A stretch of DNA of 64,000 nt from Thermoanaerobaculia bacterium (lineage in GTDB: Bacteria > Acidobacteriota > Thermoanaerobaculia > Multivoradales > Multivoraceae). The DNA lies in the NCBI GenBank assembly GCA_965116955.1, contig OZ220742.1:2703516-2767515 (forward strand), in the 5' to 3' direction. The position numbers and the translations under genes were made by a program. Shown in pieces: positions 1 to 64,000 of the stretch. The notes beneath the pieces are model-generated. The model made no database searches. It was given only the letters and a program-made list of their open reading frames with translations, and was not told the origin of the DNA. Position 1 is the first letter of the stretch; the number at the start of each line of letters is the position of its first letter.

Positions 1-16
1 CGAGGCCTTCGCGGCC

Positions 17-3000
17 ATGGACATCGAGGACGCCGAGGATCCGCGGGAGACGCTCGCGCTCTCGCAGCGCGACATCCTGCGCGAGTACGCGCCGGCCTAC
101 GCCCGGTGGCTCGACGCGCATCCGGAGGCGGACGAAGGGCTCTTTCCCGTCGAGCAGGAATCGGTGGGCGAGCAGCGCGAGCGCATGGCGGCGCTCCGGC
201 CGGAGCCGGACGAGGACATCCGCCGCTGGCTCCGCATCCTCCGGTATCGCGAGCTGATCCGGGTCGCGGTCGCCGACTTCAGCGGTCTCGACGACTTCGC
301 CGCGACGACGCAGAAGATCTCCCAGGTGGCGGACGTCTGCGTCCAGCGGGCGCTCGATGCGACCGGCCTGGACAAGGAGCCGTTCGCGGTGATCGCGATG
401 GGCAAGTGGGGCGGGCTGGAGGTCAACTACAGCTCGGACATCGACGCCCTGTTCGTGGCCTCCGACGATGTCGACCAGGAGGCCCTGCACCGGCTGCAGC
501 GGCAGGCGCCGCAGTTCATCCGCCTGATCTCCGACAACACGGGCGACGGCTTCGTCTTCCGCGTGGACATGCGGTTGCGGCCGGAGGGGAAGATGGGCCC
601 CCTGGTGCGGACGGTGGGGCAGTACCTCCGCTTCTACGAGCGCTACGGCATGAACTGGACGTTCCAGGCGCTGATCAAGGCGCGCTTCGCCGGCGGCGAC
701 GCGGCCGCGGCCAAAGCGTTGATCGACGGTACGCGGCGTTTCGTTTTCGACCCGGAGCGCTCGCCGGAGACCCTCCTGCGGGAGGTCTTCGAGATGAAAC
801 AGATGATCGAGAAGTCGCTCCGCTCCAAGGGCACGGAAGTCGGCAACGTGAAGCTCGGCGCCGGCAGCATCCGCGACATCGAGTTCATCGTCCAGTTGCT
901 GCAGCTCTACCACGGCGCCTCCAACAAGAGCCTGCGCTCGCCGAACACGCTGCGGGCCATGTCGCGGCTGCGGGCGCACCGCGTGATCACGAAGGACGAG
1001 TACGACCGGTTGCGCGAGGCCTACATTTTCCTGCGGGTGGTCGAGCACGTGCTGCAGTTGGAGCGCGACCTGCCGGTGCGTCAGCTTCCGCGCGAGCCGA
1101 AGCAGTGGGCGACGTTCGAGTGGCGGGTCGCGTTCGCCCTGCGCCAGCCGGTGAGCACGCTCCACCTGGCGGAGCGCTACGAGCAGACGGCGGCCGAGGT
1201 GCGGCGCATCTTCGGCGAGTTCTTCGACGAGACGATCGACTTCCTGGAACGAAAGCACCAGGTGCGCGAACGCTGCCCGGACCTGCCGGCGGAGCTCATC
1301 GACGAGCACTTCAAGCGACTCGAGAGCGCCTACTTCCTCGCCCACCCGGTGGACGAGGTGGCGCGTCACGTCGAGCTGATCCACGAACTCGATGGCGAGC
1401 GGCTGTGCCGGGTCGACGTGCGGCACGTCGGCTCGACCCGCCGGGTCACGATCGTCGCCAACGACTACCAGGGAGAGTTCGCCAAGATCTGCGGTCTGCT
1501 CGCGGCCTACGGCCAGTCGATCCTGAGCGGCAGTTCCTACACGTACCAGGACGCGGGCGACATGGAGTTCTACCGGCGGGCCGGGAGGGCCGAGCGGCGT
1601 TCTTCGCCGCGGACGCGCGGCCGGCGCGGGCGCCGGAGTCGCCGCAAGGACAAGAGTTCGCGGCCGTCGGCGCATGGCCCCACGCGCATCGTCTACTCCG
1701 CGGAGGTCCAGCCGGCCCCGGCCTACGCGTCCCGCGTCTTCTCGTGGTCGGACTTCGAGCGGGACCTGAACAGGCTTCTCGGCCTGCTGGCGCAGGGTGA
1801 CGCGCAGCGCGCCAACGAGGAACTGACCCTGCGGGTGATGGAGGCCGCCCGCCTGACCGATCCGGGCGACGATGCGGAACAGGTCATGCCGCCCATCTCG
1901 ATCTCGGTCGACAGCGAGTCGGATGAGCACTGCACGATCCTCGAGATCCGAAGCCCCGACAGCTTCATGTTCCTGTTCGAGTTCGCCAATGTTCTCTCGA
2001 CCCGGGACTACTGGATCGACAAGGTGGAGTTCGACACGGTCGACGGTGAGGTACGCGACCGTCTGTTCGTCACCACGCGGAGCGGCGGCAAGATCGAGGA
2101 CCGGGTCGGCGTCGACCACCTGCGGCTGACGGTGACGCTGATGAAGCAGTTCGCGCGTCGGCTGGCGGTGGCGCCGAATCCACAGCTCGCCCTGCGGCAG
2201 TTCGGGGCGCTGATCGACGCGGCCTGCAAGCAGGTTGACGATCCGACGCGGGCTCTGGCGTCGTCGCTCGACGAACTGGCGCGCGTACTCGGGGCCGGCA
2301 CGTATCTCTGGGAGGAGTTCCTGCGCCGGCAGCACGAGAACCTGATGCCTCTGCTCGAAGGCATGGCCGACCTCGACCTGGGCGCCGGACGGGAAGATCT
2401 GGAAAGCCGCCTCGATGCCGCGCTCGAAGGGCAGGAGGGGCCGGACGAGGCCCTCAACCGCTTCAAGGACGACGAGATCGGGCGGATCGACATGCGCCAC
2501 CTGACGCGGCGCATCGAGCGCTTCAGCGACTTCGGCGAAGAACTCTCCACGCTCTCCGATGTCGTGCTCACGCGGGCGGCGGCCGAAGCCGTTCGGGAGA
2601 CGGCCGGCGACGGGGCGGAACCTGGAGTCTGGTGCCTGTGCGCGCTCGGCAAGTGGGGCGGACGCGATCTGGGGTACGCGTCGGACATCGAGTTGATGTT
2701 CGTCTGGGACGCGGAACGGTCGGGCCGGGCCCAGGCCGGCGAGTTCTACGAGCGGGCGGCGCAGCGGCTGTCGGGGCTGATCCGCGCCAAGCGCGACGGA
2801 ATCTTCGAACTCGACTGGCGGCTCCGGCCGGGCGGTGCGTCGTCGCCGCTCGCCGCCTCGTATCAGCGCTTCGTCTCGTACTACAGCATCGACGGCGAGG
2901 CGGATCCGTACGAGCGTCAGGCGCTGGTGCGGCTACGCACCGTTGCCGGCGACCCGGATCTGGCTGCTCGCGTCGAGGCGCACCGGCAGGACTTCGTCTT

Positions 3001-3472
3001 CGATCCGCGTCCACACGACGTCGCGCGGATTCGGCATCTCAGGAATCGCCAGCGCTCGGAGCTGACGACGCGCGGCACGACGAACGCGAAGTTCAGCGCC
3101 GGCGGTCTGCTGGACGCCGAGTACTTCGTCCAGGTGCGGCAGATCGCGGCAGGCGCCGGTGATCCGGAAGTGCGGCAGACGAACACCCTCGACGCGGTCC
3201 ACGCGCTCCACGAGCGCGGTCACCTGCCGGCTGAGGAGTTCGAGCAGATCAGCGAGGGCTACCGGCTCCTGCGCGCGGTGATCAACTGCCTGCGGATCGT
3301 CCGCGGCCACAGCAAGGACCTCGTGATTCCCCCGGCGGATACGAGAGAGTTCCGGTTCCTGGCGCGGCGACTGCACAGTCTGGGGCAGTTGCCGGACGAG
3401 GAGGGCGCCTGGGACCTGATTGCCGAACACATGGGAGCCCTCGAACGGCTGTTCGACGGGCTGTCGGACTGA
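17..3472 (+). CDS. glnE: Glutamine synthetase adenylyltransferase/adenylyl-removing enzyme (GlnE-like, bifunctional). Two nucleotidyltransferase halves with two ACT-like domains between them. Possibly 5'-partial, because the frame is open back to the window edge.
   Basis: Two nucleotidyltransferase motifs are seen: AMGKWGGLEVNYSSDIDALFV in the first half and ALGKWGGRDLGYASDIELMFVWD in the second. Each is followed by GlnE-type helical segments (RVDMRLRPEGKMGPLV..ALIKARF and ELDWRLRPGGASSPL). The 1151 aa ORF is convergent with amtB-glnK. Confidence 0.8.
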   Translation: MDIEDAEDPRETLALSQRDILREYAPAYARWLDAHPEADEGLFPVEQESVGEQRERMAALRPEPDEDIRRWLRILRYRELIRVAVADFSGLDDFAATTQKISQVADVCVQRALDATGLDKEPFAVIAMGKWGGLEVNYSSDIDALFVASDDVDQEALHRLQRQAPQFIRLISDNTGDGFVFRVDMRLRPEGKMGPLVRTVGQYLRFYERYGMNWTFQALIKARFAGGDAAAAKALIDGTRRFVFDPERSPETLLREVFEMKQMIEKSLRSKGTEVGNVKLGAGSIRDIEFIVQLLQLYHGASNKSLRSPNTLRAMSRLRAHRVITKDEYDRLREAYIFLRVVEHVLQLERDLPVRQLPREPKQWATFEWRVAFALRQPVSTLHLAERYEQTAAEVRRIFGEFFDETIDFLERKHQVRERCPDLPAELIDEHFKRLESAYFLAHPVDEVARHVELIHELDGERLCRVDVRHVGSTRRVTIVANDYQGEFAKICGLLAAYGQSILSGSSYTYQDAGDMEFYRRAGRAERRSSPRTRGRRGRRSRRKDKSSRPSAHGPTRIVYSAEVQPAPAYASRVFSWSDFERDLNRLLGLLAQGDAQRANEELTLRVMEAARLTDPGDDAEQVMPPISISVDSESDEHCTILEIRSPDSFMFLFEFANVLSTRDYWIDKVEFDTVDGEVRDRLFVTTRSGGKIEDRVGVDHLRLTVTLMKQFARRLAVAPNPQLALRQFGALIDAACKQVDDPTRALASSLDELARVLGAGTYLWEEFLRRQHENLMPLLEGMADLDLGAGREDLESRLDAALEGQEGPDEALNRFKDDEIGRIDMRHLTRRIERFSDFGEELSTLSDVVLTRAAAEAVRETAGDGAEPGVWCLCALGKWGGRDLGYASDIELMFVWDAERSGRAQAGEFYERAAQRLSGLIRAKRDGIFELDWRLRPGGASSPLAASYQRFVSYYSIDGEADPYERQALVRLRTVAGDPDLAARVEAHRQDFVFDPRPHDVARIRHLRNRQRSELTTRGTTNAKFSAGGLLDAEYFVQVRQIAAGAGDPEVRQTNTLDAVHALHERGHLPAEEFEQISEGYRLLRAVINCLRIVRGHSKDLVIPPADTREFRFLARRLHSLGQLPDEEGAWDLIAEHMGALERLFDGLSD

Positions 3473-3517
3473 AAAAGAAACGCGCGCCGGGGAGCGGAAG
3501 CTCCCGCGGCGCGCGTT
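3472..3517. terminator. GC-rich hairpin between convergent glnE and glnK. On the minus strand it is followed by a T-run (plus-strand AAAAAGAAA), so it is a likely intrinsic terminator for glnK and probably also terminates glnE.
   Basis: Stem aacgcgcgccggggagc, loop ggaa, stem gctcccgcggcgcgcgtt, giving about 17 bp with one imperfection. The A-rich tract at 3472-3480 becomes a U-tract for the minus-strand transcript. Confidence 0.55.
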
Positions 3518-3542
3518 CTTGAACCTCGCGGTGGCGGCGCTA

Positions 3543-3884
3543 TCAGCCGATCGCGACGTTTCCCGTTTCGCCGGTGCGGATCCGGATCGTCTCCTCGAGC
3601 GGCATCACGAAGATCTTGCCGTCGCCGACGCGGCCGGTCTTGCCGCCCCTCGTGATCGCGTCGATCACGATGTCGACGTAGTCGTCGTTCACCGCGATCT
3701 CGATCTTCAGCTTGCGCAGCAGGGCGCCGGCTTCCTTGTGACCGCGGTAGATCTCGGAGACGCCTCGCTGGCGGCCCCGCCCCATCACGTTGGAGACGGT
3801 CAGGAGGTGAATCTCCTTCTGTTCCAGGAGGTCGAGAACCTCCTGCATCCGGTCGGGCTGAACGATTGCCACGATGTACTTCAT
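3543..3884 (-). CDS. glnK: Nitrogen regulatory protein P-II (GlnB/GlnK family), cotranscribed downstream of amtB.
   Basis: The 113 aa protein starts MKYIVAIVQP..., carries a T-loop-like RGRQRGVSEIYRG segment, and ends GDGKIFV..IRIRTGE. A GGAGGA SD lies 18 nt after the amtB stop. Confidence 0.9.
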   Translation of the reverse strand: MKYIVAIVQPDRMQEVLDLLEQKEIHLLTVSNVMGRGRQRGVSEIYRGHKEAGALLRKLKIEIAVNDDYVDIVIDAITRGGKTGRVGDGKIFVMPLEETIRIRTGETGNVAIG

Positions 3885-3902
3885 GTCATTCCTCCTTCGG
3901 CC

Positions 3903-5243
3903 CTAGTCAACCAGGGTGTAGGCGTTTTCGCGGTGGTCGGTGAGGTCGAGGCCGATTCGCTCCTCGTCATCGCTGACCCGGAGACCGACGATCAGGTCGA
4001 CGATCTTGAGCAGGATGAAGGACACGACGGCGGCCCAGACGATGGTGTAGGCGACTGCCTTGAGCTGAATCAGCACCTGCCCGGCATTGCCGAAGAACAG
4101 GCCGTTCGCGTCGTTGCCGGGCACGGCGTCGGTGGCCCAGAGGCCGGCCGCGACCGCGCCCCACATGCCGGCGACGCCGTGAACACCGAAGACATCCAGC
4201 GAGTCGTCGTAGCCGAGCTTGCTCTTGAGCCAGGTGACGGCGAGGTAGGCAAACACGGAGGCGCCCGCGCCAACGCCGATTGCGCCGACGGCGCTGACCG
4301 AGCCGCAGGCCGGCGTGATCGCCACGAGACCGGCGACAGCGCCGGTGATGACGCCCAGAAGCGTGGGCTTCGAATCCTTGAACCAGTCGATCAGGCCCCA
4401 GGTAGCGGCCGCGGTTGCGGTAGCGACCTGGGTAACGACGAAGGCGTTGGCGGCCGAGCCGTTCGCAGCGACGGCGCTGCCGGCGTTGAAGCCGAACCAT
4501 CCGAACCAGAGCAGCCCGGTGCCGAGGACGGCGAAGGGCAGGTTGTGGGGCGGGGAGGTGTGCACCGGATAGTCGCGCCGCCGGCCGAGGACCATCGCCG
4601 CGACCAGCGCGGAAACGCCGGCATTGATGTGGACCACGGTGCCGCCCGCGAAGTCGAGCGCTCCGTCGCCGCCGAGGCCGAAGAAGCCCTCCGAACCGCC
4701 CCAGACCCAGTGGCAGACCGGAGCGTAGACCACGAGCAGCCAGGCGCTCATGAACAGGCAGATGGCGCTGAACTTCATCCGCTCGGCGAAGGCCCCGATC
4801 ATGAGAGCGGGCGTGATGATCGCGAACATGCCCTGGAAGATCATGAACAGCGGTGCCGGGATGCCGGTTCCGTCCCAGACGTCGTAGCCGAGGCCGCTCA
4901 GCAGGAAGTAGTCACCGCCGCCGATCACGCCGCCCAGGGCGTCGGAACCGAAGGCGAGGCTGAAGCCGACGACGACCCACAGCACGGTCATGACGCCCAT
5001 GCACAGGAAGCACTGCATCAGGATCGAGAGGACGTTCTTGCGGCGGACCAGTCCGCCGTAGAAGAACGCCAGTCCCGGCGTCATCAGCAGCACCAGGGCG
5101 CTGGCAGTCAGCATCCAGGCTGTGTCGCCGGTGTCCACGCCGTCCTGGGCGGCTGCCGGCGAAGCGGCCAGCATAGCCAGGAGCAGCGTCAGTCCCAGGG
5201 CCGGACCCAGACGAAATGTCCGGCCTCGCGTTCTGAAGCTCAT
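3903..5243 (-). CDS. amtB: Ammonium transporter (Amt family) with an N-terminal signal peptide.
   Basis: The 446 aa protein has about 11 hydrophobic segments and is glycine-rich like Amt/MEP transporters (e.g. DFAGGTVVHINAGVSALV). It lies immediately upstream of a P-II gene. Confidence 0.9.
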   Translation of the reverse strand: MSFRTRGRTFRLGPALGLTLLLAMLAASPAAAQDGVDTGDTAWMLTASALVLLMTPGLAFFYGGLVRRKNVLSILMQCFLCMGVMTVLWVVVGFSLAFGSDALGGVIGGGDYFLLSGLGYDVWDGTGIPAPLFMIFQGMFAIITPALMIGAFAERMKFSAICLFMSAWLLVVYAPVCHWVWGGSEGFFGLGGDGALDFAGGTVVHINAGVSALVAAMVLGRRRDYPVHTSPPHNLPFAVLGTGLLWFGWFGFNAGSAVAANGSAANAFVVTQVATATAAATWGLIDWFKDSKPTLLGVITGAVAGLVAITPACGSVSAVGAIGVGAGASVFAYLAVTWLKSKLGYDDSLDVFGVHGVAGMWGAVAAGLWATDAVPGNDANGLFFGNAGQVLIQLKAVAYTIVWAAVVSFILLKIVDLIVGLRVSDDEERIGLDLTDHRENAYTLVD

Positions 5244-5334
5244 TCGAGTACCTCCTCGTAGTCGGTTGGCCTAAGGCCGAGGGTCGGCCGGGCGTACCCG
5301 CGGCGGGCTCTTCCGGGGCGGGCGTACTCGGGAG

Positions 5335-5351
5335 TTACGAGAATCGTGCCA
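5335..5351 (-). promoter_or_regulatory. Candidate sigma-54 promoter about 100 nt upstream of amtB. The -24 element TTGGCACGA is a perfect match; the -12 element is weak.
   Basis: The minus strand reads TTGGCACGATTCTCGTA, which matches consensus YTGGCACGrNNNTTGCW except for a TCGT (not TTGC) -12. amtB-glnK operons are commonly NtrC/sigma-54 controlled. Confidence 0.25.
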
Positions 5352-5507
5352 ACCGCGCGTCCTGCCGCAGGTCGCGGTCGCCGGCCTGGACGGCGGCCGG
5401 ACGGTGACCCGGAAATCCCCGGTTCAATGGGACTTAGGCTCGAACGAGGGAGCCTCCGAGCGGGCCCCGAACTGGCTCAGCGACCGACTCGACGAAGCGG
5501 CCGACAC

Positions 5508-5522
5508 CTGTGCGCCGCACAG
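5508..5522. promoter_or_regulatory. Perfect 7-N1-7 palindrome CTGTGCGCCGCACAG in the CuAO-amtB intergenic region. Candidate transcription-factor (enhancer-binding protein?) site.
   Basis: Reading directly, ctgtgcg c cgcacag is self-complementary. It sits about 265 nt upstream of the amtB start. Confidence 0.3.
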
Positions 5523-5545
5523 GAATGTGCGGCCGACATTTGGGT

Positions 5546-5561
5546 GCGACAGATTTGTCGC
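5546..5561. promoter_or_regulatory. Second palindrome, GCGACAGATTTGTCGC (6-N4-6), about 25 bp from the first. Candidate regulator site.
   Basis: Reading directly, gcgaca gatt tgtcgc is self-complementary. Confidence 0.25.
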
Positions 5562-5580
5562 GATCTCCCGGCGTCCGGAC

Positions 5581-7578
5581 TCAGGGGAGATCGAGCGCCG
5601 GGTTGCGGTCGAAGAAGTCGAATGGCCGCAGCTCGAAGCCGTGCCACATGACCGGCATCACCGGCCAGTCCTCGGCGCGGGGCAGGTGGTGCATGCCGAC
5701 CGTGTGCCACAGCACGAGATCCTCGTCGCTGATCGACCGGTTCGCTTCGGTCCAGGCCGGCAGGCCCATCCCCGGTTCGCTCAGGGTGGGGTGGTCACCG
5801 GCGGCGTAGCGCTCGTCCGGATCGTACGGCGTCACCCACAGGTGATGATCGATGAACCCGGCGCGCTGGAGCGAGTAGTCGTCGGGCACGAACAGGTGGT
5901 TGGCGTTGCGGCCCGGCATCAACTGGTAGCTCGTGGGGTAGCCGACCGCGTTCTGGCGGCTTGTGCTCAGAACCCGCCACAGCGCGGGCGTCGCCAGGTC
6001 GATGTCGAACCGGGCGTCCTGCTCGGTCTGCGGGGCGTGGGGCTCCTGGACCCAGAGGCTTCGCCGGGGATGGTCGGCCGGCAGTTCCCGCGTGACCAGG
6101 CGGTCCGCCACGAAGCGGTTGTCCGCGCCGTCGACATCGAGGTCGAGTCGGTAGCTGAAGTAGTGGTCGTGGTTGACGCCGATGATGTTGCGGTCGAGGA
6201 AGCGGCCGTAGGCGTCGGCGGGCGTCCCGGCCTGGAGTGCGTCCACGGCGGCGGCGTTCACCGGGCCGGCCGCCGGGGCCGGCTGGATGGCCGACGCGGC
6301 GCTCGTCGCCTTGACCTCGAGGAGGCCGGTGGCGCCTACCCGGGCCTCGATCGAGCCGTCCTGGCGGAAGATCCAGTCGAGCAGGTAGTCGTAGTTGCCG
6401 ACCACGGCGGCGGTGCGCACGACGAGGTCGCGGCTCGCGCGGCTGTCCGGCTGCTCGTCCTCGTAGTGCCGCCAGGACGGGTCCCCGGTCTCGCGCTCGT
6501 AGACGCACGTGGTCCGGGGCACCGTGCGCGGCCGGCCCTGGGCGTTCGTGTTGATCGAGTCGACGTAGACCGCGTGGTCCGGGCAGTCCCGGCCGCGCAG
6601 CAACGGCTTGGCCAGCCCGCCTGCCGGGAACTCGCCGGCGTCGATGAAGTTGCGGGCGTACCAGGCGAAGGCCGGGTCCATGTAGGGCACGTAGATCTCG
6701 GAGAGTTGGCCCTGGTACATGACGGACCGTGGATTCGCATCGGGGCTCTCGCGGTAGGCGACGAGCGACACGACCAGGCCGGTGCGCTGGTCCGGCCGCA
6801 GGTGGAAGCTCCAGTTCTGCCAACTCACCTGGTAGCCGTTCATGTCGAAGCCGACACCCTCGGGCAGGTCGAGCCTGAAGGGGCCGGCGATCTCGCGCGG
6901 ATCGTCGAGCGTGGTCCGGTCGTAGTCGGCGTCCACGTCCGGGATCGGCGCCACGCCGTCGTCGACGACCTTGAGCACCTCGCCGGCCGTCAGGTCGACC
7001 ACGGCGGTCAGGCCCTCGACCTGCCGCGCCCAGGTGTTCCTGGCGCCGCGCGCCTCGGAGCAGCGGACATGTCCGAGCCGCCGCCCCTTCTCCTCCTCGG
7101 TGCCGAAGTAGCCGGGCGGGATCGTCGAGCAGTCCAGGAAGCTGGTGTCGGTGATGCCCCGTTTCTCAAGTCCCGCGATGAACTCGGGGTGTTCGAGCAC
7201 TTTGCCCACCACCGCGCCGAACTCTCCGAGGCTCCAGTTCGGCTGGACGCCGGTGAGCGGGGTCCAGGAAGAGACCTCCCCGGCGTTCAGGTCGACCGTC
7301 GCTTCGAACGTGTCCTCGCCCTGGCGAACGAGAGCGTAGGCGGCTCTCGGTACCTCGTCGCCCTCTCGCCAGGCGCGGACGACATCTTTGGCCGGTTCGC
7401 TCAGCGTGAGTTGCGAGAAGGTCGTCTCGCCGTCGAGTCGGCCGGCGTCGCGGAGGATCTCGAGCGCGCTCCAGACTTCCTGGTAGCTGAGCTGATCGAG
7501 CGGATGGTCCGCCGCGGCGGCGGGGATCGCGGCTGCCGCGAGCAGGCAGAGTGTCAGACGGAGGGTCGGCTTGCGCAT
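5581..7578 (-). CDS. Copper-containing amine oxidase (topaquinone enzyme), secreted.
   Basis: The 665 aa protein has a signal peptide, MRKPTLRLTLCLLAAAAIPAAAA. It carries the TPQ-precursor consensus T-x-x-N-Y-D-Y as VVGNYDYLL and the conserved His-rich copper site region HHLWVTPY..HTVGMHHL. Confidence 0.85.
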   Translation of the reverse strand: MRKPTLRLTLCLLAAAAIPAAAADHPLDQLSYQEVWSALEILRDAGRLDGETTFSQLTLSEPAKDVVRAWREGDEVPRAAYALVRQGEDTFEATVDLNAGEVSSWTPLTGVQPNWSLGEFGAVVGKVLEHPEFIAGLEKRGITDTSFLDCSTIPPGYFGTEEEKGRRLGHVRCSEARGARNTWARQVEGLTAVVDLTAGEVLKVVDDGVAPIPDVDADYDRTTLDDPREIAGPFRLDLPEGVGFDMNGYQVSWQNWSFHLRPDQRTGLVVSLVAYRESPDANPRSVMYQGQLSEIYVPYMDPAFAWYARNFIDAGEFPAGGLAKPLLRGRDCPDHAVYVDSINTNAQGRPRTVPRTTCVYERETGDPSWRHYEDEQPDSRASRDLVVRTAAVVGNYDYLLDWIFRQDGSIEARVGATGLLEVKATSAASAIQPAPAAGPVNAAAVDALQAGTPADAYGRFLDRNIIGVNHDHYFSYRLDLDVDGADNRFVADRLVTRELPADHPRRSLWVQEPHAPQTEQDARFDIDLATPALWRVLSTSRQNAVGYPTSYQLMPGRNANHLFVPDDYSLQRAGFIDHHLWVTPYDPDERYAAGDHPTLSEPGMGLPAWTEANRSISDEDLVLWHTVGMHHLPRAEDWPVMPVMWHGFELRPFDFFDRNPALDLP

Positions 7579-7685
7579 GGTTGCTCCCCTTGAGGTCCCG
7601 GACGGTGAGGCCTGGTCGGTCGCTGCTCCGAGGATCGGAATGACAGTCTACCGGGCAGGTCCATGGGCGGTACACTCTCCTCCCG

Positions 7686-8627
7686 GTGAGCTTGCGCATC
7701 GTCCCGCCGCCTCCGCGCTCGAGCGTGGCTTCTGCCCCTGCACCGGTTCCGGCGGCGCCGCCACGCTGGCCGGGGCCGCAGGGCAGACAGTTGTTCCGCC
7801 AGGCCGCGGACGGCAGCAGCCCTCGCCAGGTGAAGACGAGCTTCGCGCTTCAGTTTCTGCACCGGATCGTCGGCCTGGAGCACCTGAACTTCGGGATCTG
7901 GGCCGATGACGATCCGCTCGATGTTGCCGGCCTGCGGCGCGCCCAGGAACGCCTGGTGGCGCGGCTCCTCGAATTGCTGCCGCCCGGCGTGTCCTCCGTG
8001 CTCGATGTCGGCTGCGGCACCGGCGTGATCAGCGAGCGGCTGACCGCCCTCGGCTACGACGTCGAGGGCCTGTCGCCAGATCCGTATCACGGCAAGCTGT
8101 TCGTCGAGCGGCTGCCGGAGCGACGCTTCCACCTGGGCCGGTTCCAGGAGTTCGAGCCGGACCGCCGCTACGACCTCCTGTTCCTGTGCGAGTCGGCGCA
8201 GTACGTCTGGCTCGAGGAGTTCTTCGAGGCGGTCGAACGCTCTCTGGCGCCGGGAGGCAGCGTCCTGCTCTGCGACTACTTCACCGTGGAGGTCGACCAG
8301 GGAAGACCGAGGAGCGGTCACCTGCTGGACGAGTTCCTGGCCCGGGCCGAGGCGGCCGGCCTGGTGCTGGAGACGGACGAGGACGTAACGCTCTCGGTGC
8401 TGCCGACGCTCCGTCTCGGACAGGCGATCGTGGATCGCTTCGGCCGCGGCATCGTGAGCCTGCTGCGCGACGCCTCGACGGCCCGCTTCCCCCGGCTGGC
8501 GGGCGCCGCCTGGCGTCTGGCGGGGCCGGTGACCCGCCGCCTGGACCGGCTCGACCGGTTGCTGGATCCGGAGGCCTTCGCCAGGACCAGGCGTTACCGG
8601 GTCATGCGCTTCCGAAGCGCTTCCTGA
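7686..8627 (+). CDS. Class I SAM-dependent methyltransferase. The start is uncertain; a GTG at 7830 gives a 266 aa product.
   Basis: Motif I VLDVGCGTGV is present, followed by the acidic post-I residue and a LLFLCESAQY motif II-like segment. The Pro/Ala-rich N-terminal 48 aa may not be translated. Confidence 0.7.
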   Translation: MSLRIVPPPPRSSVASAPAPVPAAPPRWPGPQGRQLFRQAADGSSPRQVKTSFALQFLHRIVGLEHLNFGIWADDDPLDVAGLRRAQERLVARLLELLPPGVSSVLDVGCGTGVISERLTALGYDVEGLSPDPYHGKLFVERLPERRFHLGRFQEFEPDRRYDLLFLCESAQYVWLEEFFEAVERSLAPGGSVLLCDYFTVEVDQGRPRSGHLLDEFLARAEAAGLVLETDEDVTLSVLPTLRLGQAIVDRFGRGIVSLLRDASTARFPRLAGAAWRLAGPVTRRLDRLDRLLDPEAFARTRRYRVMRFRSAS

Positions 8628-8632
8628 GGGAA

Positions 8633-9151
8633 ATGCGACTGCGGAGCGTCACCGCGCTGGGTCTGTGCCTGGTGCTGAACGCCGGTGGAGCCGGCGCGTC
8701 CAGTGCGGCCCCACGGGCGGTCACACTGGCAGGAAACGAGGTCGAGGCGCCGGAGGATCTGGAGGCACGGTCGCTGCTCGTCGTCAGCTTCCATCGCGTC
8801 GCGAACGGCGGCGCGCGGGAGTGGCGGCGTGTTCTCGACGACGACCCGCGGGTCGATGGCTGGTCGGTCTACACGGTCGTCGTGCTCGAAGGAGCCCCCG
8901 GGTTCGTTCGCCGGATGGTGGTCCGGGCGCTCCGCGGCGACGTTCCGGCCGCGCGCCAGGACTCGTTCCTGGTCGTCGAGGAAGGCGCGGACGCCTGGCG
9001 AGAGCTGGCCGGCTCGAACGGCGAAGCGGAGGACCGGGCGGAAGCCATCTTCGTGATCCGGCTGGAGGACGGCGAGATCTGCGCCCGCTACCGCGGTAGC
9101 GCCTCAAGCGCTGCGCTGGCCGACCTGCTCAGTGACTCCTGCAAGGGCTGA
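8633..9151 (+). CDS. Hypothetical secreted protein (about 172 aa), 5 nt downstream of the methyltransferase.
   Basis: There is an ATG at 8633 in the frame of ORF 8186..9151. The signal peptide is MRLRSVTALGLCLVLNAGGAGASSA. No recognisable catalytic motif was found. Confidence 0.5.
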   Translation: MRLRSVTALGLCLVLNAGGAGASSAAPRAVTLAGNEVEAPEDLEARSLLVVSFHRVANGGAREWRRVLDDDPRVDGWSVYTVVVLEGAPGFVRRMVVRALRGDVPAARQDSFLVVEEGADAWRELAGSNGEAEDRAEAIFVIRLEDGEICARYRGSASSAALADLLSDSCKG

Positions 9152-9156
9152 GAGGC

Positions 9157-17588: not shown

Positions 17589-18002
17589 TCAGTCGGCCAG
17601 CAGATAGTCGCTCGCGGTCCGAATGGCAATGCCGCGAAACGGGTTCAGTACCAGGAGATCCGTGTCACCCGTCAGAATCAGGCCCGCGTCCCCGCTCAGG
17701 GCTAGCTCAAGAAACTTGTCGTCGCTGGCATCCCGGGATGCTCGAACGACGTGCTGGACGGCGACCACCTCGACAGTCCCCAGCAGCCGGCGAACGTACT
17801 TCCGGCGCTGTTCGACGCTGACGTAGCGGTCAAGTTTCCGTCGGCTCAGAACGTCCGACAGTTCGTCGAGGGTTGCCCGGGAAGCGAGGACGACTCCCTC
17901 TCGCTCCGCCTTCCGCACCGCCTGGCCGGGAACCGAGTCGGGAAGCAGGAGCCGGCTGACGAGGAGGTTCGTGTCAACGACGATCCGTTTCGCCGTCGCC
18001 AT
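17589..18002 (-). CDS. vapC: PIN-domain toxin (VapC-like) of a type II toxin-antitoxin pair.
   Basis: The 137 aa protein starts with the PIN acidic residues (IVVDTNLLVS) and ends with a second acidic cluster (LILTGDTDLLVL). The upstream antitoxin overlaps it. Confidence 0.8.
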   Translation of the reverse strand: MATAKRIVVDTNLLVSRLLLPDSVPGQAVRKAEREGVVLASRATLDELSDVLSRRKLDRYVSVEQRRKYVRRLLGTVEVVAVQHVVRASRDASDDKFLELALSGDAGLILTGDTDLLVLNPFRGIAIRTASDYLLAD

Positions 18003-18243
18003 CGTCCAGGATCTCGGCGAGTTTCTCCTCGGTCAGCCCTCGCTCGGCGGCCTGGGCCCCGATGCGTTGGCAGTACTCTTCGAGTTCCCGCAGGTTCAGC
18101 GCCCGCAGCCGCTCGTAGTCTCGCGGCGACAGCACCACGGCCACTTCGCGTTTCTGCCGCCGGACCATGATGGGTTCGTGCTGAGCCGCGTCGAGGATCG
18201 CGGCGAATCTCTGCTTGGCTTCGGTTGCGCTGACGGTTCGCAC
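17974..18243 (-). CDS. Phd/YefM-family antitoxin partnered with the PIN toxin.
   Basis: A GTG start is preceded by AAGGAGGGG 6 nt upstream. The N-terminus VRTVSATEAKQRFAAILDAAQHEPIMVRRQKREVAVVLSPRDYERL matches the Phd/YefM fold consensus. Confidence 0.75.
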   Translation of the reverse strand: MRTVSATEAKQRFAAILDAAQHEPIMVRRQKREVAVVLSPRDYERLRALNLRELEEYCQRIGAQAAERGLTEEKLAEILDDGDGETDRR

Positions 18244-18281
18244 GGTCGCCCCTCCTTTCGCTACGGGAGAATAGTCCGAAA

Positions 18282-18305
18282 TGGACAGTTTGTCCAAATT
18301 GTCCA
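18282..18305. promoter_or_regulatory. Candidate operator of the phd-vapC operon: TGGACA-N3-TGTCCA-N3-TGTCCA repeats in a locally AT-richer promoter region.
   Basis: The sequence reads tggacagtttgtccaaattgtcca, 40-60 nt upstream of the antitoxin start. Toxin-antitoxin operons are typically autoregulated through such palindromes. Confidence 0.3.
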
Positions 18306-18407
18306 CTCCCGGAATCTCAGGCTGGACGCCCTCATCACGCAGCTGGCTGTCGGTGCGCCGGCCTTCTGGCCGGTATCCCGCGCGAAGCGCGGTTCCGGAG
18401 CAAGCCC

Positions 18408-19910
<1,503 letters not shown>

Positions 19911-19953
19911 CAGCGCGGCAAACGAGGGATTCCAACGACTGGATGGGCCGACG

Positions 19954-21186
19954 ATGACATCGAAGCGTTCGTACCCCGTACTCGGCTGCGTGGCAGCCCT
20001 TGCTTTGCTCCTCGCCGCCTGCGGTGGCGGCGGCTACGGCGGCGGCGACGAGACCGCCGGCGACGGGCCGATGGCGCCGCGCTTCGAGGTCGATCCCTTC
20101 TGGCCGCAGCCGCTGCCGAACCACTGGATCCTCGGTCCGGCGATCGGGGTCACGGTCGACTCCCGCGACCACGTCTGGATCGTTCACCGGAACACGCCGG
20201 GCGCTTTCGGTGCGATCAACGAGATCGGCGCCGCGCAGGATCCGCCGCTCTCCGAGTGCTGCATTCCGGCGCCGCCGGTGCTGGAGTTCGATCCGGACGG
20301 CAACCTGGTCGGCCACTGGGGAGGGCCGAGCGAGACCGGCGAGTACGAGTGGCCGGCTTCGAACCACGGCATCCTCGTCGATCACATGGACAACGTGTGG
20401 ATCGGCGGCAACGGCGGCGGCGACTCCCACACGCTGAAGTTCACCCGCGACGGCCAGTTCCTGATGCAGGTGGGCAAGGCGAACGCCCTCGTCAACGAGG
20501 GCGCCGAGCCGCGCTTCGTGCGGAACAGCCACGACATGGAGAACTTCGGCCGGGTGGCGAAGCTGTCGGTCGACCCGGAGGCGAACGAGATCTACGTCGC
20601 CGACGGCTACTTCAACCGCCGGGTCGTCGTGATCGACGCCGACACCGGCGAGTTCAAGCGCTACTGGGGCGCCTACGGCGAGGCCCCGGACGACGAACTG
20701 GACCTCGGGCAGTACGTCCCCGGCGATCCGCCGGCGACGCAGTTCCGCGGTCCGATCCACTGCGCCGACATCTCCGCCGACGGCCTGCTCTACGTCTGTG
20801 ACCGCGCCGCCGACCGCATCCAGGTGTTCCAGGCCGACGGCACCTTCGTGAACGAGGTCTTCATCGCGCCCGAGACCCTGTCTCAGGGCTCGACCTGGGA
20901 TGTCGCCTTCTCGCCGGACGAGGAGCAGAAGTTCCTCTACCTGGCCGATGGCCAGAACATGAAGGTCTACGTGATCGAGCGCGCGAGCATGGAGGTGCTC
21001 TACGCCTTCGGCGACGGCGGCCGGCAGCCCGGCCAGTTCTTCGCCGTCCACAGCATCGCCACCGACTCGAAGGGCAACATCTACACGACCGAGACCTACG
21101 AGGGGAAGCGGCTGCAGAAGTTCGTCAACCTGGGGATGCGGCCCGTGCCGGAGGAGGACCTGGGGACTCCCTGGCCTTCGGACTAA
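19954..21186 (+). CDS. NHL-repeat six-bladed beta-propeller lipoprotein, similar to peptidyl-alpha-hydroxyglycine alpha-amidating lyase (PAL) by fold type.
   Basis: The lipobox is LLLAAC. Repeated NHL-type blades appear as DHVWIV, DNVWIGG, NEIYVADG and DGLLYVCD. The 410 aa protein is Gly-rich at its N-terminus. Confidence 0.7.
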   Translation: MTSKRSYPVLGCVAALALLLAACGGGGYGGGDETAGDGPMAPRFEVDPFWPQPLPNHWILGPAIGVTVDSRDHVWIVHRNTPGAFGAINEIGAAQDPPLSECCIPAPPVLEFDPDGNLVGHWGGPSETGEYEWPASNHGILVDHMDNVWIGGNGGGDSHTLKFTRDGQFLMQVGKANALVNEGAEPRFVRNSHDMENFGRVAKLSVDPEANEIYVADGYFNRRVVVIDADTGEFKRYWGAYGEAPDDELDLGQYVPGDPPATQFRGPIHCADISADGLLYVCDRAADRIQVFQADGTFVNEVFIAPETLSQGSTWDVAFSPDEEQKFLYLADGQNMKVYVIERASMEVLYAFGDGGRQPGQFFAVHSIATDSKGNIYTTETYEGKRLQKFVNLGMRPVPEEDLGTPWPSD

Positions 21187-23228
21187 CCCGGGAGCCGGTA
21201 CGCGATCAGCTCGAACGGCTCGCCGCGGCCGCCGATGGAGACGACGAGGTACTGCACGCCGCGGTGCAGGTAGGTGATCGGACTGCCGTCGGAGTGGGCC
21301 GGCAGTTCAACCTCGGCGGCCAGCTCGCCCGTCGCCTTGTCGAAGGCCCTTAGAGCCGGCACGGTGTAGCGCCAGTCTTCGCGCGCCGCCGACCGCGGAT
21401 CGGTCCAGGCCAGACCGCCGGTGACTTCCTCGGGCTGTTCGGACCACTCCCGCTCCGCCTTCGCTTCCTGGGAGCGGAAGGAGCGCGAGTGACCTGAGCT
21501 GACGATCAGGAGTGTCTTCGTGACCAGGGCGTGGCCGCGGACCCCTGAGCCCAGGAGCGGCAGGTCGAGGCCGGCAAGCTTCGGGTGTCGCCGCGGCCCC
21601 TCGCCGAGCGGAACCTGCCAGGCGATGTCGCCGCGGCTCATGTCGTAGGCGGTGACCCGCGAGTACGGCGGCTTCGAGATCGGCAGGTCGAAGGGGCCGT
21701 GGAAGCCTGACACTCTGGCCACGAAGTCGAAGGACGAGCGGTTCGGGTCGGGACGTCTGAGCGTGATCAGGATCGGCGCCGTGAAGGACGGCACGTAGAG
21801 CCTTCCCGTGTCCGGGTCGAAGGCGCCGCCGGGCCAGCTCGCTCCGCCTTCGAAGCCGGGCATGGCGACGGTGCCGCGCTCACTGGGCGGCGTGTAGATC
21901 GGGCCGTACTGGTGCGAGGTCAGGATGCGTTCCGCCTCGGCGCGGATCTCGGGGGTGAAGTCGATGACGTCGGCGAGCTGCATGCCCTGGCGATCGAACG
22001 GCGGCGGCTTGGTGGGGAAGGGCTGCGTGGCCGAGGTCTGCTCGCCGGGGATGCCGGTCTGGGGGACCTGCCGCTCCTCGATCGGCCAGAGGGGTTCGCC
22101 GGTCTCCCGGTCGAAGACGTAGAGGAACGCCTGTTTGCTGGGCAGCATCGCGGCCTTGACGGTGCGCCCGTCGACGACGACGTCGCCCAGTACCGCCGGA
22201 GCGGCGAAGTCGTAGTCCCAGAGACCGTGGTGGACGGCCTGGAAGTGCCAGCGGCGCTCGCCCGTTTCGCAGTCGACGGCGACCAGGCTCTCGGCGTACA
22301 GGTTGTCGCCGCGGCGGTGACCGCCGTACCAGTCGTTCGTCGGCGTGCTGGTCGGCAGGTAGGCGAGGCCGAGTTCCTCGTCGGCGCTCATCAGGCCCCA
22401 GACGTTCGCGCCGCCGGTGATCCGCCAGGACTCGTCCTCCCAGGTGTCCGTGCCGAGCTCACCCTCCTGGGGCACGGTGTGGAAGGTCCAGAGCTGACGG
22501 CCCGTGCGCACGTCGAAGCCCCGCACGTCGCCCGGCGGTCCGTCGTCGGGGCCGAGCGGCCCGTCCGAGATGGACGAGCCGACGATCGCGACGTCGCGGC
22601 AGATGGTCGCCGGCGAGCTGACGGTGTACTTGCGGCGTTCGACGGCCCGGTGCAGGCCGGCGGTCAGATCGACGCCGCCGTGGTTGCCGAAGGAGCGCAC
22701 CGCCGTGCCTTCGTCGGCGTAGATGGCGCGCAGGATGGCGTCCGTGCTGGCGTAGATGAGACGGCCGGGGGCCTCGGGGCGCTCGGGATCGCGCCAGAAG
22801 CTGGGTCCCTTGTGGGTGAAGCCGTGGTTCGTGGGCCGGCCGTGGCCGTAGCTTTGCGGATCGTGCTGCCAGACCGTTGCGCCCGTTGCCGGATCCACGG
22901 CGGCGGCGATGCCGTAGCCCGTGACGACGTAGAGCCGGTCGCCGATCTTGATCGGCGTCGTGACGTGGGTGCGCTGCTTCATCGATGGGTCTTCGAAGCG
23001 CGGGTCGTTCGCCATCAGGTCGTTGTCCGGCAGCCGCCAGCGCCAGACCGGTTCGAGGCGTGCGAAGTTGCCGGCGTCGATCTGGTCGAGCGCGGCGTAG
23101 CGGCCGGCGTCGTTGCCGCCGGTGATGGTCGGCCAGTCGGTGTCCTGCGCCCAAGCCTGGGTAAGGCCTGGCAGTAGAAGTGCGGCGCCAAGGAGCGCCG
23201 CCGGTGCCGGCTGAGCCCCGCCGGACAT
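21183..23228 (-). CDS. PQQ-dependent dehydrogenase (quinoprotein, glucose/alcohol dehydrogenase family), secreted.
   Basis: The 681 aa protein has a signal peptide and repeated W-containing PQQ beta-propeller motifs (GATVWQHD, RQLWTF, RRWHFQ, EPLWPIE, DIAWQVPLG). Its stop overlaps the stop of the convergent NHL gene. Confidence 0.8.
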   Translation of the reverse strand: MSGGAQPAPAALLGAALLLPGLTQAWAQDTDWPTITGGNDAGRYAALDQIDAGNFARLEPVWRWRLPDNDLMANDPRFEDPSMKQRTHVTTPIKIGDRLYVVTGYGIAAAVDPATGATVWQHDPQSYGHGRPTNHGFTHKGPSFWRDPERPEAPGRLIYASTDAILRAIYADEGTAVRSFGNHGGVDLTAGLHRAVERRKYTVSSPATICRDVAIVGSSISDGPLGPDDGPPGDVRGFDVRTGRQLWTFHTVPQEGELGTDTWEDESWRITGGANVWGLMSADEELGLAYLPTSTPTNDWYGGHRRGDNLYAESLVAVDCETGERRWHFQAVHHGLWDYDFAAPAVLGDVVVDGRTVKAAMLPSKQAFLYVFDRETGEPLWPIEERQVPQTGIPGEQTSATQPFPTKPPPFDRQGMQLADVIDFTPEIRAEAERILTSHQYGPIYTPPSERGTVAMPGFEGGASWPGGAFDPDTGRLYVPSFTAPILITLRRPDPNRSSFDFVARVSGFHGPFDLPISKPPYSRVTAYDMSRGDIAWQVPLGEGPRRHPKLAGLDLPLLGSGVRGHALVTKTLLIVSSGHSRSFRSQEAKAEREWSEQPEEVTGGLAWTDPRSAAREDWRYTVPALRAFDKATGELAAEVELPAHSDGSPITYLHRGVQYLVVSIGGRGEPFELIAYRLPG

Positions 23229-23233
23229 CCGCG

Positions 23234-24160
23234 TCAGTCGAAGGCGGGGATGATCTCTTCCGCGACCATCTGGTAGTGGTCGAGGCGGTGCGTCGGGATG
23301 CCGCCGATCATGATCTCGTGGGCGCCGGCGTCGATCATCTCGCCGATCCGGTCGATGACGTAGCTCTTCGGGCCGGCCGCCGTGCCTTCGCCGAGGCCGC
23401 GGGCGTCGACGAAGCGTTTGGCGGCGGCCTCGTCGTCCGTCACGAAGGTGGGCATCAGCACGGTGTGCCGGATTTCGGCGGGGTCGCGGCCGGCGTCCTC
23501 GCAGTGCCGGTTGACGACGGAGACCTTGTGCCGGAAGTACTCGCGGGTCATCGGGCCACGCGCCCAGCCGTCGAGGTTCATCACGTCGCCGTGACGCGCC
23601 AGCGTGCGCAGCGTCCGCTTCTCGCCCGTGCCGCCGATCAGGATCGGGATGGGCGCGTCGTAGCAGCCGGGCGAGAGCGGCGCGGAATCGAGCTCGTAGT
23701 ACTCGCCCTCGAAGTCGACCGGCCCGCCGGATCGGAACAGGGCCCGGATCAGTTCGACCGCCTCCTCGAAGCGATCCTGGCGCTCCTTCATCGACGGGAA
23801 CGTCCAGCCGTAGGCCTCGTGCTCCCGCTTGAACCAGGCCGCGCCGATGCCGAGCACGAAGCGGCCGTGGGAGATGTGGTCCAGGGTGCCGGCCATCTTG
23901 GCGACCAGGCCGGGATTCCGGTACGTGTTGCCGAGAACCAGGTGGCCGATCTTCAGGTTCTTCGTGATACTGGCGGTCGCGGCGGCGACGGTGAAGGCCT
24001 CCTGCGCCGCGAGGTGTTCTTCTTCCTTGATGCCTGGCGGCGGCAGGTAGTGGTCGGCGTACCAGATGCTGTCCCAGGGACCCTGGTCGAGCAGCTCGGC
24101 TACCTCCCGAACGCTGTCCCAGGTGTTGCGGTAGACGGTGACCTGTGCGCCGAACTTCAT
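23234..24160 (-). CDS. LLM-class (luciferase-like) F420/flavin-dependent oxidoreductase.
   Basis: The 308 aa protein opens MKFGAQV.., with GIGAAWF and ILIGGTGEKRTLRTLARHGDVMN typical of the LLM family. A GAGGGAG SD is present. Confidence 0.8.
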   Translation of the reverse strand: MKFGAQVTVYRNTWDSVREVAELLDQGPWDSIWYADHYLPPPGIKEEEHLAAQEAFTVAAATASITKNLKIGHLVLGNTYRNPGLVAKMAGTLDHISHGRFVLGIGAAWFKREHEAYGWTFPSMKERQDRFEEAVELIRALFRSGGPVDFEGEYYELDSAPLSPGCYDAPIPILIGGTGEKRTLRTLARHGDVMNLDGWARGPMTREYFRHKVSVVNRHCEDAGRDPAEIRHTVLMPTFVTDDEAAAKRFVDARGLGEGTAAGPKSYVIDRIGEMIDAGAHEIMIGGIPTHRLDHYQMVAEEIIPAFD

Positions 24161-24173
24161 TTCCTGATCTCCC

Positions 24174-25148
24174 TCAAGAGCGCTGCATGACCATCTTGCC
24201 GATGATCTTGCGGTCCATCATGTCGCGAAGCGCCTGCGGCACCTCTTCCAGGGGGTACCGGCGCGAGATGTACGGCTGGATCTTTCCGGAGGCGGCGAGG
24301 GCTTCCGTTTCGACCCGGGTCGCCTCGAAGATCTCCGGCTCGCGCATCCTGGAGGCGCCCCAGAACACACCGACGACGTCGCAGCCCTTGAGCAGAGTGA
24401 GATTGAGCGGCATGCGCGGAATGCCGGCGGTGAAGCCGATCACAAGGAACCGGCCGCGCCAGTTGGTGGCGCGTAGCGCCGCCTCGGCGTAGTCGCCGCC
24501 GACCGCGTCGTAGACGACGTCTACGCCCTTGCCGTCCGTCAGCTCCTTGGCGCGGTTCTTCAGGTCCTCTTCGGCGTAGTTGATCGTCTCATCGGCGCCG
24601 CGTTCGCGGCAGAGCGCCAGTTTCTCCTCGCTCGAGGCGGCGGCGATCACGCGCGCGCCCATCACTTTGCCCAGCTCCAGGGCGGCAAGGCCGACGCCGC
24701 CGGCGGCACCGAGCACGAGAAGCGTCTCGCCCGGCTTCAGGTTGCCCCGGTACTTCAGCGCGTAGTGGCCGGTGCCGTAGGCGTAGCCGTACCCCGTGGC
24801 CTCGGCGTGGCCGAGCCCCGGCGGCAGCTTGCGCACCTGCGACGCCTTGAGCAGCACCTGCTCGGCGAAACCGCCGGTGCCGCCGCCGCCGACCACGTCG
24901 TCACCGACTGCGAGGCCGTTCACATCCGGCCCGACGGCGGCGATCCTGCCGCCGACCTCACCGCCGACGACGAAGGGCGGCTCTCCCCGGAACTGGTAAC
25001 GGTTCTCGATGATCAGGGTGTCGGGCCAGGTAATCGCTGCTGCCTGGATGTCGACGACGACTTCGCCCGGTCCCGGGGCCGGATCGGGAAGTTCCTCGAT
25101 CGTCAGGTTCTCCGGGGGGCCGAATGCGCTGCATACAACTGCCTTCAT
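24174..25148 (-). CDS. NADPH:quinone oxidoreductase / zinc-type MDR alcohol dehydrogenase family.
   Basis: An internal Met MKAVVCSAFGPPENL.. begins the MDR fold, with a Rossmann motif LVLGAAGGVGLAALELGK. The ORF track's 618 aa version carries an implausible Arg/Gly-rich N-extension. Confidence 0.8.
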   Translation of the reverse strand: MKAVVCSAFGPPENLTIEELPDPAPGPGEVVVDIQAAAITWPDTLIIENRYQFRGEPPFVVGGEVGGRIAAVGPDVNGLAVGDDVVGGGGTGGFAEQVLLKASQVRKLPPGLGHAEATGYGYAYGTGHYALKYRGNLKPGETLLVLGAAGGVGLAALELGKVMGARVIAAASSEEKLALCRERGADETINYAEEDLKNRAKELTDGKGVDVVYDAVGGDYAEAALRATNWRGRFLVIGFTAGIPRMPLNLTLLKGCDVVGVFWGASRMREPEIFEATRVETEALAASGKIQPYISRRYPLEEVPQALRDMMDRKIIGKMVMQRS

Positions 25149-25183
25149 GGTTGCCTCTGGACGTAGTTCAGGGAAGTTCGCTG

Positions 25184-26764
25184 TCAGATCTGCCGCTCGC
25201 GGCCCTTCCAGTACGGCGCCCGGACCAGGCCCCGCTGGATCTTGCCGGTGGGCATGCGCGGCAGGTCGGTCGCGAAGTCGATGGAGCGGGGCCGCTTGAA
25301 GTCGGGCAGGTGCTCGCGGCACCAGGCCAGGAGTTCCTCGGCCAGTTCGTCGCCCGCTTCGTAGCCTTCGTCGACCTCCACGACCGACTTGACGCTTTCG
25401 CCCCACTCGTCGTGGGGAACGCCGACGGTGCAGACCTCGTAGACCGCCGGGTGCTGCTGGATCACGTCGTCGATCTCCTGGGGGTAGATGTTGACGCCGC
25501 CGGCGATGATCGTCTCCGCCGAGCGGCCGGTCAGGAACAGGTAGCCGTCCTCGTCGACGTAGCCCATGTCGCCCATCGTGAAGTAGTCGTCGCGGTAGGC
25601 GGAGGCGGTCTTGTCGGGGGCCTTGAAGTAGACGAAGCTGTTCTCGGACGCCTCGAAGTAGACCGTGCCGGTGCTTCCGCTCGGCACCGGCTCGCCGTTG
25701 TCGTCGAGCACCTTGTAGTTCGTTCCCTCCACGGTGCGGCCGACGCTGCCGGGCTTCTCGAGCCACTCCTTCGAGTCGACCCAGAAGGTGCCGCCCTCGG
25801 TGGCGGCGTAGTACTCCCATACCACGGGACCGAACCAGTCGATGACCTTGTGCTTGACCTGGACCGGCGTCGGCGCCGCGCCGTGGCAGAGCCAGCGCAT
25901 CGAGGAGACGTCGTAGCGGTCGCGGACCTCCTGAGGCAGCGCCAGCATGCGGTGGAACATCGTCGCCACCATGTGCGTGTGGGTCACGCGGTGCCTGTCG
26001 ATGAGGGCGAGCGTTTCCTCGGCATCCCACCTGTCCATCAGCACGGAGCCGACGCCGGCGCCCATCGGCATCGCCAGGTTCAGACCGAGGGGTGCGGCGT
26101 GGTAGAGCGGCCCGGTGACGAGGGAGCAGTCCGTGTCGGGCTCGAAGTCGCCCGACTCACGGACTGCCAGCAGGAACGGCGTCGGCGTCGGATCCGCCTT
26201 GCGGTACACGCCCTTGGGATGGCCGGTGGTGCCGGACGTGTAGAGCATCGGTGCGCCGAGGATCGGGTCGTCGATGTTCGAGCCGTCTTCGGCCGCCAGC
26301 GCCTCGTCGTAGGACTCGGCGCCCTCGATCTCGCCGCCGACTGCCAGTGTCAGGCGCAGGTGGCTGGAATCGGCCTGAGCCGCGGCGACGGCCGGCGCGA
26401 AGGCCGCGTCGGCGATCAGCACGAGGGCCTCGCAGTTGTCGGCGATGTAGGCGACTTCGGGCGGCGAGAGGTGCCAGTTGATCGGCGTCATGCGTCCGCC
26501 GGAGCGCTGGCAGGCAACCACGGTCTCGATGAACTCCGGCCGGTTCCGGCAAAGCAGGGCGACGCCGACGTCGGGACCGACGCCATGCGCCCGCAGCACG
26601 CGGGCCAGCCGATTGGCGTTGGCGTTCAGTTCGCCGAGGGTTCGGCCGCCGAACTTCGAGAGCACGGCCATCCGCTCGGGAGCCACATCGGCGTGCACCG
26701 CGACGCCCATGCCGTAGGGCGCTGCCGCCATGAGTCGTTCCTGTAGTTCGAGGTCGATCGCCAT
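25184..26764 (-). CDS. Acyl-CoA synthetase (AMP-binding, ANL superfamily).
   Basis: The AMP-binding motif MLYTSGTTGHPKGV is present, with YAATEGG, a hinge-Asp region and C-terminal LPRMPTGKIQR. Confidence 0.85.
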   Translation of the reverse strand: MAIDLELQERLMAAAPYGMGVAVHADVAPERMAVLSKFGGRTLGELNANANRLARVLRAHGVGPDVGVALLCRNRPEFIETVVACQRSGGRMTPINWHLSPPEVAYIADNCEALVLIADAAFAPAVAAAQADSSHLRLTLAVGGEIEGAESYDEALAAEDGSNIDDPILGAPMLYTSGTTGHPKGVYRKADPTPTPFLLAVRESGDFEPDTDCSLVTGPLYHAAPLGLNLAMPMGAGVGSVLMDRWDAEETLALIDRHRVTHTHMVATMFHRMLALPQEVRDRYDVSSMRWLCHGAAPTPVQVKHKVIDWFGPVVWEYYAATEGGTFWVDSKEWLEKPGSVGRTVEGTNYKVLDDNGEPVPSGSTGTVYFEASENSFVYFKAPDKTASAYRDDYFTMGDMGYVDEDGYLFLTGRSAETIIAGGVNIYPQEIDDVIQQHPAVYEVCTVGVPHDEWGESVKSVVEVDEGYEAGDELAEELLAWCREHLPDFKRPRSIDFATDLPRMPTGKIQRGLVRAPYWKGRERQI

Positions 26765-26851
26765 GCGGCCCTCTCCGCGGGCGCCGGAAGAGGCCGGCGT
26801 CCTGGTTTCCTTGTTTGTTGCGTTGCTCGGATCTGCTGGAAAGAGCCGAGA

Positions 26852-26869
26852 GTGTACCCATAGCTACAC
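26852..26869. promoter_or_regulatory. Palindrome GTGTA-N8-TACAC in the divergent promoter region between the acyl-CoA synthetase and acnX genes.
   Basis: Reading directly, gtgtacccatagctacac. No cognate regulator gene is adjacent. Confidence 0.2.
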
Positions 26870-26878
26870 TGACTGCCC

Positions 26879-28195
26879 ATGGCCGCCGCGAACATGCCCG
26901 AGACGGTCGAGTTGACCGACCGTGACCGGGCCATGCTCGCGGGCGAGTGCGGTCAAGCCGCGGCGGTCGCGATGCGCATCCTGGCCACGATGGCCGGCGT
27001 CTACGGCGCGGAGCGGCTGCTCGACATCGAGGGCGCCCACATCGACGGTTGCCTCTACCACGGCGACTCGGGCGTCGACTTCGCGGAGCTTCTCGTCGCC
27101 GGTGGAGCGCGGGTTCGAGTACCGACGACATTGAACGTCGGCGGCCTCGATCTGCTGCACCCGGAGGAGTTCTCCGGCACGGCGGAACGTCGGGCGAAGG
27201 CGCTGCGACTGATGGAGTGCTACGAGGAGATGGGTTGCCGGACGATCTGGACCTGCGCGCCTTACCAGACGACGCCGCGGCCCGCGTTCGGGCAGCAGGT
27301 GGCCTGGGCGGAGAGCAACGCGATCGTGTTCGCGAACTCGGTGCTCGGTGCGCGCACCCACCGCTACGGCGACTTCATCGACATCTGCGCCGCGATCACC
27401 GGACGGGCGCCGGCGGGAGGGCTCCACCTGGAGGAGAACCGGCGCGGGCAGGTCGTGTTCGACCTGCGCTCGTTGCCGCCGGCTCTCCGGAGCGCGTCCT
27501 GGCTGCTGCCGGCGATCGGCTATCTGGTGGGGGAGCGCTGCGGCAACCGGATTCCCGTGCTGCTCGGCCTGGAGCAGGCGGACGAGGACGGCCTGAAGGC
27601 GCTGGGGGCGGCCGCGGCTTCTTCGGGTGCGGTCGCCCTGTTCCACGCGGTTGGCATCACACCCGAGGCACCGACGCTGGAGGCGGCGCTCGGCGGCGGG
27701 GAAGCCGAAGAGTGGGTCGATGTCACCGTGGATGATCTGCACGCAGGGCTGCGCAGTCTGTCGACGGTCCCCGCGGCTGCGGCTTCGAGTCCCGGCGCCG
27801 GCGGAGACCTGGCGATCGATGTCGTGGCCCTGGGCAGCCCCCACTTCTCACCGCGCGAGTTCGCTGAACTGCTGCCGCTCGTCGAGCGCCATCCGCCGGC
27901 CGGGAGCGTCGAGTTCGTCGTCTGCACGAATCGCGTTTCGCTCGGCTTCCTGGAGGGGCAAGGGGCTCTCGGGCGGCTGCGCAACCTCGGAGTCCGCGTG
28001 GTGGTCGACACCTGCGTCGTCGTGGCTCCGATCCTGCGTTCTCCGGCGGGCGGCGTGCTGATGACGAACTCCGGCAAGTTCGCCCACTACGCGCCAGGCA
28101 ATGTCGGCTTCGACGTCGTCTTCGGCAGTCTGGCCGAGTGTGTTCGCTCGGCGCATCGCGGCCGGCTGTGCCGTGATCCGGCGTTGTGGCCATGA
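26879..28195 (+). CDS. Aconitase X large (catalytic, DUF521) subunit of a two-subunit AcnX type IIa enzyme, probably a hydroxyproline-type dehydratase.
   Basis: The 438 aa protein has AcnX/DUF521-like segments CTYHGDSG, WAESNAIVFANSVLGARTH and VVDTCVVVAPI. It is followed by a DUF126 small subunit with an ATGA overlap. Confidence 0.75.
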   Translation: MAAANMPETVELTDRDRAMLAGECGQAAAVAMRILATMAGVYGAERLLDIEGAHIDGCLYHGDSGVDFAELLVAGGARVRVPTTLNVGGLDLLHPEEFSGTAERRAKALRLMECYEEMGCRTIWTCAPYQTTPRPAFGQQVAWAESNAIVFANSVLGARTHRYGDFIDICAAITGRAPAGGLHLEENRRGQVVFDLRSLPPALRSASWLLPAIGYLVGERCGNRIPVLLGLEQADEDGLKALGAAAASSGAVALFHAVGITPEAPTLEAALGGGEAEEWVDVTVDDLHAGLRSLSTVPAAAASSPGAGGDLAIDVVALGSPHFSPREFAELLPLVERHPPAGSVEFVVCTNRVSLGFLEGQGALGRLRNLGVRVVVDTCVVVAPILRSPAGGVLMTNSGKFAHYAPGNVGFDVVFGSLAECVRSAHRGRLCRDPALWP

Positions 28196-28614
28196 GCGTC
28201 GTGGAACTCGAGGGCCGGGCCCTGGTCGCCGGTGCCGGTGCCGGCGCTGCGCTGCGGCTCGAGGAGCCGCTGTCGTTCTGGGGCGGCGTCGATCCGGTGA
28301 CGGGGACGATCATCGACCGGAGGCATCCGCGCTGTGGCGAGAGCGTCTCCGGCCGCGTCCTCGTGATGCCCTACGGGCGGGGGTCGAGCAGTTCGAGTTC
28401 GGTTCTGCTCGAGGGTGTACGTCTCGGTACGGCGCCGGCGGCCGTGGTGCTGCGGGAGCTCGACGGCATTCTGGCGCTGGGCGCCGCTGTGGCCCGGGAG
28501 CTTTACGAGCGGTCGCCGCCGGTGGTCCTTCTCGAAGCGGCGGACTGGGAGGCTCTGCCGGAAGGAGCAGGGGCCTCGGTCGACGTCAGCGGCCGCCTGC
28601 GGATCGCAGGCTGA
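28192..28614 (+). CDS. Aconitase X small (swivel, DUF126) subunit.
   Basis: DUF126 signature PLSFWGGVDPVTGTIIDRRHP..GRVLVMPYGRGSSSSSSVL. Its start overlaps the large-subunit stop. Confidence 0.75.
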   Translation: MSVVELEGRALVAGAGAGAALRLEEPLSFWGGVDPVTGTIIDRRHPRCGESVSGRVLVMPYGRGSSSSSSVLLEGVRLGTAPAAVVLRELDGILALGAAVARELYERSPPVVLLEAADWEALPEGAGASVDVSGRLRIAG

Positions 28615-29836
28615 CGTTCCAGGACGTCCAGACCCAGACCTTGAAGGTGTCGGTGCCGAACTCGTCCGCGTTGTACTGCGCCAGCTTGATGCCGAAGTCC
28701 TGCTTCCAGGGCGTGTTCCAAACCGCCATCGCGTCGATCTCGGTGCCGTAGTCCAAGCTGCCGACCGCGGAGCGGAACTGGTGCCAGCGAAGCGTCCAGT
28801 TCCAGGTGTCGAGGTTGTGGTCCAGCCGGAGGTAGACGTCGACCAGGCCGTTCGCAGGGGTGCCCAGGAACTTGTCGGTCCAGCCGTTGAAACCGTGGAG
28901 CGTCGCCAGCGGCGTGCGGAAGCCGTACGTTCCGTCGCCATCGAGGGCTTCGCGCACCGCGCGCATGCTGATGTCGCCGCGCGTGAAGCCGATCCCGGTC
29001 TTCTGGTAGTCGAGGTCGACGCTGCCCGGATGGTCCGCCCAGTCCGACTGGACCGCGTACTGGAGTTCCCAGAGAACGGAGGCCGCGCCGGCGTCGTGGG
29101 AGCCGTTGTAGCTGGCGCCCCAGTTGGACGTCGAGTTGGCCGCGGCGCCGGGTCGCTCGTAGTCCAGCAGGTAGCCGAACAGGGCCAGGTTGCCGGGTCC
29201 TGCCGGACCGGAGACGTAGATCACGTGCGAGCCCATCGGTTCCTCGGCACCGGTGATCCGGTGGGCGCGGTCGAGGAACGCGTAGCGAAGGGACCAGTCG
29301 GCGCGCAGCTTCGCGTCGAGGGCGGCCGCGTCGAAGGCCTGGTGGTGCTGGCGCCAGCCGACCGCGCCGACGAAGCGCTGGTCGCCGATCAGAAGTTCCG
29401 TCCGGCCCAGCGTGAAGGCCACCGGCCCGCGCTCCAGCTTCGCCGCGGCCTGGTTGATCGCCGTGAGCGCTGGATCGGCGATGACCGGACGGTCGCGGAC
29501 GCCGTTGTCGAGACTGCCGTAGCCGAGGTTGCGGTAGCTACTGTCGCTGCCGACCGGGGTCACGTCCTCCGCCTCCAGCAGGAACGAGAAGCCGCGGAAG
29601 GGCTTCGTCTGCAGCTTGAGGGTCGTCCGCAGCGTCGAAGCGAGCGCCGCGCTGTCGAACGCATCGTCGTCGGATTGCTCGACGCGGTAACGGAGACCGA
29701 CCGAAACGTCCGCGTCGCGGATCGCCTCTCCAAGGGTCCCCGGCTCCTGAGGAACGTTCTCCTCGTCGCCTTGCGCGAGACCGGGCGAAGTGCCGAGGGT
29801 TGCGCTCAGCGCCAGCGGAATCAGACACTTGCGCAT
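28586..29836 (-). CDS. Alginate-export-family outer-membrane beta-barrel porin.
   Basis: The protein has a signal peptide and alternating amphipathic beta-strands rich in aromatics. It is similar in length and ends to AlgE-like porins (RYRVE..., ...WTSWNVSLR). Confidence 0.65.
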   Translation of the reverse strand: MRKCLIPLALSATLGTSPGLAQGDEENVPQEPGTLGEAIRDADVSVGLRYRVEQSDDDAFDSAALASTLRTTLKLQTKPFRGFSFLLEAEDVTPVGSDSSYRNLGYGSLDNGVRDRPVIADPALTAINQAAAKLERGPVAFTLGRTELLIGDQRFVGAVGWRQHHQAFDAAALDAKLRADWSLRYAFLDRAHRITGAEEPMGSHVIYVSGPAGPGNLALFGYLLDYERPGAAANSTSNWGASYNGSHDAGAASVLWELQYAVQSDWADHPGSVDLDYQKTGIGFTRGDISMRAVREALDGDGTYGFRTPLATLHGFNGWTDKFLGTPANGLVDVYLRLDHNLDTWNWTLRWHQFRSAVGSLDYGTEIDAMAVWNTPWKQDFGIKLAQYNADEFGTDTFKVWVWTSWNVSLRSAGGR

Positions 29837-29930
29837 GATCGGGTTGGCTAGTCGAGGGAAAAGAAGGTGGAGTCGGCTGAGGCCGTCGGCAGTATAACCG
29901 CCGGCTGAGGTGGCCTCCGGCGCGCCGCTC

Positions 29931-31751
29931 TCACTCGGCCGGCGGGCCGCCGACCCAGATCGGCGACGACCAGGCGCGTTCCTGGATCGTCGCTTGCAGC
30001 TCGGGCCGGGGTGCGACGCCGGCCTTGATCGCGTCCCAGGTCGACCAACGGCACGTCGGGTTCTCCAGCGCCCGGAGGTAGTAGAAGGCGTGCTGGCCGG
30101 CTTCGAATCCCGGGTCTTGCCAGAGGGCGACGAGTTCCGAGGCTCCCTTGTCCGGCGTGATGCTGCAGTCGGAGAGATCGACCTCGGCGCCGTTGTCGGG
30201 GCAGCGATGGGTTTCGGGATCGGGAGTCAGGCCATCAGAGCACGCAACGTCGAACACCTGTTCCATCGCCTGCCCATCGTCGCTCCAGCCCTTGATCATC
30301 TGCACTCGCTGCAGCGGCGTGCCGAGCGGATCCTGGAGTGCCCAGACGAGGAAGCGGGGAGAGGCGGCACCGTCCGAGCCGGCCGGCAGTTCGCCGCCCA
30401 TCGGCACGCCTTCGGCGTAGGCGATGTCGACCGCGTCGTCGCGCTCGACCAGATCGTCCGGGTAGACGCCGGCAAAGAAACGGACGACGATCCGTGGGCC
30501 GCTGGTGGCGAAGGTTTCCTTGCGGCGGAACGCTCCGTAGATCGACTCTCGGGTGTTCTCCTCCGCCCAGACGCCGGCGAGGCCGGAGGCGCTCCAGGTC
30601 TTGTAGTAGGTGTCGTTGTAGGCCGTCACGCCCTCGTCCGAGGCGATCGGCACGGAGCCGCGGAGTTCCGCCGTCGCATCCAGGATGCCGACCTTGGCGA
30701 CGAAGTTCGATTCGTCTAGGGAAGCTCCGCCGTTGTGCGTGTCGCTGGCGCCAACCAGGCCGAAACGGTAGGGGTTGACGCCCCGCTCTGCCTGGAGCCT
30801 GAGCCCGCGCAGGTAGGCGTCGCGGGCGTAGGAGCCGCGCGGCCTCGACTTGTTCCACTGGGCGATCCGGTAGGGCATGATCTCGAAGTCGGCCCACTCG
30901 TCGTTCGGCGACAGGAAGGGGTGGGTGTCGGAGGTGCCCTTGACCTGGGTGACCTCGACCAGGGGCTCGTTCCGCATCCTGGTCTCGGCGTAGGCGGCGT
31001 CGATCGGCTCGCCCGCGAAGTTCACGAGCTGGAACATGTGGCCGTCCGAGCCGTTCGAGTTGTGGGGGATCGCGAGGGCTTCGATGCCGCGCGATCGGAG
31101 ATCGTCCATCCAGGCCCAGAGGTCTTCGGGGTTGATCGAGTCAGTGCGTCCGTACGGGTAGTCCGGCACCGCGTCGCCCCTGAAGATCACGTTGCGGTGC
31201 AGGTTGCCGCGATCGCGGCTCGAGGTGTACTCGTAGGCGGGGAAGGTGGTGAAGTTCCCGGGGTCGTTGTGCCGTTCGGCCGCCTCGACCGTCCGCTTCC
31301 AGGCGGAGCGGATGACGTCCACGTCGCGATGCTCCCGCACGTACGCCCCGCTGCGGAAGGCGCGCCGCTTCTCCGCAATCGTGCGGGCCTGCGTGAAGTC
31401 GGCCGCCCGCTCGAGCTTCGACAACGGGTGGTCCGGCTGCGACATCGCCTCCAGCATGCCCAGGTAGTTGGCGTGGTCGGTAACCGCCAGGAAGTCCAGC
31501 GGACGGTCGAGCTGTAGGTCGAAGCCGCCGGGATGCTCGATCGCCTTGCCCTTGGCGAACTCGTAGGCGTCGTCCGGCGTGCTGCGGGTGCCGAAGATGA
31601 AGGCGTCGAACGAGTAGCGGGTGTGGACGTGCAGATCGCCGAACAGGGCCCTCCGGTCGGACTCCTCGGCAATCGCGGCGGGAGCTCCGCAGAGCATCAG
31701 GAGGATCGTGGTTCCCAGAGTTCCGGTTGAGTTGGCCAGCACCTTCCGCAT
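29931..31751 (-). CDS. DUF3604-family (PHP-fold-like) secreted protein. The start was taken at the internal Met, which is preceded by an AGGGAGG SD.
   Basis: After MRKVLAN... and a signal peptide comes GDLHVHTRYSFDAF (PHP His-x-His), plus LAVTDHANYLG and ASDTHNGGAS. It is cotranscribed upstream of the porin. Confidence 0.7.
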   Translation of the reverse strand: MRKVLANSTGTLGTTILLMLCGAPAAIAEESDRRALFGDLHVHTRYSFDAFIFGTRSTPDDAYEFAKGKAIEHPGGFDLQLDRPLDFLAVTDHANYLGMLEAMSQPDHPLSKLERAADFTQARTIAEKRRAFRSGAYVREHRDVDVIRSAWKRTVEAAERHNDPGNFTTFPAYEYTSSRDRGNLHRNVIFRGDAVPDYPYGRTDSINPEDLWAWMDDLRSRGIEALAIPHNSNGSDGHMFQLVNFAGEPIDAAYAETRMRNEPLVEVTQVKGTSDTHPFLSPNDEWADFEIMPYRIAQWNKSRPRGSYARDAYLRGLRLQAERGVNPYRFGLVGASDTHNGGASLDESNFVAKVGILDATAELRGSVPIASDEGVTAYNDTYYKTWSASGLAGVWAEENTRESIYGAFRRKETFATSGPRIVVRFFAGVYPDDLVERDDAVDIAYAEGVPMGGELPAGSDGAASPRFLVWALQDPLGTPLQRVQMIKGWSDDGQAMEQVFDVACSDGLTPDPETHRCPDNGAEVDLSDCSITPDKGASELVALWQDPGFEAGQHAFYYLRALENPTCRWSTWDAIKAGVAPRPELQATIQERAWSSPIWVGGPPAE

Positions 31752-31882
31752 GTTGGTGACCTCCCTTCGCTTGGTTTCGTCGATTGATCTACGGCAACCC
31801 ACAATACGCCAGCTTCGTTCGGGTACACTTACTGAGCACAGACCAAGGATCCGAGCCAGCGAGCGAACCGGAGACCAGAATC

Positions 31883-33214
31883 ATGAAGACCGCGACCTCT
31901 CGTCCCATCCTGCTCATGCTCGTCGCCGCCGTCGCCGTTCCCGGCTTCGGTCTGGCCGCCGACGCGGACACGCCGACGTTCTACGCCGACGTCCTGCCGG
32001 TTCTGCAGGAGAACTGCCAGACCTGCCACCGGCCGGAAGGCGAGGGCGAGAACATCGGCGGCATGATCGCGCCGATGCCGCTGATGACGTACCAGCAGAC
32101 CCGGCCCTGGGCGCGATCCATCGCGCGCGCGGTCGAGAATCGCTCGATGCCGCCCTGGTTCGCGACCGAGGCGACCCGCGGGCAGTTCCACCATGAGCGG
32201 GTCATGTCGGACGACGAGATCGAGACGGTCCTCGCCTGGGTCCGCGCCGGCTCGCCCGCCGGCGACGCGGCCGCCGCGCCGCCGACGAAGAAGTTCGTTG
32301 AGGAGGGCTCCGGCGGCTGGTCGCTTGGGCGCCCGGACTTGGTCGTTGCGATGCCCGAGGAGTACTGGGTGGCCGACGACATCGCCGACATCAACATCAA
32401 CTTCGAGACGGAGCTCACCGAGGAGATGCTCCCCGAACCCGTCTGGGTGCGCGGCGTCGAGTTCAAGGTCGGCGGAAGCGATGTCCATCACATGTGCGCC
32501 AGCGTTCGGCCTCCGGGCGGCGCGACGGCGCTCGGCAAGTTCAGCGACAGCTCGCTGGGCTGCATCGCGCTCGGCGCCGAGAGCCACCTGATGGAGCCCG
32601 GCTACGCGATGAAGCTCGAACCCGGATCGACGATCGAGTTTTCGATGCACTACAACAAGGAGGCCGGCGAGGGCAGCGGTTTCCATGACCGCTCCGAGAT
32701 CGGCTTCGTCTTCGCCGATTCCCCGGAGAGCGAACTGCGCGAGGTCAAGTTCGACTCGATCGGCAACCTGACGTTCGAGATTCCACCCCGCCACGAGCGC
32801 TGGAAGGTCGGCGCGGCACGGGTTTTCCCGGTCGAGACCGACATCCTGGCCCTGTGGCCGCACGCCCACCTGCGGTCGGTGGCGGTGCGCTACGACGCGT
32901 ACTACCCGGACGGCACGACCGAGGTCCTGCTCGACGTGCCGAACTACGACCAGGAATGGCAGACGACCTACCAGTACAAGAAGCCGAAGACGATTCCCGC
33001 CGGCACTCGGGTCGAGGTTTCGATGTGGTTCGAGAACACGCCCGAACGCGGCGAGGAGCGCGGCTTCGATCCGGCGGACAACGTGATCAACGGTACGGCG
33101 ACGACCGACGAGATGATGCTCGGCTTCGTGGCCTGGGCGCCGGTTGAGCCGGTCGATCCGATCGCGCTCCGCCTCGGAGTCGCCTCGATTCAGAGCACCG
33201 GCGGCGGGGAGTAG
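31883..33214 (+). CDS. Cytochrome c domain fused to a copper type II ascorbate-dependent-monooxygenase-like (PHM/DBH-like) domain, secreted.
   Basis: After a signal peptide comes heme motif CQTCH plus PPWF. The fused domain shows DVHHMCASV and FSMHYNKE (CuH-site His-His..His spacing like PHM HHM...VHYG), then ALWPHAHLR (H-x-H) and TDEMMLGF (Met ligand, as in PHM DEM). Confidence 0.7.
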   Translation: MKTATSRPILLMLVAAVAVPGFGLAADADTPTFYADVLPVLQENCQTCHRPEGEGENIGGMIAPMPLMTYQQTRPWARSIARAVENRSMPPWFATEATRGQFHHERVMSDDEIETVLAWVRAGSPAGDAAAAPPTKKFVEEGSGGWSLGRPDLVVAMPEEYWVADDIADININFETELTEEMLPEPVWVRGVEFKVGGSDVHHMCASVRPPGGATALGKFSDSSLGCIALGAESHLMEPGYAMKLEPGSTIEFSMHYNKEAGEGSGFHDRSEIGFVFADSPESELREVKFDSIGNLTFEIPPRHERWKVGAARVFPVETDILALWPHAHLRSVAVRYDAYYPDGTTEVLLDVPNYDQEWQTTYQYKKPKTIPAGTRVEVSMWFENTPERGEERGFDPADNVINGTATTDEMMLGFVAWAPVEPVDPIALRLGVASIQSTGGGE

Positions 33215-33224
33215 GTAGGCGGGA

Positions 33225-33893
33225 ATGACCGGTTTGCGCGGGCGGCGGCTGCCTTCGGTCGCCGCCGTCCTGCTGTTCTCGGCAGCGGCGTTTGCGGCGC
33301 CGGCGGCGAGTCAGTTCGCCGAGACCGCCGAAGTCATCGAGAAGCCCTCGAAGGAGGGTGAGGGCCGCAAGCTCGACGCGTCCGGACTGACCAACGCCTT
33401 CAAGCTACTGGTCGCCGCGACGCGTTCGATCGACAAGGCCGAGATCGGCGGCGGCATGGTCGAGGTGAACGCCGGCAGGCTGCCGCTCCTCGGCGTGGAC
33501 TGGGAGGCGTTGCAGGAACACGAACAGGGCCTCTTCGAGTTTCAGACCGCGGCCGCGATCAAGCTGCGCACGGAGGCCGACATCGTGGTCGGTGAACTCG
33601 AGGTGCCGGCCGGCAACGTCTCGCCCGGTTTCGCGGGTCTCTACAGCCTGTGGCTCCATCTGGACGACGATGGCCAGTGGGTGCTGATCGTGAACCACGA
33701 ACCCGATGTCTGGGGCACGATGCACGATCCGGCAAAGGACCTGGGCGAGACCCGGCTGGAGCACTCCGTTGTCGAGGGCGGGAAGTCGCGGCTGACGATC
33801 GCCATCGAGCCGCCCGAAGGTGACGCTCCCGGGACGCTCAAGCTGTCCTGGGGCGAGCACCTCTGGCAGACGACGGTCTCAGCCGCCGGCTAG
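33225..33893 (+). CDS. Hypothetical secreted protein (222 aa) directly downstream of the cytochrome c-PHM gene.
   Basis: A signal peptide is present. The 11-nt gap to the upstream gene suggests an operon. No motif was recognised. Confidence 0.5.
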   Translation: MTGLRGRRLPSVAAVLLFSAAAFAAPAASQFAETAEVIEKPSKEGEGRKLDASGLTNAFKLLVAATRSIDKAEIGGGMVEVNAGRLPLLGVDWEALQEHEQGLFEFQTAAAIKLRTEADIVVGELEVPAGNVSPGFAGLYSLWLHLDDDGQWVLIVNHEPDVWGTMHDPAKDLGETRLEHSVVEGGKSRLTIAIEPPEGDAPGTLKLSWGEHLWQTTVSAAG

Positions 33894-33934
33894 CAGCGGC
33901 GCGGAGGAGACTGGTTGCAGCGGCGACCCCGCCG

Positions 33935-33951
33935 TCATCCGGCGCGAAGCG
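33935..33951. terminator. Perfect 7-bp GC hairpin CCGGCGC-gaa-GCGCCGG between convergent genes. Possible terminator, though it lacks a clear U-tract.
   Basis: Read directly from the sequence. It lies between the stops at 33893 (+) and 33971 (-). Confidence 0.3.
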
Positions 33952-33970
33952 CCGGCTTCCCGACACTCTG

Positions 33971-35236
33971 CTAGCCGGTGGCCAGCGGTGTGATCGGTCT
34001 CGCGCCGAGTACGGGCGCGCGCAGGCCGAACGCGACCAGTGCCCCCAGGAGGCAGGTGGTCGCCATGATCGAGAAGGTCAGGACGTGGGAGCCCGACCAG
34101 TCGGAAAGCATGCCGGCGAGTGTGGGGGCGGCGGGGGCGATGACGCCGGTGATGGCGAAGCGGATGCCGACGGTGGTGCCGAAGGCCCGGCGGCCGTAGA
34201 ACGCCGAGTAGGTGACGGGGATGCAGACGTAGGCGGCGCCGAAGCCAAGGCCGACGAGGATGACGGAGAGGTAGGCCAACAGGGTCGTCTCGGCGAAGAT
34301 CAGTCCGGCGCAGCCGAGTCCCTCGACGAGCAGCACGATGCCCAGCAGTGTCTGTGGCGGCATGAAGTCGCCGAGGAAGGCGCTGAATCGGCCGAACAGA
34401 CTGACCAGTACCCGTGCGCCGAGAATCGAGCCGGCGACGGCGAGGGTGAAGCCCAGCGATTCCAGGTGGTCTCGGCCGAAGACGCTGATGATGCCCCACG
34501 GAACGCCGTAGGCGATCGACAGGCCGACCAGGAGGTAGAACTGGGACGTTCTGAGAGCGAGCGGCGCGGTCCATTCGCCCTGGCCGGTGGGACCGCGTTG
34601 ATCTTCGAGTTCCGCGTCGCCGGCGGCGGGGCCACCGTCCGGTTCCTGGCCGACCTTCTCGGGTGTGCCGCGGACGAACAGCGCGGCGATCACACCGACG
34701 GTCGCCGAGATGCCGGCGATGATCACCCAGCCGGTGCGCCAGTCGGCCAATCGGAGGATCTCCGGTGCGAAGTACTTGTTCACGCCGAAACCGACGACGG
34801 CGCCGCCGCCAAGCACCAGAGCGATGGCCCTCGAACGCGAGCGGACGAACCAGTTCGAGGCGAGGGTCTGGGCGGGCAGAATGGTCGCCAGGCCGATCGC
34901 GATTCCACCGAGGACTCCATACGCGAACAGGCAGTCGGCGAAGGAGTCGGCCCGGCTCATGAGCCAGAAGGCCACCACCGCGATCGCGGAGCCGGGCACC
35001 ATCACCGACCGGATTCCGAAGCGGCCCATGGCGATGCCGACCAGGGGGCCGAGCAGGTGGTAGATGTAGCTGAAGACGCTGAAGACAAGGCCGCTCTGGG
35101 TGTCGTTCAGGCCCAGATCCCGCTGCATCTCCGGCAGGAAGAGGCCCCACGAGTAGTACATCGGCGAGATGCCGAAGCCGTAGCAGAGCGAGCCGACGCC
35201 GACGATCCACCAACCGATGAACGGACGCTTGGTCAT
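33971..35236 (-). CDS. MFS-family transporter.
   Basis: The 421 aa protein has 12 predicted hydrophobic spans, with an MFS-type loop motif GIAMGRFGIRSVM and a central cytoplasmic loop. Confidence 0.8.
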   Translation of the reverse strand: MTKRPFIGWWIVGVGSLCYGFGISPMYYSWGLFLPEMQRDLGLNDTQSGLVFSVFSYIYHLLGPLVGIAMGRFGIRSVMVPGSAIAVVAFWLMSRADSFADCLFAYGVLGGIAIGLATILPAQTLASNWFVRSRSRAIALVLGGGAVVGFGVNKYFAPEILRLADWRTGWVIIAGISATVGVIAALFVRGTPEKVGQEPDGGPAAGDAELEDQRGPTGQGEWTAPLALRTSQFYLLVGLSIAYGVPWGIISVFGRDHLESLGFTLAVAGSILGARVLVSLFGRFSAFLGDFMPPQTLLGIVLLVEGLGCAGLIFAETTLLAYLSVILVGLGFGAAYVCIPVTYSAFYGRRAFGTTVGIRFAITGVIAPAAPTLAGMLSDWSGSHVLTFSIMATTCLLGALVAFGLRAPVLGARPITPLATG

Positions 35237-35294
35237 CGGGGTGCCTTGATCGTCTCAGGCTGTCCGTTTCACCATCTTCGCTTGACTCACCGGG

Positions 35295-36890
35295 CTACTG
35301 CCCGCGAATCGCTTCCAGCCGGTCGTTGATCTTCCGTTCCAGCGCGGTTCCCGTCTTCACTTCGTCACCGAGTTCGAGATACGCCTGCTTCTTGCCCTCG
35401 AATCGCGGCCAGGCGGGCCGGCCGCCGCCGTTCGGGTCACCGGTGCGGGCGAACTGGACCCAGTAGTCGATCATCAGCTCTGCCAGCCGGTCGTCCGTCT
35501 CGTCGTAGTTCTCGCCCCGGAGCGTATTGAAGACGTAGCCCAGTTCCGCCGCGTGGTGGGCGCCCCAGGCGGGGTTCTCCGGGTTCACGCGGGTGAAGAA
35601 GTACTGGTAGGCCGGCGAGGACACGTTGTCCATGCCGAGCAGCATCCTGCGGGTGCCGCGCAGGAACCACGTGTCGGTGATGAAGCGGTCCTGCTGCACC
35701 TTGAGTTCGTCGGCGTTCGACGACGGATACAGCTCCGCGACTGCCTCGGCGTGGTCGCCGTAGACGCCCCTCAGCGTTTCGAGGAACTGCGCCCGGTCGG
35801 CGAGCGGCTGGAACGACATGAACATCGTCCCCTCGTTGCGGTTCGTGCCGGCCATCAGGGGGATGTCGTTCTGCTTGCCGGCGGAGTACCGGTCTTCGCT
35901 CGACTCGGGCATGAACGCGGTGCCGTAGGTGATGTGCGGCTCGTAGGCGCCCGGTTGCCCGGCCTGGGGCGTCTTCGTGATGATCGTCTGAGGGTCGAGG
36001 GACCGCAGGGCTTTCGCTGTTTGCTCGCCATCGCCGAGGAGCGCGTTCGCCCAGGCGACGCCGACCTCTTCGGCACTGGCATGCATGCCGTTCGCTCCTT
36101 CGAGCGGGCGGATGTTGGTGTCCGTGATCCATGGGCTCTCGGCGATCGCACGGTCGATGAGCCCGGCAGCCAGCGGGCTCGCCATCAAGGCATGGACGCT
36201 CGTGCCGCCCGCGGACTCGCCGAAGATCGTCACGTTCCCGGGATCCCCGCCGAACTGGGCGATGTTCCGCTCGACCCACTGGAGCGCCGCGATCTGGTCG
36301 AGGAAACCGTAGTTGCCGGACTCGCCGCCGGACTCCCTGGAGAGCGCGGGGTGGGCGAGGTAGCCGAGGGGTCCGAGCCGGTAGTTGATCGAGACCAGGA
36401 CGACGCCCCTGGCGGCGAACGCGGATCCCTCGTAGGTCGCTTCGTTGCTCCAGCCGAGGCTCAGGCCCCCGCCATGGATCCAGACCATCACCGGCCGCGG
36501 GTCGTCGCCGTCGCGATGCGTAGTCCAGACGTTCAGGAACAGGCAGTCCTCGGAGGTTTCGGGCAGGGCCGCGCCGGTCATCATCGCCAGGACCGGACTC
36601 TGCGGGCAGATGGCGCCGAACTCCGTGGCGTCGCGCACGCCGCTCCACTTCGATGCGGGTTGCGGCGCCTTCCAGCGCAGTTCGCCGACCGGCGCCGCCG
36701 CGAAGGGGATGCCTCGGTAGACCGTGAGGCCACTGTCCGCATCGAGAACCTCGCCCTGCAGCTCGCCGGACCCGGTCTTGACTACGGTGTCGTCGGTACC
36801 GGCGCCAAGCGTTGTGGCAACGAACAGGAGCGTGGGGACCAGGCTGACGGTCCAGCGGACTCGGTTTCTGCGGCAGCGGATCTCGGCCAT
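35295..36890 (-). CDS. Type-B carboxylesterase/lipase (para-nitrobenzyl esterase-like), secreted.
   Basis: The catalytic Ser motif is GESAGG (..FGESAGGTSV), with an oxyanion segment HGGGL and an acylation-site Glu. A GGAGG SD lies before the ATG at 36890. Confidence 0.85.
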   Translation of the reverse strand: MAEIRCRRNRVRWTVSLVPTLLFVATTLGAGTDDTVVKTGSGELQGEVLDADSGLTVYRGIPFAAAPVGELRWKAPQPASKWSGVRDATEFGAICPQSPVLAMMTGAALPETSEDCLFLNVWTTHRDGDDPRPVMVWIHGGGLSLGWSNEATYEGSAFAARGVVLVSINYRLGPLGYLAHPALSRESGGESGNYGFLDQIAALQWVERNIAQFGGDPGNVTIFGESAGGTSVHALMASPLAAGLIDRAIAESPWITDTNIRPLEGANGMHASAEEVGVAWANALLGDGEQTAKALRSLDPQTIITKTPQAGQPGAYEPHITYGTAFMPESSEDRYSAGKQNDIPLMAGTNRNEGTMFMSFQPLADRAQFLETLRGVYGDHAEAVAELYPSSNADELKVQQDRFITDTWFLRGTRRMLLGMDNVSSPAYQYFFTRVNPENPAWGAHHAAELGYVFNTLRGENYDETDDRLAELMIDYWVQFARTGDPNGGGRPAWPRFEGKKQAYLELGDEVKTGTALERKINDRLEAIRGQ

Positions 36891-37050
36891 GTTGCCTCCG
36901 GGGTTGGGTCCAGGTCGTGTGAACGGGGAGGCGACTCTACACGGCTGGTCCATCGGCGGCCTGCCTCGGGAAGGTCGGCGTTACGCTAGGATCGTCGGCG
37001 TCGGCTTCAGACGACTGTTGCACGTTGGTCACGATGAGGAGAGGATCAGG

Positions 37051-37644
37051 ATGCCGAAGCTCGTGAGAGGGTTGTTCGCGGTTATTGGTCTGTTGCTACT
37101 GGGACTGCACGTTGAGCCCATTCGCGCCGGGGAAGCGGAGGTGCCGGAACGGGCCGGTGCTGCCGGTTCGGTCGCGGCGGCAAGCGAGGACGGTTGCGTC
37201 GAAAGCGCCACGACGCTGTGCCTGCAAGAGGGTCGCTACGAGGTGACGGTCGAGTTCACGGCGAACGGCGAGACGATGCCCGCCAGGGTGGCGAGGCCTC
37301 GCACGGAGGACTCGGGCCTCTTCTACTTCTTCGAGCCGAACAACTGGGAGATGCTGCTCAAGGTACTCGACGGCTGCGGCGTCAACCAGCACCACTGGGT
37401 GTTCGCCGCCACGGCGAGCGATGTCGGCATCCGGCTGGTCGTTCGCGACACGACCCTCCCGGACCAGAATGCCGACGGCACCATGATCGTCAACTCGAGG
37501 ACGTACGACTTCCCGCCGATCACCAGGCGGCCCCAGGGGCCGGACGAGTCCGACGAGGACTACGCGCAGAACGTTCTCGCCAAGGGCCATCCGGCGCTGA
37601 CGGAAGTAGGCGCCTTCCCCGACGCCTGTCCGGCGAGCAGCTAG
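37051..37644 (+). CDS. Hypothetical secreted protein (197 aa).
   Basis: An ATG is preceded by GAGGAGAGGA. The signal peptide is MPKLVRGLFAVIGLLLLGLHVEPIRAG. Cysteine pairs are present. Confidence 0.5.
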   Translation: MPKLVRGLFAVIGLLLLGLHVEPIRAGEAEVPERAGAAGSVAAASEDGCVESATTLCLQEGRYEVTVEFTANGETMPARVARPRTEDSGLFYFFEPNNWEMLLKVLDGCGVNQHHWVFAATASDVGIRLVVRDTTLPDQNADGTMIVNSRTYDFPPITRRPQGPDESDEDYAQNVLAKGHPALTEVGAFPDACPASS

Positions 37645-37653
37645 GAGACGGCG

Positions 37654-38613
37654 CTACGGGTCGATTCGGGCCAAGGCCCGGATCGACTCCTCGATCTCCC
37701 GCGGTGCTGCGTCGGGTACGCCGCAGCGGGCGATGACGTGGGTCATCCCGATGCGCTCGCGGTAGCGGTCGAGGCCGGCGCGCACCTCATCGCGTCCGCC
37801 GACGATGGCCCAGTTCTCGATGTCCCCCAGTTCCTCTTCCTGCACGAGGCGGGTGCCGGCGCGCGCCATCCGGAGCGCCTGCGCGGTCAGGGCGGAAGCC
37901 ACCCGCTCGCAGGTGGCCCGGTCTTCCGAGATGAACACGGTGCGCATGACCGGGACGATCGGTCGCGGCGCCCCCTGCGGCAGAGCCTCGCGATGGAGCT
38001 CGTGGTTCCTGGTCAGACGTCCGATCGTCTCGAGCGGAGATGACAGGTAGGGAAGGCCCAGTTCGCCGGCCTGCTTGAGGGCCAGGGGGCCGAAGGCGGC
38101 GACCCATAGTTCCGGATGCGGCTGCTGCACCGGCAGCGGCGCGATCCGCACGGGTTGCCGCGCGCCGGGTTCGCCGACCTCGATCGCCTCGCCGGCCCAG
38201 GCGCGCTTCATCAAGTCGAGCGACTCGAGGAAACGCTCGCGCTTGGTGCGGGGATCGACGCCGAAGGCAGCGAACAGCGCGGGCCGGAAACCGCGGCCCA
38301 GGCCGAGGATGACCCGGCCGTTCGAGAGGCGATCGAGGACGGCGACCTCCTCGGCCGCCTGGAAGGCGTTGCGAACCGGCAGGAGGTATGAGGTCGTGCC
38401 CAGGCGAAGGCGTTTCGTCCTGGCCGCCGCGGCCGCCAGCACGACGATGGGCGACGGGCAGGCGGCCTGGCCCGTGAAGTGGCTCTCGGGCAGGAAGAGG
38501 GAGTGAAACCCGAGCCGGTCCGCGAACTCGGCCTGATCGGCGATCGCGGCAGCCTCGTCACCCAGGTAGTTGACCCAGGGGGTCAGTCCGATCTCGATGC
38601 TCGTCTCCGTCAG
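37654..38613 (-). CDS. LLM-class flavin/F420-dependent oxidoreductase. The start codon is unresolved; the only in-frame candidate giving a normal N-terminus (MTETSIEIGLTPW...) is a CTG overlapping the fadB-like stop as CTGA.
   Basis: LLM motifs are RLRLGTTSYLLPVRN, LDRLSNGRVILGLGRGF and LPVQQPHPELWVAA. The frame stays open and homologous upstream of the first GTG (38442) with no ATG/GTG/TTG present. Confidence 0.6.
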   Translation of the reverse strand: MTETSIEIGLTPWVNYLGDEAAAIADQAEFADRLGFHSLFLPESHFTGQAACPSPIVVLAAAAARTKRLRLGTTSYLLPVRNAFQAAEEVAVLDRLSNGRVILGLGRGFRPALFAAFGVDPRTKRERFLESLDLMKRAWAGEAIEVGEPGARQPVRIAPLPVQQPHPELWVAAFGPLALKQAGELGLPYLSSPLETIGRLTRNHELHREALPQGAPRPIVPVMRTVFISEDRATCERVASALTAQALRMARAGTRLVQEEELGDIENWAIVGGRDEVRAGLDRYRERIGMTHVIARCGVPDAAPREIEESIRALARIDP

Positions 38614-40700
38614 CCGGCTCTCCAGTCGCTGAAGCTCTTGCCGGCGTCGGCCAGCTCGGCCAACAGGGCCGAGGGCTGCCAGAAGTCGTCGCCCGCCTGG
38701 TCCGCGAACTCCCGCATCCGGTCGGCGATCTTCCCGAGGCCCACGCTGTCTCCCCAGTGCATCGGGCCGCCCCGGTACACCGGCCAGCCGTAGCCGTTGA
38801 CCCAGATCACGTCGATGTCCGACGGCCGGATCGCGATCCCTTCCTCCAGGATCTTCGCGCCCTCGTTCACCATCGGGTAGAGGCAGCGTTCGAGGATCTC
38901 CTCCTTGCCGACCTCGCGCTGCTTGATTCCCTGGGCGGAGCCGAAGTCGCTGATGATCTGCTCGACCTCGGGATCGGGCGCCGATGCGCGCGTTTCGGGG
39001 TCGTAGACGTAGTAGCCGCGGCCGTTCTTCTGGCCGCGCCGGCCGGACTCGCAGAGGATCTCGCGGATGTCGCGGGACGCCGACTCCTTCTCGTTCCAGC
39101 CGATGTCGAGGCCGGCCAGGTCGCTCATCGCGAACGGACCCATCGGGAAGCCGAAGTCGTACAGGACGCGGTCCACGTCGTAGTACTTCGCGCCCTGGAG
39201 GATGATCGCCTGCGCCTGCTGCTGGCGCTGGAACAGGATCCGGTTGCCGACGAAGCCGCGGCAGACGCCGACCAGCACCGGCACCTTGCCGATCTGCTTG
39301 GAGATCGTCATCGACGTATGGATCACGTCCTTCGCCGTCTTCTCGCCGCGCACGACCTCCAGCAGGCGCATGATGTTGGCCGGCGAGAAGAAGTGCATGC
39401 CGATCACGTCCTCGGGCCTCGTTGTGGCTGCGGCGATCTCGTTCACGTCGAGTGCCGAGGTGTTCGTGGCCAGGATGGCGCCCGGCTTCACGATCCGGTC
39501 GAGGCTGGCGAAGATCTCCTTCTTCAGATCCATGTTCTCGAACACGGCCTCGATCACGAGGTCACAATCGGCGAGCGCTTCGCGGTCGGTCACGCCGTTC
39601 AGCAGGCCCATGCACTGGTCGACCTGTTCCATCGTCATCCGGCCGCGGCTGGCGGTTCGTTCGTAGTTCTTGCGGATGACGCCGAAGCCGTGGTCGAGCC
39701 GGCTCTGCTCGGCCTCGACGATCGTCACGCCGATACCGCGGTTGGCGAAGTTCATCGAGATGCCGCCGCCCATCGTGCCGCAGCCGAGGACGCCGACCTT
39801 CTCGATCTTGCGCATCGGAGTGTCGCGCGGAACGTCGGGCACCTTGGCCGCCTCGCGCTCGGCGAAGAAGTAGTAGCGCTGGGCGATCGACTGCTTGCCG
39901 GACATGAGCTCGCCGAACAGCTTCCGCTCGTTGTCGAGCGCCTCGTCGAAGGACATGTCGAGACCGGCCTCGATGGCGCGGACGTTCGCTTCCGGCGCCT
40001 CGAAGCCGCGAGTGCGGCGGGCGATCTTGCGCCGGAAGCCGTCGAAGATCTCCTTCCGGTTGGCCCGCGCCTCGTTGACCTTCTCCTCCAGGTCGCGGAT
40101 CTTCTTGAGCGGCCGGGCCTCGGCGACAACCTTCTCGGCGAAGGCGATGCCGCCTTCGAACACGTCGTCGACGATCTCGTCGATCAGGCCGCCTTCGAGC
40201 GCCTCCGCGGCGCCGATCGGGTTGCCGATCACGCACATCTCGAGCGCCTTCGGGTACCCGACCAGCCGGGGCAGCCGCTGCGTGCCGCCGGCTCCCGGCA
40301 GAATCCCCAGCTTGACTTCGGGCTGGCCGAAGCGGGCCGACGCGACTCCCACCCGGTAGTGGCAGGCCATCGCCGTCTCCAGGCCGCCGCCGAGAGCGGT
40401 GCCGTGGATCGCCGCCACGACGGGCTTGGTCGCGTGCTCCATCGCCTCGATCGCCTCGTTGAGCCCCGGCTCCTTCATCGGCTTGCCGAACTCGGTGATG
40501 TCGGCGCCGGCGATGAACGTGCGGCCCTTGCAGACCAGGAGCACCGCGGCCACGTTGTCATCGGCTTCGGCCTTCGCCAGTCCCTCGACCATGCCGGCGC
40601 GCACGCCGTGGCTGAGCGCGTTGACGGGCGGGTTGTCGATCACGATCAGGGCGACCTTGCCGCGGACTTCGTAGTCGACCATGTCGGTGAGTGCAGTCAT
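38610..40700 (-). CDS. fadB: Fatty-acid oxidation multifunctional enzyme alpha subunit (enoyl-CoA hydratase / 3-hydroxyacyl-CoA dehydrogenase, FadB/FadJ-like).
   Basis: The N-terminal crotonase fold has FIAGADITEF and GTALGGGLE. The central 3HCDH Rossmann has VGVLGCGTMGGGI. The protein is 696 aa. Confidence 0.85.
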   Translation of the reverse strand: MTALTDMVDYEVRGKVALIVIDNPPVNALSHGVRAGMVEGLAKAEADDNVAAVLLVCKGRTFIAGADITEFGKPMKEPGLNEAIEAMEHATKPVVAAIHGTALGGGLETAMACHYRVGVASARFGQPEVKLGILPGAGGTQRLPRLVGYPKALEMCVIGNPIGAAEALEGGLIDEIVDDVFEGGIAFAEKVVAEARPLKKIRDLEEKVNEARANRKEIFDGFRRKIARRTRGFEAPEANVRAIEAGLDMSFDEALDNERKLFGELMSGKQSIAQRYYFFAEREAAKVPDVPRDTPMRKIEKVGVLGCGTMGGGISMNFANRGIGVTIVEAEQSRLDHGFGVIRKNYERTASRGRMTMEQVDQCMGLLNGVTDREALADCDLVIEAVFENMDLKKEIFASLDRIVKPGAILATNTSALDVNEIAAATTRPEDVIGMHFFSPANIMRLLEVVRGEKTAKDVIHTSMTISKQIGKVPVLVGVCRGFVGNRILFQRQQQAQAIILQGAKYYDVDRVLYDFGFPMGPFAMSDLAGLDIGWNEKESASRDIREILCESGRRGQKNGRGYYVYDPETRASAPDPEVEQIISDFGSAQGIKQREVGKEEILERCLYPMVNEGAKILEEGIAIRPSDIDVIWVNGYGWPVYRGGPMHWGDSVGLGKIADRMREFADQAGDDFWQPSALLAELADAGKSFSDWRAG

Positions 40701-40798
40701 GCTTCAGTTCTCTCCTGGCGCGCCTGCGCCCTGTGTTGGTTTACGCCGGTGGTTTGACGTTGGGAACGTGTGCAGAAAGCGAGCGGTAGCGTAGCCGC

Positions 40799-41533
40799 TC
40801 AGTGGGCGTGGCCCAGCCTGTCCAGAAAGCGCCGAATGCGGTCCGCGTTCTTGCCCAGGTCGCCGACTCCGACCTGGGACACGGAGCGCACGTCGACAGC
40901 CGCGGCGGCCCCCTCGGCCCGGACCCGGACCGAGACGAAGTCGACGAAGTGGAACCAGGGCGTCGTGTCGGCGAACTCGACCTGGCCGCTCTCGTCGTCG
41001 CCTCGGATCAGAACCCAGCCCATGTCTTCGGCCGTGTGCCGAACGCGCCAGAGCGCCTCCTGCCGCGAGATGTCCAGGTGCAGCGTGCCCAGGTCGGGAT
41101 AGCCCTGCCGCTGGAGATCGGGGACGCCCGCGCCGCCGCTCGGGTAGGCGAAGCCTCCGCCGCGACTGTCCTCGGAGGCGGCGGCGACGAAGGTCGGCGG
41201 ATCGTCGATGTTCGTCGTGATGTCGTGGATCGGCGGGGCGTCGGTCGTGCCGTAGCTGAGCACGAAGACCCAGCCGATGATCACCGTCGAGAGGACGGTC
41301 CCGCCCCATGCCTGCGAAGCGCCTCCGCGCCGCTGCCGGGGCCGCGTCCTGAGCATTCCGATCAGGCCGAGGATCAGGGCGACCGCGGCGCCCAGGGGCA
41401 TCAGGAAGGCGAACAGGCCGAAGCCCGCGACGGGAGCGATGAGGTCGAGTCGCGCGCCGAGCGCGCCGACGAGGCCGGTCACGAGCGCGAGGCCGGCCGC
41501 CAGAGGGGATGCGAGCGCGGTCGTTGAGTTCAT
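40799..41533 (-). CDS. DUF1499-like membrane-anchored hypothetical protein.
   Basis: Two N-terminal TM segments are followed by a soluble domain ending DLGKNADRIRRFLDRL. Confidence 0.5.
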   Translation of the reverse strand: MNSTTALASPLAAGLALVTGLVGALGARLDLIAPVAGFGLFAFLMPLGAAVALILGLIGMLRTRPRQRRGGASQAWGGTVLSTVIIGWVFVLSYGTTDAPPIHDITTNIDDPPTFVAAASEDSRGGGFAYPSGGAGVPDLQRQGYPDLGTLHLDISRQEALWRVRHTAEDMGWVLIRGDDESGQVEFADTTPWFHFVDFVSVRVRAEGAAAAVDVRSVSQVGVGDLGKNADRIRRFLDRLGHAH

Positions 41534-41697
41534 GGCGGGCGGAGGCTAGCAGCGTGCGCCGTGGAACGCAGCAAAGCAAGATCCAGGGCGCACACTGCTA
41601 GCGAGGTGGGGGCTGGGGCCAAACCGGGAGCTTGCGACAGGTTTGGCGGCGGCAGGACTTGCTACGGTTTGGCTGCCTCGTGAGCGACGCTCGTTCC

Positions 41698-43035
41698 ATG
41701 TTCCGCCGCCTGTGTGGACCGGCGTTGGCGGCGACGCTGGCCGCCTGCGGGGCCGGGCCAACGGACGGGACGTCCGAGCCGCTGCGGCCGAACATCGTGC
41801 TCTACGTCGTGGACACTGTCCGCGCGGACCGGTTGGGTGCCTACGGCTACGAGAAACCGACCTCGCCGCGGCTCGACGCGTTCGCGGCGGGCGCCGTCCT
41901 GTTCGAGAACGCCTACGCCCAGTCGTCGTGGACGCGGCCGGCGGTCGCGTCCCTGTTCACCGGCCTGCTGCCGCCGGCGCATCGCACCGTCGGCCGCCGT
42001 TCCGTGCTGCCCGAGGACGCGGAAACCCTGGCCGAGATCCTGGCCGCCAACGGCTATGAGGGCATGGGCCTGGTCCGCAATCCGAACGTCGGCCGTGCGT
42101 TCGGCTTCGCCCAGGGCTTCACCCGTTTCCGCAGCGAGGACCGCGAGCGCGACGAGACGATGCTCGACCGGGTGCGGCTGTGGCTGGATGAGCGCGAGGG
42201 GAACGAGCAGCCTTTCTTCCTCTTTCTGCACGCGATCGACCCCCATGGACCCTACGACCCGGCACCCGAGTTCGAGGAGATGTTCGAGGCCGGCGGGGCG
42301 CCCGAGCACTACCGGACCGTCCGCTACCTGCTGGGGTTGAACAGCGGCGACGTGGAGCCCGAGCCTGAGACCGTCGACCTGCTTTCGCGGCTGTACGACG
42401 CCGAGGTGGCCCAGAACGACCGCGCCTTCGGCGAGTTGCTCGACGAGCTGTCGGTTCGCGGCCTGGTCGAGGACACGGCGGTGATCTACGTCTCCGACCA
42501 CGGCGAGGAGTTCGCGGAGCACGGCCGCTGGGAGCACGGGCTCTCGCTCTACGAGGAGGTGCTGCGCGTCCCGCTCGTCATGCGCCTGCCCGGGGTGCCG
42601 GCAGGGCGTGTGGCAGAGCCGGCGCAGCACGTCGACGTGCTGCCGACGCTGCTCGGCTATCTCAGCATCGAGGCGCCGCCTACCGACGGACGCGACCTGC
42701 TGGCGCCGCGCCGCCGCGGCGACGATCCGCCGGATGTCTACACCCACCTCGACGTCGACGGCCACCGCGCCGCCTCGGTGATGCGCGGCCGCTACAAGCT
42801 CGTGCTGCCGCAGTCGCCCTCCCAGGGAACGGAGCCGATGCTCTTCGACCTGGAAGCGGATCCGGGCGAACTGGAAGATCTGGCCGCCGACCGGCCGGAC
42901 ATCGTGGAGCGGATGCACGGCCTGCTGGCCGAGCGAAACCTGGCCGACGAAGTCGAATCCGCCGAAGAGATCGAGGACGACCAGCTCGACGAGGACGTGC
43001 GCCGGCGGCTCAGGGCGCTGGGCTACGTGGACTGA
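41698..43035 (+). CDS. Sulfatase-like hydrolase/transferase (alkaline-phosphatase superfamily) lipoprotein. The canonical C/S-x-P-x-R formylglycine motif is not evident.
   Basis: The lipobox is LAAC. Sequence PNIVLYVVDTVRADRLGAYG supplies the metal-binding Asp, and PFFLFLHAIDPHGPY and IYVSDHGEEF match the sulfatase/AP fold. Confidence 0.75.
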   Translation: MFRRLCGPALAATLAACGAGPTDGTSEPLRPNIVLYVVDTVRADRLGAYGYEKPTSPRLDAFAAGAVLFENAYAQSSWTRPAVASLFTGLLPPAHRTVGRRSVLPEDAETLAEILAANGYEGMGLVRNPNVGRAFGFAQGFTRFRSEDRERDETMLDRVRLWLDEREGNEQPFFLFLHAIDPHGPYDPAPEFEEMFEAGGAPEHYRTVRYLLGLNSGDVEPEPETVDLLSRLYDAEVAQNDRAFGELLDELSVRGLVEDTAVIYVSDHGEEFAEHGRWEHGLSLYEEVLRVPLVMRLPGVPAGRVAEPAQHVDVLPTLLGYLSIEAPPTDGRDLLAPRRRGDDPPDVYTHLDVDGHRAASVMRGRYKLVLPQSPSQGTEPMLFDLEADPGELEDLAADRPDIVERMHGLLAERNLADEVESAEEIEDDQLDEDVRRRLRALGYVD

Positions 43036-44198
43036 GGAAACCGCCCCGGCGCGAGTTCCCGCAGGCAGGCGGCCAGCAGTTCGACTCCCTCGTGGATCCT
43101 GGCGACGGAGGGGCAGGCGTAGGCCAGACGCAGGAACGGTACGTCTTCGCCACCGGCGTGGTAGGCGGCGCCGTAGCCGTAGTCGAGGCCGCGCCGCTCG
43201 CTGATGGCGAACAGCGCTTCGCGGTCCACTTCTTCGGGCAGGCCGACCCACAGGAACATCGCGCCGGCGGGTTTGCGCCAGGTGCAGATGCCGCCGAGTT
43301 CTCGTTCCAGAGCGGCCAGCAACGCGTCACGCTTCGGCAGCAGGGCGGCGTTGTTGCGCTCGATCTGCGCGGGCAGACGGCCACGCAGCAGCTCCGCCAC
43401 GATGCTCGAGGAGAGTGTGCTCTGGCCAGCGTCGAAACGCTCGTCGAGAAACCGCTGCTGCAGGGGCTGTCTGGCCATCAGATAGCCGATGCGGACGCCT
43501 GCGCCGAGGATCTTGGACAGCGAGCCGATGTAGACGACGCCCTCGCCGTTCGCCAGCGCGTATAGGCTCTGCGGCGGCCGCGGCGCGTCGTCGTAGTGGA
43601 CGTCGCCGTAGCAGTTGTCCTCGACCAGGAGGACGTCGAAATCGCGCGCGGCCTCGATCATCTGGAGCCGGCGCTCGCGGGGCATCACGGCGCCGGTCGG
43701 GTTGTGGTAGGTCGGCAGCGTGTAGATGAAGCGCGGTTTGCGGCCGGCCGCGGTCAGGCCCTCGAGCGTTCGGCGGAGCGCGGCGATGTCCATCCCCTGC
43801 TCATCGACCGGGACGCCGACCAGCCGGTAGCCGAGCCCGCGGTAGGCGCCGAGCGTGCCCGAGTAGGTCGTCTCCTCCGTGATCACGACGTCGCCCGGCT
43901 CGTCCATCAGCACCCGGCCAACCAGCGTCACCGCCTGCATGGATCCGTTGGTCAGCGCGATCTCGTCGGGGTCGAAGTCCACGCCTTCGCGGTCCGCTTC
44001 GCGCCGGGCAAGCACCTCGCGCAGACCCGGATGGCCGAGATCGCCGGGGTAGAAGGCGAAGTTCTTTCCGATGTCGAGGATGGCGCGGCCGGCCGCCTCG
44101 GCCATCTCGGCGGCGGGGAAGGCTTCGGGCGCGGTCATGCCGACCCGCATCGGAATCTGCTCGGTGGCCGCTCTTGACGCTGTTCCTGGTTCGCTCAT
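43023..44198 (-). CDS. PLP-dependent aminotransferase (class I/II fold, MocR/GntR-aminotransferase-like catalytic domain).
   Basis: An internal Met MSEPGT.. starts about 391 aa with YIGSLSKILGAGVRIGY (PLP-Lys region) and NPTG. The ORF track's 766 aa version has an Arg/Pro-rich implausible extension. Confidence 0.75.
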   Translation of the reverse strand: MSEPGTASRAATEQIPMRVGMTAPEAFPAAEMAEAAGRAILDIGKNFAFYPGDLGHPGLREVLARREADREGVDFDPDEIALTNGSMQAVTLVGRVLMDEPGDVVITEETTYSGTLGAYRGLGYRLVGVPVDEQGMDIAALRRTLEGLTAAGRKPRFIYTLPTYHNPTGAVMPRERRLQMIEAARDFDVLLVEDNCYGDVHYDDAPRPPQSLYALANGEGVVYIGSLSKILGAGVRIGYLMARQPLQQRFLDERFDAGQSTLSSSIVAELLRGRLPAQIERNNAALLPKRDALLAALERELGGICTWRKPAGAMFLWVGLPEEVDREALFAISERRGLDYGYGAAYHAGGEDVPFLRLAYACPSVARIHEGVELLAACLRELAPGRFPQST

Positions 44199-44267
44199 TG
44201 CGGCGCGCACTGTAGCAGCGGTGTTACCCTCTGCCGCCTTACAACTGCCAGGCAAGGAGACCCCAAG

Positions 44268-45035
44268 ATGAAGGACCTCTTCGACCTCACCGGCAGGGTG
44301 AGCGTCATCACCGGATCGACGAAGGGCATCGGCAAGGCGATGGCGGAAGCCCTGGCAGCCTTCGGCTCGAAGGTCGTCATCTCGAGCCGCAAGGCGGATG
44401 CCTGCGAGGCGGTCGCGGCCGCGATCAACGAGCGCGGCGGCGAGGCGATCGCGCACCCCTGCCACGTCGGCCACAAGGACCAGTTGGAACGGCTGGTGGC
44501 GGCAACCCGCGAGCGCTGGGGGAAGATCGACAACCTCGTCGTCAACGCTGCGGTCAATCCCTACTACGGATCGAGCCTGGGCATTCCGGATTCGGCGTTC
44601 GACAAGGTGATGGAGGTCAACATTCGCAGCGTCCACTGGCTGTGCCAGATGGTCATTCCCGAGATGCAGGAGCGCAAGGACGGTTCGATCGTCATCGTGT
44701 CCTCCGTCGGCGGCTTTCGGGGCAACGCGGTGCTCGGCGCCTACGCGATCTCCAAGGCGGCGGACATGCAGCTCGCGCGGAATCTGGCAGCCGAGTTCGG
44801 TCCCGACAACATCCGTGTCAACGCCGTCTGCCCCGGACTCGTGAAGACCGACTTCGCCCGCGCCCTGTGGGAGGACCCGGAACGCGAAAAGGCGGTCGCC
44901 GGAAGAACGCCGCTCCGGCGGCTGGGCGAGCCGGTCGACTGCGCGGGCATCGCGGTCTACCTCGCCTCGCGTGCGGGTTCGTGGACCACGGGGCAGACGT
45001 TCACCGTCGACGGCGGAGTGTTGGGCTGCGGTTGA
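44268..45035 (+). CDS. SDR-family short-chain dehydrogenase/reductase.
   Basis: The cofactor-binding motif is TGSTKGIGKA. An NAAV segment is present, as is the catalytic YAISK (Y-x-x-x-K) motif. Confidence 0.85.
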   Translation: MKDLFDLTGRVSVITGSTKGIGKAMAEALAAFGSKVVISSRKADACEAVAAAINERGGEAIAHPCHVGHKDQLERLVAATRERWGKIDNLVVNAAVNPYYGSSLGIPDSAFDKVMEVNIRSVHWLCQMVIPEMQERKDGSIVIVSSVGGFRGNAVLGAYAISKAADMQLARNLAAEFGPDNIRVNAVCPGLVKTDFARALWEDPEREKAVAGRTPLRRLGEPVDCAGIAVYLASRAGSWTTGQTFTVDGGVLGCG

Positions 45036-46480
45036 TTCGGTTCCTCGTCGCGCTCGTCCTCCTGGCCGGCGCGGCGGTCGCGCAGCCGGCCGGCGACGCC
45101 GCTGACGCGGTGTTCCTCGCCAGCGGCGTTCGCGTGGGGGAGGTTGGTGCGACCTCGGCAGTGGTCTGGACGCGGACGACGGCCGAGCCGCAGCGGCGTT
45201 CAGGACAGGAGATCTCAGGCCGGCCGGTGGTGACGCTGGCGCGCGGTTCCGACGTATCGTCCCTCGAAGGCGCCGTGCCGGGCGAACCGGGGGAAGTGCG
45301 GGTCGTGGTGCGGCCGGCGGCATCGGCGGACGAGCCCGCCGGCAGAGCAGCGAGACGGCCCTCCGGCTGGCATCCGACCGGGGCCGAACGGGACTTCACG
45401 CACCAGGCGGCCTTCGACGATCTGACTCCGAACGCTCGCTACCTGGTCACCGTCGAGGCCCGGCCCGCGGGCGGCGGTGCGGACGCTCCCGCGACAGCGA
45501 TCGAGACCGCGACCTTCCGCACCGCGCCGACCTCTGATCAGCGGTCGCCCGTGCGGTTTACGGCGATGACCTGCCAGTACTACGGCCGCCGCGACCGCCC
45601 GGACGGCTTCCGCATCTACCCCTCGATGGCGGCCGGCCGGCCGGCCTTCTACCTGTCGATCGGCGACAACGTCTACTACGACAACGAGTCGCCGCGCGCG
45701 ACTTCGGTCGAGCTCGCCCGCTACCACTGGCAGCGGATGTTCACGCTGCCGGCGATCGCGTCCTTCCTGCGCTCGGTGCCCGGCTACTGGCTCAAGGACG
45801 ACCACGATCTGCTGCGCAACGACTCCTGGCCCGGGATCGACCCGGGCATCTCCGCGCCGATGACGTTCGAGGAGGGCCAGGCGGTCTTCGTCGAGCAGAT
45901 GCCCGCGCCGGAACGCCCGTATCGCACCGTCCGCTGGGGCAAGGGCGTGCAGCTCTGGCTGGTCGAGGGCCGCGACTTCCGCTCGCCCAACGACATGCCG
46001 GACGGTTCCGGCAAGACGATCTGGGGCGCCGAGCAGTGGCGGTGGCTGCGGGACTCCCTGCTAGCGAGCGACGCGGACTGGAAGATCCTCGTCTCGCCGA
46101 CGCCGATCGTCGGCCCGGACCGAAGCAGCAAGGCCGACAACCACGCCAACGCGGCCTTCAGCCACGAAGGCGACGCAATCCGCGAGTGGTTCCGTGCGAA
46201 CCTGGACGACAGCTTCCTGGTCATCGTCGGCGACCGTCACTGGCAGTACCACTCGGTCCACCCGGAGGCGAGGCTCGACGAGTTCTCGGTCGGGCCGGCC
46301 AGCGACGCCCACGCTGGCGGCACGCCGGGGGAGGATCCCGAGTACCACCGCTTCCACCGGGTCGGCGGCGGTTTCCTCAGCGTCGACGTCGACTGGGTCG
46401 GCGACCGGCCGCGGATCGTGCTCCGGCACCGGGACGTGTCCGGCCGTGTGGTCTACGAAGTGGAGCGCCTGGGTTCGTAG
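45032..46480 (+). CDS. PhoD-like alkaline phosphatase/phosphodiesterase, secreted.
   Basis: A TTG start overlaps the SDR stop (TTGA) and gives signal peptide MIRFLVALVLLAGAAVA. PhoD-family metallophosphatase motifs are FYLSIGDNVYYD, LKDDHDLLRND and VGDRHWQYHS. Confidence 0.7.
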   Translation: MIRFLVALVLLAGAAVAQPAGDAADAVFLASGVRVGEVGATSAVVWTRTTAEPQRRSGQEISGRPVVTLARGSDVSSLEGAVPGEPGEVRVVVRPAASADEPAGRAARRPSGWHPTGAERDFTHQAAFDDLTPNARYLVTVEARPAGGGADAPATAIETATFRTAPTSDQRSPVRFTAMTCQYYGRRDRPDGFRIYPSMAAGRPAFYLSIGDNVYYDNESPRATSVELARYHWQRMFTLPAIASFLRSVPGYWLKDDHDLLRNDSWPGIDPGISAPMTFEEGQAVFVEQMPAPERPYRTVRWGKGVQLWLVEGRDFRSPNDMPDGSGKTIWGAEQWRWLRDSLLASDADWKILVSPTPIVGPDRSSKADNHANAAFSHEGDAIREWFRANLDDSFLVIVGDRHWQYHSVHPEARLDEFSVGPASDAHAGGTPGEDPEYHRFHRVGGGFLSVDVDWVGDRPRIVLRHRDVSGRVVYEVERLGS

Positions 46481-46513
46481 TTGAGGGCCGGGTTCGCTCC
46501 CCGGGGGTCGGCG

Positions 46514-46942
46514 TCAGCCCTCCAGCCAGCGCTCGATGTGCTGAGCGAAGACCTCGAAGTCGTTCAGATCCTCGCCCAGGAATCGGGCCACGCGGTTCAG
46601 ATCGAGGTCGAGATAGCCGTGGACGATGATGTTCCGGAAGCCGGCCACGGCGCGGAAATGCTCGCCGAATTCCGCAGGCAGCACCCCTGACGCGACGAGG
46701 GAGTCGATGGAATCTCCGTAGGTCGGCGGGTCGTGACCTTCGGTCGACGCAACGTGGCTGGCTATGTCGAGCGCGTTCTGGATGCAGAGCAGTAGTCCCC
46801 GTTCTACTGCCCAGCGTCGGCTCGTGTTGGTGCGCAGCGACCGTACCGATGCGTCTTGGTGCCGCTGCAGTTCTCGGAGTGCGCCGCGGAGCGCGGTGAG
46901 ATGCCGCTCGATGATCTCCGGCTGGACCTGGCCCGGGCTCAC
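46514..46942 (-). CDS. hepT: HepT-family (DUF86) RNase toxin of a HepT/MntA toxin-antitoxin pair.
   Basis: The R-x4-H-x-Y motif appears as FRNIIVHGY. The protein is 142 aa, with a 4-nt overlap with the upstream MntA gene. Confidence 0.75.
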   Translation of the reverse strand: MSPGQVQPEIIERHLTALRGALRELQRHQDASVRSLRTNTSRRWAVERGLLLCIQNALDIASHVASTEGHDPPTYGDSIDSLVASGVLPAEFGEHFRAVAGFRNIIVHGYLDLDLNRVARFLGEDLNDFEVFAQHIERWLEG

Positions 46943-47391
46943 TCCCGTCGGTTCCGGTTCGCGTAGCGACGCGCGTCCGCCTGCTTCTTCAGTTGCGGCA
47001 AGAAGTCGAAGTAGCGCGAGAGGGCATAGCCGGCGCGGGTGGTCGTGGCTTTCAGGTCGCGGGTCACCAGCAGCTTGCCGTCGCGCAGGACGCGGTGGTA
47101 GAGCAGGGGCGGCGCCCGGTTCAGCAGGACGACGTCGATGTCGTTCGTTCCAAGCTCGGTCATCAGGTCGGTGATGAGTTCCGCGTCGTAGCCGTATGGC
47201 CCTGGCTCGGCCAGGTTCTCGTCGATGAACACGGCGACGTCGATATCGCTCAGGGCGCCCGCGTCGCCTCGCGCCTGCGAGCCGAAAAGGTAGGCGTCGA
47301 GGATCTCGAGCCGAGGCTCCAGGGCGCGAGTCAAGCGGGCCTGGAGGTCGGTGCCGCGGGCGGTCCTGCTTCCAGATTGCTCCTTGCCCAT
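46939..47391 (-). CDS. mntA: MntA-family minimal nucleotidyltransferase antitoxin (HepT partner).
   Basis: The G-S-x9-13-D-x-D motif appears as LFGSQARGDAGALSDIDVAV. The ATG at 47391 with an upstream GGAG is preferred over TTG at 47406. Confidence 0.75.
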   Translation of the reverse strand: MGKEQSGSRTARGTDLQARLTRALEPRLEILDAYLFGSQARGDAGALSDIDVAVFIDENLAEPGPYGYDAELITDLMTELGTNDIDVVLLNRAPPLLYHRVLRDGKLLVTRDLKATTTRAGYALSRYFDFLPQLKKQADARRYANRNRRE

Positions 47392-47511
47392 CTTCAAGAT
47401 CTCCAAGAGTGGAGAACGCGACTCTGCCGGTGCCTATCGTACAAGCGATGCGGCGTGTCGGCCGGCGGATCCCGATCCGTAGATTTCCTCGCCGGGAAGC
47501 CGGCGTGACGC

Positions 47512-48339
47512 TCAGACCGTCGCCATCGGCACCGGCAGTCCCGGCACCGGCGACCGGGTCCGGAAGATCGAGCCGCTGCTTCCAGGCTCCTTCGGGTCGC
47601 CGGTCGTCACGACGTAGAGGTCGCGCCGGTCGCTGCCGCCGAAGCAGACGCTGGTGATGTTCCTGGTGGGCACTTTCAGGTGGCTGAGGATCCGGCCCGT
47701 GGGATCGAAACGGGTGACGCAGCCGCCGGCGACGCAGGCGACCCAGAGGCAGCCTTCCTCGTCAACGGCGAGACCGTCGGGGCGGCCGCGGTCGGGCTCG
47801 GCGATCGCCCGGCGGTTGACGCAGCGGCCGTCGTCCGTGAGGTTGTGAGCGACCACGTGACGCCGGGCGGTGTCGGCGTGGTACAGGGTGCGGCCGTCGG
47901 GCGAAAAGCCGATGCCGTTGGTCAGGCTGATGTCGCCGTAGAGCTCGGTCGCTTCACCTTCCGCCTCGATCCGCCAGCACTCTCCGGGTGTCCGTTCCTT
48001 CTCACCGGTGAACGGGCTCGTGCGCATCGTTCCGCAGATGACGCGGCCCTGCGAGTCGACGAACAGGTCGTTGAAACCGGGCGTGTTCGGGGGGTCGAAG
48101 AGGATGCGGGTCACGCCGTCCCGGACGTGGCAGATGTTGCGGCCCGAGCACACGATGCCGCCATCGGCGTGGAGCGCGATGCCGCCGACGCCGCGGCGCT
48201 TCGGCACGACGGTTTCGATCTCGCCGTCGGGGCTGCGGCGGTAGACGCCGCCGCCCAGCACGTCGCTGAAGTAGAGGCGGTCTTCTGTGTCGACGCGCGG
48301 CCCTTCGACCAGGGTGTAGCCGGATGCCAGGAGTTCCAT
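47512..48339 (-). CDS. SMP-30/gluconolactonase/LRE-family beta-propeller hydrolase.
   Basis: At 275 aa, it matches the SMP-30/gluconolactonase family fold with TNGIGFSPDGRTLYHAD and PDGLAVDEEGCLWVA. Confidence 0.75.
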   Translation of the reverse strand: MELLASGYTLVEGPRVDTEDRLYFSDVLGGGVYRRSPDGEIETVVPKRRGVGGIALHADGGIVCSGRNICHVRDGVTRILFDPPNTPGFNDLFVDSQGRVICGTMRTSPFTGEKERTPGECWRIEAEGEATELYGDISLTNGIGFSPDGRTLYHADTARRHVVAHNLTDDGRCVNRRAIAEPDRGRPDGLAVDEEGCLWVACVAGGCVTRFDPTGRILSHLKVPTRNITSVCFGGSDRRDLYVVTTGDPKEPGSSGSIFRTRSPVPGLPVPMATV

Positions 48340-48363
48340 GGGGCGCGGATCGTAGCAGCGGCT

Positions 48364-49842
48364 TCAGCGCCAGCGGAGGCCGAGCCAGGCGGCGGGGTGC
48401 AGGAAGATCAGGATCGTGACGATCTCGAGCCGCCCGATCCACATGTTGAGCGAGAGATACACCTTGATCGCCGCCGGGAAGTGGGCGTAGTTGCTGAACG
48501 GGCCGACATCCCCGAGCCCTGGGCCGATGTTGCCGAGCGTGGCGATGCTGGCGGTTACGGCGGTCTCCATTCCGACGCCGGTCAACCCGACCACGCCGAC
48601 GCTCAGGGCGAACAGGACGAGGTAGAGAAGAAGGAAGGAGACGACGGCGTGGATGACGTCCTCCGGGACCCTGCGGCCATCGAGTCTCAGCGGCCGCACC
48701 GCGCGCGGGTAGACCGTGTGGAACAGCTCCAGCAGTGAGGACTTGGCGATCAGCCAGATGCGCACGAGTTTCGGCCCGCCGGCTGCCGAACCGCCGCAGC
48801 CGCCGCAGAACATGAGCAGCAGAAGAATGGTCTGGCTCGCTCCCGACCAGAGCGCGAAGTCCTCCGTCGCGAAACCGGTCGTGGTGATGAGGGTCAGCGC
48901 CTGGAAGCCTGCCCGCCTCAGAGTCTCCTCGGACAGCGCTCCGGCCCTGATCCAGTCCCAAAGGGCTACCTCGTCGCTCTTCAGCGTGCAGGCCAGGAGC
49001 AGGGTGGCAACCAGGACGATCAGAAGATAGAGACGGAACTCCTCGCTGCGCAGCAGGGTCAGCGGGCGCCCCCGGATCGCCTGGAACTGGAACGCGTAGT
49101 TGGCGCCGGCGAGGAGCATGAACGCCATGACCGTCCACTCGATGGCTGGACTGCTGTACCCCGCGATGCTGCTCGGATGCGGTGAAAAGCCTCCCGCCGA
49201 GACGGTCGAGAGGGAGTTGCAGATGGCGTCGAAGAGCGGCATGCCGAGACGGACGAGGAGTCCGGTCTCCAGGACGGTCAAGCCGACGTAGAGGGTGTAG
49301 AGGGCCACCGCCGTGTTGCGAATGCGGGGGGTGAGCCGCTCCTCGGTCGGTCCGGGCGCTTCGGCGAAGAACATCTGGCGGCCGGCGATGCGGAGCGCCG
49401 GAAGCACGGCGATGAAGAGAGCGATGATGCCCATGCTGCCCACCCACTCGCTCAGGCTGCGCCACAGCAGCACGCCCTCGCTGACCGCGTCGAAGTCGGT
49501 GAGGATCGTGGCGCCGGTCCCGGTCAGTCCGGACATCGACTCGAACAGGGCATCGGCGGGCTCGAAGCCGTTCACGACGTAGGGAGCGGCGCCGATCAGG
49601 ACGAGCAGCAGCCAGGACATGCCGACGGTGGCGAGCCCTTCCATGCGCCGCATCTCCAGGCCCCGTCCGGGGAGTAACCGGGACCCGAGTCCGAGCAGGA
49701 TGGCCGCGCCCGCGGCGCAGAGAAAGCCCATGGCGCTGCGGCCGTTGCCGTAGGCGGCCTCGACCGCGGAGGGCGCCAGCAGGACGACGCCGAAGCAGCC
49801 GACCAGGGCCAGGGCCGTGCGAAGTACCAGTGAGCCGCGCAC
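48364..49842 (-). CDS. trkH: TrkH-family potassium uptake membrane subunit.
   Basis: A GTG start lies 17 nt after the trkA stop. TrkH selectivity-filter-like motifs are ESMSGLTGTGATIL, SAGGFS and TTTGFAT, with multiple TM repeats. The ORF track's 825 aa version overlaps trkA in another frame. Confidence 0.8.
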   Translation of the reverse strand: MRGSLVLRTALALVGCFGVVLLAPSAVEAAYGNGRSAMGFLCAAGAAILLGLGSRLLPGRGLEMRRMEGLATVGMSWLLLVLIGAAPYVVNGFEPADALFESMSGLTGTGATILTDFDAVSEGVLLWRSLSEWVGSMGIIALFIAVLPALRIAGRQMFFAEAPGPTEERLTPRIRNTAVALYTLYVGLTVLETGLLVRLGMPLFDAICNSLSTVSAGGFSPHPSSIAGYSSPAIEWTVMAFMLLAGANYAFQFQAIRGRPLTLLRSEEFRLYLLIVLVATLLLACTLKSDEVALWDWIRAGALSEETLRRAGFQALTLITTTGFATEDFALWSGASQTILLLLMFCGGCGGSAAGGPKLVRIWLIAKSSLLELFHTVYPRAVRPLRLDGRRVPEDVIHAVVSFLLLYLVLFALSVGVVGLTGVGMETAVTASIATLGNIGPGLGDVGPFSNYAHFPAAIKVYLSLNMWIGRLEIVTILIFLHPAAWLGLRWR

Positions 49843-49859
49843 GCTCGCTCGCGCCGCCC

Positions 49860-51212
49860 TCAGTCCGTCCCGGGGGCCAGACCGAAGATCGGACCGACGA
49901 GTCCCGAGCTTTCCGCCGTGGTCACGATCAGAAGGCGGTCGCCCGGCCGCACCTCGTCTTCTCCGCCGGGCACGATCGTGTTGTACTGGCGCAGCACGCC
50001 GCCGACGATCACGCCGTTCGGCATGTCCATTTCCTTCAGCCGACGCGCCTCGAAGTCCTCGGGGACGACGACTTCGACGACTTCCGCGAGGCCGTCTTCC
50101 AGAGTCGCGCGGTACTCCAGCCGGGGCGCCTGGATCTGGTGAAGGACCTCGGCGATCGCGGCGGCTCGGGCGTTCAGGGTCACGTCGATGCCGACCCGCT
50201 CGAAGAGGGCGCTGCTGGTGTCGTTGCTGACGCCGGTCACGACCTTCGGGATCCCGAGTTGCTTCGCGATCAGGGAGCAGAGCAGGTTGGTCTGATCGTC
50301 GCCGGCCATGGCGACCAGCGCGTCGCTGCGCGCGACGCCGATCTCCTCCAGCAGCCTCAGGTCCGTCCCGTCGCCGTGGAAGACGATCGCCCGGCCTACC
50401 TGGTCGGCGATGTCCTCGCAGCGCCGCCGCGAGACCTCGATGACCTTCACCTCCGGCCACAGGCCGCTGGTGAGTTCGCGCGCGAGGAGCCTGCCGGTGC
50501 GGCCGGCGCCGATGATCGTCACGCTGCGGACCACGGTTTCGGGAGCGGCGAAGAAGCGCTTCGCCACCTGGCGAAGGGGTGTGCGCCGGCCCATGAAGAG
50601 CACCTTGTCGCCGGCTTTCAGGCGGTCCAGTCCGCGGGGCACGATCAGCTTGCCGTCGCGCACCCTGCTCACGACGAGGGCGTTGCCCGGCAGGGGCGCC
50701 TCGGCGAGGGTGGGGCCGCAGAGCGGAGAGTCGGCCTCCAGCCTGTACTCCACGAGCCAGATGCGGCCGCGGTGGAAGCTCTCGACGTCGAGCGCCCTGG
50801 GCTCGAGCACGATGCGACCGATCTCCCGGGCCAGGGACCACTGCGGCCAGATCAGGTGGTCGATGACCTCCTCGAGAGTGGTCTGCTCAGGGTCGTTGAA
50901 GCTCTCGTGGTGCTCGTCCTGGGTGATGAAGCAGTACGTCGTGCACTGCGCCCGGCCGCGCGCCGCCAGACAGGCGATGATGTTGCGCTCGTCGGAATCG
51001 GCACAGGCGACGAAGGTGTCGCGGTCGGAGAGTCCCACGTGCTGCAGAACGGATCGGCTGGCCGCCGGCCCCACCGTGATCTGCAGGTCGAGGTTCTCGA
51101 ACCGGTCGCGGGAGGCCTCCGTCGGCAGGATGACGAAGACGTCCTCCTCCCGCGCAAGGGAGGAGGCAAGCAGGTACGCGATGTCGCCGCCACCGGCGAT
51201 GACGACAGTCAC
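49860..51212 (-). CDS. trkA: TrkA potassium-uptake regulatory subunit with two RCK/NAD-binding domains.
   Basis: Two Rossmann motifs are present, VVIAGGGDIAYLLA and VTIIGAGRTGRLLA, each followed by an RCK_C region. The protein is 450 aa. Confidence 0.85.
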   Translation of the reverse strand: MTVVIAGGGDIAYLLASSLAREEDVFVILPTEASRDRFENLDLQITVGPAASRSVLQHVGLSDRDTFVACADSDERNIIACLAARGRAQCTTYCFITQDEHHESFNDPEQTTLEEVIDHLIWPQWSLAREIGRIVLEPRALDVESFHRGRIWLVEYRLEADSPLCGPTLAEAPLPGNALVVSRVRDGKLIVPRGLDRLKAGDKVLFMGRRTPLRQVAKRFFAAPETVVRSVTIIGAGRTGRLLARELTSGLWPEVKVIEVSRRRCEDIADQVGRAIVFHGDGTDLRLLEEIGVARSDALVAMAGDDQTNLLCSLIAKQLGIPKVVTGVSNDTSSALFERVGIDVTLNARAAAIAEVLHQIQAPRLEYRATLEDGLAEVVEVVVPEDFEARRLKEMDMPNGVIVGGVLRQYNTIVPGGEDEVRPGDRLLIVTTAESSGLVGPIFGLAPGTD

Positions 51213-51266
51213 GGGTCCACGATACCGGAGCGGCGCCCGCGAGCCGCCCGGCGGGGCCCGGAAGAC

Positions 51267-52616
51267 CTAGAAGATGCGCGAGAAGCCGCCGCTCTCGCTG
51301 CTGAGTCTCGAGTTGACGATGTTGTTGTAGATCGAGCCGAACGTGTAGCGGAGCTGGATGCCGCCGCGGAAGGAAAGGTCCGTCTCCAGTTGCCGTCTGG
51401 CGACCAGAACCTCGGCATCGGTCGCGCCGCCCTTCGGCAGGTAGATCTGGTCCCGGATCCTCGATATGCCGGCGTAGACGTCGAAGCTCAGCCCACGCAC
51501 GATGTGGTACTCGACCTCGGTGTTGAACTCCACCCGGCTGCGATCGAAATCATCGATGAAGTGGCTGTACTGGAGGTCGAGGTGGGCCTCGCCCCAGGGC
51601 CTCTCCATGCCGAAGGCGATGTACGCGCCCTGGTCCGTGAAGGTCTCGTCCAGCTTGTCGAAGACGGTGATCTCTTCGTAGTCAAGGCGTGTGCCGCCGA
51701 TGAAGTAGGCGAAGGTGAACTCGCGCTCGGACGACTCGCTGTAGGGGAAGAAGTTGTACTCGATGGCTGCGGCCGCGCGGTAGGAGCTGTCCAGATTCAG
51801 GAAGGTCGAACGCCGGCTGCTGGCGCCGACGCCCACTCCCCAGTGCGGGGCCAGGGTGCGGATCACCTGGCCGAAGTAGCTCGTGCTCCGGGAGACGTTC
51901 TTGAAGGTGCTGCCGTCCTCGAACTCGAAGTTGCTCTCCCGGTAGGAGTAGAAGACGCCCATGCCCATCCGCCACAAGTCCGTGGTACGGCCCGCCGAAG
52001 CGCTTGCCCGGTAGGACTGCGAGTCTCTGCGATCCTCGCTTCGGAAGTCGGTCTCCAGGCGCAGGCGGTAGACCCAGTGGTTCCAGGGGTCGTCTTCGGG
52101 GTCGGCGACCAGGTTGTTCGGTTCGGGATGGAAGTGGTCCCGGTGCGGCTCGCCCTGCTCGTCTCCGTTCTCGAACTCCACGACGAGTCCTTCGGCCTGT
52201 GGCGTCTCCAGCACGTAGCGAACCAGACCCAACTCCAGCAGGCGCTGGATACCGCGGCGGCGCTCGTCGTCCGTGTCGGTGAACGACGACGTATGGATCA
52301 ACCTCTGATCCGTGCCCTCGAAGCGTTCCAGGCCGATGAAGTTGAACGTGTACTCGCGCGAGTTGCCGCCTGATTGAATCGTCACGAGGACGTGGACCTC
52401 CGCGTCCTGGCGGTCGCGCACCCAGTTGACGTAGGTGACCTGGCTGCGCAGGAAGGTGAAGTCGCAGCCCCAGTCGCAGTCCAGGTAGAGACGCAGGGCC
52501 TCCGTGCCCTCGGTCGTCTCGAGCGCCGGCGCCGGCGCCGCGAGACCCGTGAAGACGAAGAGCACGAGAACCGGGAAGATCAGGCGCGGCGCGCGACGTC
52601 GCCTCTGCCGGGCCAT
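51267..52616 (-). CDS. Putative outer-membrane beta-barrel protein of unknown function.
   Basis: An internal Met MARQRRRRAPRLIFPVLVLFVFTGLAAPAPA gives the signal peptide. Aromatic-rich alternating strands run through the protein, which ends in the C-terminal Phe (..GGFSRIF) typical of BAM substrates. Confidence 0.5.
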   Translation of the reverse strand: MARQRRRRAPRLIFPVLVLFVFTGLAAPAPALETTEGTEALRLYLDCDWGCDFTFLRSQVTYVNWVRDRQDAEVHVLVTIQSGGNSREYTFNFIGLERFEGTDQRLIHTSSFTDTDDERRRGIQRLLELGLVRYVLETPQAEGLVVEFENGDEQGEPHRDHFHPEPNNLVADPEDDPWNHWVYRLRLETDFRSEDRRDSQSYRASASAGRTTDLWRMGMGVFYSYRESNFEFEDGSTFKNVSRSTSYFGQVIRTLAPHWGVGVGASSRRSTFLNLDSSYRAAAAIEYNFFPYSESSEREFTFAYFIGGTRLDYEEITVFDKLDETFTDQGAYIAFGMERPWGEAHLDLQYSHFIDDFDRSRVEFNTEVEYHIVRGLSFDVYAGISRIRDQIYLPKGGATDAEVLVARRQLETDLSFRGGIQLRYTFGSIYNNIVNSRLSSESGGFSRIF

Positions 52617-52841
52617 CGTCGTCTGACCTCCGCTCCGAGGCCTGGCAAGGCCGCTATGATGCCGGGCCGACTCCAGTGAGTCTCGCGGTGTCATGAGTAG
52701 GCTGGCCTCGAGCGGCTCGGAGTGGGATGCCTCAAAGGCTGCGGACGGTGCGACGACGGAAAATAGCACAGCGAAACGGAGAGCTTCGAGCGTGAACAGT
52801 CTTCCGCGAGCGGTTTCCGCCGGCCTGCCGAGGAGCCGCCG

Positions 52842-53705
52842 GTGAGTGTCTTCGACCAGGTGGAGTCAGGCGCCGTTCCGGCGCGGGAAACACGCCCTGC
52901 GAGCGAACTCTGGCGGCGTGTCAAGGCCCTGATCAAGTGGCCGTTCTACGTCATCTACCAGCGCCGGCTCGAGTCCAAGGTCAGGACGTGGCGCCTGCCG
53001 CAGCACATCGGACTGATCATGGACGGGAACCGGCGCTTTGCGCGTCAGCAGGGACTGGGCAACGTCAGCGCCGGCCACTTCCGGGGCGCCGAGAAGCTGT
53101 GGGAAGTACTCAACTGGTGCTACGAGGCTGACGTCTCGACGGTCACGGTGTGGAGCATGTCGCTCGACAACTTCAATCGCTCCGCGAAGGAAGTGCAGGC
53201 CCTCTTCGATCTGTTCGAGGAGAAGACCCGGGAACTCACGAACCACGACGATGTCCATCAGAAGGGCATCCGGGTGCGCTTCCTGGGGCAGATCGAGCTA
53301 CTCCCTGAGAGCCTCCAGACCGCGATCCGCGAAGCCGAGGCGGCGACCAGCGGCTACGACCGCTACCGGCTGAACATCGCGATGGCCTACGGCGGCCGGG
53401 AGGAGATCGCGAGCGCCTTCCGCAACTACCTGCTGGACAACTCGGCGGTCGGCAAGTCCCTCGACGAGATCGCGGACGAGTTCAGCGCCGCGTCGATCGA
53501 GCGGTACCTCTACACCTCCGGTCAGCCCGAACCCGACCTGATCCTCCGCACCAGCGGCGAGGTTCGATTGAGCGGCTTCCTGCTCTGGCAGAGCACCTAC
53601 TCGGAGTACTACTTCTGCGATACGCACTGGCCCGCTCTGCGTAAGATCGACCTCCTGCGCGCGCTGAGGTCCTACAGCAGCCGCCAGCGCCGCAGAGGAC
53701 GTTGA
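52842..53705 (+). CDS. uppS: Isoprenyl transferase / undecaprenyl-diphosphate synthase (cis-prenyltransferase).
   Basis: HIGLIMDGNRRFA is the catalytic Asp motif. Also present are SMSLDNFNRS and the C-terminal RTSGEVRLSGFLLWQSTYSEYYF. Confidence 0.85.
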   Translation: MSVFDQVESGAVPARETRPASELWRRVKALIKWPFYVIYQRRLESKVRTWRLPQHIGLIMDGNRRFARQQGLGNVSAGHFRGAEKLWEVLNWCYEADVSTVTVWSMSLDNFNRSAKEVQALFDLFEEKTRELTNHDDVHQKGIRVRFLGQIELLPESLQTAIREAEAATSGYDRYRLNIAMAYGGREEIASAFRNYLLDNSAVGKSLDEIADEFSAASIERYLYTSGQPEPDLILRTSGEVRLSGFLLWQSTYSEYYFCDTHWPALRKIDLLRALRSYSSRQRRRGR

Positions 53706-53792
53706 ACTCAAGGACCCGAAACGAACAGGACAGGCGCAGTGGCTGCCCGACCGTGACCTGCGGTCGGGCGAAACAGCGGCTGGGAGCAGCAA

Positions 53793-54866
53793 GTGAACAA
53801 GACAGCACGCAAGTTCTTCACTGATCTGTTGGCTGCGCCGAGCCCTTCGGGACACGAGGAGCCGGTACAGGAAGTCGTCCGCGCCTACGCGGGCAAGTTC
53901 GCCGACGACGTTTCGACCGACGTTCACGGCAACGTGATCGCGGCGGTGAACGTCGAGGCCGGCGAGAAGCCGGGCGGCCGCCGCGTGTTGTTCGCGGGCC
54001 ACTGCGACCAGATCGGCCTTCTCGTCAGCTACATCGACGACAAGGGCTTCCTGTGGGTGCAGCCGATTGGCGGCTGGGATCCGCAGCAGCTCATCGGCCA
54101 GCGGATGACCGTGTGGGCGAAGGACGGTCCGGTACCGGCGGTCATCGCCCGCAAGCCCATCCACCTGCTCGACATGGAGGAGCGCAAACGGGTCGTGAAG
54201 ATGGAGAACCTCTGGCTCGACATCGGGGCGAAGGACGGCGACGACGCGAAGAGCGCGGTGCGGGTCGGCGACCCGGTGACGCTCGATCTGGGCTTCCAGG
54301 AGATGCGCAACGGCCTGGCGAACGCGCCGAAGATGGACAACACGACCGGACTGTGGGTGGTCATCGAGGCCCTTCGGCGGGTCGTCCGGCGAAAGCCCCG
54401 GGTCGCGGTCTACGCGGTGTCGACGGTCTGCGAAGAGATCGGACTGCGCGGCGCCCGGACCAGTACCCATGGCGTCGACCCCGACGTGGGCATCGCGGTC
54501 GACGTCACCCACGCTACGGATTGTCCGACGATCAGCAAGCGCCAGGAGGGCGACCTGAGCCTGGGCGGCGGGCCGGTCATCGTGCGCGGCCCGAACATGA
54601 ACCCGAAGGTCAGCGACCGCCTGGAAGCCGTCGCGGAAGAAGAGAAGATCCCGTTCCAGTTGGCGGCCCTCGGCCGGGCGGCGCCGAACGACGCGAACTC
54701 GATCCAGATCACGCGCGCGGGCGTCGCGACCGGGCTGATCAGCGTCCCGAACCGCTACATGCACAGCGCCGTCGAGACGATCTCGCTGGACGACATCGAT
54801 CGCTCGGCCGATCTGCTCGCGGGCTTCGCGGCGTCTCTCGAACCGGACGAATCGCTGATTCCCTGA
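53793..54866 (+). CDS. M42-family metallopeptidase (glutamyl aminopeptidase / FrvX-like).
   Basis: The metal-ligand pattern is H..D...E..D..H, with VLFAGHCDQIGL, MDNTTGLWVV and TVCEEIGLRGA. The protein is 357 aa. Confidence 0.8.
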   Translation: MNKTARKFFTDLLAAPSPSGHEEPVQEVVRAYAGKFADDVSTDVHGNVIAAVNVEAGEKPGGRRVLFAGHCDQIGLLVSYIDDKGFLWVQPIGGWDPQQLIGQRMTVWAKDGPVPAVIARKPIHLLDMEERKRVVKMENLWLDIGAKDGDDAKSAVRVGDPVTLDLGFQEMRNGLANAPKMDNTTGLWVVIEALRRVVRRKPRVAVYAVSTVCEEIGLRGARTSTHGVDPDVGIAVDVTHATDCPTISKRQEGDLSLGGGPVIVRGPNMNPKVSDRLEAVAEEEKIPFQLAALGRAAPNDANSIQITRAGVATGLISVPNRYMHSAVETISLDDIDRSADLLAGFAASLEPDESLIP

Positions 54867-54949
54867 GCCCGTCCCGTGCGCTCGGCGACGCAAGCCCGTA
54901 GTATTCGCCGCCACACCACCGCAAAGCTCGAAGGAAGGGGTAAGAGGCC

Positions 54950-55723
54950 ATGCCGATGAAGAACCGTCTCCGCGACAAGATCGACCACGGAGAGCCGGCG
55001 CTCGGCGCCTGGCTCGCGTTCCCGGACACGCACAGCGCCGAACTCATGTCGCGGCTCGGCTTCGACTGGGCGACGATCGACATGCAGCACGGTCTGGTCG
55101 ACTACCAGCGGGCCACCGAGATGCTGCAGGCGATGACGGCCTCGGACACGACACCGATCGTCCGGGTGCCCTGGAACGAGCCGGGGATCATCGGCAAGAT
55201 GCTGGACGCCGGCGCCCACGGGATCATCATCCCGATGGTGAACAGCCGCGCCGAGGCGGAAGCCGCGGCGGCCGCCTGCCGGTACCCCCCGCGGGGCAAG
55301 CGCAGCTTCGGCCCGTTCCGCGCGGGCCTGCTCTACGGTGGGAACTACCTCGAGGAAGCGAACGAGCAGATCTACTGCATCCCTATGATCGAGACCCAGC
55401 AGGCGCTCGACAACCTCGACGACATCCTCTCCGTGCCGGGCCTCGATGGTGTCTACGTCGGCCCGAGCGACCTCAGCGTGTCGCTGGGACTCCGGCCGGC
55501 AGCGGACCAGGAGGACGAGAAGTTCACGGCCGCGATCGACAAGATCCTTGACGGCTGCAAGCGCCACGGTCTGTTCGCCGGGGTCGCCGGCACGGTCAAG
55601 GAGGCCCCCAAGCGGATCAAGCAGGGATTCCGCTTCGTCGAGGTAGCCCGCGACGGCGGTTCGATGGCCAAGGCGGCGCTCCAGGACCTGCGGACGGTGC
55701 GGGCGTCGATGGAAGACTCCTGA
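54950..55723 (+). CDS. HpcH/HpaI-family 2-keto-3-deoxy-acid aldolase.
   Basis: The protein opens LGAWLAFP..., followed by an IDMQHG segment, PIVRVPWNEPG and the metal-binding segment CIPMIETQQALDNLDDIL. It is 257 aa. Confidence 0.8.
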   Translation: MPMKNRLRDKIDHGEPALGAWLAFPDTHSAELMSRLGFDWATIDMQHGLVDYQRATEMLQAMTASDTTPIVRVPWNEPGIIGKMLDAGAHGIIIPMVNSRAEAEAAAAACRYPPRGKRSFGPFRAGLLYGGNYLEEANEQIYCIPMIETQQALDNLDDILSVPGLDGVYVGPSDLSVSLGLRPAADQEDEKFTAAIDKILDGCKRHGLFAGVAGTVKEAPKRIKQGFRFVEVARDGGSMAKAALQDLRTVRASMEDS

Positions 55724-55842
55724 GCAAGCGCCCGCTCCGCGGGAACGAATCCGGCCGGGGAGCGTTCTCACTACAAGGCGACGCGTCGATGCGGTGCCCA
55801 ACGTAGAATGTGAAGAAACGCAGACAGGAGAAGGAACGAACC

Positions 55843-56775
55843 ATGTTGCGAATGAAGCTCTGGCTGGCTGTCGCTCTGGCGCTGGCGGTTGTGGCGCCGG
55901 TCGCCGCTGACGACGGGGAAGAGAAGAAGGTCCGCAAGATCCAGGTGCAGAAGCTCGTCGAGTGCGCGGACGGCGAGGACTGTGACGAGCAGGTGAGCCG
56001 TATGGTGTTCGTCGGCGACGATGGCGACGTCCGCGTTCTCCACGACAGCGACCACGAGTGGGTTTCCGAGGAGAACGTCAGGATCCTCAAGGCCGGCGAC
56101 CACGATGTGGTCGTGATCGAGGACCACGAGGGTGACGGCGAAGCCGGCGAGTCGATCCGGCGCCGCGTGCACCGGGTGCTGCAGGGGATCGGCGAGCGCG
56201 GTGCGCGCCTGCACCTGCGGCACGGTGGCGGCGCCTTTCTCGGCGTGCAACTCTCCGACCTGACGCCGGAACTGCGCACGCACTTCGGCGTTCCCGAGGA
56301 CGCGGGCGTCATGGTCGGCAAGCTGGTCGACGGCAGCCCGGCCTTCCGCGCCGGCCTGGAAGTCGGCGACATCGTCACCGCCGTCGACGGCGAACCGGTC
56401 GCGTCTTCGTCGGCGCTGGCGCGGGCCATCCGGGACCACGAGGACGGCGACACCGTCGTGCTGGAGGTCTGGCGGGATGGCCGAGTGCAGAAGATCAGCG
56501 CCACGCTGGAGGAGCAGGAGCGGCGCGTCGAGATGTCCCGCGCGATGTCGGCAGCCTCCGACGGCCAGGCCGAAGCCCGCGTGATCGAGGTCAAGGTCGA
56601 CTGCGAGGACGGCGAGGACTGCACGGTCGATGTGGCCAACGCGAATTCTCTCGAGTTCGCGGCCTCGGCCTGCGGCGACTCCGGCGAGTGCGAAGTGAAC
56701 GTCGACTGCACGGACGGCGACTGCGCCTGCACCGTGAACGGTGAGACGGCTGACTGCTCCGTGCTCGGTTTCTGA
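55843..56775 (+). CDS. Secreted PDZ-domain protein with acidic Cys-rich repeats.
   Basis: After signal peptide MLRMKLWLAVALALAVVAPVAA comes PDZ-like FLGVQLSDLT...GVMVGKLVDGSPAFRAGLEVGDIVTAVDGEPV. Flanking repeats are CADGEDCDE, CEDGEDCTVD and CTDGDCACTVNGETADC. Confidence 0.6.
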   Translation: MLRMKLWLAVALALAVVAPVAADDGEEKKVRKIQVQKLVECADGEDCDEQVSRMVFVGDDGDVRVLHDSDHEWVSEENVRILKAGDHDVVVIEDHEGDGEAGESIRRRVHRVLQGIGERGARLHLRHGGGAFLGVQLSDLTPELRTHFGVPEDAGVMVGKLVDGSPAFRAGLEVGDIVTAVDGEPVASSSALARAIRDHEDGDTVVLEVWRDGRVQKISATLEEQERRVEMSRAMSAASDGQAEARVIEVKVDCEDGEDCTVDVANANSLEFAASACGDSGECEVNVDCTDGDCACTVNGETADCSVLGF

Positions 56776-56802
56776 TCGCGGGCCGTTGTTACGATCCGCG
56801 CG

Positions 56803-57825
56803 ATGCGCGCGGGCGTCTATCGCGGCCCCGGTGAAGTAGCGCTCGCCGAGCGGGCGCTACCGGAGCCCGGACCGGGCGAGGTCCGGCTTCGAATCACCGC
56901 CTGCGGCCTGTGCGGGACCGACCTGCATCTGGTTCACAGTCCGAAACCGATCATCGAACCGGGCTCGGTCATGGGCCACGAGATGGCCGGCGTCGTTGAC
57001 GACCTGGGCGCCGGTGTCTCGGGCTTCGAGGCGGGAGAACCGGTGGTCGTGGAGCCGCTCGCATCCTGCGGTGACTGCGATCCGTGCCGCGAGGGCCGGG
57101 ACTCGATCTGCCGGAAACTCGAGCTCTACGGCATGCGACGGCCGGGTGGCTTCGCGGACGCCGTTGTCGTGCCGGCCCATCGGTTGTACCGCATTCCAGG
57201 TTCCCTGTCGCCGTCTCTGGCGGCGCTCGCCGAACCGTTCGCGGTCGCGGTCCACGGCCTGCGGCTCGCGGGCGCGGACCGGGAGAAGCCGCCGGCGAAG
57301 CTGCTGGTCCTCGGCGCAGGCTCGATCGGTCTGGCGGCTGTGGCGGTGGCCCGGGCCTGGGACTTCGGCCATGTGGCGATCACGGCCCGTCACCCGCACC
57401 AGGCCGAGGCGGCGGAGCGGCTAGGCGCGCACGAAGTGCTTGAAGCCGGCTCTCCAGGCGATCTGGCCGGCTACGACGCCGATCTCGTGGTCGAGACGGT
57501 GGGTGGCCTGGCCGACACGATGACGGCGGCGGGTATCGCCCTCGCCCCGGGCGGCACGATTTGCGTACTCGGTGTGTTCATGGGCCCCCTGACCCTCGAC
57601 CCCCTCGTGCTGCTTGGCAAGGAGGCGCGCCTGCAGTGGTCGAACTGCTACTCGCGGAGGCCGGGCGAAGTCGACTTTGCCGATGCGGTGGGCATACTCG
57701 TTGCGGGTGGGGACGGCTTCGACAGCCTGCTCACCCACCAGGTGCCGCTGGACGAGATCGAACGTGCCTTCGAGATCGCGGGCGACAAGCGGTCGGGAGC
57801 CGTCAAGGTGACCGTCATCCCCTGA
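56803..57825 (+). CDS. Zinc-dependent medium-chain alcohol/polyol dehydrogenase (threonine/sorbitol dehydrogenase-like).
   Basis: Catalytic zinc ligands appear in GHEMAGVV (after ACGLCGTDLHLV). The structural-zinc Cys cluster is CGDCDPCREGRDSIC. The Rossmann motif is LVLGAGSIGLAAV. Confidence 0.8.
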   Translation: MRAGVYRGPGEVALAERALPEPGPGEVRLRITACGLCGTDLHLVHSPKPIIEPGSVMGHEMAGVVDDLGAGVSGFEAGEPVVVEPLASCGDCDPCREGRDSICRKLELYGMRRPGGFADAVVVPAHRLYRIPGSLSPSLAALAEPFAVAVHGLRLAGADREKPPAKLLVLGAGSIGLAAVAVARAWDFGHVAITARHPHQAEAAERLGAHEVLEAGSPGDLAGYDADLVVETVGGLADTMTAAGIALAPGGTICVLGVFMGPLTLDPLVLLGKEARLQWSNCYSRRPGEVDFADAVGILVAGGDGFDSLLTHQVPLDEIERAFEIAGDKRSGAVKVTVIP

Positions 57826-57843
57826 GCCCCGGGCCGGCCGCCG

Positions 57844-59262
57844 TCAGACCTCCGGCCAGTTCGGGTGCCAGGGACGGGCGCGTTCGAACAGCCGGGCAGC
57901 CCGCAGCACCAGGTCGTCCCGGTGTCGCGGTCCGACGATCTGCAGGCCGACCGGCAGGCCGGTGTCGGACAGGCCGGCGCGCACCGTTGCCGCCGGGTGC
58001 CCGGACATGTTGAACGGAATCGTGAACGCCGCGACCCCCGCCGGCACCTGCTCCCGGCCCTCGGTGTGGGTGGGGAAGGGTCCGCGGGCTGGCGGCGGAT
58101 CGTAGGGCACGGTCGGCGTCAGCAGCAGATCGAAGCGGTCGAAGACCTCCCCGCACCAGAGATTCAGTTGAGCCCGCTCCCGCGCCGCTGCGCCGAACGT
58201 CTCGGGCGTCATTTCCCAGGAGCGTTCGAGCGCTTCCGCGAACGAGTGAGTCATGTCCGCGCGCCGGCTTCGAAGCGGTTCGTGGATCTGGCCGGCGATC
58301 AGGAAGTTGCCTAGCGCTCCCCAGGCCGCGGTGAGCATCGGCGGGCCGCCCGGTACGTGCTCCTCGAGTGGTTCGACCGAGAGACCGTCCTGATCGAAGA
58401 CGGCCGCCGCGTCCGCGGCCACCCTCGCGACGTCCGATTGGACCCTCGCGTATCCGAGGTCCGGAGACCACGCGATGCGGACGGAGGAGGGAAGTCCCGA
58501 CTCGAGCGCTTCGCGGTAGCTCAGACCGGGATGGGGCAGTGAAGCGGGATCGCAGGGCGACGGACCGGCGACCAGGTCGAGGAACAAAGCCCCGTCCTCC
58601 ACGGTGCGGGTGAGGGGACCGTAGACCGAGGTGCTGCCGTAGTCCCAGGCCTTCATCGGTCCGCGCGGTATCCGGCCCTGGCTCGGTTTCAGGCCGAACG
58701 CGCCGGTGAAACTGGCTGGAATCCGGATCGATCCGCCGCCGTCCGAGGAGGTGACCAGGGGCAGCACGCCGCCGGCCAGCACGGCGGAGGAACCGCCGCT
58801 CGATCCGCCGGGGGTGCGCTCCGGGTTCCAGGGCGAGCGCGTGACGCCGAACAACGGGTTCTTGGTGATCGCGGTGAACCCGAACTCGGGCGTGTTCGTC
58901 TTGCCGACGACGATCGCGCCGGCGTCGCGCAGCCGGGCCACCTGCGTGGAGTCCGCCTCGGCGACCGAGTCGCGGAACACCCGCGAGCCCATCGAGGTCA
59001 CCATGCCGGCCACGTCTTCCAGGTCCTTGACGCCGAGGGGCACACCCTCGAGCGGCCGGGCGTTGCCGGCAGCGCGGCGCGCGTCGGCCGCTTCGGCGTC
59101 GGCCCGCAGCTCTTCGCGCGGCCGCTGGCTGACGACGGCGTTCAGCTTCGGGTGGGTGGCCTCGATGCGCTCCAGCGTCGCCTCCATCAACTCGGTGCAG
59201 GAGACCTCCCGGGCGGAGAGGAGGTCCAGGAGCTGAATCAGGCTGAGGCGGTCGAGGTGCAT
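57844..59262 (-). CDS. Amidase-signature-family amidase.
   Basis: An internal Met MHLDRLSLIQ.. starts the protein. The AS signature is GGSSGGSSAVLAG with Ser-cisSer-Lys context (GVKDL...KTNTPEFG). The ORF track's 1224 aa version is a shadow-extended artefact. Confidence 0.85.
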   Translation of the reverse strand: MHLDRLSLIQLLDLLSAREVSCTELMEATLERIEATHPKLNAVVSQRPREELRADAEAADARRAAGNARPLEGVPLGVKDLEDVAGMVTSMGSRVFRDSVAEADSTQVARLRDAGAIVVGKTNTPEFGFTAITKNPLFGVTRSPWNPERTPGGSSGGSSAVLAGGVLPLVTSSDGGGSIRIPASFTGAFGLKPSQGRIPRGPMKAWDYGSTSVYGPLTRTVEDGALFLDLVAGPSPCDPASLPHPGLSYREALESGLPSSVRIAWSPDLGYARVQSDVARVAADAAAVFDQDGLSVEPLEEHVPGGPPMLTAAWGALGNFLIAGQIHEPLRSRRADMTHSFAEALERSWEMTPETFGAAARERAQLNLWCGEVFDRFDLLLTPTVPYDPPPARGPFPTHTEGREQVPAGVAAFTIPFNMSGHPAATVRAGLSDTGLPVGLQIVGPRHRDDLVLRAARLFERARPWHPNWPEV

Positions 59263-60524
59263 GCCGAATCTCCGGGCTGGTCGTCTGGAGCGCGGAGGAT
59301 AACCGGCAGGGCCAGCAGGAACAGCGTCCAGCGCTGAATCTCGGTGTCGCGCCAGTTCGCCTCGAACAGGCCGGCCACGTTGAGGGCCAGGAGGGCGAAG
59401 AGGACGCCCAGGTAGAGATCGGCGCGCGGCCCGGCCCGCCCACCTTCGCGGCGATAGCCCTCCAACGCCATCGCCGCCGCGGCAGCCATCAGCCAGAGAT
59501 AGGCGAGTAGAGACGGTATGCCCCGGCTGGCGGCCATGTGGACGAACGTGTTGTGCAGGTGTTTCACGCGCGGCCGGACCGAGGTCGGATGGCGATAGGC
59601 CGGGTACCACTCCCGGACCATGACCGGGCCGATCCCCGTCAAGGGTCGGTCGGCGATCATCTGGCCGCCGGCCCACAGCATGCACAGCCGGTCGTAGTTC
59701 GAGGGATTGCGGACATCGACCATCGAGGTCGCCCGCTGCCAGTAGGTCGGCCACAGGGTCGGCGCCACGGCCGCGAGCGAGACGGCGGCCAGGACCAGCG
59801 CGGCGGCAAAGCCCAGGAACACGCGGCGGCGCTGAAGGGCCATCGCCGCTACCGCGAGGGCGAAGGCGCCGAGCCAGGCGCTGCGGGTCAGGGTCAGGAT
59901 GAGCGCGCCGCCGACGAGCGCCAGGCCGAGCCAGTTGACGCGGGAACGCCAGCCGCCCGCGCTGCTCAGGCGCCCGGCGATCAGAGCGAGGCCGAGCAGG
60001 AGGACGCCGGAGAAGGTCATGTAGTGCGAGAACGGTCCGGGGATCCTCTGTTCGAGGGGGCCGTAGTCGGTGAAGGCGAACTGAGCCAGGCCGTGGACGG
60101 CGAGCACGGCCGAGATCCCGGCCAGGGAGACGATCGCGACCCGCACCTGACGCTCGCCACGGACGAGCAGGAGGGCCAGCGGCAGGGTCAGGACGGCGTA
60201 GAGCGTGGAGAGTTCCTGGAGGCTGGTCGCCGGATCGTAGGAGAAGGCGGCCGAGAGCACGAAGCAACCCGCGTACAGGCCTAGCGGGAGCAGGATCCGC
60301 CGTCGCCGTCGCCGGTCCTCGTCGCCGCTGCCGAAGTGGAGCCGCCGCCGGCGGACGGCGGCCCAGATCAGGGTGAAAAAGAGGAGGAAGTTCGACAGCG
60401 CGATGCCGAACGTGGTGACGAGATGGCTCACGAAGAGCCAGAACCCCGTGCCGCCCTCCGCCGCGCGGAATGGCCGGATCAGGGCGCGCCGGATTGCCGC
60501 CATCGCCCCTCGCGCCGCACTCAT
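59238..60524 (-). CDS. O-antigen ligase / Wzy_C-family membrane protein.
   Basis: The 428 aa protein has about 10 or more TM segments and the Wzy_C loop motif ALILTLTRSAWLG. It overlaps the amidase start by 25 nt. Confidence 0.7.
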   Translation of the reverse strand: MSAARGAMAAIRRALIRPFRAAEGGTGFWLFVSHLVTTFGIALSNFLLFFTLIWAAVRRRRLHFGSGDEDRRRRRRILLPLGLYAGCFVLSAAFSYDPATSLQELSTLYAVLTLPLALLLVRGERQVRVAIVSLAGISAVLAVHGLAQFAFTDYGPLEQRIPGPFSHYMTFSGVLLLGLALIAGRLSSAGGWRSRVNWLGLALVGGALILTLTRSAWLGAFALAVAAMALQRRRVFLGFAAALVLAAVSLAAVAPTLWPTYWQRATSMVDVRNPSNYDRLCMLWAGGQMIADRPLTGIGPVMVREWYPAYRHPTSVRPRVKHLHNTFVHMAASRGIPSLLAYLWLMAAAAAMALEGYRREGGRAGPRADLYLGVLFALLALNVAGLFEANWRDTEIQRWTLFLLALPVILRAPDDQPGDSACTSTASA

Positions 60525-60608
60525 GCCGGCAGTCTACGTCGGTGCGCCGGCCTTCCGGCCGGCATCCGCCGCAGGCGGTGAACGTCAATCCGCGACTGCT
60601 GCCAACCG

Positions 60609-63146
60609 CTATCTCCCCCGGCTCCGCACACCGGTCACCGTAAGCCCCGCCCGCGACACTTCGACCTGAATGTCCCGGAGCCCGTCGCCACCCGCCTCGA
60701 TCCCGGGCGGCGGCTCGAAGGCGATCAGGTACTGCGAGCGAAGAGCTCGCTCGATCTCCCGGTAGACGCGGTCCAGGTCCCCGACCGAATCGGCCGTGTG
60801 GTAGCGGCCGCCGGTGCGTTCCGCGAGGCGCCTGAGCGCCTCGGTGGTTGCCGGGTCGGAGACCCTCAGGGCGATCGGGTAGACGACGACGCCGGCGAGT
60901 TCGACCTGCGCGAGCACGGGCTCGAAGTCGAGGTTGCTGTCCGTGTCGGCGCCGTCGCTGAGCACGACCAGGGCGCGCCGATCCGGACGGCCCGCGAACG
61001 ACGACACGGCGTAGGCGATCCCGTCGTAGAGGCGCGTGGCGCCCCATGCGCGCAGGCCCTCGGCGGCGTAGCGGAGCAGGCGCGTGTCGCCCGAGAACGG
61101 CGCCAGGCGGTCCAGGTCGTGGTTGAAGACGATCAGGCTGGCGGTATCGCGATCGGTCAGGATGCCCTCGAAGAAGCGCTGCGCGCTGGTCGCGGCGACG
61201 CGGACGCCGCGGCCCATCGAACTCGAGATGTCCATCAGCAGAGCGACGGTGAGCGGCCGGTCGGCGAGATTTCGGAAGTCGCGGATCCGTGCCTCGACGC
61301 CCCGGTGCAGAACACGGAAGTCGGCCGCGGCCAGTCCCGTTGCCGGCTCCGCCTGCCGGCCTCCGACGGAGACCAGCAGGTCGACGAGGCGCACCTCGAT
61401 CTCTTCCGGCGCCCCCGACCCGAGGAAGGCGAGGTCCTCGACCGTTTCGCCCGTACGGAGCGTGGCGGCGGCCCGGACGAAGCTCAGCGGCAGGCGCAGC
61501 CCGGCCGGAACCCGGCACCGGAACGGCGGCGCGGTCATGCTCTCGAGGAGTTCGGCGTCCAGATGGCAGTCGACGCGGTCCAGCTCCCGGCCGGAAGGGA
61601 CGTCGACGCGCACGGGCAGGTCGAGCGCCTCTTCGATGAACGCCGGGTCCGGGCGTTCGAGCGCGATCGAGAATGGGTGCTCCTCCCGCTCGATCTCCAG
61701 TGCGTGACGGGCCAGGAGCGCTCCCGCGGCGTCGTGTCCCCGGACCTCGATCCGGTGGCGGCGGTCCGGTAGATCAATGTCCTGCACGAAGGGAGGAGCG
61801 TCGACGGTTGCGACCGTCTCGCCGTCGCGCAGGAGGACGATCCCGGAGACCGCCGGGCTGGCGACGACCCGGGCGGTGAAGGTCGAGCCGAGGACGCGGC
61901 CCTCGGGCGCCAGCAACTCGACGCTCGGCAACTGGTTGAGCGCGATCGTCTCGCGCCGGCTCAGGAGGCCGAGACCCGGTACGTCGGGCGGCACCTCGAG
62001 CTCGGGCACTTCGAGCGTCCGGCTCGTGCGGAGCAGCCCGCGGCCCAGTCGGTCCTCGGCGCGGATCTCGATCCGGTAGGCGCCGGCCGGCAGCCGGCGG
62101 TAGAAGTCGAGGGCGATGTCTGTGCCGCCGGAGGCGGCCTCCAGGGCTGAGGAGCCGCCGCTCAGGTGATGAGTGACGACGAAAGCGTCGGCCAGCCGGT
62201 CGCGCAGGAAGACGTCGCCGGTGATCGTCACGCGATCGAGGATCTGGCCGGCGCCGATGGCGGTGAGGTACTCGGGCGGCAGTTGCAGCCGGCCGCGCAT
62301 CGCGGTCCGCCGGTTCTCCGTGCCGAGGGGTTCGAAGTCGAGCACGGTGCCCGGCAGGGCCATGGCGTCCACGTCGAGCACGGCTTCAACGCGAAGGAAG
62401 CGGTCGATCCAGTCCGCCCCGGGCGTTTCCTCGTCAGGCGCGGCACCGGTCCACTCCAGCCGGTCGATGAACTCTCGCCAACTGACGGCGCGCCCGAGCC
62501 GCCGCTCCAGGCGGCGCCGCTCGGTCGGGGTCATGCATCGGCGCCGTTCGGCCTGGTCGAGCACCCGGAACGCTCCGGCCAGCGGCGTCTCGGCGTCGTC
62601 TTCGTGGCCGCTGTCCGGTCGTTCCGGGTCGAAGGTCAGATCGACGCCGGAGGACGGCGACCACAGCCGCATGGATCGCGGGTCGAAGTTCACCTGCTGG
62701 ACGAAGGCCAGAACGATCTCGTCCTGGCCTGGGGGAGGCGGACGACCGAGCTGGTGTTCGAGTCGCCAGCCGTCGTAGGTCCAGATTTCGATTCGCCTGA
62801 GCTTCGACTCGCAGGGTTCGACCGTCTGGCGGTCGGCCGGCTTGCCGGCGAGGAGCACGGCGCGCTCCATCGCCGGCGAGCGTTCCCGGAGCTGTTCGCG
62901 GGCCTCGCGGTTCTCCTGCCAGCGCTCGAGCAGGCGCTCAGGCCGCGCCGCCCAGAAGGCGCGGAGGAAGCGCTCGCGCGAGCCCGGCCCTTCCAGACGC
63001 TCGAAGGCCCGGCGCTCCGCCTCGGCAACCAGCGGCGCCACTTCCGCAAGCCACTGCTCGTAGAAGTCCGTCAGCCGCGCCTGCGGCCGGCGGCTGCCCT
63101 GGGCTTCGGCGGGTGTCGCGGCAGCGGCGAGCAGCGCCGCCGCCAC
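60609..63146 (-). CDS. Large VWA-domain protein. The C-terminal von Willebrand A domain resembles the Acidobacteria-type VWFA family. The start is uncertain; the frame is open further upstream with a hydrophobic signal-like segment.
   Basis: The VWA MIDAS motif is LLMDISSSMG, with downstream GATRLYDGIAYAV and VVLSDGADTDS. The protein is 845 aa and the ORF begins at a GTG. Confidence 0.7.
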   Translation of the reverse strand: MAAALLAAAATPAEAQGSRRPQARLTDFYEQWLAEVAPLVAEAERRAFERLEGPGSRERFLRAFWAARPERLLERWQENREAREQLRERSPAMERAVLLAGKPADRQTVEPCESKLRRIEIWTYDGWRLEHQLGRPPPPGQDEIVLAFVQQVNFDPRSMRLWSPSSGVDLTFDPERPDSGHEDDAETPLAGAFRVLDQAERRRCMTPTERRRLERRLGRAVSWREFIDRLEWTGAAPDEETPGADWIDRFLRVEAVLDVDAMALPGTVLDFEPLGTENRRTAMRGRLQLPPEYLTAIGAGQILDRVTITGDVFLRDRLADAFVVTHHLSGGSSALEAASGGTDIALDFYRRLPAGAYRIEIRAEDRLGRGLLRTSRTLEVPELEVPPDVPGLGLLSRRETIALNQLPSVELLAPEGRVLGSTFTARVVASPAVSGIVLLRDGETVATVDAPPFVQDIDLPDRRHRIEVRGHDAAGALLARHALEIEREEHPFSIALERPDPAFIEEALDLPVRVDVPSGRELDRVDCHLDAELLESMTAPPFRCRVPAGLRLPLSFVRAAATLRTGETVEDLAFLGSGAPEEIEVRLVDLLVSVGGRQAEPATGLAAADFRVLHRGVEARIRDFRNLADRPLTVALLMDISSSMGRGVRVAATSAQRFFEGILTDRDTASLIVFNHDLDRLAPFSGDTRLLRYAAEGLRAWGATRLYDGIAYAVSSFAGRPDRRALVVLSDGADTDSNLDFEPVLAQVELAGVVVYPIALRVSDPATTEALRRLAERTGGRYHTADSVGDLDRVYREIERALRSQYLIAFEPPPGIEAGGDGLRDIQVEVSRAGLTVTGVRSRGR

Positions 63147-63216
63147 GAAGAGCGCCGGTGCGGCCGCGCCGGCGCGGCCGCACCGGGGAACGAGCTGTTT
63201 CGGGCGGGTCGAGCCC

Positions 63217-63999
63217 CTACTCCGGCAGGAGCGCCTTGATCACGTCGGAAGGCTCGAAGACGCTCGGGTCGACGTTGTCCCAAGTCACAGACTCGATGGT
63301 CTGGGTCATCTCCATGCCCATGACGCCGATGACCACTTGGCCTGGTGCCATCACGCCTTCGAAGTCTCTGTAGTCGTTTGAAACGACGGTGATGTCGACG
63401 GTACCCATCTCGTTTGTTTGGGTCGTCTCGATGCCGATCAAGAGGCCTGTGGCCTTAGCGAAGTAGTGCGACGACTGGTTTCCGTCGTGGTCGAGCAAAT
63501 CGACCTGGTAGGCGAGCTGGCCGTTCCAGTCGGACTCCCCAACCGTCGTCTGTTCCGGGTAGATCTCGTCGTACTCCAACTCGGCATAGAAGCGTGCGTT
63601 GCGTGCGGCGTCTTTCAGCATCTGGCCTTCCAGAATGCGGGTGCCTTGCATCGGGTCGGCGGCCCACCCAATGTCGCCGTTGTAGGCAGTGACGGATTCA
63701 CCGAAGCCCGCCAAGACCGTCGTTTCCAAGTACTTGTCGGGGGCCATTTGGTGGATCGTCGTCTCGCCGGCGAGGCCTGCCGCGGGCATATCGAACGTGG
63801 CCTTGGTGGTTGCCGAGTTGTACGCCCGGATAGCCTTCTCGCCGCCGAGCGCGTCGATGTAGCGGGAGACGATCTCCGCAGGGCTGGGCAGTTCGTGATT
63901 GTCGGCGAGGAGAAGCGCTGCAGTCGCGCTACTGCCAAGAAAAGCCAAGGCGGTGAGAAGGAGGGTGATTCGGTGCGGTCGAAAGTAACTTGAAGCCAA
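63217..63999 (-). CDS. Hypothetical secreted protein (260 aa).
   Basis: The signal peptide is MASSYFRPHRITLLLTALAFLGSSATAALLLA. GC is lower locally. No motif was recognised. Confidence 0.45.
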   Translation of the reverse strand: MASSYFRPHRITLLLTALAFLGSSATAALLLADNHELPSPAEIVSRYIDALGGEKAIRAYNSATTKATFDMPAAGLAGETTIHQMAPDKYLETTVLAGFGESVTAYNGDIGWAADPMQGTRILEGQMLKDAARNARFYAELEYDEIYPEQTTVGESDWNGQLAYQVDLLDHDGNQSSHYFAKATGLLIGIETTQTNEMGTVDITVVSNDYRDFEGVMAPGQVVIGVMGMEMTQTIESVTWDNVDPSVFEPSDVIKALLPE

Positions 64000-64000
64000 G

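Follow-up and report, generated by a model that had tools for sequence, protein, structure and literature searches.

A probable heme-fed copper monooxygenase and its DUF2911 partner in a Thermoanaerobaculia genome

The window, a stretch of 64,000 nucleotides from a Thermoanaerobaculia genome, encodes a predicted periplasmic protein of 443 amino acids (443 aa) in which a c-type cytochrome domain is joined to a copper core resembling that of peptidylglycine alpha-hydroxylating monooxygenase (PHM), dopamine beta-hydroxylase (DBH), and tyramine beta-monooxygenase (TBM). We regard it as probable that this gene and the DUF2911 gene that follows it form a two-gene periplasmic oxidative system, made up of a heme-fed copper monooxygenase and its DUF2911 partner. 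The 443-aa protein itself is most likely a periplasmic monooxygenase that does not depend on ascorbate, and it is plausible that the fused heme c takes the place of ascorbate as the electron donor.

The enzyme gene and its export signal are as follows:

31883..33214, forward strand: gene for the cytochrome c/PHM-like copper protein, 443 aa (ORF and translation, stop codon included)
31883..31957, forward strand: Sec-type signal peptide, residues 1 to 25 (ending in PGFGLA and followed by AD), without a lipobox Cys (read from the sequence)

The ORF starts with ATG, GGAG lies 9 nt upstream, and the N termini of homologues align to the same start. Cleavage is predicted after residue 25, and hydrophobic N termini were found in all homologues of a close alignment (44 sequences, 47 to 91% identical to the 443-aa protein); the protein is predicted to be Sec exported and periplasmic. 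Behind the signal peptide, the modules are ordered heme c, CuH domain, and CuM domain. Homologues of equal length number more than 1,073, with more than 574 enzyme loci among species-representative genomes. The initial annotation had read six motifs in this ORF in a given order, and all are present: CQTCH (residues 45 to 49), PPWF (90 to 93), HHM (202 to 204), MHY (255 to 257), HAH (327 to 329), and DEMM (409 to 412). Every one of them is invariant in the 44-homologue alignment, and the set is not a product of chance. For a broader view of each column, we used a distant set of 150 representatives, in which the counts refer to those representatives that cover the column. Promoter, terminator, Rfam, and tRNA scans returned no feature in or near the enzyme locus.

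The heme domain comprises the following features:

31970..32260, forward strand: mono-heme cytochrome c domain of class I type, residues ~30 to 126 (Pfam PF00034)
32015..32029, forward strand: heme attachment motif C45-Q-T-C48-H49, invariant in the 44 homologues
32147..32161, forward strand: M89-P-P-W-F with Met89 as the probable distal (sixth) heme ligand, invariant in the 44 homologues

The reading of CQTCH and PPWF as a c-type heme segment at the N terminus was borne out by the profile search. Residues 42 to 121 matched Cytochrom_C (PF00034) over profile positions 9 to 87 of 90 with 24.3 bits, above the cut-off of 21.3. Cytochrome_CBB3 and Haem_bd matched more weakly, and these three cytochrome c families were matched by 42 to 44 of the 44 homologues. 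The Met89 column was Met in 117 of the 117 distant representatives covering it. NCBIfam gave only a sub-threshold SoxX-like match for the heme domain, and a PDB sequence search with this domain gave no significant match. A comparison with Pseudomonas c551, for which the query sequence was approximate, aligned the C-terminal helix alone (E = 0.002) and is not relied on. Because the aligned CxxCH was found in 103 of the 150 distant representatives (the remainder having gaps in these columns), including proteins with a Redoxin-cytochrome c-PHM-like-EF-hand architecture, the heme module appears to be a constant companion of the bacterial PHM-like copper core.

The copper core is predicted to consist of two domains:

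32315..32731, forward strand: putative CuH (electron-transfer) beta-sandwich domain, residues ~145 to 283, boundaries approximate (AF2 strands 153 to 277, Foldseek, hhalign)
32732..33157, forward strand: putative CuM (O2-binding, catalytic) beta-sandwich domain, residues ~284 to 425 (weak PF03712 match, fold search)

The AF2 model of the 443-aa protein had a pLDDT of 82 and a pTM of 0.79, the latter indicating a compact multi-domain model. In a Foldseek comparison of this model with the PDB, the first 31 matches were all PHM or DBH chains (E values of 1.5e-12 to 9e-8), aligned over 280 to 330 columns that take in both sandwiches, with TM-scores on the target of 0.53 to 0.68. Human DBH and rat PHM were the best matches (E of ~1e-12 to 1e-10), and the next matches, after a gap, were unrelated folds at 4e-5. 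Profile searches agreed in part with what the initial annotation had led us to expect: Cytochrom_C scored above its cut-off, but Cu2_monoox_C (PF03712) reached 14.0 bits over residues 321 to 419, below the cut-off of 23, and Cu2_monooxygen (PF01082) gave no match at E values up to 1. PF03712 was matched by 27 of the 44 homologues (best E, 1.6e-5), and relatives in clusters P0186 (24.0 bits), P0210 (28.0 bits), and P0244 (25.9 bits) exceeded the cut-off. PDB sequence searches with the single protein and with the 44-sequence profile found neither PHM nor DBH, and the sequence gap to these enzymes was bridged by the structure search and hhalign only. The structure search thus places the C-terminal ~300 residues in the PHM/DBH fold, with its two-domain copper core, as had been proposed by eye.

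Ligands were mapped by an hhalign profile alignment against a verified rat PHM sequence, with the following result:

32486..32494, forward strand: H202-H203-M204, predicted CuH ligands corresponding to PHM H107/H108 (VHHM on rat PHM VHHM)
32648..32650, forward strand: H256, predicted third CuH ligand corresponding to PHM H172 (MHY on VHY)
32861..32869, forward strand: H327-A-H329, predicted CuM ligands corresponding to PHM H242/H244 (PHAH on VHTH)
33113..33115, forward strand: M411 in DEMM, predicted CuM thioether ligand corresponding to PHM M314 (DEMM on DEMC)

Among the distant representatives, His was found at H202 in 128 of 137, at H203 in 135 of 137, at H256 in 143 of 145, at H327 in 145 of 148, and at H329 in 144 of 147, and the M411 column was Met in 141 of 141. 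Of 130 distant representatives that are 29 to 61% identical to the 443-aa protein, 122 retain the full H-H-H-H-H-M set. The ligand columns thus withstood a real alignment, in which all six pair with those of rat PHM and are kept across the family, and two Cu ions are predicted to be bound at these positions. The ligand sets (three His at CuH; two His and a Met at CuM), together with the requirement for two electrons, define this enzyme class (PMC4846438).

The likeness to PHM (the PAM catalytic core; PDB 1PHM, 1OPM, and 3MLL) includes the two-beta-sandwich core, the order of the CuH His-His...His and CuM His-x-His...Met ligands, the spacing between the second and third ligand groups (70 residues from H172 to H242 in PHM and 71 here), and the local motifs VHHM, xHY, HxH, and DEM, at ~15% identity. 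Unlike PHM, the 443-aa protein is bacterial, is predicted to be periplasmic, carries an N-terminally fused heme c, and lacks a PAL partner. PHM has several disulfides; one pair, C205/C227, is conserved here.

The Redoxin(AhpC-TSA)-cytochrome c-PHM-like-EF-hand proteins noted above share with the 443-aa protein the whole cytochrome c plus PHM-like supradomain, including the CxxCH, the Met of MPP, and the six copper ligands, and are 31 to 37% identical to it in the copper core. They occur in Planctomycetota, Verrucomicrobiota, and Armatimonadota (for example, in Maioricimonas rarisocia) and are annotated as "redoxin family protein" or "thiol-disulfide oxidoreductase." They differ in their additional N-terminal redoxin and C-terminal EF-hand, and neither the C205/C227 pair nor W325 is present in them. 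The three loci inspected had no DUF2911 neighbor, and no study of these sister proteins was found in the literature searched. The Redoxin/TlpA-like fold also serves copper delivery (Sco, TlpA), and such domains in sister proteins are one reason to consider that the 443-aa protein handles copper, as a periplasmic store, chaperone, or cuprous oxidase that binds Cu for homeostasis and uses its heme as an electron sink. The two copper sites of the PHM/DBH fold, which are solvent exposed and labile (PMC4846438), would suit such a role. We consider it very unlikely, however: cop, cus, and cue genes are absent next to the enzyme gene, the strict retention of His2Met and His3 sites across the superfamily exceeds the needs of storage, and DUF2911 would be left unexplained.

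What the putative monooxygenase acts on can be narrowed from its substrate site. Residues R240, N316, and Y318 of PHM, which we take to be the anchor of the peptide C-terminal carboxylate on the basis of the PHM-substrate structure 1OPM, align in hhalign to W325, L413, and F415 of the 443-aa protein. Arg never occupies the R240 column in the 150 distant representatives; the residues there are M, F, W, L, T, or A. Because Trp, Leu, and Phe replace the Arg/Asn/Tyr anchor, the substrate is probably not a glycine-extended peptide. Judged from these residues, the enzyme is not a peptidylglycine hydroxylase, and "PHM-like" would describe its fold and metal sites, not its substrate. A true bacterial PHM orthologue, making alpha-hydroxyglycine peptides that an NHL/PAL-type lyase would convert in peptide amidation, would have the same fold and metal ligands, and an NHL propeller gene (19954-21186) does lie ~11 kb from the enzyme gene. 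Its product had been taken for a PAL-type protein that might co-occur with the enzyme, and neither part of this suggestion was sustained: the best PDB matches of the NHL protein were TRIM/Thin NHL domains (1e-12), ahead of PAL (2.5e-5), and a homologue lay within 8 kb of the enzyme in 4 of 83 related loci. We therefore rejected the link and treat this protein as a generic NHL propeller. With the peptide anchor replaced and no precursor-peptide gene conserved near the enzyme in the 83 loci, we consider a PHM orthologue extremely improbable.

The same 83 loci were used to examine the remaining neighbors. In the window, a divergent pair of DUF3604 and Alginate_exp-type porin genes adjoins the enzyme gene, as had been remarked, but a functional link was rejected, since this synteny is limited to the window's own clade. 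PQQ dehydrogenase genes lie within 8 kb of the enzyme in 18 of the 83 loci, the window's copy having no CxxCH; this association is probably due to chance. Other recurrent neighbors (imuA/imuB/dnaE2-like genes, a Ser/Thr kinase, and DUF1552) are lineage specific. Unbiased clustering of neighbors across the 83 loci revealed nothing but DUF2911 to be conserved across clades.

The partner gene and the element behind it are as follows:

33225..33893, forward strand: gene for a secreted DUF2911 protein, 222 aa (Pfam PF11138), 10 nt downstream of the enzyme gene
33939..33955, no strand assigned: GC-rich hairpin CCGGCGC-GAA-GCGCCGG in the gap where the DUF2911 and MFS genes converge (read from the sequence)

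The co-oriented secreted protein that had been seen after the enzyme gene was confirmed and proved to belong to DUF2911 (33.1 bits against a cut-off of 27, residues 111 to 214); all of its close homologues are likewise precomputed as PF11138. A DUF2911 gene is adjacent to and co-oriented with the enzyme gene in 78 of the 83 related loci, and since the contigs of the other 5 end less than 800 nt past the enzyme gene, the gene is present in 78 of 78 informative loci. These loci span Thermoanaerobaculia, Vicinamibacterales, and one member of the Acidimicrobiia. In at least four clusters (P0184, P0186, P0187, and P0208), DUF2911 is fused to the enzyme through polar junctions without an internal signal peptide; the heme is N-terminal to the CuH domain, and the fused DUF2911 is C-terminal to the CuM domain. 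This adjacency and fusion of enzyme and DUF2911 are a new finding of this analysis. The two genes are probably co-transcribed. The hairpin, which has no T-run after it and which the terminator scan did not report, might speculatively mark the end of a two-gene transcript. By its conservation, DUF2911 appears to be the one obligate partner of the enzyme. DUF2911 is a family of no known function, and the pairing places it for the first time in a functional setting, as the partner, obligate and at times fused, of a copper enzyme with an oxidative role.

The DUF2911 protein would work in physical contact with the CuM side of the enzyme, and its most likely role is that of a substrate-binding or substrate-presenting subunit. 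The partner is all-beta and Trp rich, with invariant Trp, Tyr, Asn, and Asp residues, and it could instead be the substrate itself, matured when the copper site hydroxylates or cross-links one of its residues. Strict one-to-one adjacency with occasional fusion, the invariant residues, and the fact that PHM itself acts on peptides are all in keeping with this idea. It would be unusual, however, for an enzyme to be fused in cis to a substrate that it modifies stoichiometrically, and the PHM peptide-binding residues are absent from the enzyme. Moreover, the flexible N-terminal region of the partner differs between clades, and the Vicinamibacterales partners consist of two tandem DUF2911 domains with no obvious conserved target motif. 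We therefore think it quite unlikely that DUF2911 is the substrate.

For the monooxygenase that we favor, we propose that the 443-aa protein is exported by Sec and then matures as a c-type cytochrome, and that its CuH and CuM domains together act as the core of a non-coupled binuclear copper monooxygenase like PHM, DBH, and TBM. The covalent heme would be reduced, one electron at a time, by the respiratory pool of the periplasm and would in turn reduce CuH, which in the animal enzymes receives its electrons from ascorbate. From CuH the electrons would move on to CuM, where O2 would be bound and a C-H bond of the substrate hydroxylated. The best structural match, DBH/tyramine beta-monooxygenase (PDB 4ZEL; E = 1.5e-12 over 308 to 329 columns), likewise has an N-terminal accessory domain fused to the copper core. 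DBH and TBM are multidomain enzymes with this common core, and in DBH a DOMON beta-sandwich without heme ligands serves as the accessory domain, while ascorbate supplies the electrons (PMC4846438). The 443-aa protein instead has a helical c-type cytochrome, with a predicted covalent heme, in the accessory position, and there is no dimerization domain. A heme protein in place of a small-molecule reductant has precedent outside the cytoplasm: the c-type cytochrome domains of Cbp2D and Cbp2E reduce secreted bacterial LPMOs, as does the cytochrome of fungal cellobiose dehydrogenase (PMC8981238). In those systems, donor and monooxygenase are separate proteins, and the LPMO has an unrelated fold with just one copper, held in a histidine brace.

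A parallel in design is offered by the cytochrome c-tethered copper nitrite reductases (for example, PDB 2ZOO), enzymes of the bacterial periplasm in which a cytochrome c domain serves as a built-in donor to the fused copper enzyme. They are cupredoxin trimers with T1/T2 copper that reduce nitrite, whereas the 443-aa protein has a PHM-type fold with His3 and His2Met sites. The parallel, including a weak match of the heme domain to 2zoo (E = 0.61), raises the question of whether the 443-aa protein is a small-molecule reductase or terminal oxidase that passes electrons from heme c via two Cu to O2, H2O2, nitrite, or NO, without an organic substrate. Nitrite and azide are seen bound to copper in PHM crystals (3mib, 3mlk, and 3mll), and no substrate-related gene is conserved near the enzyme in the 83 loci. 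Nevertheless, the fold is that of PHM/DBH and not a cupredoxin, the CuM Met and the two ligand sets match those of the monooxygenases exactly, and nir, nor, and nos genes are absent next to the enzyme. An obligate, sometimes fused, non-redox DUF2911 protein and the expansion of paralogues better fit a macromolecular or organic substrate; paralogous enzyme pairs are present within single genomes, which fits a substrate-diversifying enzyme. We consider a reductase or oxidase of this kind unlikely.

The bacterial superfamily of this copper core comprises at least 4,776 clusters at 50% identity, spread over Acidobacteriota, Planctomycetota, Verrucomicrobiota, and Armatimonadota. Enzymes of the PHM/DBH type make noradrenaline and amidated hormones in animals, and the bacterial superfamily shows that their copper core is not predominantly an animal innovation. 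In public annotation, its members go under no more than "c-type cytochrome," "redoxin family protein," or "hypothetical," and proteins of the 443-aa kind under "c-type cytochrome" alone; our literature searches (DUF2911, bacterial PHM-like enzymes, and noncoupled binuclear copper) yielded no study of the family. We are drawn, with a little less than even confidence, to a broader reading: cytochrome c-CuH-CuM and DUF2911 may constitute a new type of periplasmic C-H hydroxylase that is self-sufficient and powered by the respiratory chain. Such enzymes would form a branch of the PHM/DBH family that is bacterial, counts thousands of members, and works without ascorbate; the heme would be hard-wired to the electron-entry copper, and DUF2911, as a previously unrecognized subunit, would recruit a non-peptide substrate, possibly hydrophobic or a glycan. 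In the textbook animal enzymes PHM, DBH, and TBM, the coppers lie more than 11 Å apart, and the central puzzle of how electrons pass between them with tight coupling is still unresolved (PMC4846438). With a covalent heme on the electron-entry side, one could start and monitor electron injection by optical or electrochemical means, with no need for ascorbate, which would make the copper-copper question directly testable.

The window's clade is Ca. Multivoraceae. To judge from isolate labels, MAGs associated with sponges and corals may be its closest relatives; we speculate that secretion of a hydroxylase could be relevant to organic matter of host or marine origin.

The enzyme gene is an intact open reading frame of 443 codons plus a stop, and its translation contains every motif that the initial annotation had read by eye.

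31883-33214, + strand: enzyme gene
Residues 45-49: CQTCH
Residues 90-93: PPWF
Residues 202-204: HHM
Residues 255-257: MHY
Residues 327-329: HAH
Residues 409-412: DEMM

The ATG at 31883, with GGAG 9 nt upstream, is the start matched by the homologues in an alignment of 44 family members (47-91% identity). A longer reading from a TTG at 31784 was unsupported. Judged by its residues, the N-terminus (MKTATSRPILLMLVAAVAVPGFGLA, continuing AD) resembles a Sec signal peptide with no lipobox, consistent with heme attachment in the periplasm.

Pfam searches bore out one half of the proposed cytochrome c-copper monooxygenase fusion: PF00034 (cytochrome c) matched residues 42-121 at 24.3 bits, over the curated cut-off of 21.3, but Cu2_monoox_C (PF03712) reached 14 bits at residues 321-419, below its cut-off of 23. 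Weak PF03712 matches recurred in 27 of the 44 aligned homologues (best E 1.6e-5), and NCBIfam added nothing informative for the enzyme. Sequence searches of the PDB, with the single enzyme or with the family profile, did not reach peptidylglycine alpha-hydroxylating monooxygenase (PHM) or dopamine beta-hydroxylase (DBH). Could the C-terminal part then belong to an unrelated fold? A structure search with an AlphaFold2 model of the enzyme, built without metals (mean pLDDT 82, pTM 0.79), argues otherwise. The best PDB match was human DBH (4ZEL, E 1.5e-12), followed by rat PHM (E 3e-11 to 9e-8); the top 31 consecutive chains were all DBH or PHM, aligned over 280-330 columns spanning both beta-sandwiches, and the first matches after this block were unrelated folds at E 4e-5.

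We then compared the family profile with the rat PAM sequence, taken from the PDB with its native numbering, by hhalign (E 0.0021, 208 columns). The probability was 13%, low because the template is one sequence only. The ligand columns were nevertheless preserved in this alignment as they were across the family, and the initial annotation's reading thereby passed both of its own refuting conditions, an unrelated fold and loss of the ligand columns.

H202/H203 (VHHM) = rat PHM H107/H108 (VHHM)
H256 (MHY) = rat PHM H172 (VHY)
H327/H329 (PHAH) = rat PHM H242/H244 (VHTH)
M411 (DEMM) = rat PHM M314 (DEMC)

These residues match exactly the sets that define the class, three His at the electron-transfer site CuH and two His plus Met at the O2-binding site CuM (PMC4846438). 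All six are invariant in the 44 homologues, as are C45, C48, H49, M89-P-P-W-F, C205, C227, and E410. With the Sec signal, the c-type heme motif, a conserved candidate distal Met, and the PHM/DBH fold, the enzyme is very probably a heme c/PHM-type di-copper protein. That it serves instead in copper handling we consider very unlikely.

One difference from PHM lies in the substrate site. R240, N316, and Y318, which we take to be the substrate-anchor residues in the PHM-substrate complex, are replaced in the hhalign alignment by W325, L413, and F415. Given that the fold and the metal ligands of the class are present, that its curated Pfam thresholds are missed, and that this anchor is absent, we read the core as PHM/DBH-type, belonging neither to a PHM orthologue nor to a peptidylglycine hydroxylase. 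A true amidation system, in which PHM acts with its lyase partner PAL, is accordingly a most improbable alternative. The initial annotation had tied an NHL-repeat gene to PAL.

19954-21186, + strand: NHL-repeat beta-propeller protein (PDB sequence matches, NCBIfam)

That tie did not survive: TRIM71/Thin NHL domains (1e-12) outranked PAL (2.5e-5) in the PDB sequence matches, and 4 of 83 related loci had an NHL homologue at a distance of 8 kb or less. Nothing ties this protein specifically to the copper enzyme. Its NCBIfam match was weak and ScyF-like (65.8 bits versus a cut-off of 350).

The enzyme has more than 1073 homologues of uniform length, nearly all either lacking a name or labeled "mono/diheme cytochrome c family protein." A full phmmer scan of 1.84 billion representatives, with just the copper core (residues 140-443) as query, returned 4776 clusters at E<=1e-3, 2305 at E<=1e-10, and 106 at E<=1e-30. 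Among the best 150 matches (29-61% identity), aligned to the family HMM, the H-H-H-H-H-M set was kept in 122 of the 130 representatives covering all six ligand columns, Met411 was kept in 141 of 141, and none had Arg at the R240-equivalent column. The CxxCH motif aligned in 103 and the MPP methionine in 117, the rest being gapped there; many of these gapped representatives, mostly short proteins, are probably fragments. Many relatives of 600-800 aa, from Planctomycetota, Verrucomicrobiota, and Armatimonadota, have the order Redoxin/AhpC-TSA, cytochrome c, PHM-like, EF-hand and are labeled "redoxin family protein" or "thiol-disulfide oxidoreductase" (e.g., Maioricimonas rarisocia, Horticoccus sp.). 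Because the heme c plus PHM-like unit occurs across the wider family and in these redoxin-type relatives, it constitutes an ancient, widespread bacterial supradomain, of which the window enzyme represents one subfamily, distinguished by its C205/C227 pair and by W325. Widespread in the three phyla just named, the redoxin-type sister architecture spans 600-1250 aa (representatives P0193, P0206, P0210, P0218, P0235, and P0244; loci L084-L086); P0193 apparently carries two such units in tandem. Neighbors at the sister loci differ: sulfatases and a TonB receptor, a SoxA/TsdA-like cytochrome, or PSCyt1/DUF1552.

More than 574 loci were found in species-representative genomes. The top 80 come solely from Acidobacteriota and a single Acidimicrobiia, and include the window's own clade (Ca. 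Multivorans, Thermoanaerobaculia, and "Holophagales" MAGs, 87-97% identity) and Vicinamibacterales at ~50% identity. The window's neighbor proteins served as queries against ORFs from all six frames at 83 related loci. The co-oriented secreted gene noted in the initial annotation proved to encode a DUF2911 (PF11138) protein.

33225-33893, + strand: DUF2911 protein, 222 aa, signal peptide, 10 nt after the enzyme gene

A DUF2911 homologue lies directly 3' on the same strand in 78 of the 83 loci; the other five contigs stop <800 nt past the enzyme gene, so adjacency is 78/78 at informative loci. Unbiased clustering of all neighboring ORFs found no other family common to different clades, and no DUF2911 neighbor was found in three redoxin-type sister-family loci inspected. 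In four representative clusters (P0184, P0186, P0187, and P0208, the last a fragment), DUF2911 is fused to the enzyme C-terminus, giving single metagenome chains of 579-607 aa, each from a single-member cluster on a ~3 kb contig. The junctions are polar and have no internal signal peptide, which argues for true fusions rather than frameshift artefacts, with the single-member clusters and short contigs as a caveat; their linkers have a common D(A/S)VDxxR(L/F) motif. The Vicinamibacterales partners (L027-L083; e.g., L002 9385-10623) have ~375-450 aa and two tandem DUF2911-like domains, and several genomes hold two paralogous enzyme-partner pairs (L053/L055, L063/L070, L058/L080, L044/L064, L029/L065). 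In a few loci (L029, L037, L042, L044) the partner ORF reaches ~750-810 aa. Aromatic or polar side chains predominate among the invariant partner residues (Y140, W143, W152, W163, W209, W214, N131, N157, D161, D168, D172), and the aligned homologues have no conserved Cys or Met. Such constant pairing might also be expected if DUF2911 were a protein substrate of the enzyme, which we regard as quite unlikely.

The modules run heme, CuH, CuM, and, when fused, DUF2911 last. We propose that the heme would take single electrons from periplasmic carriers and pass them to CuH, the presumed counterpart of the site that ascorbate serves in the animal enzymes, and that CuH would then reduce CuM. CuM would bind O2 and hydroxylate a C-H bond; the substrate, not a peptide, would sit in a pocket of hydrophobic or aromatic character, with DUF2911 assisting. 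Cytochrome c-tethered copper nitrite reductases are a precedent for a hard-wired heme donor to a copper enzyme; a dedicated donor is also known from bacterial LPMOs, which a c-type cytochrome reduces (PMC8981238). This periplasmic monooxygenase, taken as a whole, is a moderately probable reading. The same heme-copper chain might instead make a small-molecule reductase or oxidase, which we think unlikely.

Public records name close relatives "c-type cytochrome" and the partner "DUF2911 domain-containing protein," and the literature covered, mostly outside subscription journals, described neither a cytochrome c-PHM-like enzyme in bacteria nor a function for DUF2911. The domain combination is already discernible in domain databases through weak PF03712 matches, so the finding is not categorically new; the enzyme is a new, uncharacterised form of a known enzyme kind, with DUF2911 newly recognised as its obligate partner.

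The remaining neighbors are as follows.

16071-17378: FGE-sulfatase-domain protein
18408-19910: HupE/UreJ_2 protein
21183-23228, - strand: PQQ-dependent dehydrogenase, 681 aa (Pfam PQQ, 593 bits)
24174-26764, - strand: zinc-type alcohol dehydrogenase (618 aa, domains from residue 320 only) and AMP-binding enzyme (526 aa), ORFs as listed
26879-28195: aconitase X (AcnX)
28586-31802, - strand: DUF3604 protein (Pfam 739.8 bits) and Alginate_exp-type outer-membrane porin, divergent from the enzyme gene
37060-37644, + strand: small secreted protein, downstream of the carboxylesterase gene

The DUF3604-porin pair does adjoin the enzyme gene, as first described, but its conservation is confined to the close clade, at 17 and 20 of the 21 loci there and at none of 62 more distant ones. 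Across the 83 loci, recurrence of the AcnX, MFS, and carboxylesterase neighbors had the same limit, and outside the close clade no tested neighbor was kept beside the enzyme (AcnX was tested among the FGE-sulfatase, HupE/UreJ_2, and AcnX proteins). The PQQ dehydrogenase has no CxxCH and so is not a quinohemoprotein. At 18 of the 83 loci, across clades, a homologue of it sits no more than 8 kb from the enzyme; such genes are presumably abundant in these genomes, so this proximity may be chance. The alcohol dehydrogenase and AMP-binding ORFs overlap by ~850 nt, and the true start of the former is probably much further downstream than its longest ORF implies. No Rfam match or tRNA was found in the whole 64-kb window. 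The DUF2911 gene and the MFS transporter gene converge on a 77-nt gap, which contains a perfect GC-rich hairpin (CCGGCGC-GAA-GCGCCGG, 33939-33955); it has no T-run, and the terminator scan made no call. The small secreted protein occupies the same position in 17 close-clade loci, with additional paralogous matches in L014, L021, and L025.
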